From: Paragordius varius
Taxonomy: Eukaryota > Animalia > Nematomorpha
NCBI GenBank assembly: GCA_964247055.1
Contig: OZ176051.1
Location: 13,392,001 to 13,456,000, forward strand
Length of the DNA stretch: 64,000 nucleotides
Direction: 5' to 3'
Part shown: positions 1 through 64,000 of the stretch, piece after piece
How the letters are laid out: every line of letters begins with the position of its first letter
Position numbering within the stretch: the first letter of the stretch is position 1
Made by a program: the position numbers and the translations under genes
Notes under the pieces: generated by a model
The model's input: the letters and a program-made list of their open reading frames with translations, nothing else
Databases searched by the model: none
Told to the model about the DNA's origin: nothing

Positions 1-1810
1 GTATGGGAATCTGTATATCTAATATAAAAAAGGATATGCTCCAGTGCGAAAAGTACCGAAACATAGCTCTTATTAGCAATGTTAGTACGGTCATGCTAAA
101 AAATACAAGATGCACAGTATTATACAGTCAGAAATACCAGAAAATCAGGCCGGATTTGTGAAGGGAAAAAGCACAAGAGACCTATCAAACGAGAAGGATG
201 ATAGAAATATCTAGAGGAGATTTTCCGAAAGATTATACATGTGTTTTGTCGATTACAAACAAGCTTTTGATTCGATAAATCATGACCCCTTGTGGGGAAC
301 ATTAAAGTTACTAAGGGTATCTCCCACTTAATAAGATTGATTAGTTTTCTCTATGTAAATAAAGAGTGATTATTAAAACATCAGCGGGGGACACAGAAGA
401 AATACCTATCTTGTAAGGAATCAGACATGGGTGTCGCTTACCTTATCTGTTCAATCGTGCACAGATATAATTAAAGTTGTGGATTTTACTGCTTTTTCAA
501 AAAAGTCCGGTCAGACCCGACCACTTTTTACCTAAGTAAAAATCATGCGATATTGGATTATAAAAATAATGTTCAAACGACACTTTTCACTAATAATGTC
601 TTTTTTGCTAAAAGTTTGTATTATACATTTTGATATTTATTATTTACAAATGTTTTCAATCAAATTTATAATCAAGAATTTTTTCAAATAAATTATTTGA
701 ATCTTCAAATACATAACAACTAGTGTTTCAAATATAATTTTACCTAGTTTCTTTTACACTTTCTTTCATCATTGAAATATTCATTATAAAATGTTTTTCT
801 TTTAATGGTTATATATGGAATAATATTTTGCATAGCGCTTGATTTTGTTTTTCTTAACTGGATATGCTTAGATGCTAATTGGATGCATGTTACAATTTTT
901 TATTGTTAAATAAGCATATTTAAATATTTGATTTATATTTTAAAAAATATATTCGATAAAATCTTTTTATTTCTCTTCCAAAAATTTACCAGCATATTTT
1001 CAAAAAACAGCTGTATTTTAAGATAACCATGGTCAAAAAATAAATAGTCACTGACCTGGTCACCGGTCAATTGACCCGGTTAATGAGAAAATTTGGTAAA
1101 AATGTTGGAGTAAAAAAAGGAGGGAGAACAATCAATAATTTATTGCTTGTAGATAATACCACCCTGAGAACCGAAAATATAACCGATATGTTGATCGAAG
1201 AGATTCGGAAGGAAATTTTGAGTTTTAATCTTATGATTAACCCTAACAAAACCAAAATATTATCTGGAGAAAAGCCCACAATAGTTATTGATGTGAAAAT
1301 AGGATTAGTTAATCAAAACTCTTTTTACTATAATTTCCGAATATGGCGCTTCAACTCCTGACATCAGAAAGAGTATAGGATTGGGTAAAGCAATGACCAA
1401 ATTAATTAAGATTTGGAACAAAAGCATAAGGGTTGAAACCAAAAAGAGATGACTCTACTGTTTTGTTCTCCCGGTCACGTATGATTTTAAGAGCTGGACT
1501 CTCAAGAAAGTCTCATGGCTTTTAAAATCAGCTGCTGGCGTAGCTAGGACCCTGGAAATATAAAATTTAGAATGTAAATCTTACAACAAAATAAATCCTA
1601 AAACAATCTTAGATATAATTAAAAAGAACGTTAATATATTTTGGTCATGTCATGCGATCGAGGCCGACTAGCGATAAGTTGGTTATACATGATAAAATAT
1701 GAGACTAAGATTACAGTGAATGAATGTAGCGGTAAAAGATTGAAAGAAAAAATTCAATAGTAAAGATCATATCATAAAAGTCGTTTACCACTTAGAAATA
1801 ACCAAAAAAC
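1..1810 (+). mobile_element. RTE-like LINE reverse transcriptase relic, split by an insertion at ~472-1080
   Basis: Reads EIPENQAGFVKGKSTRD, MCFVDYKQAFDSINHD and GIRHGCRLPYLFN before 470. After 1081 it resumes as MRKFGKNVGVKKGGRTINNLLLVDNTTL (degenerate FADD region) and later SWTLKK. Many stops and frameshifts; runs off the window start. Confidence 0.9.
472..1080. mobile_element. ~610-bp AT-rich non-coding insertion in the LINE RT (MITE-like relic)
   Basis: RT frame is contiguous across it. TAAT lies at 468-471 and 1081-1084 (TTAA at 471-474 and 1080-1083). Right end carries the palindrome CCGGTCAATTGACCCGG; no matching left TIR seen. Confidence 0.6.
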
Positions 1811-2149
1811 AAAGGCATTGCAAAAAATTATACGTTACACCCGCTATGAATTTTTTTATAGGGATTAGATCATCTAAATTCGAGTGTAAAATTTATGTAT
1901 ATAATTTTTATGTTATAAAAATTGAAAATCTATCATACACTAGTCAAAAAGGTTTTGCCCCACCCCATTATTTTGCATTTTTTGTTAAAATGCTATGGAA
2001 AGTTAAAAATCCGATTTATATAAACGAAACTTATTGAAACACAAGCTGAAATATTGTATAATTTATAAATGAAGATAGAAATATCTTTGAAAACAAATCA
2101 CCGCTTAAAATCTAGTTTTAGTTTTTTTTCCATATATACACCGCCCAAA

Positions 2150-3445
2150 TTCTTTTCGTGTTATCTGTTTAATACCTCAATTCTAATCTTTTATCAAAAT
2201 GTCTTATCCCACGATTGGCATGATGACTGTTCAAATCGTATCTCCTTCCGTTTAAATAAGGCAACCCTCATCACTGTCGGAACTAACAAATGATAGCTGT
2301 CACCAACAAACTATCCAAACTTCTTCTCAAGATAATTCTCAAAACAATTTCATCCATTCTTGATTATGAAATTTCTGATGTACAGGTTGGCTTTAAAGCG
2401 ACACACTGCAAATCATTTAGTTAATGATACTATAATTCAGAGATATATTGAATTCGGTAAAAGTTTTTACTGCTGTTTTTTGGACTTCAGTTTGGCATTT
2501 GACACAGTCAATCACGACTGTCTGAAATTTACAATTTTCCGGAGTAGCTCTTTTGTTGCAATCGTTATATTCTAAGCACACAGCTATCAAAACACAATAC
2601 GGCCCTACCGATAGGTTCCCTATCCTTAGAGGAAGACAAGAATGCGTTTTTTCTTCCCTCCTGTTTAATTTATGCACAGAAGCATTAATCGCAATTGTCA
2701 TTTTCAGAAACATATTGGAGCGCGCATTGGTGGTCATACTGTATGCAATATCCGATATGATGATGATACGGTTTTCGTGGCGGAATCTCATTCGGACATA
2801 ATTTACATCATTAATTGACGTACAGTCGAAGCAAGTTTAATGGGTCTGAAGCTAAATCGATGAAATGATCCTTAACTCCCCCAGACACCAATATCACTTA
2901 ATTCCTCCTCTATCGACTTAATTGATCAAGTATCTAGGTTCAATAATTGCATCTGACAGCACTTAAGATCCCGACATAGGAGCACGTCTTGCTGTAGCAC
3001 GTGCTACCATGAGCCTGTTTAGAATTTGAATTCTTATTAGAGTTTCAACCAAATTAGCCGTCCAAAAAGCGATGGTTTCCCCGTTTGTTATTTACGTGTC
3101 AGAGCCATAAGTTTGTAAATCCACAACGCCCATATATGCTCATTACAAATTGGTGCTTCCAAAATATTTTGGGTATTTCCTGGAAAGTCCACATCTCCAA
3201 TTCATATATAAAATTTCTTAAACCAGAATCTTTACTTTATGATCTAGTGTTCTACAAGCAATAAAAATATCAGGACCACATCCGTCGATCCAGGTCCCTG
3301 GACATTCTCCTTGGATTGGTCGATGGGACTCGCAAAAGAGGCCGCCCTAAAAAGCGGTTTCTCGATATTATCAAATCAGTTACTAACCTTATCCTCTCTC
3401 AATATTTGAAAGTCCCAAGATCGTCCAGAACGGAAAACACTTATT
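2150..3445 (+). mobile_element. 5'-truncated RTE-like LINE RT relic
   Basis: QVGFK, FYCCFLDFSLAFDTVNHD, RGRQECVFSSLLFNL, GGHTVCNIRYDDDT and C-terminal KRGRPKKRFLDIIK; frameshifted. Confidence 0.88.
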
Positions 3446-3695
3446 TATAAGGTAAGACTTGCTGCGCGACTACTTTTAAACACACACAGTTAATTTTTAT
3501 GTATATGTTTTTTATTTAATTTTATACCTAAAATTATCTTCAAAATATTTGTTACATCGATGCACAAACTATGAAAAAGCGCAGTTACTTTTCTAGAATT
3601 TTCCCTTTATATAAATAAAAATATATCATAATTGTTTAGGATTATCAAAAAATTTTTAATAGCATTTTTCATAATAAATTGATATAATTTTGCAG

Positions 3696-4872
3696 GTGGA
3701 TACATTCCAGGTTAATTATAATTATATACATATATTATATGCCATCATTCAAAAGAAAGGTCCATAACATTTTGCGGATTACATAATTTAACCATTGCAT
3801 TTGATTATAGCCTAGTAGCCAATGAATAATTTTTTTAATTTAAGCCAATATCATATTTTTAATGATAAATTTAAGTCTCTGAGGTTGACTATTTCATAAA
3901 TTAATTTAAGGTAAAAATGTTTGGAGTAAATACAAATTCTTAAAAACTCGTATGAGACAAAAATATACTAGCATAAGAAAACGAAAATATTTGTAAGATA
4001 TTTGATTAGATTGGGCTGGATTCAATTATTCAGATGATCTGTATTTTATTAATTTATTTCAGGTAGGAATACGATTATGAGTTGTCATTATTGCTGCTCA
4101 GACGAAAACAAATATTAATCAATTTTTATCTTTTGCTAAAAAATAGCCTAAAGATATAAATGGCTAAAATATATTTGATGTTATGCGTATTTTATAAAAA
4201 ATATTTTAATAATATACTAGTTTATTTAAAAGATAATTAAATAATTTATAGGTCAGAAGATATTATAATTTTTATTTATAGTTTTTAGCCAAAAAACTAT
4301 GGCTATCATTCAATAGATATCATTCTCATGGTATCAATAAAAACAATATTTTGGCAAAGATATTATTGAATTAATATAAATTTTTAAACCTATCGTGCTG
4401 AGTATAATAAAATACTTTACAATAAAAAGATGATAAATAATATTTAGATATATTGTATAGTTACTGGCAGTTTTTTAGATGCTATTAATATTTATTAAAG
4501 GTTTTGACTATAAATCTATAAGGTGTATCATACAACTTTCTATCAAAAAGCATATTTATAGTGTGCCAAAAGCTAAAAAAAAATTTTGGCAAAACTCGTA
4601 TCGAAGGCCAAACAATTTCTCTAATATTTTATTAATTTAATTTAAGTAATAGCCTTAAAATGTCATGAGGTAGAATAAATCGTAATTATTATATTTTAAG
4701 ACTGTTTAATTATTAACTTCATAAAAATATTGATTGCAAATATTTACTTTTTATCACTAATTTGCGACTCAACTATTAATCTTATCAATGTTTTCACGAT
4801 ACATATGGATGCTTTTAAGTTTAGAAACTCTTAGGGAAATGGAAACTACCCAATTGATGTTTGGGAGAAACG
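3696..4872 (+). CDS. Tentative small exons 3696-3710, 4010-4062, 4835-4872 (possible 5' part of the 10670-18156 gene)
   Basis: tttgcag|GTGGATACATTCCAG|gttaat, gattag|...TTTCAG|gtagga and ctcttag|...AAACG|gtatgt chain in phase (1-1, 1-0, 0-2), giving GGYIPDWAGFNYSDDLYFINLFQGNGNYPIDVWEKR. An alternative acceptor at 4824 gives another frame. Confidence 0.3.
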
Positions 4873-5799
4873 GTATGTATTTAAATAATTTCACACACAT
4901 GATTAATAACAATCAATTTCCATTACCTTATAAAGACAATCAATTTTTATATAACATAATTTATTGTAAAAAACTTTTATATTTTATCAGAAATATTATT
5001 TATTGGTTGTGGTAAATAATTTTATTTATTGATTATTTATATTATAATCTTGTAACATCGTGGTTAAAAACTAAAAATTATTTTTTTATTTTTTGTTATT
5101 GCTCCATTTATACAACTTGTCCAAAAAACTCAGTTTCAATATCCTGTAATATATTAAATTTTAGGATCCTATATTAGTAGAGATAGAGATGAAATATGGA
5201 AATATCAAAATTAAAATCGCAAAATCGCCACATTATAATAAATATTTATTTACAAATATATATTTATATGTCTTTGGTTTCTCATAACCATAATCTGGGG
5301 AGCATCAGTAACCTTAACATATTATTACAAAATTATATAAATAAATGTTTGGAAAATTGCGATTTTTTTTATTGATAATCAGCCTCATTCAATTCTTCGG
5401 TTACTCAATGTTTTATTCACCTTAAAAAGTTGTCTTAGTCGATTCATAAAGAGTCATTAACATCCCAACGATCCCTTATTCGATTTATATCGGTCAAACT
5501 ATTAAAAAATTTTTTCAATTCTACATTTGACCAGGCGAATAGATTTATTATATCCTTCTTGAATAATAACCTCATTTCTATCTGAACAAACGTATAAATG
5601 GGATTCCCAACGAACTGTCCCGACTTTTCTCTAAGATTATAACAAAAAATTATAACTACAGTAGATTATTAAAAGGCGATATTTTATAAAACCTTATACT
5701 CTATAAATATAATGGATCCGATATAAATTATACGCCTTTTTTTAAATGTAATATGGCTTTCGACACAATTATATAAAACTGTTACCTGTCATTTTAAAA

Positions 5800-6720
5800 T
5801 AAAATAATATAATGGCTAATTACTCCCAACATGTTCCTCTAAAACACCTTGGCGCGCAGACGACATGTGTTTCGACTCGATTATTTTGAATAACGATGTG
5901 AGGCGATGTCTGGCGAACATTAATTCTTTTTTGCCAACCTCGAGTCTTTTCATTCCGATTCCACAAACCTTGCTTGGGATATGAAATTTTTAAACAAAAT
6001 CTATTGATCCCTTTCCGATCGAAAAATAAAATAAATCCATTGTACCCCTGTGATTCCAGCCAAAATTTGGTGGGGCATTCTTTTACCCACAATAATACTG
6101 GCGATATGACGGTAAAACATATAGCATAGCAAGTCTGAAGGATTTCCACCTGTTCTTACAGTCCGATAGTTTTTTTTTGTTATTCGAATCGTCCTCTTTA
6201 CTAACCCATTAGAATGAGAATCGTAATGAGGCGGAAAAATATGCATAATATTAAGTTTTAAACACTCTTTTGAATTCAGACGAAGTATATTGTTATCCGT
6301 TACCAGAGACTTATGAAATAGGTAGTCCAAACCGACCAAAAATATTATATAAGCTATTTATAATAAGATGTAAGCTTATTATCGAGCACAACTTCACACC
6401 ATTTACGTGTCTACTAAACAGTATCTTCCATCCGTAGACCTGTTATACTTTCGCCCAAAAGTTCCGGCCTATTATTGCTATTCTAACTATCTTTGGCAAG
6501 ATTTTCAGGATTTCAGTTTTTTTCAATGATATTTATTGAATTCCATCAGACTAACTGGTTCAAGATTTCATCTTTATGATTACCATGGGCCTATTATAGA
6601 ACTAATATAACTTTTACTCTTTTAGCAACTACTATTTTGCTATGCCATATCAGCATTCCGTTTTCAACCTGTATTTCACTGGGATTGAATCAAAATATTC
6701 AGGACAATAGCCTCTCTTAG
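5800..6720 (-). mobile_element. Ty3/gypsy integrase relic
   Basis: ENGMLIWHSKIVV...AHGNH (H2C2 zinc-finger region), SKWCEV-like core, HIFPPHYDSHSNGLVKRTIR; disrupted. Confidence 0.8.
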
Positions 6721-7904
6721 GAACAAAAAAAATTGGCTTAAAATAGAGTATTTCTCATTTTTATTTTGATTCTTAACAAATTTAGATTTTAAATCCTTGA
6801 ATCGATTATCAGAATAAATTTGTTTTAAGTTAGATCAAAAGTTCTAGATGCGATAATTAATTTTAGTTTACAATGGTTAATGTTTTGGTTTATATTATAA
6901 ATTATTTTTATAATCGTTTGACGAAAGGTTTAGTAAAATGGAGCCGGTTTCAAATGTCAAGATGTTACACAATCTTTCAATTTTAAACCAACCAAGTTCC
7001 GGTCTTGGCTCCGAAATCACCTCTATTCCAATTTTAAAATTTTACATCTCCACGGTTCAATTATTAAATTTTAGAAACCAGAATGAGTTCCTGTTCCACT
7101 TTGGAACCGGCTCGAAGCCTTATTAAAACATAATAGTCTCGATACCATATGATCCGTAGGTTTTAATTTTAATTGGTCCATATTATTATTGACAAACACG
7201 TTTTTATAGTAATCATTCATTTTTTTAATTTTTTAATGTGTTTTGATGTTCTTTTCATAAATGTCTTTTCCTCACTCAATGATTGATTGCGAACAATTAG
7301 TAATGTTTGAAGATTCGGTTTAAATTTTCATCAAAGTACAACCATTTTTAGAAAAACTCTTAAGTTGAGCCCAATTGCAAGAAATCGCCGTTTTTTTATT
7401 AGCCCAAACTTTGTCATATCTATCACATTTTTAAAATTGTAAACCACAAATATTCCAGACACGCCTTTTTTTTAGATTACTTTCTTTGAGCTTAAAACCT
7501 ATTTTAGTCTAGTCGAAACTTGTTTCGAATTATTTATGCTCAATCATATTTTTAACCGAAATAATTTACTATCAAATAGTAATGCAATACATTCACTCAT
7601 TCGAAAAATGCGTGAAATTAGCTTTATAATTTCTTATGATTTTTCTATTTATCGTTTTATTTGAAGTATATGACCAATTTCGAATCATAATTTTTATTCC
7701 TCAGTTGTAAAGATGCATATTTTATTTTATTTTTATTTATTGATATATATTTATTTATTGATATATATTTATTTATCTATTTTATTTGGTTCAAATAATT
7801 TGCTTCTTTTTTGGTTACATTTAAATATTAATCAACTTTAGTGTTTATTTTTATCTATTATTATTCTTCTTATTTATTGTCTTTTTGTTTTTTATGGGTG
7901 TTTT

Positions 7905-10000
<2,096 letters not shown>

Positions 10001-10669
10001 TTAATTTCACTTTATATGCTTTAACTTAAAGGCAGCCAAATATAAGTACTGAGTGTACTTCTCTAATCATGCAAAGTTTTGTAAATAAATTGTTTAGTTG
10101 AACATTGTATGTTTTTCCTAATATGAGCTTTTGTAAGCTCGAGCATTCCGGCTTCTGCTTATACTTGCATCTAGAGCTCTTATTTTTGTAAAAAAAAATA
10201 TTTTTTCTTTATGTGCATACCATATATAGATGTCCATGTATATAACTATGATGTTACCATGTAGATAATTGATTCACATATTGACTTATTTACCATTCAA
10301 ATCCCCTAAATTAATTTCTGGTTTATTTGCTAAATAATGTTCAGAGTATTTTTATATAATTTTTATTTTGAAGGTTTGGCATACATTTATATTAGTTTGC
10401 CTACCGATTCTTAGATTAAGATTTATTACCAAAAATGTCAAACATTTACTATCATATTTTTAACCAAATAGTAAAAGAAGTCTAAAAACTTTTTTTATAT
10501 TTTTTTATTTATTTTAGAATACCCAATTAAAAATAATAAAAAAAGAGATATGATCTACGAATATTATATCTATAAACCGCAACAAAATTAGCTTTATGTT
10601 TTTTGAAATGTCTTATAGTTATAACAATCTCATGATTGCAAATAATTTTATTTCAAATTAGTTTTGCAG

Positions 10670-11469
10670 TGTGCAAGAACATGTGTAAACTATTGTGATA
10701 CTTTTAACATTGCAAAGTGCGATTGTTCTTGCTTTACACCGGCCTATTGCGGGAATGTCATGTGCCCAGCAGGATCTATATACGATCCTGATCCGAATAA
10801 TGGATGCGCCACATGCCAAAGTAGTTTTATTAAATTTTTATACATATTTATACAATCGTTGTTATACACAATACACATCGGATATAAACCCCAATTGAGA
10901 ATCTTTTGTCAAGCCAAAAATGTCTTGATTTTTTTTCATGAATAAATATATCAGGATTTTTATGGAGAAAAATATATTGACTCGTATTTTACGGTATTAT
11001 AAAACAGGTGAAAACGGTAGAAACACTAAGGTTTTATCGGAAAATTGTTCAATATAATTTGATAAAGCTGAACATACTAAAGTACGTGTTCATCATAAAT
11101 TTTTAGTTAAATAATATTTATACCAAAAAAATTACTAAACTTTATATTAAAAGAGGTAATAGAAATTTTAGCGTCTCTAATTACATGTAAAATTAATTTT
11201 ATAATGTATTCAATTGTTTCTATACCATTTAAGAATGTATGCATTTTTACAATAAATTTTTTTAGTGTTGTAAGTTATATATTAATAATTGGTATTGTTT
11301 CGGCTTTTTTGTGTTTTTAAGAATGACCATTTAAGAGGGGAGAGGGAAATTGGGCTCTCCTCTTATAATAAAATTTTGCGATTTTTCGATGAGGACAATT
11401 ATTAAATAGTAATCCCATTTTCAAATCACTCCTAAGGCCCGAAACTAAAAGCACCATAAAAATTCTACA

Positions 11470-11520
<51 letters not shown>

Positions 11521-14137
11521 TAAGAATATTTTTTATCACCGATTACACAGTGTTATTTTAATGGGGCTTAGCCAAAATTATCTTTGCAACATTTGTTAAA
11601 AGTAGGAGAATTAAAATAACGCATAAAATGTGCTACATTAAAAATTGATTGTATATCATTACATTTTAAAATTATTAAGTTTTATAATGCAGTGTAGCTT
11701 AATAGAAATGATTCTTATAAAAATAATTCATCGCTAAACGGTAAATGTTTTGCAATATAATTTGCACTATGTATGCATACTTTTTTAAATATATGACTAA
11801 TAACGTTACTTATCTTCCAAAAGTTATATAATTATCATATTTAAAGACTTGGTCATGCCTTCAATGATAATGTTTAATTATATTAAAAAGTTTAATATGT
11901 CAAGGAGACTCTTCAAGGACTGCTATTTGGTGGGCTTAATGATATAATTAATTAAACATTATTTAAATTCCATGCGGCAAAAATGCGTATAATACATATC
12001 ACATATAAAAGGATAAAAATAAAAAATATATAAAGGAAAGACACAATAACATATGAATTTTAATTCTGATATTCAAAAAAACATATTTTTTTCAGCCAAA
12101 TTATACAATTCGAAGACTCAGTTTCATTTCTGCGACAATTGCTTATTATATTCATAAAATCTAAAATTTATAAAAAAAGCGTTAATCGAAACGAAGTTTT
12201 AAGTTTGGTTGGAAAAATGCTGAGTTCGATTGAAATAGTATTGAGTTTAGTTGAAGAGCTGCGTTAGGTTAAAAAATTTTGATTTTTAATATAAAGTTCT
12301 GTTAAGAAAGCGATATGATATAACAAATAATGGAAACAGCACGCATGGGGTACGCCCCTTCGTAATAATTATAAACCATCAGGATATCGTGCCCTATACA
12401 AGTATTGGGAAAAAACTACCATTTTATTTAATTTTTGCTTAATTGTTTTTTGGTATTATATATCCATTAGATATTATGCCAAATACAATAAGCGTCTCGA
12501 AATAGCAGACTTATACAATATACACATTTTCAGACTTATGTTGTAAAAATGTCGTATAAAAGCTTGGTTAAATGTACAATTGCAATTTAATCCGCATAAC
12601 AAGTTATATTTGTAAGGCGTTTTGAATTATATTATATTCGGCTGAAATTTTATTTATAATAATTTAATACATAAAAAAGTAGTTGAGAAATTAGAGAACC
12701 CTCCTTGGGACATCCATTGCGTTTAAAAAATGGTAAAATGAGCTATCAGTTGTTATAATTTATCTGTGGTGTTGTAGATATCGACTTCCGAGCACCGTAC
12801 TAATATAGGAATTTATTTTAGGGAATATCATTAACTATATAAGGCAAATATAATTAATTTTGGTTTCAGATTCGGCCTCCAAAATGTACCTGTCTAAAAT
12901 GGGCCATTTTTAATTCTCAAAAATGCCGATATTTCGTACATTTTTTAAATTACCAAATTTTGACATAAGAAAACGTTTTCCAAAATCGATATTTTGCTCA
13001 AAATAATTTAGAGGGATAATTTTGGGCGAATTATGGTGTTAAGCATGGTGATAACGGTATATATATATATATATATAAATCTATATATATATATACACCT
13101 TAAATTATAATATAAAATCTATATAATCCATGATGCTAACACTACCTTTCGACTCATTTGTTTGTCATATTATCTTTTGGGAGAATAATTTTATATTAAA
13201 TGTAATTTGAAAGACAAACATATACTTCTATCAAATTCTGAGTTTAAATATTATGCACCATTATATTATATAGGGTATTTATTATATGAAATGTTTTAAC
13301 AGTTTCCATAATATAATCATATAAACTCTGACTGTTAAATTATACACCAAGTATGCATTTTCAAAAATATTTTTTTAATCACATATAGTATATATTCATT
13401 CAACTTGAGCAATATTTTATGCGTCTAAAATAAAAGCTAGTCTTTATTATATCAATATTTGAGACAAGCGAGCCCACATTCAAAAATTAAAATTTTGTCA
13501 TGGTTTTGCTTTTTAAACACAATTGATTATTTTAATGATAGTGCGGACAATCCATTTGGTTTTCACAAAAAAAATTATTGTGCACAAAATTACGATGTTT
13601 TTATATAGAGTTACCATCAAAAAAATAATATTTTAATTCATTCATTTCAAAATAAAAAACACCAAGAAATCCTGATGCATTTATCTTTCAAAATGTCTTC
13701 ATTTAGGATTTTGCCAATAATTTTGTATACTGTGTATCTTAAAAAAAATTATACCATTTTATTTTCATTCTAACACAGTATTTTTTCAATAAATCCAACA
13801 TTTTAAATAACCTCATTTCCGTTTTCAATATTTACAATCAACTTAATTAATTAAAAGCATGTAATCTAACAACTCATTAATTTCCATTTTGGTCAAAATA
13901 CTTCGAACCTTATTATTTTAAGACATCATGTCTTTTTATACACAAAGTTTTTGAAGGAACTAATAATATAAGTAAAATGGAATTTAAAAAAATAATTGAT
14001 ATTTAATGCATGTGCAAAGAGCGAATGCTTAATTAATATTTTTAATAAACTTTTATAAAATATTTAGAGGCTGGGTATTCATTAAGGTAAAATATATGAA
14101 TATATGTTCATTTTTAATCAACTCGGCACATTTTAAA

Positions 14138-14220
<83 letters not shown>

Positions 14221-14989
14221 TCTTGACAGTTTATCCAAATTTAATACAATCAATGGCTCTCGTAAGAATCAAAATTTTTAAATAAACAGTGTTTATGCTA
14301 TTGAACGTCATTTTTTTAATACAAGAGAAAGTTATGATTGCTTAGAGGTGTTTATACCACCTTCCCTCCCCAAATGTATTATGAACCGTCATAATGAGCC
14401 ATAATTATTGAAAAAATATATTTTTAATAAAAAAAATTTATTTATGGTAAATACTATCACATATTATATATTATTAATAAATTTATATATCAATATAAAA
14501 AAATTTAGTTTTATTTGTTAATAAAATCTCATAATGCGCATAATTAGCCATATTTATTTTTCTAAATCAGATTTTAATGGGGATTCAACTCTATATAATA
14601 ATTTTGCAGTAATTTAAACCGCCCTGTAAAAGCATAAAATGCACAATAATAATAAAATTATATTAATTGAATTTCAGACGCACGCTTTTGTTTTAAACAT
14701 GGTTAGGATCATAGTATCTATACTTTTTAGATTATTCTTACTGTTAACGAAGTTTGAAATGCAAAATAGATATTAAAATGAATGATTTATATACATTATA
14801 AAAAATAAATAATGTTTTATAAAAAACTCTTTATCTCAAGTGATAAAACATTTTCGCGGATAGTATAGGTCGCGACTTTATAGAGCAGGGTGGCCAAGCT
14901 TTTTCTTCTCGCGGGCTAGGGGAGAAAATTTCACGCGGGCACGTATGAATATTGAGTATTACAAATTCATTTATAACAAACAAATGATG

Positions 14990-15022
<33 letters not shown>

Positions 15023-18000
15023 ATTTACAGTTTGGGGTGGCACAAAGCAAATAATTATTACGAAAAATAAATATTTTTTGAGTCATTTTTTATATAATCT
15101 TAATTATATGAAAATAAATAAATAATGTTGTTTAATAAGACCTCTGGTTGCTACAATCATTACAAATAGTAAACATAAAATTTTATAAAGATACAATGGA
15201 TAATTAATACATCTTGCGACTTCTCTTGTCAAAGATCATTAAAATTTATTTGATTTTATGGATTACTGCATACCAGGTTTTAATACAATTATTTTTACTT
15301 CACAATAAAATAGATCAAATCGAAAAGAGTGTCGCTGCAGTTTTAAGTTTTAGATATATTAAGACAATTTTTATACTTATTTGTTTTACAGCGGGAACAT
15401 TATTAATATCTACAATTAAAAGATCTAAAATAGCTTCATCTATTTATGATGCGATATAGAAAATTGCACTGCAAATTTATGAAGTGTTTAAACATTTTTC
15501 TTATTTGATGTAATCTCGAATCTTAATTGAAAATGTCGAATATATTGCAGTTTTAATTAATAATTTTTAGTTTGATTCGCTTTTATCTAAATTGTCTTAT
15601 TGATAAAGGTAAATGACAAATTGATAATGTTTTGTAATAACAGTTGTTAATACGTAGGATTATGAAAGATGTATGAAAACATAATTAGAAATAAACTAAA
15701 AATTATATTTAAAAATTAAAATTATATATAATATATGAAACCATTCATCAATGGTAATCGTAGACTATTTCGTGCTTGTTAGCACTCATCAGTGTGACAC
15801 AACTATATGACTTGGGATTATCAATATATATCCAACTTTGCAATTTTGGTATAAATGCAGTTGGATATGAAAATTTAAATTAATTTAATTGACATTTGTG
15901 AAAATTAAATTGAAAATCCAAAATTAAACCGCAAATTGAATTTAACCCTAGATATAGAGTATAGTTACTTAGGGATTCCATAGAAATCAATTTAATAACT
16001 AAGCAGCACTCTTTTTAAGAAACATAAGATAAAGTTGATATTGTAAAGGTAAATGACGGATTGATTATTTGTAATCACAATTGTTCAATCCGTAAGATAA
16101 TGATTAATTAATTATTCGTTTATCATTCATAATCTTACGGATTTAATAACTGTCTTATTGATAGTTCATGTTAAGCGTTTTTGAACTGCTTTTTTAAGCA
16201 AAGCCACGGTGGATTTGCATATCAAAGAAGTACATTTATCATTGTTCATTATAAAAAATAATCTTCTAACCATTCATTTCTGCGATATATTTTATCAATT
16301 TATGGCTTGAATTTTTAATTATACAATATAGTATATATCTTCTGTTATTTTGTTAAATTTAAACTTTATTCCAAAGAAATACATATGAATTAATAAATCT
16401 CATAAAATAAATTAAATTAATTTATTAAATATAAATTTTTGTTAACAAGTAAATTTTTTCGATCACAAAATAAATATAAATTATGAAAATAAATTATTGT
16501 GGAAAAAAAATGAAAAAAATGTTTTCTACATTTTTTAAAGATTTTAAGGCGGCTACGTTTTGAAATCTCGCGGTCACGAAATCGACCCCAGTCGATTGTT
16601 TGACCCCGGCTATAGAGTATATAGAGACTAAATGTAGAAGATTAATAAATTTAAGTTGTTCAAGAATGGATTAATCACTTATAATATACAGCTCACCAAA
16701 AAACCTCATTTTAAAGCGATGCTAACTGCTTGATATTAACATGGTATCGGCAAATTATTTACAAAAGATTTCGCATTATTTATTAAAATAATTTACTATG
16801 TTTGTTTCTGAATGCCCTTCATATGGAAATCAAGTTCCGGTACATGTAAGATTCATCATTTTATATTTTCAGGTCTAGGACAATAAATAAATAATTGATA
16901 TTTTGTATTTATTTTTTATTTTAACCACAATCAGCCGTGCCAACTAGCCCAACTACACCTGTAGCTAGCACTACTTCCATGATGGTTACGACCCCAACGA
17001 GCCCTTTGCCAACAACAGTGACAACTCTTATAAGTACGGCTCTATTAACCACCCCCTCAACAGCCCTTATTCAAACCAGCTCTGTTACTATTAGTCCCTC
17101 TTCTATGGAAACTATTCAAACATTACCATCCACTACAATGATGTTCACAAGAGGTAAAAATCGAATGAAAAATTAAAATTTACAATTTCGTAGTGAGTTA
17201 AGACTCGGTCTCTAATTAATTAGAGAGATTAAACTGTATTTGCGAAGAATTAAGTGTTATTCATATTTTCTTAGCAACAAGGGTAATAATAAGGGCCCGT
17301 TTTACCAGGCCTTTTAGTAGGAGAGTTGGAACCAGAAGGAGTACTAGAAAATATACCAGAAGAACTCCTCGGATGCGATCAAGAACACCCCAGCGAACTA
17401 TTCGTATGAGAACACCCCAAAGAACGATTCGTAGAAGAACTCCACAACCAAATAATCGCAGAAGAACAAGAGTACGAAGGACTCGTGTCACAAAAAGTAT
17501 ATAAAATTTGACTTTGCAATTGGTGCCAAAATATTAATAAGCAACTATAAACCAGCGTAAAGTTTCAATTAATTGTGACTTTACAGACTCTCTTCCGTTT
17601 TAATAAAGATTTATTAAAACTTTGAAAAGCTATAGGGCTGCCAATGATTATCAAAATTTTAGACGATCTTTGGCACACCAATGCGTGCACCCGCGCTCTT
17701 TTAACTTATCTATAATGATCTCTAAAATATGTTTACTATTTAATTAAATTTAATTTGACACCTCAATAAAATCCTAGGCTGCATAAATGAGATATTTTAA
17801 CAAAGGTTACAGATAAATAAGTGAAAAATGTTTTTTCTTATATGATAGGCTCCTGATATAGTATTTATCGCAGTTTCAACGGCAAACTCCTAGTTTTAGG
17901 GTTTAATTAATAGGGATAAAAAATGGACTAATTAATAAACTTTATCATATATTTTTAGATATTAATGGCTTAAATCTGTCCTAGGTTTTTTTGATCAACC

Positions 18001-18156
18001 TTTTAAAGTAACAATATATATCTTAAATATATTTATATATTATTTCTCTCTTTTGAATCTATCATAGGACGCACCACACGGTCACAAAGAAGAAAACGAA
18101 CCCGAAAAATAAAATTGGTTTATTCATCTTTGTTTTCGACAAAAACGAAAAATTAA
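10670..18156 (+). CDS. Spliced gene, 5' end not found: Cys-rich module + mucin-like segment + Arg-rich tail; exons 10670-10820, 16935-17153, 17275-17496, 18068-18156 (226 aa)
   Basis: All four exons have AG acceptors; three GT donors (gtagtt, gtaaaa, gtatat) join in phase 1 with no stop until TAA at 18154-18156. Each exon has a distinct non-random composition: 10 Cys in 50 aa; 44/72 T/S/P; 28/74 Arg; RRTTRSQRRKRTRK. Confidence 0.78.
11473..11518. repeat. (AT)n microsatellite
   Basis: Direct dinucleotide run. Confidence 0.95.
14141..14216. repeat. (AT)n microsatellite
   Basis: Direct dinucleotide run; source of the YIYI ORFs. Shorter runs also near 13060, 14995, 35020, 42030, 47775. Confidence 0.95.
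14886..16609 (+). mobile_element. hAT-type MITE (family A) enlarged by internal insertions
   Basis: Left end CAGGGTGGCCAAG, right end GTTTGACCCCGG; flanks TTATAGAG (14878-14885) and CTATAGAG (16610-16617), a 7/8 TSD match. Internal blocks (aatttcacgcgggca.gtatgaatatt; atcgaaaagagtgtc) are shared with 43378-44042 and, inverted, 27384-28044. Confidence 0.8.
15755..15800 (-). ncRNA. Type I minimal hammerhead ribozyme-like motif (decayed), likely Penelope-derived
   Basis: Minus strand: GTGTCACA-CTGATGA-GTGCT-AACA-AGCAC-GAAA-TAGTC-TACGATT. Core boxes and 5-bp stem II perfect; stem I partly mismatched. Confidence 0.65.
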
Positions 18157-18609
18157 CCTTACAAAATCTAATTAATTATTATTATTGTTATAAAATGTTT
18201 TAAATGATTATTATAAATAGATCAATATGTTTATTTTGAGAAAAAATTATGTTAAAATGTTTTTTTTTCCTACAAATACATAAACCTATATATTAATTTA
18301 ATTGATACATATAAGGCTCCACTTAAAGCACATATCAAACCTTTTTAAGTAGGAATTGGGTTTAATTTTGTGCACATGTTTAAGGCTTACGAGACCAATA
18401 TTGTCATATAATTTTTTATGTATTATCGTGTCTCATTCAAGCAAAATTTACATCTTTCATAAATAGTTGAGAGCAGACTTTAAAACTTAGATATATGTCA
18501 GTTAGCTTTTTTAAAAAATTGAATTATCAAAACCGGGCGTATAAAATATTTTGATAGATTACATATAATATGATAAAAAAATCAAAATTATCATGGTACT
18601 TTAAAAACG

Positions 18610-20777
18610 ATTTGTGTATCTGTCAGGGGTTTTTCGGCTTCTGGTGGGATAGCGTCTCTCGATTGGTACTTCAAGGCTTGGGGCTGCAATCTTGTCTCCG
18701 TGTGGAGTTTGTTGATTATTGTGGAATTCTTGAATATCTGGGGAAAAATTGGTATCATCTATATTAATATTGTTAACAATGAGAGGACCATGAGAGGGGG
18801 GCTATAATATTTATTATTATTGTGCTGTTCCGGTTCCGATTCTTTCTGGTCGGCGAACTTAAGTTCATCTGGACCTTCTTTTCGCACTCTTAATTGATCA
18901 GTATGTCTTCGTAAAAACTTTAATTCTATCTTCGATATTGTATGGCAATAAATCCGCTCTACTACTTTCATTTCTCTCCAACCGGCTTCTAATTCATTCT
19001 TTATAAATACTTTCTTACCTCGAACGAACTCACATATATTATTTGAGGTACCATTAATATAATCCTTTGGTATTTCTTTTATCCAGGACAGTGGTGTCGG
19101 TAAATTTTGTTTTAGGAATAGTCGTGCAGGTGTTTCATTGATACCATTGTGATGTGCTGACCTGCAAGCCCACAGTACCTGGTTTAACCGGCGTTCTGGA
19201 TCTGCTACTTCAGAATTACACATATAATAGTGCGTTTTCAAGGTTTGAATAACCCTTTCCACTAAACCACTTGTCCGAGGGTGGTATGGCGCAGAAGTTA
19301 AATGCTTGATATTAGTGGAATTTATTATTCTTTCAAATTCACCGGACCTAAAATACGACGCATTATCAGTTAAATCATCTCTGGGGTTCCATATCGTGCA
19401 AACCAACTTTCTAAAACTTTAAAAAACTGATCGAGTTTACTGTTTTAAGCTGTGCCACTTCCACCCAACTGGTACAGTGATCTATAAGCATGGCCCAATG
19501 GGCCCCGTTATATCAAGATGCAATCGCTTCCAAACGGTGGTCTTCGGGTTTCATTTAAAAGTCGGGCTTACTGCAATGTTGAGCCGTGACTTTTGACAAC
19601 TTGAACATCTTTGCACCCATTTCTCGATATCCTGGTTTAATTTGGAAACACACCAGTCTTACCTAGCGCTTTCATGGACTGGTTACCAAGGTGACATTTA
19701 TGAAAATAAGTAAGAATATCGACCCTCATGCTTTGAGGAACAATAAGACGGTCACTTAGATATAGAAGGCCGTATAACTCTTTGATATCATTTTTTAGTG
19801 GTTTATAGGACTGTACCCCGGGATGAAACCAAACATTGGTCTTTCGTGCTGCTTTAATCTGTTTACACACCTCATCGCTCATAGTTTCCTTAAGCACCCT
19901 GTCCTTGTTTATGTTTAACTCCTGATACCATAGCAACCGGACCTCCTGCGCTATATCCTCATCAGTGGCACACTCTTCGGTTATCTCAGTTGGTAGTATT
20001 GATAGTGAGTCAGATTTTCGGTTCCCCGGTAGTACATTATGTTGAAGTCAAAAATGATGTTTTTAAAATCCACCTTAGCAATATACTATTGTTTAGCTCG
20101 CCTAATGCACGTTAATGACCGAATAATTTGATAAGAGGTTTATAATCTCTTCTGATATCGAATTTTCTACCATATAAAATGTTAACTTTCTCTAGAGTCA
20201 TACAATGACTCTTGCCTTATTTTCTATAACCGAATATTTTTTTCAGCTGGGAAACATTTTTTAAATATGCAATGGGTCGTTTAATTTTTAGTTGGTTGAA
20301 ATATTTTCCGCTTCATAAATTTCCTCCCAAATGTTTTCAATGATAAGAAAAGAATTGTTCCATTTCAGAAATATTATCAATTCCCGATTGGGCAAGAAAG
20401 ATGGCTTTAATATTATCATTATTATCCTCTATTCCTTTAATTAATGGTTTTTTTTCGTAAATATTTAATATATATTCCGTAAAATTATTATTGATTTTAA
20501 AACTTTCAATACTTATTTTTTCCGTAATAATGACTACCGCGCCAATGATATTAGCGAAAGCAATTTATTGTGGCATAAAAAATTATATATATCTATGTAT
20601 AAATATATTGCAGTTTATACAGTTTTAGAGCAAGGTTGCATTTTTGCAGAAGGTTAAATATTACAATATCTAGATGAAAGGATTCACAACCAAGTTATAT
20701 ATTTGCATAAGGTTATCTATTACAGTATTTGAGTGAAGGCATTCACAACCAATGTAATATACATATTTAACATAACA
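18610..20777 (-). mobile_element. Internally deleted Ty3/gypsy element A: 5' LTR, PBS-like site, gag-like stub, RNase H, integrase
   Basis: Integrase HLTSAPYHPRTSGLVERVIQTLK, WKRLHLDITG, RRYPTRSRKTPDRY; RNase H KRPIAY. PBS-like TGGCGCGGTAGTCA at 20544-20531. The RT domain is missing (junction ~20285). Confidence 0.88.
20546..20777 (-). repeat. 5' LTR of gypsy A (232 bp)
   Basis: Minus strand starts TGTTATGTT and ends TATCA, contains AATAAA, and is followed after one base by the PBS-like site. Shares a motif (ttgtga...tttca.ct..atattgtaatattta) with the LTR at 33459. Confidence 0.75.
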
Positions 20778-21868
20778 AGGACAAAAGTGTATTATGCACT
20801 AAGGTAAGAGAGAATGATAACATTATATTTTAAGTTAAATAATATAGAAAAGGTTTGAGTTAGTTAACAAAAACAATTAATTTATTAAACATAATAGGTA
20901 CTTTGACGAGTAATTTTATATCCCAATTCGGTTATCACTCCATATCGAAAAGTTAAAATAAACGCACATATAAAATCAATTAAATTTTTTAGAAAGCTAA
21001 TTTCTTTGTTCAACAACATAATAAATTAGTTGAACTACATTCAAAAATCTGAAAGCTCACTCTTTAATGGGCTTGTAATCTAAAAAAATGGAATTTCTCA
21101 AAGTTATTTAATACATGCTAAATTATGACAAAAAATTAAATTTTTAAACTTATGCCCAAATTTAGCAGAAGCGTGATTAATTATTTTTAATACTATTTTT
21201 TGCAATCAAAACGGGCAGCTACTTCTTAATATTATTTTCCTCCTACCAAACAAGATTCGGAGTCAGCGATTTATGTACAAAGATATGCATGATTATTATA
21301 TAATTAGGTATTTCTAATCAAAAATTTAATTAATAAGTTATTTTATTGATATCTAAATATAATTTAAACAATTGACAAAATATAACTTTTATGGTGATTT
21401 AATAACGCTTCTTTAAAATTTAAGGTATATCTAATTTTTAATCATTATGAGGATACAAATTGTTTAAAACTTTAATAGCTTAGACCAATGAAGCTCCGAA
21501 AATTTTATGACCGAATTAAATATTTATTTTGTCTCAAGGGCAGTGCTCAATAGAATATCTATTAAATGTATAAATGTTTGTTTGAAATTTTCTCATATTT
21601 AAACTATAAATCGGCTTATTGAAAACCAGGCCGCATATAAATCGCAAAAGCCTATTTCATATTCAATTGTATGTATGTTGTTAAAGTCGTTGTATATAGC
21701 TTTTTCGTAGGTAATTATGCGCCAATTTGCCATATCTTGTAATTAAGATATATTAGATTTAAGAATCAGTATGTTTGAATTAGATTTTGTGCCGAGCGCA
21801 TTTTACAACAGTCACGCTTTTTTCCTTCCACTTTAGATGTCATTCTATAATATTCCAATTTTATAAGA

Positions 21869-22924
21869 ATGTCTCCAAAATACAATAACAATAATTTTAA
21901 AAATAAAATATCACAGTGGTATGCGACAAAAATGGGGATTAGGTCTTTGCTAAGGTAATTTGATTAAATTTGTTTTATATAAATAGTATGAATGATTGAT
22001 ATATTTTACTATTTATTAGTTTACGTTTGCGGTCCGTACCACAACGTTAACTTTCCCAACATAATATACTTTGGATTTTATTTATACATAAATAAGATAT
22101 ACAATATGCAATATCGATATAATATCAATAAATTCTAATTAATAATTCCATCAAAATGAATTAATTATAACGGCAAATATTTAAAAGAGATAAACAATTT
22201 TAAATATTTCTTTTGCGCCTTAAAACCTTTATAATTAAAGATCAAATAGGAAAAAATTCTGTTTTTTAATATTTGTTTGTTTTTTATTCAAATAGTTCTG
22301 TTTTGCCAATTCACCAATTGAATAAATTAGCCAGCATTAAAATGCATACTGTAAATTAAAGGCCCATATAATTATACAAAAAGGAATATCACTCGATAAG
22401 CAAATAAATATGTTGTCTCTCAATGAACTGTGTAATGAATGCCATGTATATATTTTTAAATAATAACAGTAATGAATATATGTTTATTACATGAAAAAGT
22501 ATTAAAGCGCTAATTTTATCCGTAATGATGAAGTATGCAACATAGTTAAATATTAAAATAATTGTGGTATAGGTTAAAATTATTTCGCATGATTCCATAC
22601 GCATAGTGCGAATCTGCCGACATAGAAATTTTTATAATATATATCATAGTGTGCTTGGGTGTAAATTTTGTGCTTTTTATGAGACTAATTAATTAGAAAA
22701 ATCAATGATAGTTTACATAATGTGGAAACTTTGAGGGTCAAGTACCATGTAATTACACTGGACCAATTGAGGGATATATCTAATAAAATTTTCTTATAAT
22801 TAAATGTTTCAGGATTATCATGGTCTTTTGTATTTTTTTTTTGCATTTTTGTAGTGATCTCGAAAATTAGTATACCGGAATTGAATTTTAGCACACATTG
22901 TTATTCTCGTGGAATATTGGTTTG
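21869..22924 (+). CDS. Tentative spliced membrane-protein exons (21869-21954, 22020-?, 22813-22924)
   Basis: Good splice signals (ttccttccactttag, AAG|gtaatt, tgtttcag|, TTG|gtaagg) and a 65-nt intron at 21955-22019. Peptides MSPKYNNNNFKNKISQWYATKMGIRSLL and GLSWSFVFFFCIFVVISK. No family recognised. Confidence 0.28.
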
Positions 22925-24799
22925 GTAAGGCCTGAGGTTTGATTTGAGCCCAGGTGCTAGCCTTATAATATCTAACATATGGCTAAAAGGAAATTTTTAC
23001 ACATAATCAAATCGCCTATCATTGCCATAATAATTTTGTTGTTTTTTTTGTATAGATAACAAAAATAGACAAATATAAACATTAGAAAAATATTAATAAA
23101 ATAATGTTGTATTTAAATTTAACAATAATTGACGACCTCATGATTATAAAATTATATATGATAGTGCAATCATTATAATTTTATTAAATATTGTAATTAG
23201 GTAAAAAATTTTTAACCAATTTCAATTATTTTCAAAAATAAAAGCGTTTTTATTGAATAACACGTTATTTAGACTGGGAAGTGGCATAATTTTATATTTT
23301 GTTTTTTATATTTCGATTTTTAAACTATTAGCACTTATTTCTCACTTTTTTGTCCTAGTTCACATAATGGGGGTGTTTTAAATCCAAAGGAATTTCCTAA
23401 ATAAACACATTTTTGGAAGTTGTATAAAACTTAATTATCAAACATTGTCCTCATGTTTTATATAAAAAAGCTTATATTATTTACAGTTTTGTGATTCCTA
23501 GAGTCTGAAATTGGGACACCTCTAAAACATGATTTAAACGAGCAGCTGATTTTGTTTGCTGGTAAATATAGCCTAAGCTTCTTAAAAATAATTATTTACA
23601 TTTTCTACCATAATATTTATTTATATGCCTGTTGAGCTATTTAATAAATTTAATGAAAAAAAGGCGGGAAGAAGTTTAAAATCAGGATTTTTTTACAATT
23701 GTACATTTTTAACAAAATTTTGTGAAGGCAGGCTAAAAAAGCATCTTTTTTAATTCGCCTTAATAGCTCAAATTAAAGATAGTCAAATTTCAAATCGCTC
23801 TAGGATATAAAACTATCCCAAAAGGTAATGGAGTGTTAAATTCATATAAAATAAATAATTGTTAAATTGGGCTTACAGGAAATTCAGGCAAAAGACTAAG
23901 ATGTAAAAATGGACCCGAAACTAGTTATTAAAATTCTTTGGTCGGGTCCGATTTAATTTTAAAGTTTTTCAGTTCATCAAAATACAGAAAACCGAAAATG
24001 GACTATAAAACAAAATGTTTTAATAGCTGAAAATCTTAAAAAATGACGCAAATAATCCTATTATTACACTCCTGGTTTAATATAGCTAATATGTATATCA
24101 CAATCATTTTGCAAACTACGTCTCGACTTAGGTTTTTAACGATTAAACGTGAATAACTTTTGTGATTTCCTCGACAGTGTATGCTTTGATAGTTAGAACA
24201 TGAAGATAACATTAGTTAAACCATCATTTGCCATTCGAAGGCGTTGTGGAGGAGATATTATAAAAATTGATAGCACCACAAAACTGGCTCCTCAACCACC
24301 TTATTACCAAAACAGAATAAAAGTAAATAAATAAATACCTACCAATTATAAATTTGGGAAAATTTTAAGTATCGAATTTTTGACTGATGATGCCTTGAGC
24401 ATGTATAATAAGGAGTAGCTGAAAAATTAATACCATTACTTAGGCATATTTATATGCATATATATAGTATAAATATTAAATCAAACAAATCAAGTTGGTA
24501 CATTATATCTAGTGGTTGATTTGATCAGTCCATATTAAGTGGAATTTTTTCCTAGAGTTATGGAACTTCAAGAGTAGTTTATGATTTCTTTATAGGGCTC
24601 GAATGGTTATTTTTAGTTTATTATTTTTAATATGTCGTAAATGTAAAACCCATTGTATAAATAGAAATCGATAATCCACATGGTTAATGAAAATATAACT
24701 GGTAATCATTTGGAGGAGGCAGTTAAAACTAACATAAAACAAATCACAAAACCAAAAACATATGAATTAATGCGGTTAAATTAAAAATAATATGGTAAA

Positions 24800-26100
24800 T
24801 AGATAGGGTGGAGCTTGACCAGCTAATATTAAATTTGCGAAAGTTTTAGGACGGAAAAATATATTGAATGATATTGGTCTGTGTTCGAAAAACAGCTGTA
24901 CTACGGTATTAATGGCATATTTTAAAATGGGTGATATGTGTATATTTTTTGTCAGAAAAAGGCTTCAAATCTCTGTAGAAATTTTCATATGAACATAGTT
25001 GATCAGAGGGAAATTTCTGGTTCAGTCGCCTGAGACTCATATATGTAGATAAATTTTCAATTTTTAATGGGCATACACTTTCACGAGCAAATTACGTAAA
25101 AATCAATATTTTGATGAAAAGGGGCTCAACTGAAGAGCTATCTTACTTTGGCGCAGTTTTAACAATTTAAAAAAGCTATTGAAACTGACTGCTCCCACTT
25201 TTTTTTGTCGTGTAAAGCCAACAATTGTTTAAGTAAACTATCATATGGGCGGGTCGGAACTCAGGGCCTAATTAAGAAAGTCAGTGTAGGCAATTGTAAA
25301 ACATTTTATTAAATTATGACTGCACCCATACCTTTTTTCTGGAATATGCTCTAAAACCAATATTTGTTAAAAAATTTACAGGGGCGGGACTGAAGATAGG
25401 CGCTAATTCAAAAAAAAATGAATTATCCGCGCATTTATAAATAATAAAAATTTACTACTTTTGAATCGCATAAGGCCTACACATCTTCCAAAAAATTGTT
25501 TTAAAGTCAATTTTACCTTTCACAGAAAGTGGGACGAAATTGAGAGATTAATATAAAAAAGGGCTCTTTCGGCCAATTATAAAACTACTCAAAACTTCTA
25601 TAGAAACCGACTGTGCCCACACGGTTTTCAGAACGTGTTCCAAAGTCAAGGATTGTTCCAAAAATCCTATTCTTTATAATAGGTTGATGAGGTTTTATTT
25701 AGAAAAAGCTTATTCACTTTCGGCGCAAAAAATATTAACAAAAGTATATTGAACTGAATGGGCCGCACGTTCTCCGGAAACGTCTTTTCAATCTAAAATT
25801 TTAGACATTCCTTTTTTTTAAAAAAAGCTAAAAAACAATTTTTTGGTCAAAGGTGGACGCTTCATACCAAAAATATTATCAAAATATATCACTTATATTT
25901 TAATAGCAAAACAATATTTTTTTTGATGTGGTTCCGAATCTCGCGAATTTTGCTCCCTCTAAAATCGGCTAGTTTTCCTCTAATAAACGCAAAAATACGG
26001 ATATATCCTGATATGTTCTATTTCTATATGATGGATTATGGCATCGAAAAAAATATTAAAAAATGGAACTAAAAAATTTTTTTGCGAAATTTTATATTTT
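24800..26100 (-). mobile_element. Old, diverged Helitron-related repeat
   Basis: Motifs such as gggcgggtcggaactcagggcctaatt and ggccgcacgttctccggaaa resemble internal motifs of the Helitrons at 37421, 48096 and 60224; termini not found. Confidence 0.45.
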
Positions 26101-26325
26101 ACTTCATGCTATTCTGAAGTATGTTAAAAACGGTATACAAAACGCTTCAAACTATAATGACCGTGGTACTGTAAATACATTTGTTTGTATCAAACAATGT
26201 ATGGAGAGAGGCCGGCAAAGCGCGGCAAGTGGGTGGTCAATAGCGCGGACTACCAAATCATCAAAAATTAAAAATAACAAAATTACAGCTTATATTGATA
26301 GATAATGTTGTGATTTCAAATACTA

Positions 26326-26570
26326 CAGGCGTGTCCAACACAAATGGCTTCGCGGCAAAAACAAATATTTTTTACATTATAAACATATGAATGAAAAAAT
26401 AGTACTTATTTTAACAAATTATGCTAGTTCAGTCCATCAAAATTTGAAAAAAAACTTTATCAAAAAATTTGGTTACAAAAATTAGTTCTAGTTAGATTAC
26501 GTAAAATTTTATTTGAGATTTTTCGCGGGTTGCAGAAATATTTTGGAGGGCCGTGTGTTGGACAAACCTA
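26326..26570 (+). mobile_element. hAT-type MITE, present only in arm 1
   Basis: TIRs CAGGCGTGTCCAAC / GTTGGACAAACCTA; flanks AAATACTA / ATTTACTA (6/8); absent from the matching point of arm 2 (~44685). Confidence 0.7.
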
Positions 26571-27383
26571 ATTTACTATAATATTGAAAATTGTTTATAC
26601 ATCCCCCAATTTTATTTTAGACTCGTAAAACATATATTTATATATTAAATTTTGAAATGCATATTTTAGTTACATTTGAATATTTTCAGCTTGACAGAGC
26701 GACTCTTTCAAATTAATCCCATATAATTAACTTAAAATCCTTTTGCAAAATATACTATAAATTCATGGTTATCGATCTTATTATTATTGTAAAAATTATG
26801 GCTGAGTGCATATATAAAAACCACCAAAATTAGACAACGTACATTTATAAGATATTTATAAAAGACTCATATTTTCCTTTTTAAACTATTATGAGACAGT
26901 GTTAATATGGAAAAAATATGAGCGTATGCAAACCCGTAAAAGGAGTTAATGACAGTCTTTTCATTCTGACAAAAATATCAGCATAATTATATTAAAATTT
27001 ACACAATATTAAGCTTTTTAAATTCGGGATCTCATTATATTTTAGTTTTTCTACCAGCCCTAATATGATCACATTACTTAAAAATATCCTTTAAAATATT
27101 TCGCTATTTGTTTTTTAATGTATGAATACACTTAATAATATTTTTTTAACATATTGAAAACTATTATCGCGCGATGGTACTTTGTTGTATCTTTCAGAAT
27201 GATCTTTTAGTTAAGATCGTAGTAAAAAACTAAATTTAACAAAATCTGTTTTTGATTTAAAGTTTTAAGACTATATTAAAACAATTACTCTTGTATATAA
27301 ATATATTTTTAATGCCACTTCTAGAAAATGGTATTGATATATTTCACCACGGGTGAATTGTTTATATTACTTTTGTCTTATAG

Positions 27384-28044
27384 CAGGGGTGGTTAAACGG
27401 TGGACCGCGGTCGACTTTGTGCGAGATTTTAGACATGACGGCCTAAAAATTTTTAAAAAATATAACGAATTCTTATTTTAAAAAATCGGCACTACCTATT
27501 CTTACGTCTGTAATAACAAATTCACCACCTCAATACCAATTTCTTATGTCAAAACTGCGTCGCACTCTTTTCAATGTGATAAAATTTACTATCTTGAAGC
27601 ATATGTCCATTATTTAATACCTGGTATACAGTAATTCATAAAATCGGGTAAATTATAAATACTTAGGCAAGAGCTAAAAATCCATTTTTTACTTCAATCG
27701 AAAATCCGTAGAATGATGGACAGTTAATTATCCATTGTAAATTTAATAAATTATGCAATTGTTTTAATATTTGTACTGATTGTGGAAACCAGTGTTTTTC
27801 TGAATCACCATTTTTATGTTTTATAATAAAATCAAGATAATATATAAAAATAACTACTCAAAAATAATTAATTATTTGTCATAATATTAATTTTAAAATG
27901 GCTTGGGCTAGTCACCCCAATCCGTAATAGTGATATATATTTGCATCCTTTGTGTTGAAGTGATAAATGAATCTTTTAATACTTAATATTCATACCTGCC
28001 CGCGTGATATTTCTGGCAAAAAATTAGCTTGCGGGTAAAAAATG
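27384..28044 (-). mobile_element. hAT-type MITE family A copy
   Basis: Begins CAGGGGTGGTTAAAC; perfect 8-bp TSD TCTTATAG at 27376-27383 and 28045-28052; the other TIR is mostly deleted. Confidence 0.85.
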
Positions 28045-28957
28045 TCTTATAGTGTATAAATCTTTTTATTTATATTTGAAATTATCCCATACTTATATAT
28101 TTCTAGAATAGCCTTTTATTTAGTACAAATAAATATGTAAATGATCTAAAAAATCCTGTAAATTTTTTGTACAAACACGAAATTGTGTGAAATAGTATAC
28201 ATGCAAACATTATTTAAATATTGTATTTTATATAAACTCAATATTATTTTTATTGACTTAATAAATTGTGAATGCCTGGTGTTATAATTAGATTTGTTTT
28301 TAAGTTTATAGATGTAACTCCAACCCAAAATATTGAAAAATGCGATCTGTGTCGTTTATTAAAAAAATGGTAATAATTATCTTTGAAGCGATCTTAATTT
28401 TATCAATTTTACTTCAGGCGAACAGCGGCTAATTTCGTTATATATAAAAAAAAAACCAAATATTTATTCACAAATTCTGCAAAGGACATGAGTTTATTGA
28501 AGTTTTTCAAGCAATGTATCCTCATTCTAATACCAAATAATGTTTTACAGTAAAAACTGAAATTATGCGGAGAAAACGTAAAAATATTAGGACAAATATT
28601 TTTTTCTTAAAGATAACCATACTTTTTCAAACTTAATTTTTGGTATATAAAATATTTAATTACAATCATAAACTACATAATTAATTGTTCTACCAATTTA
28701 TATTTCTATTTTATATTTTGGAGTTTTAAACAATTATTTAAATTAAAAAAATCATGATTCGAAAAATATTTGTCTTTATATTTTTAAATAGTTGATTGTA
28801 AATTATTAAAGTTATATTGATTTATTTTGCCTTAAACAAATAGTATTTTGAGCATCAAGAACAAAATGGTAGAAATATTCAATAAAAAGTAATCTATACA
28901 CCCTATAATATTTAAACAAAATTTCAGTAAAAAAATATAGTGTTTTATATAAGATGA

Positions 28958-29142
28958 TAGGAAGTCCGGACTTCTAGGGTAATGGGCTATTTGAAAAAAG
29001 GGACAATAAAATGATCCACATATGTGGATTATTTAGCGGGGCATTCATTAATGTATATTTTTTTTTGATATTTTGATTGAATGGGTCTACCGGTTTTCCG
29101 GAAACAGATCTCAAAGCCACCACTTTCCATTATTATAAATAT
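28958..29142 (-). mobile_element. Short internally deleted Helitron fragment, only in arm 1
   Basis: Joins sequence like 60258-60330 to sequence like the Helitron 5' subterminus (61170-61285); absent at the matching site in arm 2. Confidence 0.7.
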
Positions 29143-30718
29143 AATCCTATTATTTTATATCACTTCTGATTAAAAAATAATACATCCCAAAATAAAATAT
29201 TTAGTGTTATTAGAAAAGATTTTACAAACACCTAGTTTTAAAGTAAAATTTTTAAGGTTTATTTAAAATTCTTTAGGAATTTATATTGTTAAATTTTGGG
29301 TTTAAAGCTGAAAAGAAATTCGAGTGTCTCAACTATATATTAAAGTATTGAAGAAAATTATTTAAAGGTAAATTGTATTATAATTAATAACAACCTTTTT
29401 GTATAATTGTCAAGATTCACCTTTTAATTTAATATAAATCAAGGTTTTTCTCAAAAAAATTTGACAATATTTAGTCACATAATTGGATAGACAACTGTGA
29501 CTCCTGAATTAACAAAGTTTTATAACAAATAGACAACTTCCTCTTATATTTGGCATGGATCCTGCTATTCAATGTCCCATTGCCTATTGTATTTATTAAT
29601 TAATTATCTCACACAACCAAAATTTACAATAAATTTAAATCTTTATTTGACAATAAATTGGATTGTTGGAAAGGGAACCCTTGAATTTTTTTTAGAAAAA
29701 CAATAGTAGGGGCTGGGTATTTCCGGCTAGTAGGGTTTTCATGGTCTTACCAGCGAAATTAAGTGAAGAGATCAAAAGGCTAGTATCTTTAAAATTATAG
29801 AACCAGTAGACAGAGGCAGTCTAAAATTTATTGGCCCAGACCTATAGTAAACGTATCAAAGTCGAATCATGAGTTAAGAATATGCGCAGATTTTAAGTAA
29901 TTAACTGATACATCAAAACACCTCAATATATATGATTATTTAATCTCCAAAATTTTACATGGTAAGACGTTTTCAACATCGGAAGATGCTTATCTTCAAA
30001 TTCCAGTGCACCCAGAATCTCAAAATCTTCTCACAATATCCACACCTCTTGGGTTTTTTTGTCTGACTTGTCTATTTTTTTTTCCAACAGATCATGGATG
30101 AGCAATTAGGAGATTGTAAGGGAACAGCGGTCTACTCAGATGATGTAATTGTTACGGGGGAAACTGATGGAGCATTATACAAACCTAACACTTGAAAGAT
30201 TAGAACGAATGGGTTATAAATTAAAATAAGATAAAATAAAGCTTTTTCAACAGGAAGTAGAATATTTGGGGTTTACTATATCAGAAAAAAGTATAAAACC
30301 AGCGAGCAGTAAGATTAAGGCCATTCGCGAGTGTATGGCTCCTAAAACAAGTCCCCAATCGTTGGGCCTTTTAAACTTTCATTCATTGTAACTTCTCTAA
30401 ACACAATTGTCCCCTAACTTCATCAGCTAGCTGGTTCCAAAACGAAATGGTGTTTGACAGATCTACATTAAAATATTTTTGAAAAAGCTAAGTTGTTAAT
30501 AGGAAATAACACCCCTCTCTTTTCTTTTAACCCAAGGTTTCCTCTTATATTAGAAACAGTTGCATCTGGGGAAGGGTTAGGATAGATCTTGTCGCACAAG
30601 ACGTCGGAAGGTAAACGACCCATTGCATATTTTTCAAAAAAGTTTCCCAGCCCAAAAAAATTATTCGGTTATAGAAAAAGAGGCAAAAGCCAATGTGGAG
30701 AAATTTAAAAAAATTTTC

Positions 30719-31847
30719 AAGGTTTTGCACTATTCCATTATTTTTGCATTTTCTGATACCTAATGGCATGGAAAGGCCAAAACAAAAAAGAAAATTGAGG
30801 CCACCAATAAGATTTTTCCAAAATTTAATTTTTAAATTTGTATTAATTCAAAAATAACAATCATTCCTCGTGTACATATGTTTAAATATTCAAACAAGCA
30901 AGTCGATACAAGTAATATTCCATGCATAGATAACAAATTCTAGGCAGTAAATAAGATACTAAACAAGCTAAGAGCCAAAGTATTAAAAATCTAAAAGGGG
31001 CTTATGTATAGTGTGATAGATATGGGCGGCTGCACAAGCTCTGCATATCCCCCAAGCGATCCTATAATTATGCCAGATATGGCAAAGATAACAATAAGTA
31101 ATCGTAAAGTTCGATAAGAGAGACTTGCAAGCAAAATCGTGGCAAATTGACATGTCAATTAACCAATTTACAGAATAAAGTTAGATAAATTCTACAATTA
31201 AATTGAATATAAATTAGGTAAATACAAATGGTCCAACCCCATAACAGTAAATTCTACTAAAAGTGGCTACACAACATCCATCTGAAATTCAAAATACAAA
31301 ACAACCAATAATTTTTAAAAAATAAGGTATATCCACTAGGTATAAATAAAGGATTTTTTATAAGAACCAACTCAAGAGAAAAGTCTAATAAGTACTCGAA
31401 AGAACGAAATCTAACAAAAAAATAATAGCCTATCTGAAAGCCGAAGGTTTAAACCATAGAATGCCTTTTTTAGTACCTTTTTAAAAAAAATTTATATGTG
31501 TTAAAAATTCACTTGAAAAAAGAAACTAAATTTTGACGCTTAAGTCCGTACTATTTTTCTCTCTCTGATATTTAAATGACATATTTATATTCGAAAGATA
31601 GAGCTTAAAACGCTTTATTAAATGATATTAAGTTTATAATATAATAACATTTTATTATATAGTTATATTTAATTTTCTCAGGATTTTCTCTTGTTTTTGA
31701 AAAATTGAAAAACCTATAAAATTTCAAAATTCTGATTGGCGGGATCAAAAATTTTTTCAAATTAGGTTTTAAAACACTGAAATTAGTCATAATTTAAAAA
31801 GTTTGAGTGGTGGTGCTTAAAAATGTCCAAATTTGTCGACTAATGAT
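30719..31847. other. ~1.1-kb unidentified insertion in the RNase H region of gypsy B
   Basis: Element A is contiguous across this point (rc 20160-20200); no TIR or TSD recognised. Confidence 0.7.
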
Positions 31848-33458
31848 ATTCGATATCTCCGACCATTAGCCTATTATCAAATTATTCGGGCATGATTTGG
31901 TGAGCCAAACAATAGTAAATTGTTAATTGATTTCAAAAACATCCATTTTTGACTTCAACATAATGTACTACCCGAAAATCGAAAATCGACTACCAACTGA
32001 GATAACTGAAGAGTGTGACAATGACGAGGGGATAGCGCAGGAGGTTCGTTTGCTATGATGTCATAAGTTCTTAAACAATGACAGGGTGTTTAAGGAAACT
32101 ATGACCGATGAAGTGTGGAAACAGATTAAATCAGAGCAAAAGACCAATGATTGGTTTCATCCCGAGGTACAGTCCTATAAACCACTGAGAAATGATATTG
32201 AAGAGTCATACGCCTTATATATCTAGGTGACCGTCTTATTGTTGCTCAAAACATGAGATATTCTTACTTATCTTTATAAAGGTCACCCTGGTATCCAGTC
32301 CATCAAAGCGTTAGAGACTGATGTGTTTTGGCCCAAATCAGACCAGGATATCGAAAAATGGGTGCAAAGATATTTAAGTTGTCAAAAGTCACGGTTCAAC
32401 ATTCGATAAGCCCGTATAAATGGAACCCGAACAGTACCGCTTGGGAGCGATTGCATCTGGATATAGCGGGACGCGTAGATAACATCTACTGGGTCATACT
32501 TATAGATCACTGTACCCGTTGAGTGGAAGTGGCACAGCTTAAAACAGTAAACTCGATCAGTATTTTGAAAGTTCTAGAAAGTTAGTTTGCACCATATGGA
32601 ACCCCAGAGATGATTGTAACTGATATTAAATTCCACTAATATCAAGCATTTAACTTCTGCGCCATACCACCCTCGGACAAGTGGTTTAGTGGAAAGGGTT
32701 ATTCAGACCTTGAAAACGCACTATTATTTGTGTAATTTCGAAGTAGCAGATACAGAACGCCGGTTAAACCAGGTACTGTGGGCTTGCAGGACAGCACATA
32801 ACAATGATATCAATGAAACACCTGCACGACTATTCCTAAAACAACACCGCTGTCCTGGATGAAAGAAAAACCAAAGGATTATATTAATGTACCTCACATA
32901 GTATATGTGAGTTCGTTCGAGGTAAGAAAGTATTTATAAATAATGAATTAGGAGCCGGTTGGAGAGAAGGGAAAGTAGTAGAGCGGATTTATTTCCATAC
33001 AATATCGAAGATAGAATTAAAGTTTTTACGAAGACATACTGATCAATTAAGAGTGCGAAAAGAAGGTCCAGATGAACTTAAGCTCGCCGACCAGAAAGAA
33101 TCGGAATCGGAACAGCACAATAATAATAAATATTATAGCCCCCCTCTCATGGTCCTCTCATTGATAACAATATCAATATAGATGATACCAATCCTTCCCC
33201 GGATATTCGTCAATCCCACAATAATCAACAAACTCCTAACGGAGACAAGACTGCAGCCCCAAGCCTTGAGGTACCAGTCGAGAGATGCTATCCCACCAGA
33301 AGCCGAAAAGCCCTTGACAGACAAGAATTCCATAATAATCAACAAACTCCCAACGGCGATTACCCCCAAGCCTTGAGGTAGCAGTCGACAGACGCTATCC
33401 CAAAGCCGATAAGCCCCTGAGAGTTACACAAATTAATTTCAAATTTAGATAGGAGATA

Positions 33459-33684
33459 TGTTATGTTTAACTAAATTGTTTTTTTAACTAAACTTTTTTG
33501 ACCTTTCTATTTTAGTTAGCTTAATTGACCTTATATAGGCTTTTAATTGTGAGTTCTTTCACCTGAATATTGTAATATTTATCACGCCATTATACAACGT
33601 GGCTTTTAAACTATATATAGTGAAATATATTTTCTTATATCAATAAATTCCTTTTACTATTTTAACTCTAATAACTACATAACA
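33459..33684 (+). repeat. 3' LTR of gypsy B (226 bp)
   Basis: Perfect inverted termini TGTTATG...CATAACA, AATAAA inside, immediately after the purine tract. Confidence 0.85.
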
Positions 33685-34079
33685 GAATAAATCTAGAATC
33701 TAAATTGGTTAAGCCTAGAAATGATTTAAGGCTTTCTATCAACCGGTCTTGGTAAATTTTATGGCATCTATTTTGTCTTCACTAGAAACTACGCCTTCTT
33801 TGTCTAACATGTACTTAAAATATCCGACTGAAGATTAAAAACGCTTTACCTTATCTTTTCGTAGATTAGGACCGGCATCATGCAATTGTTGCTTTCGATC
33901 TAAGTTTTTTTATGCTCTAACTCTATTCCGCCGGTTCCAACACGTCATCTAATTATATGGAGGTAGGGGGACAATCGATTAGCAATCGATTTATGTCTAG
34001 TTGAGTTAAAGCACATGATAGTCAAAAGCGAGTCTTTGGTAAATTTAGTACTATGATTCTTAAAAAATGATAACTCTCA

Positions 34080-34975
34080 ATGTGCAATGTGGGTAACAAG
34101 CGTCCTTAGTCCAAAAAGGTAAAATGTTTGACCCAACCCTACTTTATAAGTCTGTTCTTCGAACGTGAGGATTGTATGGCTATAGTCAACTAAATTCCAA
34201 GGGTAGAAGAGACAAATCTTAATTAATCTTAGGTATGGTATTAGGGAAAAAGAAAATATCATATATTGGCCGGATGTAAACGACATCGACGTCAAGCTTG
34301 CCACATTTTCAACTCAACCACCCCAATATCAAACGAATACCACATATCAATGGAAAAAATACAACTATTTGGGAACAACTGCATTTAGACATTGCAGGGC
34401 TCGTCGTGGCTGGTATTGGATCGTTATAGTTTGCAGCTCCTGAGTTGAGGTGTAACTAACAAAAACGCTAATTCTTTAATCATTCTCAATATTTAAAATG
34501 CTTCGCATTATTTGGGTTTCCTAGAATAATAATAACAGATAAATAATGCTTTTTATTGTATGAGTTTAATACGATTTAAAATAATATTAATGAACACGTC
34601 ACTTCAGCACCGTATCATGCCAAAACAAACGGGATGGTTATAGTTAAATATACTTTAAAACGCATTACATTCAATGATAATGATAAAGCTTACATAAAAA
34701 TAAATTGTGTCATGGATGGCGTGAAGGCACAATATTCAGACAAAATAACCTGCTTTTATGGAATAGAATATTGGAATATATTAATTGAAAAACATGGGGA
34801 TCTAATACTCAAGGATTTGTACCTAATATCCAATGATTCAACACCAGATGTGATAGCCCATGTCCAATCTTCAGTACCTAAAGCGAGTTTTATTTAGTAG
34901 AACCGGTTTCAGCGCAAAAGACTAAGGAAATGGAAGAACGAAGGCCTCCTGATTCCGAGGGGAAGGATAATGATA
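34080..34975 (+). mobile_element. Ty3/gypsy integrase relic C
   Basis: IYWPDVNDID, WEQLHLDIAG, HVTSAPYHAKTNGMV, ERRPPD; disrupted. Confidence 0.8.
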
Positions 34976-35011
34976 GATATATTGTAGTTAATATGCAAAG
35001 TATAATATTAA

Positions 35012-35045
<34 letters not shown>

Positions 35046-35149
35046 CGTTATGTATGTTATTAAAATTGTAAACACGTAAAATATTTATAGTTTATACCTG
35101 ACCGAGCTTTAAATATAGGAGCCAAGTAGAATATATATTGTGGATGCAA

Positions 35150-37143
35150 AGATACAAAAGATCATTCCAGAATTTCCGATGTTATGTCAGACTGCATTTC
35201 AGCATAACCTTTAAACCAATGAAAATAAAGTTGGAACTTCCACATCTACAAAAAAACATTTGCAAAACCAGATTGAACTATAGATTGGTACCTGCTGAAT
35301 TTACTTCATAACAAAAAATTCGAATCCTTAAACCATGAAACATTAAACACCTATGACGTTTGGTCAACTAGTCACCACACTGAAACAGCCAAAGAGACTA
35401 TACCGCCTGCCCCAAACAAAAATAAAAAACGCACCATCTCACAACAAAGAATCGACTTAATTGATCAGAGAAGAATATCAAAATCCAAGAACTCTCCCCT
35501 TAGTATAAAAATAATAATAAACTACAAAAAAGCATTGGATCCAAAGAATCTCTTGATAAAACAATCCTCGCAGCTGCCAAACTTATTCACAACTATTATT
35601 TTACTGAGATTTGCCCGCGTAAAAAATCTGAGGCCCCATGTCTCACTAAATGGAAAAATTAACCAATAAGAAGAAAGAATAAACTCTGGGAAAGATATGT
35701 GCAAAACATGTTTACAAAACAATCAAATAAAATCGCTATGAACCTTAAAACTAACGGCCGATTAATACTAATAGAATAAATGGAATGGGCCCAGACGGAC
35801 TCATCAACCGGCAAAGTAGAAGGATTTAACGACATTACTACCAAAGAACATTCCCCAAAATTAATCATATCATTATTCCAAAAAATCTTCAGTAAGGATA
35901 CATTCCCGGCGGGCTGAAACAAATCTTTAGTCGTCCCGATATTCAGAAAGGGCGATCAAATTATGTGAAAACTACCTTACAATAGTATTAGTTAGCCTAA
36001 CCTCAAATGTATTTTTTAAAATAATACAGAATCGTCTACAAACATATGACAACCCGGTAATCTCAATGACACAATCCTTTGGAGAAAAAGATGCCGAGAC
36101 AAGATTTTAAACATTAGATAGATAATGAAAAATTGTGAATTCTATAATGAGATATATACTTCGTGGATTTCTCCAAAGCCTTTGATGCCGTTCACACGAC
36201 ATTCTCTGGAAGCTTTTAAGGAAAAGGAGTTTCTAATCCCTTAATAAAACTAATCATATCCATGACGCCATTTCATTCCTATCACTAAGGACTCCGCATG
36301 GCCAGATCACTTGGAGCCCAATGAATATAGGTTTGCGTCGAGGCTGCATTTTATCCCTATCTAATGCATCACTAGGGACCTAAATATGACAGGAATAAAA
36401 GTAGGGAGTCACACTCTCACGACCCTCGACTATGCCGACGACACGGTAATCTAAGCCAATTGACAAACATGACTTAAAAAGAGTCTTCGAATATAAATGC
36501 CTGCAAAAAATACAATCTAAGTCCGAATCTCAGCAAAATTAAAATATTCAACATCAACTTTTATTCCTATGACTCGCATCGGATTAATAACGAAACAATT
36601 GTGGTCAACGAATACACATACCTTGGAAGCATTATACCAAGCTAGTTCACATGACATAAAAAGCCGCATAGCTATAGCCAAATGCGCTTTGGCCTCACAT
36701 TAAAAAATATGGAAATCTCATGATATGCAGACTAAACGCCCTAATTCCTATCATGTTATACATCTGTGAAAGCTGAACCATAAAGAGTGATGACGAGAAA
36801 AGAATAAACGCTTTTGAAATGTTCTGCTGGATGAAAATACTTAGTGTAACATGAAAGGACAAAATGAAGAACATGGATAATTTAAAAAAATCAATGCAAA
36901 AACAACGCTTCGTGGTAAAATAATAAATTAAAAATTCGGTTATTTTTTGGAAAAGGATATAATGTTAGGAAAAGTAAATGGCAAGAGAGATAGAGATCGA
37001 AGACGTATTTGTGGATAGACGAATTATTATTTTCCAAAATGTCACTGCAAAAACTATCTAAAATCCCACGATAGAACTGATTGGAGGAAAATTTCTAATA
37101 ACTCAAATAGTCAATAATCGATTACCAGCTTAACAACAACAAT
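35150..37143 (+). mobile_element. 5'-truncated RTE-like LINE with short (AAC)n tail
   Basis: GPDG, IPAG*NKSLVVPIFRKGD, FVDFSKAFDAV, GLRRGCILSP, TLDYADDTV, NAFEMFCW, DRTDWRK; ends aacaacaacaat. Confidence 0.9.
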
Positions 37144-37420
37144 ATAATATTGTGTAACCAGTGTTTGGATGTATAGTGTGTATCAACCAACAATTTATAT
37201 TGAGACAATTATGAATGTACTTAATATGATATATAGGTTCAAAAACATTTGTTTCTTAACAATTTCAAGCTCTGGGCTAAAAAACTTACCAAAAATTTTA
37301 TCATACAAAAAATGAATAAATAATCAAGTGTTAACCTTAGAAAGCTTTCAAATTCAACTAGCGAATTCTTGTATTTTTCTATTAATCATTATACATAACA
37401 ATAATTATTAAACTTTTCAA

Positions 37421-39668
37421 TTAGCTGGCCCTGTCACGCTTCACTGTGACATAGCACCGATAATTATCTTAATAATTTGCAATAAATAGAGGTAATGGAG
37501 ATAAAATAATAAAAAACATATTTAATGGAAATGTCTTTAATTCTTCTTTTAAGGGTTTTTGCATAGGCTCAAATATTGTTAATTGAAATTCATCATATTT
37601 AAACTGTCCCTTATTAAAGTTAGTATTAACTATCATTGGATTTAATTTAAGATTTTCGTTTTACGAAATCATGGTTAAAAGTTTTATTTTAATATTGTGT
37701 TCACACAGCCTGGATCAAGGGGTATAAAAAGTAACTCATTTGATCCCTTTTTAAAGGGAAGAATGATATTATACAGATTTCTCAGAAATGTATAAATGAA
37801 CTCGCATGGCTCCTTAAGTTTTTTGAAAATTATCTCCAAAACCAGGCCATTTTAAATAGCGTCTCAATTTTAAACCGGTAGAACCCTACCCATAGAAATG
37901 GAAAAAGCGCTGAGTTTTCTTTGCCTCTATAATTTGGAATCATCTTTGATACCATTGTCTCCGGTTATTCAAAAAAATACTTCAACATTATATAATCGTT
38001 ATATGATAGCGTATTTTTAGGGCATAAAAGCCCCAAATTTACGGCTAATAAAATAAAGCCTGACCTTTTTTTGCCTAGTTACGGGTAATAATTCAAGCGT
38101 TTAATGAGCTATAGCTTCATAAATTTTCTGTAATTTAGTTCCAAAACAACGCAATTTTTATATAGTGGCGCAGTTTTTGGCAGGTACCTTCCCAGGAGCA
38201 AAACAAAAAAAACGCTAGATTAAAATTTTTGACTTAATTAGGATAATACATGGAATCATGATTGATTTTATATGTTCTCGTAGGATTTTCAAAAAATTGC
38301 CTTAAAACCAAAGAGTTATTCTATGGTGGCGCATTTTTCAGGGTAAGGGACTAATTAAAAATTAATTTAATAAAATCACTCTACTTAAATTTTTACCTGT
38401 TTACGGGTAATATTTTGAGCCCCTATTGAACTCATAAAGTCTGATATGTTTTCCAAAATTTGCCTCCATAGTCACGCTGTATCGATATGGTGGAGCAGTT
38501 GTAGGCGGGTAGCCCCTTACCCAGAGGCCAATATAAAAAGACGTTCGATAAAAAAATTTGCCTTTATAGGGGAATACCTGGAAGCATCATTTATTTTATA
38601 TGTTCTTAATAGTTTTTGGAAGAATGGCTTCAAAACTAAATAATGGTTGAATGATAGCGCATTTTTTAGGGCGTAAACGGCCTAATTGACTGCAATTTTA
38701 AAAAAACGCCTTGACATAAATTTTTGCCCATTTACTGGTAATATTATAAGCCCTCATTAAACTTATATGGCCTGATAAGTTTTTTGAAAATTAACTCCCA
38801 AACACGCAATTTTGATATGGTGGCGCAGTTTTAGGCAGGTAGCTCCCTACCCAGAGGCTGATACAAAAAAAGCGCTTGATTAAGATTTTTGCCGTTTTAC
38901 GGAGAATACCTGGAATCATGATTGATTCCATATGCCCTCATTAGTATTTAGAAAAATTGCCTCAAAACTGAAAAATCCCAATAAGGTGGCGCATTTTTCA
39001 GGGCGTCTATGGCCTAATTAACGGCTTATTCAAAAAACCGCATGACCTAAATTTTTGCCCTGTTATGGGTAATATTTTAAGCCCCCATTGAACTCATATG
39101 GTCTGATAGGTTTTCTGAAATTTAGCGCCAAAGGCACGCTATTTCGATATGACGGGGGGTATCGCCTTACCCAGCAGCCAATATTAAAAAAACAGACGAC
39201 TAAAATTGCCTTTTAACAGGGAATACCTGGATTCCTTATTAAATTTTTACGGTCTCATATTTTGGGCGAAAAATAGATTCAAAAAATTATTTTTGTGGAT
39301 TTTGTTTTTTTTAAAAAAAATGACATTTTACGGGGGGGAGCGGAGGGCCTAAATTAAAAAAGTGAGCTGACTATATTCGGGGCAATCGAAAAAAAAGTAA
39401 AAAAAAATCAATTTGAAATCAAATGGCCCACACGTTTTCCGGAAAATTATCTCAAAGACACGATTTTTGTGGACTTGTGTTTTCAAAAAAAACTGTTTTT
39501 CACATGGGGTGGGCCCAAACTGGGGGCCTAATTCAAAAAAAGGACGAAGCTACTGTCGGGGCATTTATTAATGATTATATTATTTCGACATTTGGATTCG
39601 AATGGGTTTACCAGTTTTCCGTGAACAGATCACAGAGCCACCATTTTTCATTTTTATGAATATATAGA
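37421..39668 (-). mobile_element. Non-autonomous Helitron H3 with internal tandem repeats
   Basis: Minus strand A|TCTATATA... at 39668; 3' hairpin TGTCAC-8nt-GTGACA (37432-37451) then CTAA|T at 37421; inserted at an A^T site. Confidence 0.78.
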
Positions 39669-39970
39669 TTATTTAAATACACTTGTCAGATTTTGTATGA
39701 TGCTGCTTAATTATATATTTTTAAAATAAAATATTTTTAAATCAACTACTAAAATAATTGACGCATTATAAATATCAAAAGTCTATTTGTGCTCTAATTT
39801 ACGGGGGTGGTGTTTATAATATATATTGTTACATATATTTATTATATGAGAATCAGACACAAAAATCTTTTGATGAATTGGGAGAGAAAAATTTTTGATT
39901 AGTTAAATAAACATAAAAAATAATTTGATAAATATTAAAATTTCATATATTGCATATTGTATGAATATTT

Positions 39971-41571
39971 TTAATTTGAATATCCCGTCTGAATCCGATT
40001 CAATTGCTTTAGGGCCGCTTCAGTCAATTTAAATACTGCATCAATGTTGGTCACTTCACAAAGAACAAAAAGATAAACCGACACTGATTTGCAAATCAGG
40101 ACTCCATCTCCTACAGCAATACCATTTTTAACGCTTGAAATGGTATAGGTTTTACCTTCTACCTTAACTTTAGCTCCAACGAGATTGGGATACTTGCTAA
40201 CACCTTAAATCATAAATATTAATGTGTGATATATTATCTATTATCAACAAATTAAAAATATAAAATATTTATTTACTTTTTGTACGTTAAATTATTAAGG
40301 CAAAACTTAAGGAGTAAAAGGCTGATATATTGTATAAAGGGGAACCATAGTTTTTAATATTATATATTACTTTCTACAATTTTCCAATTTATCTTCCATA
40401 TTTGGCAATCAAGCTTTGGTTATATTTAAGACTACTTTTACCAAATTAATAGTAGTCTTTTACGTGGTAAACATAGATTTAATTTTACTCATCAAATTCC
40501 TGTTACGTTTTCGGAAAAGTTTTCAAAAAAGTTTCAAATGGTATATAAATAAATACCACAAACGAAAACAATTTAGGTAATCTGAATATTGTAAAATAGG
40601 TGTAGGGCTTAAAATTTTCATTATATAATTTTATTAATACTTAAATAAAAAGATTACTAATGAAACCAAACTAAAATCAAAAGAGGCGTTCCTTACAAAA
40701 TCAGTTAAAATTCTATTAAATCAATTAAATTATGTTTAAGGTAGTTTATTAATGTAGCGTTTCATCTATACGAACATAAGAGAATTTATAATTTTATCGG
40801 AATATTTTCAGACAAAACTAGAAAAACATGTTATAAAATATAAAAAATTTCGAAAATTCATAGTAAAGTTATTAAGATACAGGGGGTATAACGAGTATCC
40901 TTATGATTTTAAACTTTAAACATCTGCAAACATTGATTTTGGGCCTTAACCTTATATTATTAATTAAGTTATAACGATTAAAAATAGCATATTTTAATAT
41001 TCATAAGGTGTAAAAATGAAATGGCACTTAACCAAATAATATATATTTGTTATCACAAAGGTCAAAATAAAAAATTGTTATTGAGGTTTTGTTTGATAAA
41101 ATTTCTTAAGCTAAATATGTACACCACTAAAAAAATAAGCTAAATTATTAAGTCAAAGTTGTGATTAATAAGAAACGAGATTCCAATTCAAAGTTATCCT
41201 CTCATTATATAGTATTAATTAACTAATAATAATAAAGACCTACTTATACTAAAAATTTATTTAGTTTTAATAAAATAAATTAGATTGCATATTTAGCCTT
41301 GTTGGTTTCATTAAAACACAAAATAAGATAATTTATTACTGCTAAGAAATGCACTTCTTGATTCAGAGGATATAGCTTTTTGCGTAGTAAATAAGAACGT
41401 CTCTGGACGATCTGATAATACTATGCCGTATGCCTTAACAGCAACGTTTTTTAAGGAGTCATCCCATATGGCTGGATTTCTTCTCTATATTATACATAAA
41501 TATAATTAACAATATATATTTATAACATTGGTAAATATTATAAGAAAACTTACTAAAGACCAAAAAAGCAT
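39971..41571 (-). CDS. Divergent profilin-like protein, 131 aa; exons 41571-41554, 41484-41340, 40203-39971
   Basis: Donors gtaagt and gtaata; acceptors tatag and ttaag; phases 0 and 1 join into one ORF: MLFWSLRRNPAIWDDSLKNVAVKAYGIVLSDRPETFLFTTQKAISSESRSAFLSSVSKYPNLVGAKVKVEGKTYTISSVKNGIAVGDGVLICKSVSVYLFVLCEVTNIDAVFKLTEAALKQLNRIQTGYSN. Length and motif spacing resemble profilins by eye. Exons 2-3 are more secure than exon 1. Confidence 0.72.
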
Positions 41572-42084
41572 TTTCGAATATAATAATAAGGTAACCGCGA
41601 GATATAAATTAAAAAATAAAAATGATTATTTTACGTTATTTATAGTTTTAATTGAATTGGACTTCCGACAAATCTTGTTATTTTTCAGTTAATATTTCCT
41701 TTTATCTACTTTATTTATTAATTAATGATTTTCAAGGTTTTTATTTGAAAATATTTGAAATAAACCTTTTTAAAATTAATGGAATATAAGTTTGAAGGCT
41801 ACTTATAGAAAATTAGTGGCTCAACAAGGTCGATTAAAACAATAAATACAATATGTACATTTATGCTAGCCTATTCACATCATGGGCCAATTCACATACT
41901 AGTTTATGAATCAAATTAAACAATTTGTACCTATTTTACATTACTTTGGTTATTATTTATGGAGCAAAATTCGTTATATAATAACACACGCTCCTGTATT
42001 ATAATTTGTTAAAATGTACCAAGCAGTTATATATATATATATATATAATATATGAGGTGTGTAAGTTGAAAGTATATAAACTAA

Positions 42085-45000
42085 ATATTGTCAATTTTTT
42101 TTGAAAAAAACCTTGATTTATATTATTCAAAAAGTGAATTTTATTTTTGGCAATTATAAAAAAGTTGTTAATTTTGGTTATACTACTATTTACTTTTACA
42201 CTTCAACCTTTAAATAATTTTCTTCAACACTTTAATATATCCTTGAAACACTCGAATTTCTTTTTAGCCTTTAAACTCAAAATTTAACAGTATAAATTTA
42301 CCCTAATTTTAAATAAACCTTAAAAATTTTATACTAAAACTAGGTGTTAGTAAAATCTTTTCTAAAAACAAATATTTTTTGGGATATATTATTTTTTGCA
42401 GAAGTGATATAAAATAACAGGATATAAATTGTATAATTTGCAAATTGTATTTAATACCTAATATTAAATACTATATTTTTTTTAATGAAATCTTCTTTAA
42501 ATATTATAGGGTGTAGAGATTACATTTTATTAAATATTTCTATATACCATTTTTGTTCTTTAATGCTCAAAATACTATTTGTTTAAGGCAAAATAAATTA
42601 ATAAAACTTTTATAATTTTAAATCAATCATTTACCCTAAAAAGAAGATAAGCATTACATGTAATTTAATGTTTGCTGAAAATATTATCTTATTTTTCTTT
42701 AATATAACTGATTGTTTTAAACTGCAAAATTTATATTAGAAATGTTTGGTAGCACAATTTATTATGTAATTTACGATTGTAAATAAATATTATATATAGC
42801 AAAAATTAGGTTTGTAAAAGTATTGTTGTCTTTTGAAAAAAAATATTTGTCTTTATATTTTTACGTTTTGTCCGTATAATTTCAGTTTTTAGTGTAAAAC
42901 ATCACTTGGTATTAGATGAGGATACATTGCTTGAAAAACCTTCTAAATAAAACTCATGTCCTTTACATTTGTGAATAAATAATTAGTTTTTTGCTTGATA
43001 TATAACGAAATTAGGCCGCTGTTCGCCTGAGGTATAATGGATAAAATAAAGCTCGCTTTAAAGATAATTATTACCATTTTTTTTAATTAACGACACAAAT
43101 CACTGCAATATTTTGGGTTGGAGTTGCAGCTATAAAGTTAACCAGGCATTCACAATTTATTATCTAGTTAATAGAAATAATATTAAGTTTATATAAAATA
43201 CAATATTTAAATAATGTTTGCATGTATGCTCTTTCACACAATTTCGTGTTTCTACAAAAAATTTACAGTGATTTTATAGAATATTTACCTATTTATTTGT
43301 ACTAAATAATAAGCTATTCCAGAAATATTTAAGTATGGAAAAATTTTAAATATTAAATAAAATTATAAACTATAGGACAGCGGTGTTTTTTACCCGCAAG
43401 CTAATTTTTTGGCAGAAATTTCACGCGGGCAGGTATGAATATTAAGTACTTAAAGATTCATTTTTCATTTGAACACAAATGATGCAAATATAATATCACT
43501 AATTACGTGGGGTGACTAGCACAAGCTATATTATAATTTATATTATGACAAATAATTAATTATTTTTGAGTAGTTATTTTTATATATTATCTTGATTTTA
43601 TTAAAAAAACATAAATAAGGGTGACTCGGAAAAACATTGGTTTCCACAATCAGTACAAATACTAAAACAATCGCATTAATAATTTATTAAATTTACAATA
43701 AATAATTTCCATCATGCTACGGATTTTAGATTGAAATAAAAAATGGATTTTTAGCTCTTGGCCAAGTGTGTATAATTTACCCGATTTTATGGATTACTGT
43801 ATACCAGGTAATAAATAATGGACATATGCTTTAAGATAGTAAATTTCATCGCATCGAAAAGAGTGTCACGACGCAGTTTTGAGTTTAGTTAAAAGGAATT
43901 GGTATTGTTGTAGTGAACTTGTTAATTAAGACAAATAAGTAGCGTTGCATTAAAAAAAAAGAATTTGTTACATTTTTTAATAATTTTCAGGCGGTCACGC
44001 CAAAAATCTCGATTAAAGTCGGCCGCGGTCCACCCACCCCTGTTAAACATAAGTATTGTAAACAATTCACCCGTGGTGAAATATATATCAATGCCATTTG
44101 CTAGAAGTGGCCTTAAAAACATTCCTTGGTTGTAATTATATACAAGAGTAAGTGTTTTAAAATAATCTTTAAACTTTAAATCAAAAACAGATTTTGTTGA
44201 ATTTAATTTTCACTATAAAAGCTCCAATTGAACCTTGTAAAGAATATTTAAAAATATACAACAAAGTACCATGGCGCGAAAATAGTTTTCAATATGTTAA
44301 ATAAAATAATATTAAGTGTATTCATACATTAAAAAACAAAATAGGGAAATTTATTAAAGCATTTAAGTAATGTGATCATAATTAGAGCTGGTAGAAAAAG
44401 TAAAATATAATTATATCCCGAATTTAAAACAACGCTTATTGTGTAAATTTTAATATAATTATGTTGATATTTTGTTAGAATAAAAAGACAGTCAATAACT
44501 TCTTTTACGGGTTGGCATATGCTCATATTTTTTCCATATTAAAACTGTTTCATAATAGATTCAAAAGGAAAATATGAGATCATTATAAATATCCTATAAA
44601 TGTGTTTTACACGATATCTTATTTTGGTGGTTTTTATGGATCAAGCACTCAGCGATAATTATTACAATAATATAAATAAGATCTTGATGATTTTGTAGGC
44701 CGCGCTATTGACTGCCCACTTGGCGCGCTTCGCCGCCCCTCTCCATACAATGTTCTGTTTATACAAACAAATGTATTTAGAGTGCGACTGTCATTATAGT
44801 TTGACTCTTTTTATACCGTTTTCAACATACTTCAGAATAGCATGAAGTACAATTTAAAATTTTGATAATTTTTTTTTATTTAAGTCCATTTCTTAATATT
44901 ACTTCGATGCCATAATCCAGCATTTATAAAAAAAATCAATAATTATCGGTATTGCGTTTATTTGAAGAAAACTAACCGATTTTAGAGGGAGCAAAATTTG

Positions 45001-45386
45001 CGAGTTTCGGAACCCACATCAAATAAAATTAATGTTTTGATGTTAAAATATAGGTGATATATTTTTATAATAATTTTGCTATGAAGCGTCCAGTTTCACC
45101 AAATTGTAATTTAGCTTTTTTTTGAAAAAATTGAATGTCTAAAATTTTAAATTGCAAAGACGCCGGAGAACGTGTTGTCCTATCAGTTCAGCCTACTTTT
45201 GTTAATATTAATGCGCCGAGGGTGACTAAGCCTTTTTTTAATTAGCCTCTCAGCAACCTATTATAAAAGAATAGGATTATTGGAAGAATTGTTGAATTTG
45301 GAAAACGTTCCGAAAAAGGTGTGCACACAGTCGGTTTCTATAAAAATAATTTTGAATTTATAATTGGCCGAAAAAAAGGCCCTTTT
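42085..45386. repeat. Arm 2 of the inverted duplicated block (partner 25540-29477)
   Basis: Collinear reverse-complement similarity to arm 1; ends abruptly at the hAT element starting 45387. Confidence 0.85.
43378..44042 (+). mobile_element. hAT-type MITE family A copy at the same site as 27384-28044
   Basis: Preceded by CTATAGGA (cf. rc of TCTTATAG = CTATAAGA); ends CACCCCTG; flanks match those in arm 1. Confidence 0.8.
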
Positions 45387-47020
45387 CAGTGGCGTACCGA
45401 TGGGGGGCAAGAGGGTGCATCATGCCCCGGGCCCCGTTATTTAGGGGCTCCTAAATGATTTTTTAATTAAATTTAAATTATGCAAAAATTACAACTTTTA
45501 AGTAGATTTTTCAGCAGTTATGAATATAAAAATTATATAAAGATCAATAGCATAATAATAAAAAGCAATTTTCATGTAGGTATTCCCTTCCACATGTGCA
45601 AATATTTTTTCTAAAAAAAGATACTTTATCACGCACATATTGTAAATCCTTTAATGCCTTTAATTAAATTATTTTAACTTTTCTCTCTGTTTAAAACCTC
45701 TTATTTTTATAATTTATAATTGCATTTTTATTTTAATCATATTCAATTTAAAAACCCAATTTTATATTTTTAAATCCCCAAGATCATTCCATCTCTAACA
45801 AGGTAGGTTTTTGTTATTAATGTTGTATTTTTTATAATTACTTTGATTTTCATCATCAATACCTAAAATCAGCGGTTATGCAAATAGGAAACATAAAATC
45901 CAGGAAGAGAATAAAACAACAAAAATGCGAATGAGTATGAAATCTTTTATATCGAAAATATTTGACCTTAACATTGAAAAAAGTTTATGCGACACAAACA
46001 TAACGGTACCTCTTAATAATAATAACTTAATACACGAAACCCTAGTTATTGTTTTAATAAAGAGAGATGAGAAAATTCATACCATTAGTAATTCCAAGCG
46101 CTATACCTATAGAGTTTAATGATGTCGCCTTTGTAAAATTTATATAATAATGTTCCCGTAATGTCTAATCAACACACAGAAATGATTTTTCGTAGATCTC
46201 AAGGATATTAAAACAAATGCAATCTCTTTGAAACAATAAATAATCGTGACACAACTAAAAGATTCTAATATTAAGTTTTAATACATTGTATTATTTGATG
46301 CAATGTAATCTATTTATCGGGAAAATAGCACAAAATAATTTTAGCGATGGCTAAATTTTTAAATTTTAAAAAGCATATTTAACATATTAAAATAATTTTA
46401 ACTGCCTTCCTACAATATACCAATCATTTTACGTTTAGTTGGAAATTGTTAAAGTTCCGGCCCGCAAGATGTCAGGATGTATTCTGGACGGTATGGAACT
46501 GAAAGTTTTCTTGTCCAAGGCAAAGATTTTTAAACATTTTGATGTTAAACAATCAAAAATTACCCAACAGTATTCGATTCAGCCTTTACAACATGTAAGC
46601 TAGCATATATTTTTCAAGCATTATATTTTGCTTTTGGCATTGTTTTAACACAGTGTGCAAAAATTAGGGTTAATTTCAAATTTGATTTTTTTACGAATAT
46701 ATTATTGCTTCTGATGTAATTAATTCTAAGTAAAATTTATATAATGGTCCGAGTTAAAATTTCAACTAAAAAATGAGAATGAATAATTGAATATTGTTAT
46801 TTTAAATTATCTTATTCTTTAGATATAATAATAAAATTTTTACGTTTTCCTTAATAAAACAATGCTATCATATTTCATATGACAAAATTGATCTATTATA
46901 TTATAAATTTTATGTAAATATCCGGTATACTAGATTTATATTTATTAAATTTAATCATCTAAATAGTTGGTTCCGAACCTTTTTTTGTTTCCCCACCAAA
47001 AACATTCCCCCCCCCTCTGT
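45387..47020 (+). mobile_element. Decayed hAT-type DNA transposon
   Basis: Left end CAGTGGCGTACC followed by GC-rich GGGGGG...GCCCCGGGCCCC; SGYANRKHK-like start near 45870; C-run near 47005; right TIR not found. Confidence 0.55.
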
Positions 47021-47795
47021 AAAAATTCAAGATAAAACTTTAAAATATATTATAAAATTCCCAATCAATGTGAACCTTATATCTGCACCTTTTGAAATAT
47101 TTTTTCTATATCGGTTACAAATCTTGATAGTTGGCACCTGAAATCGTTAAATTAGTTTAGAGTTTTATTTTATTAATTAAACGATTTTTCTACGTCCCCC
47201 TTGATAAGAATTCCCAGAACTACTGATCTAAAGTATATTTGCAAAAATCCTTAATATTATAATGAATCAAACCAGGCAATTATTAATAGCAAATCTTAAA
47301 CAGTATGTTAGATATTTATTTAAAATTAAGCTAAAATGCTTATATTTTTATCATATACGCATTTTCTTAATTTTAAATAAATTTCACAATATATAATGCG
47401 TAATTCTCTCAGTATATTAGATAATTTTAATTAATCCCGTCTAGAGTGTCCATTAACACTTAAAATTGGATAAACCTTTTAAAACGGTCCTTAAAAATTT
47501 ATAATCATGGAACATAGTTATTTTGCCTCAAACTTAATAAAACCATATATTATTCATCTAATCCTATCATCTTATTACTTATTTAATTTAAACTTTTAGT
47601 ATATTATCTTCAATTCAATAACTTTCTTATGTATTTAAATTGGAAATTAATAAACAACAAAAATATTTAATTTTGGGTTATCTATTGCATTTTTTGTTAA
47701 TACCCTTAATTGTTTAATGTTGTTTGATTGTAAATTATTTAGAAACAAAAGTAGTTGATGAAAAATATTATTTTTAATTATATGTATATATATAT

Positions 47796-47838
<43 letters not shown>

Positions 47839-48095
47839 AATAATCAAGTTAAATTAAGAAACTAAATGAATATATGCATATATCCCGAACTTAAAAAGTG
47901 TAAAACTACTTTTCAGAAGTCGCTTTACACTAAAAATTAAATTTATACGGACAAAATGTGAAAATATAAAGAAAAAAAATTTTTTTAAATGACAACCATA
48001 CTTTTTTAAACCTTAATTTATCCTATAAATAACATTTAATTACATCGTAAAATACATAATTGATTGTGTTACCAATATACATCTTTATTATATAA

Positions 48096-50414
48096 TTAGC
48101 ATAAATCTCGCGCTGTTGCGTACCCCGGGGAAGTTCTTCGGATTGGAGGGAGGAGCAAATTTTTTTGTTTTTTACCCGATCAGCACTCCTATTCAATATT
48201 TTATGATCTCATAATTTTGACGAAAAATAGCCTCATAAACATATTGTTGAGCGAGTTTGATAGTAAAAAGGCTCCAAGCACACCAAATTTTAACAATGTT
48301 AACAAAAAATTTTTATTCAGCAATGATCTTAGTATAAAAAAACATAAGCAATTATTGGGTGAAACGTGCAAAAAAGCTTTATTTTTGACATCGGGTAGGG
48401 CTTCTTAAGTTTTTTAAAAATTAGGTCGAAACCGCGCCATTTTTGTATGGCATCTCAGTTTAACCGGTAGACCCTTACCCATAGTTTATGGAAAAAACGC
48501 TGAGTTAAATTTTTTGCCTTTATAGAATCTATTTGGAATTATCTTTGATGCCATGGTCTCATAATTTATAATACCTCAACACAAACTAATCCTTATATTG
48601 ATGGCGTATTTTTAGGGTACAAGGGCTTCAAATTAACGGTTAATGAAAAACCCTGACCTTCTTGCGCAGTTACGGGTAATATTTAAAGCTTATGAGCTCA
48701 TATGGCTTCATAAAATTTCAGTAAATTAGCTCCAAAACAACGCATTTGCTATATAGTGCGCAGTTTTTGGCAGGTAGCTCCTTACCCAGGGGCAGAACAA
48801 AAAAAGCGTTGGGTTTGCCTTTATATGAGGAATATCTGGAATTATCATGGATTCCAAATGTTCCTATTAGAATCATAGGTTTTCTAAAATTTAGCTCCAA
48901 AGGCATGTTGCATCGATATGGTGACGCAGTTGTTGGCGGGTAGCCACCTACCCAGCGGCCAATATAAAAATGACCTTCGATAAAAATTTTGCCTTATAGG
49001 GGAAATAATCATTCATTCCATATGTTCTAAATAGATTTTGGAAGAATGGCTTCAAAACTAAATAATAGTTCAATGATAGCGCATTTTTAAGGGCGTAAAG
49101 GGCCTAATTAAAGGCTAATTTTAAAAAACCCCTCGACTTAAATTTTTGCCTTTTTACGGGTAATGTTTCAGGCCCATATTAAACCTATGTGGCCTGATGC
49201 GTTTTCTGAAAAAAACTCCTAAACAACGCTACTTCGTTATAGTGCCGCAGTTTTAGGCGGGTAGCTCCCTGCCCAGAGGTTTATATAAAAAAGACGTTCG
49301 ATAAATTTTTCCTTTATAGGGGAATGCTTGGAATCATCATTCATTCCATATGTTCTTAATAGTTTTGGAATGGCTTTAAAACTAAATAATAGTTGAATGA
49401 TAGCGCTTTTTTCAGGGCGTAAAGGGCCTAATTAACGGCTAATTTAAAAAAACCGCTCGACTTAAATTTTTCCTTTTTTACGGATATTAATTCAGGCCCT
49501 CATTAAACCTATATGGCCTGATAAGTTTTCTGAAAATAAACAACGCAATTTTGATATGGTGGCGCAGTTTTAGGCGGGTAGCTCCCTACCTAGAAGTTGT
49601 TAAAAAAAGCGCTTGATTAAAAATTTTGCCTTTTTGAGATTCCCTCTAATCATGATTGATTCCATATGCTCTCATCAGCTTTTGGAAAAATTGCCTCAAA
49701 ATTAAAAAATCCTTCTATGGTGGCGCATTTTCAGGGCGTGAAGAGCCTAATTAACGGCTAATTTTAAAAACCGCGCGACTAAAATTTTTGCCTTTTTAGG
49801 GGTAATATTTTAAGGAGCTATTGAACTCATATGGCCTGATAGGTTTTCTGAAATTTAGCCCCAAAGGCACTCCTTTCTGTTTGACGAATCAGTTTTTAGC
49901 GGGTAACTCCTTACCCGGCAGCCAATATAAAAGAAACGCACGACTAAAGGTTTTGCCTTTTGACAGGGAATACCTGGAATCCTTATAAAATTTTTACGGT
50001 CTCATACTTTGGGCCAAAAATAGATTCAAAAATTATTTTTGTTTACTTAATCTTTTAGAAAAAGATGGAATTTACGGGGGGAGCGGGTAAAAATGGGGCC
50101 TAAATTAAAAAAGCGAGCCGATTTTGTTCTGCTCAATCAAAATTGAGTAAAAAATCATATTTGAAATCGAAGGGTCAACACGTTTTTCGGAAAATTGTAT
50201 CAAAGACACGATTTTTGTGGACTTCTGTTTTCAAAAAACCGGTTTAATACACGGGGTGGGCCCGAACTGGGAGCCTAATTCCAAAAAAGGCGAAGCTATT
50301 GTCGGGGCATTCATAAATGATTATATTTTTTTGACATTTGGATTTGAATGGGTGAACCGGTTTTCCGAAAAAAGATCACAAAGCCAGCATTTTCCATTTT
50401 TATAAATATATAGA
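48096..50414 (-). mobile_element. Non-autonomous Helitron H2 with internal tandem repeats
   Basis: Minus strand A|TCTATATATTTATAAAA at 50414; ends GAGATTTATGCTAA|T at 48096 after a degenerate GC hairpin; same 5' end as H3 and same 3' end as H1. Confidence 0.85.
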
Positions 50415-52700
50415 TATCAGTTAGCACCTTTCATAGATGTTCAAAACACTACATTGAAGGAAATAACAATAATGAGAACAACCCCATATAAATATATTTT
50501 ATGAAACAATAAAAACAAATATTTCTCAAGTGACAAACAAAATTAATAATAATAACGAAAACCTAATCGTAAACATGTCAAACATGGTGCTTAATGACCA
50601 TATGATCTCAATTTTAAATAAAGACCTAAAATTTGCTATTTCTGCCCCAGTTTCCGTAGAACAAATTATCTCAAAAGTTGAAGCAGGTCTGTTTATAGAC
50701 CCAAAAATAGCTAACATCATCGGAAAGCAAGTCGCAACTATCCTAAAGAATAAAAAAGATGAAAGAAGGCGATCAAACATATCAGGTGAAGAATATCTAG
50801 CATTAAAAGATTTGAAAATAATAGTAATATTATTATTTCAAACTCTGACAAAGGAAATCAAGTAGTTATAATGAACTTGTTAGAATATAATCAAAAAATG
50901 CAACATATATTAGAAGATATGTCCAAATATAAAAAGATCACAAGATGACCTTTTAACACATTACACATAAACGTTAAAAAAATGATAAAATCATCTCCCA
51001 TTCCGTCATATTTAGGGAATTTGTTAGTTCCCCAATGTCCTATTAATCCCAGTATGTATGGTGTCCCAAAGACGCTAAAAACAGATGTTCCACTGCGTCC
51101 AATTGTTTCCACCGAAAATTCGTGTCTATATGGTTTAGCACAGATTTATCCGAATATTTATAACCCTTCTTAAAGAACAAATTAAAAACTCGTTTGAATT
51201 TATAGATAAAATAAGGGATATACATGTAGCTTAAACCAATTTATAAATAAGTTTTGATGTGGAAAGACTCCTTACCAGTGTACCACTTAAAGAGGTAACC
51301 CATCTTCTTAAAGATTTAGAGGTGGACGCGAAATTTTCTTTGATTGAATTTTTATTGATAATTTTTTTGAATTCATTGATAATTTTTATTTGCAAGGACG
51401 GTTTACCGATGGGTTTCGCGATTTCCTCTATTCTAGCTGATCTTTTTATGGAAACATTTGAAAATCAATTTATACAAAATAATTTTTTTAAACAAAAATT
51501 TTATACCCGGTATGAGGACGATATGTTTATCATTTGCCACATACAAGAACTGATCTATCCTTGTTTTGGATTATATAAATTCCAATCCTTTTAACATACG
51601 GTTCCCGGTCGAATATGAGGCTAATTGATCGTTACCATTTTTAGATGTTTTAATTACCCGGAATGACACAACATTGTCATACGGTTTTTATCAAAAACCC
51701 ACTCATTCCAATGCATATTTACATAAAAATTCTTACCATAACTCTCCACAAAAAAAGAATGTTTTACAAAATCATTTTTCGAGGGCTTAAATTAACTGAT
51801 AATGCAAATAGAAATATCATAACAGATCGTTTTGTTGAAACATTTTTAAAAATGGATATTCTGCAAACGATATCAATTGAACACTTTTATCATTAAATAA
51901 CACCAGAGAAAACAACAAAAATTATAGGTTTGTTATTTCACTACCATATACAGAATATCACGGATCACAGAGCTCATATTTTTAAACAATTTGACAATGG
52001 GATGGAGTTTAAACCAGGTCAAAAATTAAAAACTTTTTTTTATCAAATAATAATAAATCCAAATTAAATAAATTATCCAATGGTGTATAAAGTTCCATGC
52101 GAGTGTGGTAGGGTTTATATCGGCCAAACTACAAAAAAGTTAAAACACGCCTGAATGAACACAAGTATAACTTACAAAATGGGGATTTAAAAGTTGATTA
52201 CAGAACATTTTTGGAAGGAAAACCATAACGTTTCTTTTGACAATGTTATTTGCATTAGGATTTTCAATAATAATCAAAGACTCACACGAGAATCATTAGA
52301 TATTCTCAAGGGAAACAACTTTAAACGAGAGGAAGAACAAAAGATGATTGGTATATAGAAAGTCATTCTTGATGATGATTCCATATGGACTCTTTTGTTT
52401 TTAACTCAAAGTTGTGGCTCCTTATTATTTTTTTGTGTGTTTTTTTTTCTAGTTTTAGTTTTGTAAATTTAATAAATTGTTTGTTCGACATGGTTTAAAC
52501 CACTCTCAGTGACAAAAGGTTTCAACTTATTATTTTTTGGAAAAAAACAACAATCAACATTTTCAAAAATTGTATATAAAGATGAACCATTTTATCCATA
52601 TCCATTCATATTTTTGAACGCTGAGGACGGACATCCTTTCTAGTGTCCGAAACCGTACGCAATTTTTATTTATTTTTTATATGACACGTTTTTAATAATC
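50415..52700 (+). mobile_element. Penelope-like element relic (RT + GIY-YIG endonuclease + 3' terminal region)
   Basis: SDKGNQVVIM, PSMYGVPKTLKTDVPLRPIVS, SFDVERLLTSVP, DGLPMGFAISSILADLFME, YTRYEDDMF, LPFLDVLI, VYKVPCECGRVYIGQT...RLNEH; frameshifted. Confidence 0.92.
52613..52663 (+). ncRNA. Type I minimal hammerhead ribozyme-like motif in the Penelope 3' end
   Basis: TTGAACG-CTGAGGA-C-GGACA-(10 nt)-TGTCC-GAAA-CCGTA-CGCAA; predicted cleavage triplet GUA ending at 52657. Confidence 0.75.
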
Positions 52701-53614
52701 CATATATTTTATAAAATAATCAAGATATGAAATCTATGGTCTTTTATAAAAAATATTTGCCTCTATATTTTTGCGTTTTGTCCGTATAATTTCAATTTTT
52801 GTATGTGCATTTAGATATAAAAAAAGAGGGCAATTTTTGGGTTTCTATAGAGAACTCTGGGTCCCAGTCAACAAACGGCAACATAAACCATTTAATAATA
52901 AAAATTTTCTATTTAAATATATATATATATATATATTCTAATATGGATTCGCATGGTGGCTTTTGTTTTGGGTCTTATGTGTGATTTATAGAGGAAAAGA
53001 AAAATTTGTCCACATTTTGCCCAATAAATATTCTTTGGCAAAGGCTAAATAGTTATTCCAAATGAATATCTTAAAAATATTATAAACTATTATGCACATA
53101 AATTGAAAATGTATGTAAAAATGCAGACTTTGTTTTAAAATAAATCTTAAAGCGTATTTTGATATTTTTGATGGTGGAAACGCTAGAAATAGATTTTGAG
53201 TCATTATAACAATTTCAATATACTTATTAATTTTGATCAATGTGTCTTTTTTCAATTTGATTAATTGACAAAAGTTAAATACCATGCAAATTAACCTCGA
53301 AAAATGTTTTGAGGTAAATTATATATTCAAATCAACAAATTACATATGAAAGGGCTAAGTTACTGAAAAAAATTTCACTTAACTAATTAAAAAAACAAAT
53401 AATCATAATAATAATTGTATAAATACATTTGGTTTTTTATCTTTGTGATAGAATAATAAAAGATACTTTTATTAAATACGAAAATAAATAATAATTTGTT
53501 TTACAGTCTTATTTTTATTCTTTTATAGACAAATAAGTAATTCTATAAACATTTTACCGATATATGGGTTAATGATGTATTACATTTGCATTTTAATGCA
53601 ATATGTAGTATAGT

Positions 53615-55953
53615 TAGGGTGACCAGACGTCCCGCGTTTGGCGGGACAGTCCCGCTTTTTCACGATTATATAAAAAAAAAATTTAAATATATTTAAATTT
53701 TTCATCATTAATTATTTTTTTTATCTATATCAATTTTTAATTAAATTTATTATTTTTATATACAAAATAATTATTATTGTTTTTGAATTTATGTTATATG
53801 ATTATACACTTTGCTTCCTACTCCTATTCCAACATTTTAAAAAACCAAATTAATACCACAAATGGGTAGTTTATACGTTTACTCCAGAAAATTAAGGTAA
53901 TAAAAAAATTTTTATACTTATATTTTAGTTATATTACCTGCCAACATTATCAAAAAGACAAATACCACAAATCGGTAGCTTATATGTTTACGACAGAAAA
54001 TTAAGGTAATATAATATTTTTTATGCTAATATTAGTTTAGATAATGAGTACAAAAAGAGGTTGTAACGAAGAATGAATCATTTGTTAAATGTTCTTTATG
54101 CGAGAAAGAATTCACCCTACTATGACGGCATGCATGATATTACAAAGCATATGGAAATACAGAAACATTAAAAGTGTTTATATGGCGGGATCATCTTACA
54201 ATATGAGCGATTTTTATCGAAAAACCGCTTTTGGAGAGGAAAAAAAGATTTTGGTACCAACGGAAGGCGTTTTATCTTTTCACGCCTTTAATCACAATCA
54301 TCCCTTTAGATCTATGGATTGCACATCACAGGTTATTCGTACCTTATTCAATAAAAAATTTACACGTGCCCGTACAAAGGCTGAAGCCATTGTATGCGAT
54401 GTCCTTTCGCCACATGCATTTTCTGAAATACAAAAAGCTTGCTGAAAATTAATTTCATATCGCTATACTCTGAAGCATCAAATCACAAGGAAACAAAATC
54501 ATTTCCCACTTTAATAAGATATTTTTATCCAAAAACCGGAGTAAAAATTAATATTTTAGATTTTATTTCGCTACCCGGTAAAAATTCTGACATCATTTTT
54601 ACTTCAATAATGAATATTCTGGAAAAAAATAATTTAAAAGACAAAATTATCGCATATTGAGCTGACAACACCAATACGAACTTCGGTGGAAAAGCAAGGA
54701 GGGGAACAAAAAATATTTTTATATATTAATCTTAATCACACATTATTGGCGTTGGGTGTGCAGCGCATATAATACACAACGCTATTCAAACAGCTGCTGA
54801 TTTGTTACCCCTAGATGTGGAAAATGTAGTTGTTAAAATATATTCCTATTTTCTTATATACACAATACGCGTTGAAACGCTTAAGGAATTCTAATGCAGA
54901 AGTTTAATATCAAAAAATGCTTGGAAATTGTAAAACTCGTTGGTTAGCTCTTCTGCCAGCTAAAAGAATTTTAAAAATGAATTATTCTTTAAATCCTTTT
55001 TTTTATCACAGGACAAATGTCCTACAACTTTGGAAAAGTTTTTTGAAAGTGATCCATCAAAAATATGGTTAGAATTTCTACACAATGTTTCTCTCTTTCA
55101 AGATGTTATGTTATTAAATTGATAGAAAGGTGACAAAATTTCGGCAATCGAAGTAGGCAATGAAGTTAGTAACCTAAAAATCCAATGTCAAGAAAGGGAA
55201 AATAATAATATACAATTAACCATCCGCGATATTATATATAAATTATAAATAAAAAGTTTAATAAATCGCCAAGATATCCTGTACCACATAAAAATGTTTT
55301 ATACAAACTGTAAAGCGTATTTGGAAGACTGAACGGTGCATATGAAATCGATCATTTTCATTGGATAACATTAAAACCAGAATTTAATTGGTGCGATCAA
55401 AAATCATTTAATCACATCTCCATCTCCCAAAACCCAAAATCTTTCAGAAAATGTTCTTTTTTCTGAAGTATCATTAGTTAGAAAATATATTAATAATGAA
55501 AAACTTTATGGACAACAGAAAAAAATACAGTAGAAAAGAAATGGTTAGAAATATTTCATTATTTTGAAACAAACTATGTTTCATACAATAGTTTTTTAAA
55601 AATTGTGAAATCACAATCTTTACCTGGAACCCACGCTTCTACTGAGCAGGTTTTTTCCACAGGTGTGGACATCGGAAAAATCAAATTTAAATGTTGAAAC
55701 TTTAAAGGCATTTGACAAATTCGTGTGAAGACTTCTGCAATATTATAAATGATGACAATCTTCTAAAACGCATTTACTCAAATAAAAAATATACCAAAGA
55801 ATAAAATAGTTTTTATATTTATAATGTATTTTGTTAAAAATAAATAAACATTACGATAAATTTTTTGTATAAAAATTTTTGGTTGTACCCACCCCCCATG
55901 CCCCCTTTCTCAGATTTGTCCCGCTTTTTCCTTTAAAAAATCTGGTCACCCTA
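53615..55953 (+). mobile_element. Full-length hAT (Blackjack-like) DNA transposon with disrupted transposase
   Basis: Perfect 13-bp TIRs TAGGGTGACCAGA / TCTGGTCACCCTA; perfect 8-bp TSD AGTATAGT (53607-53614, 55954-55961). Motifs ARTKAEAIV, EASNHK, ADNTNTNFGG, GVGCAAHIIHNA, KTRWLAL, LPGTHASTEQVFS, with stops and frameshifts. Confidence 0.95.
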
Positions 55954-56555
55954 AGTATAGTACACCTCACTTGTAAATAGTGAGAGTTGTTTTGCTTATA
56001 AATTAAACATCATACATTATCAAGTTTAGGTAGGGAAGCCAATATTTTTATGGTTTTCTAAATTATTGTCTTTAAGTTGATATATTTAAAATCCGATTCA
56101 GACAAATTCTAAAAGAAAGGTAGGTGAGCTTTCTAAAGTTGGATTTTGACCATATTATGCCTGTCCCGATTTACATAATCCATAGTGGCGGCGAAAACAT
56201 TTGAGACAAAAATTTTTTTACATTTAGGATTTATAAACCATGCTACAAAGCTTAGGATGCGTTTTTACCATTTTAATTGAATCCAGAATTTAGCATGCCT
56301 GAATTTAATGTTAAATAAAGATCTGATGAAATTAAAACTTATTGTCAAACAATCAAAAGTATTATAAACTTAATTAAATTAATTTTATATTTTTTTGTCA
56401 GTTTATCTATTTACCAAAATAATATGCTATGATTTGAGCGAGAGACACATGTTACATTTATAGTAGTAATTATTTAAAATCGCCTGGGGGGTGAACTACT
56501 TCAAAATAATAGGTGTTAATTAAGTAAAAAACTGTTAATTATATTTATCTTTTAT

Positions 56556-56762
56556 TTATTTTAGATTTTTATGTAAAATGATAGTATAACTCAGTAATAT
56601 ATTGAAAATTATATTTAAAAAAACAACACAATAGGAGGTTATACACATAGTCCCTGCGGCAAATACAAAAATTAAATCGATAATGCAATATTTACACAAA
56701 AATGGAAAAGCTATATACTCACAAAAACAAGCAAAAGCAGTGATTGCTCTAGCGATTATCAT
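56556..56762 (-). CDS. Tentative gene start with signal-peptide-like N-terminus (exon 56762-56723, 69-nt intron, exon from 56653)
   Basis: ATG, strong donor gtgagt and strong acceptor tttgccgcag give MIIARAITAFACFWTMCITSY...; downstream exons not identified. Confidence 0.4.
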   Translation of the reverse strand: MIIARAITAFACFCEYIAFPFLCKYCIIDLIFVFAAGTMCITSYCVVFLNIIFNILLSYTIILHKNLK

Positions 56763-57989
56763 ATTTTAATAACCAAAATCAAAAAAAAATATTAAATATA
56801 ATGTTAAATTGACTACAGATATGAGACCCGGGACATTCCAATTAGTTTTAGAACAGAAACAAAAGATAGACTAGATAAATTAGACAAAACAATAAAAATT
56901 TATTAATAAAGTGGCAAAAAAAGTGCAAAAGGTAAAGAGAGAGGATAAATAAATGGTAGAAAAGAGTTCATTGTAAAATATGTAATTGATTATGGTACCA
57001 ATATACATCTTTATTTTGTACTTTGGAGTTAAAACAATGAGTTTTATTTGAAATCAAGATTTGAATCGTGTGGTTGTATTTTAGCAAAATTATTTGTCTT
57101 TATATTTTTACGTTTTCTCCCTAGTATAATTTCAATTTTTACTATAAATGTTTAAGATCGTATGTCTGGCTGAAGTGCAGAGTTAAATATTTATGTCAAA
57201 TCGAATTCGTCAACCGCAAGTCAAATAATTATGTCGTAATAATGATTAAAAACACAAAACATACTGCCTTTTTTCCTTTTAGTCAGTTTTCAGTTTAATT
57301 CGTGTTAATAACATTTTACCGTTTTAACAAATGTTTAACATCGATATTTTGTACATATGCCTAGTAACAAATGCAGAAAACGAAAAAACAGGTAAGGTCG
57401 TGTTAAAAAAATAAAATTACAAAACCCATTTTGCGGCTTGTTAAAAATGTTAAACATCACGATTTTGCAATATGAAAAACTTAGGTTTAGTTCAACTCCT
57501 GAAACGTAAACTTTAAAAATGTTTAATTTTTATAAAATATAAGATTATGGTTAGAAATCAATTTTCCGAAAATACTCAAATTTTACTTTTGAACCAGTTC
57601 CTTTTGCACTCAGCAGGTTTTGATTTATAACCAAAATTTTAAGAATAAAAACTAGGAAAATATATCAAAATATATAAAAATTTTATCCATATTTAACTTA
57701 ATTTTGGATATCAGAATTAAATTTAATACAATAGATATATGTCAAAAATTTTAGGAGTTTTATTTAATTTTTGTATTAATTTGATAAATATATAAATATT
57801 TTTAGCGTTTCACAGTTTGGTTGGAGGCAAAATAAGATAATACATATTTTTTTATTTTTGGTATTTTGCATTTACTAAGGCGCTATAATCCCCATTTTTT
57901 TTCAAATTGTAACAGCCCGTCCTTAATTCTACTAGATAAATTAATTTTTACATATATTGATTTGTTAAAAAGGTCGATTATTTGCAAGA

Positions 57990-58910
57990 TTTTAAATAGT
58001 ACCTTTTTTCACATATTTCGGTTTTGGATTTAATTATTGATGTCAAATTTGAATTGGTGTCTTTGCAATATTTCTACCCACCTTTTCTTATTCGGCATTT
58101 AGTACGTGTACCGCATATTTTCTTATATCAAGTCCAATGAAGTAGATCTCATATTAAGGCCAAAGTGTTTAGTGCAAATGATGCCATGCAATTATATTAT
58201 TAAAAATTGTGTGGCCAGTTATTTTGATGACCAGGTTCTTTAAAGAAGGAAACCCATCCCATAATTTAAAATTAGTAGCCGCTCGTTGGGTTGTTTTCAG
58301 TGTCTTGCTTTCATTCTCATTAAAAAGGTTGTAAAAATAGTGCAATGGCGAGCTGAACTTCTTAAAATATAATGTAATTTAATTTTATAAGAAATTGTGG
58401 CAGTGTGTCAGATTCTATTAATCTCGAATATTATCATTACTTACCGAGTATTATGCAAATTTAATGTATTTAAATGAGATGAAATTGGATGCCTACTGTT
58501 ACCAACTTTGGAGTTAGATAATACTTTTGTTTTTGAGGGATTAATTAGACATATTCTCATTAATTAATTAATTGCATTAATCACTATACTATGTTTAAGT
58601 TGTTTGCCCCGATACCGTATCAACTGCATAGTACATGAAATTTAGAATAAGCATAGATATGTATACCAAATTGCATTACGGAATTTCTCATTATACTGAA
58701 GAATAGCGATAAAACGCGGTTCTGGCATAACCTCAGTGTTAATATAAAATACCATATCTTTTGAAAGTATATGAGTCAGAAAATTGAGAACGTATGGTGT
58801 TTAGATGCGTAACTCTTAATCGTTTGAGAATGCGAGATGATTGTGTTGAGACCGCTTTTGAGAAGTCGAAAACACCACATATAGATTTCCTCCTTATATA
58901 CTACATGTCA
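57990..58910 (-). mobile_element. CR1/L2-like LINE RT relic
   Basis: GVFDFSKAV, YAVDTV (YADDT-like), PLHY...LKTTQRAAT (VQRRAT-like); heavily disrupted. Confidence 0.65.
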
Positions 58911-58991
58911 TAATAATGGTTACTTTTTTGAATCCGCCCTGAGTATATAGGTATTATTGGTAAATTGAATTTATTAATAGGTTTAACACAA

Positions 58992-59185
58992 ACAATTTAA
59001 ATTTACCCTTGAACAATTCAAATTCACCCTTGAACAATTTAAATTCACCCCGAACGCTTCATATTCACCTAACAATTAAAACACCCTTGAACAATTTTAA
59101 TTCACCCTTAAAAAAATCAAATTTACCCTTAACGATTCATCACCTTCAATTAAAATTCATCCTCGAACATTCAAATTAACCCTAA
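58992..59185 (+). repeat. ~21-bp minisatellite (ACAATTTAAATTCACCCTTGA-like, ~9 degenerate units) with an inverted copy at ~59352-59390
   Basis: Units read directly; the reverse-complement unit CAGGGTGAATTTAAATTGT lies ~170 bp downstream. Confidence 0.85.
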
Positions 59186-60223
59186 AATAAATTATGTGTT
59201 TTTCTACGATTAAAAATTACCTATTTTGTTAAATATTATTAAGAAAAATAAATTTTGTTTAAAATTAAAATAAAACTGTAAAAAATAATAAACTTATATC
59301 TTAAAAATGATGAGTTATATTAACCAGAAATTCTTAATTTATTTTTGGGGATTTAAATTGTTCAGAATTGTTCAGGGTGAATTTAAATTGTATATGGTAT
59401 ATTTAAAATTAAAAATCGCCTTACACCTAAGACAAAGGTATATTGTTTACTTTGCAAAGGGAAACATCTTGTTGACTAAGGTAAGAGTATTTTGTTAGAT
59501 CCCATGGCTCGGAAATAATCATATTTACACACCTGGCTGCCAGATTGTCGGAATTAAAATACTTTTGGGTTTGGTTTAACCTGGCCTGACTCTATAATCT
59601 GAGACGGTGTAAGGGGCCAACATATTTGCCACATCTAGTGGAAGAAAGTCTTTTAATAATCTATTAATAATTAATTTGTATATGTGTACAAATAAAATGA
59701 GTATCAAATATATTGTGCAATCATGGGTTATTTCTAAATTATGAATAATTCGTATAATAGTTATTTTCTATGAGCGACATTTGTTGAAAATAATTGATGC
59801 TTGTTGAGTTTTATATTCTACTTACGTTTTGTTTTCCTTAAACAAAGTTCCAACAAACAAACCATTCATTTTAGTAAATTCTGGTCGTAAAGCTATATCT
59901 TATCTTGGCACTAAATCCCATGTTTATTCCAGCGCTTTCTCATAAGAGCAAACGCTATTTTCTAACAATTATAAAAATAAAAACTATTGAATATCTTTAC
60001 TTGATATATCACGAAATCTCTGATATTCTTCAGTTCCTAAAAATTATTTTACATAAATGTCATTACTTCCCAATCAAGGTTGCTATTAATGTTTTTGCAT
60101 TCTAAGGTTTTAGCCTTGGGTTCTCTGGAAGCGACATTATTTAAAATAAATAGGATTCGTAACATGCACAAATAATAAATATTTTAATTATAATATAATA
60201 CTTTATTATAATTTATGGTTATA

Positions 60224-61289
60224 CTAGCGTAAATCTCGTGCTGCTACGCAACCCGAGGAAGTCCTTCGGACTTCTGGGGGGGTTATTTGAAAAAAAGGAC
60301 AATAAAATGACCTACATATGTGGATTATTTCGAAACATTATTTAATAGCTATGATCTCATAGAAATCTTAAAACGGTGCATTCATACTAATTTATTGTTT
60401 ACTTGGGGGAAAAATAGATTTAAAAAATTATTTTTGTGGACTTTGTTTTTTGAAAAAATGGCATTTTACGGGGGGAGCGGGTAAAAAGAGGGCCTAAATC
60501 AAAAAAGTGACTCGACTATGTTCAGCGCAATCAAAAATAAGTAAACAAAAATCATATTTGAAATTGAATTGTCCAACACGTTGTCCAAAAAATTGATTTA
60601 ACCCATTTTTCACACGGGGTGGGCCCGAACTGGGGACCTAATTCCAAGAAAGGGCGAAGCTATTGTCGGGGCATTCCTTAATGATTATATTTTTTCGATA
60701 TTTGGATTTGAATGGGTTCTCCGGTTTCCGTAAACAGATCACAAAGTTACATAAGGAATCAGTTTTAAGCGGGTAGCTCCTTACCCAGCAGCTATCATCA
60801 AAGAAACGCCTGACTAAAATTTTTGCCTTTTAACAGGGAATACGTGGAATCCATATTGAATTTTTACGGTCTCATACGGTGGGCAAAAAAATACAATCAA
60901 AAAATTTTTTTTGTGGACTTTGTTTTTTGAAAAAGGTGGCATTTTACGGGGGGAGCGGGTAAAAAGAGGGCCTAAATCAAAAAAGTGACTCGACTATGTT
61001 TGGCGCAATCGAAAATAACTAAATAAAAATCATATTTGAAATTAAATAGTCCAAAACGTTCTCCGGAAAATTGTCTCAAAGGCACGATTTTTGTGGACTT
61101 CTGTTTTCAAAAAAAACCCGTTTTTCACACGGGGTGGGCCCGAACTGGGGCCTAATTTAAAAAAAGGGCGAAGCTATTGTCGGGGCATTAATTAATGATT
61201 ATATTTTTTCGATGTTAGGATTTGAATGGAGCTACCGGTTTTCCTGTACCAGATCACAAAGCCAGCATTTTCCATTTTTATAAATATAT
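60224..61289 (-). mobile_element. Non-autonomous Helitron H1 with ~480-bp internal duplication
   Basis: Minus strand ends with hairpin CTCGGGTTGC-GTA-GCAGCACGAG (60257-60235), then CTAG|T at 60224. The 5' end matches H2/H3 but lacks the TC. 60410-60750 is repeated at 60890-61260. Confidence 0.85.
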
Positions 61290-61739
61290 TACCTCTGAAT
61301 ATTAAAAAAGTTTACGGTAAAATTGAATAATATACGATTACAAGCAGGGCTTCAAACCTAAACAGAATCCAGAGTTCCTAAAAATTTAACAGAAACCGAT
61401 TCTGTTTGGTCGGAATATATCCGATTCTGATTCCACCATTTAGGAAGCATCCCGGTTTCATAATTTAATTTTATTATAACATTTTTCTGAACCATAATTT
61501 AATGTTATGTAAAACTTTTGTAAATTATAGATCATATTATAGGTTTTATATCCGATTGCAATATAACCATGTTATTGACAATTTTATGAATATCTATCTT
61601 TGCTTCAAGAAATTAATAGATATTAATATTTAAAAAAATGCATCATTTAAAACATTTGAAATCATATTAAATAAATCTAAACGTTTCCGACAACCATAAA
61701 AAATTGTAAAATCGCGAATTATTTAACGCCATAGTTATA

Positions 61740-61899
61740 TTAAATATGAAACATAGTTTGTATATTTATTTATTAGCCTACTATCGCAATTAGAAGTCAT
61801 AGTTTTCCTATCAAGCAATAGGCTTTAGAAATGTAATATATGACTTCTAATTGCGATGGTAGGCTAAGAAAAAATCCTCAAACTATGTTTCATATTTAA
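61740..61899. repeat. 160-bp near-perfect foldback hairpin
   Basis: Outer arms 61740-61760/61879-61899 perfect (21 bp); inner arms 61773-61801/61839-61867 (29 bp, one T:G); 37-nt loop. Confidence 0.9.
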
Positions 61900-62261
61900 C
61901 AATAAAAAATGTCCGTCGTCGCGGTATTATGTAAAATAGAAAAATGTAATAAATGTTTTCTATTTATACGACGTTTGATTGTTCTTTTGTTTATATAACC
62001 AATTAAATTGAATAAAATAATTTAAACCCAATTTTTCATCCAGAGAAAGGTTAATAAATTTAATCTCTAAAAATAAAACATTTAAGTATTAATGAGGTCA
62101 ACTTCGGTTACCCTAAGCTATCATATTGGATTCTAATGGCCTAGAAAAAATACGATTTCAAGTTAAGTTTTTTGTGCTTCAAAAAGATTTAATAATATCT
62201 CCATAGGCCCAAATACAGCTCCAGTGTCAGTAATTAAACGGAAAAAATGAATAACTTTAAA

Positions 62262-62522
62262 TATCAGCTATTTTTCAGCCAATAGCTACACTTTTTCAAC
62301 CAAACGCAACATTTTTTCAAGCAAAAACAACATTTTTAAGAAATCGCAACATTTTTTCAGTTGGTACGGTTGAAAAAATGTTGCGTTTGCTTGAAAAACT
62401 GTTGTCTTTGCTTAGAAGAATTGTTGTCTTAGCCTGATTAAATGTTGTCTTTAGGAAAACAATGCGTTTGCTTTAAAATTGTTGCGTTTGAAAGATGTTG
62501 CTTTTGACTGAAAAATGGTATA
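62262..62522. repeat. Foldback of head-to-head ~21-bp tandem arrays
   Basis: About 3 units AAACGCAACATTTTTTCAA face ~6-7 units TTGAAAAAATGTTGCGTTTGC around GGTACGG at ~62365; imperfect inverted termini. Confidence 0.8.
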
Positions 62523-62785
62523 CTTACGTGCCACAGGGGCCACAAGAGGCCCCAAAACTTATATTTTGGGCCTAAGATTTTACAAGTAAGATTTAATGTT
62601 AGTATATATTAGCGGTATTGGGGATCACAACAAGGATTTAGCCATTTAATTTAATGTAATACTTAATGAAACAATTTATGTGTTTAAAAAATATACTGGC
62701 CCGCAAATATTTTAAAGTGGTTTGAAAATTATTATTGTTGAGTACTATATACATTATATATCAGCAGGTTATTCATCATGTAATA

Positions 62786-64000
62786 CAGGGGTGTGCAACA
62801 GGGTACTCGCGAGCCACTAGTGGCTCATTTAAAATTTTGAGTGGCTCTTTGAAAATTTAAAAAAAAAAAATTTTAAAAAAAATAATTTCTAATTTTTTTT
62901 TAAAAATTTTATATGTAAACTATGCATTTTTATTTTGACATTTAAATAATTTTTAGAAACTTTTAACAAAATTCTTATTATAAATATCTATCATGGCATT
63001 CATAATCATTTATAAAACACATTTTTTCCTGCATACTATTTCCAACTTCAAGATGATAACTTTCACGTTAAATTATAACATTAAACTACTTTCAAAAATA
63101 GTTTAAAATAATTTATTTATTTAGCTTTCATACTAATACTGGGAATTATAATATGGGTCCATTGAAATATTGAAATACTTGCAAAAAATAGGTATTTAAA
63201 ATAATTTATTTAGCTTTCATATTAATACTGGGAATTATAATTAAGGTCCATTGAAAAATTAAATTACTTGCAAAAAATAGGTATCTAAAATAATTTATCA
63301 AATTTTCAACAAAGCGGAGTGCCTTATTTGCAAATTTACGACAAACGGGTTTCGCGAATATAATTTAAAAAGACATGCCAATACCCTGCATTTGGATTTT
63401 ATTAATATGACTACAGAAATGAAAATGATAAAATTAGAATCTTTAAAAAATATTAATAATCTCCAACCAACTATTTTCACGCAACCTTATCCAATAGTAA
63501 AGGTAAGTTATATTGTTGCCAATTTACTCGCCAAAAAAATGAAACCTTATTCTGATGGTGAGTTTGTAAAAGAATGCGTCTGGAAATTATAAAATGTGTT
63601 TTGCCTAATAAAGTTGAATTAATATTCTTTATTCGAGGGATAGATGAATTTTTTAATATAACAGAAGATATGTTAGGCTTACTTCCGATGAAAAAAACAA
63701 CTAAGGGAGATGGTATGTTTCATGCAATTTAAAAATGTATTGACAATAAATTAAATATGAGGGCGCTATCTTGTTTGAACAGATGGTGCCTTAGCTATGA
63801 TGGGAAAAAACAAGGGAACCGTGAAATTTATATAAGATGGATTCCGATGGTATTAATATTGACCATATATATATAATGCATTGCATGATTCACCGTGAAA
63901 ATCTCTGCGCACATGCTCTGACAATGGACACCGTTGTTATTAAAGTAGTTAATTTTATAAAATCTCATGCTTTTAAGCATAGGCGGCTTAAGGAGTTATT
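62786..64000 (+). mobile_element. hAT transposon (Charlie/SPIN, GTF2IRD2-like transposase relic), runs off the window
   Basis: Left end CAGGGGTGTGCAAC; ~90-bp direct duplication at 63105-63295; KVSYIVANLLAKKMKPYSDGEFVKEC, FIRGIDE...LLPMKKTTKG, TDGALAMMGKKQG; disrupted. Confidence 0.88.

Follow-up and report, generated by a model that had tools for sequence, protein, structure and literature searches.

The surface-coat mucins of Toxocara canis (TES-120; MUC-1 to MUC-5) combine a Ser/Thr-rich tract with six-cysteine SXC/ShKT modules. Compared with them by description and by Pfam, the putative gene described here from Paragordius varius is alike in that it belongs to a multigene worm family and joins a signal peptide (here signal-like) and a small Cys-knotted module to a T/S/P-rich tract for O-glycosylation. 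It differs in having ten cysteines with another spacing and no Pfam match, including to ShK; in placing the Cys module before the stalk, where the Toxocara mucins have it after; and in carrying a polyarginine tail, which the Toxocara mucins lack.

Gene model in the window

Within the window (the whole 64,000-nucleotide stretch of DNA that we analyzed), positions 4788-18156 of the plus strand form a predicted, unannotated gene of five exons and 257 codons in which every intron is phase 1; we infer its splicing and expression from paralog comparison only. The original prediction had joined four exons in phase (10670-10820, 16935-17153, 17275-17496, and 18068-18156), and these translate exactly as it quoted them, with borders and phase exact apart from the acceptor of the cysteine exon, which lay 8 nt off; a 5′ exon (4788-4872) had been missed. 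All exon borders are AG/GT, and all junctions are in phase 1. The added exon 0 (4788-4872, plus strand; 85 nt, ending in phase 1) has homologs in the first exons of 6 paralogs and opens with an ATG and a leader (MFSRYIWMLLSL...), in which a basic residue and a hydrophobic core of 8 residues precede the ending LMFGRN, directly before the donor G|gtatgt. Exon 1 (10662-10820, plus strand; 159 nt) encodes the ten-cysteine module. We rejected the originally proposed acceptor at 10669/10670 in favor of 10661/10662 because an AG lies 2 nt before the L-Q-C codons in all 10 paralogs, which makes the exon phase 1-1; the count of ten cysteines is borne out.

Exon 2 (16935-17153, plus strand; 219 nt, phase 1-1) encodes a T/S/P-rich, mucin-type stalk, whose T/S/P content had been put at 61% and is 61.6% on recount. 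Exon 3 (17275-17496, plus strand; 222 nt, phase 1-1) encodes an Arg/Thr-rich, acid-free tail with 28 Arg and 14 Thr in 73 residues, and exon 4 (18068-18156, plus strand; 89 nt including the TAA stop) adds a basic end piece (RTTRSQRRKRTRK...) and then a short mixed sequence. Together, the 103 residues of exons 3 and 4 hold 35 Arg, 7 Lys, and no Asp or Glu, as first reported for arginine and the acidic residues. The computed net charge is about -2 for the head, about 0 for the stalk, and +42 for the tail, which speaks against the idea of a polyampholyte, since negative charge would have to come from putative glycans or phosphates.

It had also been claimed that the open reading frame track shows the Arg exon only as its antisense frame. 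An antisense frame is indeed listed (17261-17491, minus strand), but so is a sense piece of 43 residues that starts with an ATG (17373-17504). We rejected the hydrophobic antisense frame as coding: one paralog has stops in it, its dN/dS is the higher one in 5/6 pairs, and it does not share the phase of the conserved splice sites. No frame but that of Arg is open in all seven tails (7/7), and this frame has the lowest dN/dS in 5/6 pairs. A high-copy repeat or transposon cargo was rejected as well, the DNA of the locus occurring in only three copies in the genome.

Paralogs, conserved modules, and homology searches

The window gene appears to belong to a family that is lineage-restricted and clustered on one contig, with about 10 loci, of which some 7 look intact. 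The genome contains 10 complete copies and 1 broken copy of the Cys exon, all at 12.27-14.39 Mb of this contig (C2), with Arg exons downstream on the same strand. The order of Cys exon, T/S/P exon, and Arg exon is kept at 8 loci, in some cases within 1-2 kb, and acceptor, donor, and phase are identical across all copies. The recurrence of these three modules, in unchanged order, among paralogs within the genome is far above chance, and this retained order supports the long joins of the window gene; the proposal that its exons make up a single gene, with the cysteines at the head, a mucin-type stalk next, and the arginines in the tail, stands. Common to the family are, in order, a leader exon, the 10-Cys module, a T/S/P stalk that varies in length, and an Arg/Thr tail free of acidic residues. 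Each module has its own symmetric phase-1 exon, in keeping with the suggested exon shuffling, but the Cys and Arg exons occur in no other gene context in this genome.

Family members differ in their stalks, at their 3′ ends, and in their integrity. Stalks of the paralogs lie in the same place and consist of PTTPTT/PSTPST repeats of varying length, ending in K or R and then G|gt; exon 2 and these repeats thus show the T/S/P-dominated tract, often in tandem repeats, by which mucin-type sequences are recognized. A terminal exon homologous to exon 4 (ag|GA, RTTTRQRRRQTLKN, stop) is found in paralog L019, 136 nt past the exon-3 donor; we looked for it in L020 and L021 and did not find it, and the 12.3-Mb subfamily ends inside exon 3. 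A partial segmental duplicate of the window copy is without exon 0 and frameshifted, the window copy itself being intact, and L022/L023, L028, and a fragment on C7 are clearly broken.

The leader exon looks signal-peptide-like. Judged from sequence features, it runs from the initial Met through a basic residue and 8-10 hydrophobic residues to MFGR at the exon end (7/7 copies), followed by the phase-1 intron. In the window copy, the hydrophobic core is at the short end (8 residues) and charged residues come next; in AT-rich DNA, hydrophobic starts of open reading frames are frequent by chance. MFGR is invariant in the seven leaders, is maintained through synonymous codon changes, and lies directly upstream of the Cys module. 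Lys comes next in 6/7, the window copy having MFGRN. The residues before MF differ widely between subfamilies, one of which has EYGxMF.

The Cys module has the spacing C-x3-C-x3-C-x7-C-x-C-x-C-x5-C-x4-C-x12/13-C-x2-C and contains no His; all 10 Cys, one Gly, and one Tyr are invariant in the 10 copies, a pattern that would fit a disulfide module. An AlphaFold2 model built on the Cys-exon alignment is poor (mean pLDDT 51, pTM 0.28), and so five disulfides, as opposed to metal binding, are an assumption here. The median dN/dS of the Cys exon is 0.30, with dS saturated between subfamilies, and the window copy compared with its own decayed duplicate gives 0.25; for the Arg exon, in which six different Arg codons are used, the median is 0.25. 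The Cys module and the tail both appear to be under purifying selection.

Across the paralogs, the tails share the motifs RFTR[LP]F and R[MR]RSRTPxR, and their conserved nonbasic positions are Phe, Leu, Met, and Gln. Relative to shuffles of the same tails, and with related paralogs counted as independent, furin-type motifs are depleted (12 observed, 26.5 expected), as are dibasic pairs (60 observed, 85.7 expected), which fits a tail that must survive convertases. We found no conserved dibasic cleavage site at the border of stalk and tail, where only one K or R closes exon 2.

All homology searches were made exon by exon and not on the joined 257-residue model. With hmmscan against Pfam-A at E values up to 10, the exons matched 0 families, and this includes the protamine, histone, and zinc-finger models and the known Cys-rich modules in Pfam (TIL, VWC, ShK, antistasin, EGF, Lustrin_cystein, and others). 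A profile of the 10 Cys exons gave 0 hits among PDB sequences at E values up to 10 and, among 1.84 billion representative proteins, matched short sub-stretches of only two long repetitive proteins, which we rejected as homologs: they are long repetitive Cys-rich or unrelated proteins, and we judged the similarity compositional. The same profile gave 50 pattern matches among JGI metagenome contigs, 0 of them confirmed. A word-based search with the longest single-exon tail (from a paralog, 115 residues) returned 605 candidates, none significant; the ESM Atlas gave no usable match for the Cys exon, and a literature search on such an architecture or on hairworm secreted proteins yielded nothing relevant. 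The combination had been called unrecognized, and the exon-by-exon searches agree in matching no characterized family; as far as these searches reach, the family is one with no homolog detected outside this genome.

Proposed function and alternative readings

From the sequence features, the product is most likely a secreted, O-glycosylated matrix, adhesive, or surface-coat protein that its tail would tether to polyanions. As an explanation of the whole, we favor a lineage-restricted five-exon gene encoding a putative electrostatically tethered secreted mucin, to which we give a probability of roughly 0.45. The protein would enter the secretory pathway and lose its leader, and it may be cut again past the Gly-Arg-Lys site; five disulfides would form as the Cys module folds, and the stalk, whose PTTPTT-type repeats in paralogs would fit a mucin, is predicted to carry O-glycans. 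The tail, at about +42, may then bind a putative polyanionic partner, whether sulfated or acidic glycans, an acidic matrix protein, or a surface layer. From secretion, a glycosylated stalk, and binding of the tail to polyanions would follow the role of an electrostatically tethered mucin in extracellular material, such as the cuticle or surface coat, or an egg-string or other adhesive. A more far-reaching version, which we regard as speculative and unlikely to hold in full, is that a mucin stalk, joined to a new fold with five disulfides and to a conserved, convertase-resistant Arg/Thr polycation, makes up a self-tethering or coacervate-forming extracellular material, used for instance as an adhesive for egg strings or cysts or as a coat that protects the surface. 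More daring still would be a delivery vehicle for a cleaved N-terminal MF-amide-type peptide, or for host-cell entry.

Several other readings start from the same modules. The strongly cationic, acid-free tail with its R-T-P motifs, placed after a prepro-like leader in a multigene, locally expanded, and length-variable family like those of many immune effectors, could come from a precursor of host-defense peptides, with the Cys module and stalk as carrier or pro-part and the tail set free, intact or in fragments, to act as an antimicrobial polycation. We consider this unlikely: the border of stalk and tail is without a conserved dibasic site, convertase motifs within the tail are depleted rather than used, conservation of the Cys module as strong as that of the tail would be unusual for a mere pro-part, and similarity to any known antimicrobial peptide family was not found. 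Quite unlikely, in our view, is an intracellular nucleic-acid-binding protein (of sperm chromatin, for example, or RNA-binding) whose cysteines coordinate a metal such as zinc, whose tail attaches to DNA or RNA, and whose exon 0 encodes no signal peptide. Basic tails that bind nucleic acids occur in protamines, in the hepatitis B core protein, and as viral arginine-rich motifs; a tail with 38% Arg, no acidic residues, and RT/TP motifs like those of phospho-regulated basic tails would suit such a protein, as would the C-x-C-x-C run, which is similar to metal-binding motifs, and the weakly hydrophobic leader of the window copy. Yet all 7 leaders have an n-region and h-region laid out as in signal peptides before the phase-1 intron, PTTPTT-type repeats are typical of extracellular O-glycosylated stalks, the Cys module offers no His, and Pfam models of protamines, histones, and zinc fingers found no match. 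Third, the tail could take the secreted protein across cell membranes and on to the nucleus or nucleolus, so that a parasitic stage would deliver it as an effector into host cells. Arg-rich stretches of such density can cross membranes and act as nuclear signals, the family is lineage-restricted and expanded, and its source is a parasitic horsehair worm; even so, we hold this very improbable, since a heavily glycosylated stalk and a disulfide head (both predicted) would make poor membrane-crossing cargo and dN/dS values of 0.25-0.30 carry no sign of an arms race.

The leader and the long introns invite two further readings. In vasopressin precursors, neurophysin and copeptin are carrier parts, and the Cys module and stalk could likewise be carriers for a short piece that is released before the invariant Gly-Arg-Lys and amidated as "...MF-amide." The constancy of MFGR across the leaders and their codon changes, the following Lys in most of them, and the position directly before the Cys module are what such a prohormone-like precursor would show. 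This is nonetheless the least probable of the readings considered: with GRN, the window copy has no dibasic site, the residues preceding MF vary widely across subfamilies, ten paralogs with long conserved tails would be unexpected for a peptide precursor, and a plain propeptide cut accounts for the motif equally well. The window copy might instead be an unexpressed or decaying member of a real family, its leader weakened and its exons spread by insertions across 13.4 kb. It has introns of 5.8 and 6.1 kb that hold transposon remnants and microsatellites, as against 0.4-1 kb in compact paralogs; in its leader, the Lys of GRK is gone and the hydrophobic core is short; and other copies in the family are clearly broken. 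We think this quite unlikely, because each of the five exons has an open frame, the splice sites are canonical and in phase, all ten Cys are retained, the Cys exon has a dN/dS of 0.25 against its own decayed duplicate, and introns of 5-8 kb are also present in other apparently intact members.

Significance and comparison with known systems

AT-rich genomes are hard to annotate, and this locus illustrates how entire gene families can go unseen when their short phase-1 exons lie far apart, with long introns between them. The putative tethered mucin adds an unassigned 10-Cys module and an unusual predicted secreted design, a mucin whose polyarginine/threonine tail is conserved and seems to be kept poor in convertase motifs. 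Should the tail anchor the mucin on anionic surfaces or cause it to coacervate, this would be a new molecular solution for adhesives or protective coats and a way into the almost unknown extracellular biology of these animals; expression in parasitic stages, if it occurs, would make the family a candidate for host interaction.

The individual parts recall systems of very different kinds. Like protamines and other sperm nuclear basic proteins, the last 103 residues are more than one-third Arg, lack acidic residues, and have interspersed Thr/Ser and TP motifs; unlike them, they have no Pfam match (E up to 10) and no word-based homolog, keep conserved Phe, Leu, Met, and Gln positions that are no protamine trait, and are joined in a 257-codon protein to a signal-like leader, a 10-Cys module, and a mucin stalk. 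The cathelicidins Bac5, Bac7, and PR-39 and the crustacean arasin and hyastatin also come from secreted precursors with Cys-stabilized and strongly cationic Arg-rich parts, but the tail here is Thr-rich, not Pro-rich, begins at no processing site that we could find, and shows no homology to them. The likeness to precursors of vasopressin and oxytocin with neurophysin and copeptin is one of architecture only (signal peptide, short peptide, Gly-dibasic site, Cys-rich domain, glycosylated part): homology is absent, the number and spacing of Cys differ, the polyarginine tail is long, and the window copy is without the dibasic site. As a functional analogy from general knowledge, the basic region of R-spondin, CXCL12-gamma, and the retention motifs of VEGF and PDGF likewise pair a disulfide-rich head with a basic tail that lacks structure and keeps the protein bound to sulfated glycans. 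The tail of the present family has no sequence relation to theirs, is far longer, richer in Arg, and itself conserved in sequence, and has a mucin stalk between it and the head.

Exon structure of the window gene

The window, at C2:13392001-13456000 in an assembly of 110.6 Mb, is eukaryotic DNA with a very high AT content (GC 0.23-0.38 per 2 kb); the published assembly of Gordionus montsenyensis has a GC content of 26.9% (10.1101/2023.06.26.546503). The four exons of the original prediction (10670-10820, 16935-17153, 17275-17496, and 18068-18156) translate exactly as it quoted: the first exon has 10 Cys, T/S/P make up 61.6% of the second, and the 103-aa tail, which lacks Asp/Glu, contains 35 Arg as well as 7 Lys. 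Junctions are phase 1 throughout, with AG/GT at every border. The start of the Cys exon, placed at 10670, is replaced by 10662, from an AG acceptor conserved among paralogs; this AG lies 2 nt ahead of the L-Q-C codons in 10/10 copies, and the Cys exon therefore spans 10662-10820 (159 nt, phase 1-1).

The revised model has 257 codons across five exons, beginning with a leader exon at 4788-4872 that reads MFSRYIWMLLSL...LMFGRN, ends in the donor G/gtatgt, and is the counterpart of the first exons of six paralogs. In each of these, an ATG-started exon of 26-29 codons lies upstream of the Cys exon (L019:7274-7360, L025:792-878, L026:3145-3225, L027:5483-5569, L029:2441-2527, and L030:2523-2600), with M and a basic residue leading into 8-10 hydrophobic residues and a polar stretch ahead of M-F-G-R, Lys, and a phase-1 donor. 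M-F-G-R is invariant in 7/7 leaders, at the extreme end of the exon, and Lys follows in 6/7; the window copy (4860-4872) reads MFGRN, and one subfamily has the form EYGxMFGRK. The MFGR(K) motif is retained despite synonymous codon changes. At the other end of the gene, exon 4 has a counterpart in the paralog L019, in the same phase and with a similar peptide up to the stop, 136 nt past the exon-3 donor. None was found in L020 or L021, and in the subfamily near 12.3 Mb on contig C2 exon 3 is the terminal exon, encoding 105-115 aa with an internal duplication.

Paralogs, exon order, and selection

In a six-frame search of the same genome, the Cys exon turned up 11 times, interrupted by a stop in one copy and complete in the other 10; every copy lies within 12.27-14.39 Mb of C2, with Arg exons of the family downstream on the same strand (for example, that of L026 at C2:12335378-12335727). 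In the compact paralogs L019, L020, and L021, the Cys exon is followed by one of PTTPTT/PSTPST type and then by an Arg exon, all within 1-2 kb; the Cys, T/S/P, Arg order is kept with longer introns at four loci (L024/L025, L026, L027, and L028) and also in the window gene's partial duplicate (L022/L023). This recurrence bears out the long exon joins originally proposed and, because paralogs keep the order, the 6.1-kb intron between the Cys and stalk exons is a stretched form of a 0.4-1-kb intron, not an arbitrary join. At L025 (C2:12300489-12303066), two Cys exons of the family lie 2.3 kb apart and point away from each other; the plus-strand one (L025:2911-3066), possibly a lone exon copy, is without a canonical phase-1 donor, and a search for its leader, stalk, and tail found none.

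Every one of the ten Cys, together with a single Gly and a single Tyr, is unchanged across the 10 Cys exons. Median pairwise dN/dS for this exon is 0.30, with dS >1 between subfamilies, values that mark an old family under constraint. The Arg exon, in which Arg is encoded by six different codons, has a median dN/dS of 0.25; no frame other than its sense frame is open in 7/7 copies, and the sense frame has the lowest dN/dS in 5/6 pairs, the runner-up being the antisense frame with shared wobble positions. Conserved non-basic residues in the tail motifs RFTR[LP]F and R[MR]RSRTPxR argue for more than bulk charge alone.

Intact and decayed copies

Window positions 8101-18699, long intron included, are collinear with C2:14371600-14385800 (minus strand) at 80-95% identity. 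This partial duplicate (C2:14.371-14.386 Mb) is without exon 0, carries frameshifts in exons 2 and 3, and holds an extra broken Cys pseudo-exon (L023:6766-6879). The paralog L028 has a stop in the leader and a frameshift in the tail, and a further fragment, 71% identical, lies at C7:9456105-9456881. The rival view that the window locus is a silent copy draws on this decay elsewhere in the family; against it stands the window copy itself, which is intact. The gene's DNA occurs in three copies in the whole genome, a total that rules out a high-copy repeat.

Transposon remnants lie within and beside the gene, at 8101-9368 and 18759-19936 (-). An ORF resembling a reverse-transcriptase tail (8908-9126) sits inside a block that shares 93% identity with the paralogous locus, and the gene is directly followed on its 3' side by integrase-like ORFs, whose weak match to rve_3 (E 0.0011) does not reach the Pfam cut-off. 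The introns contain long microsatellites: a trinucleotide run (9330-9470) with poly-Ile ORFs on both strands and a (TA)n run (~14100-14225), and similar (TA)n tracts repeat in paralogous loci.

Relatives, charge, and proposed role

Relatives were sought exon by exon, with single exons or exon profiles. Exon-by-exon Pfam searches (E up to 10) and the Cys profile against PDB sequences gave zero matches, and the same profile gave zero confirmed relatives in JGI metagenome contigs; against 1.84 billion representative proteins, it matched two long repetitive proteins, both judged compositional. A word-based search with a 115-aa paralog tail found no homolog, and the ESM Atlas gave no usable match to the Cys exon. 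AlphaFold2 produced a poor model from a 10-sequence Cys alignment (mean pLDDT 51). The window gene is a real, unannotated member of an orphan family whose design is unusual but well conserved; sequence comparison establishes the module order, its conservation, and the orphan status.

The ten-Cys head has a net peptide charge of ~-2, against ~0 for the stalk and +42 for the tail; this makes the peptide a tethered polycation, not a polyampholyte, and the polyampholyte glue among the original suggestions is set aside. In the Arg exons of seven paralogs (window 17277-17495; L019, L020, L021, L024, L026, and L027), furin-type R-x-[KR]-R motifs number 12 and dibasic pairs 60, vs. 26.5 and 85.7 expected from shuffles of the same tails; RT/TR dipeptides are enriched in tails. 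Such depletion fits a tail that needs to pass convertases intact, and is only suggestive because the paralogs counted are mutually related.

The reading we favour is that of a mucin anchored electrostatically in extracellular material, which would be either the cuticle or a surface coat, or else an adhesive. The conserved leader with its phase-1 intron, the ten invariant Cys, and the PTS tract fit a protein that we infer to be secreted, disulfide-bonded, and O-glycosylated; the same Cys would be metal-binding in a rival reading of the protein as an intracellular nucleic-acid binder, which has to accommodate the leader. The tail's charge is likewise the starting point of two further rivals, a cell-penetrating, host-directed effector and the precursor of a cationic defence peptide; the scarcity of convertase motifs in the tails speaks against the latter. 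A prohormone-like precursor, another rival, would be processed at MFGRK, which looks like a Gly-dibasic (amidation/convertase) site directly ahead of the Cys module and whose Lys is replaced in the window copy. The family would belong to the secreted, modular, mucin-like kind.
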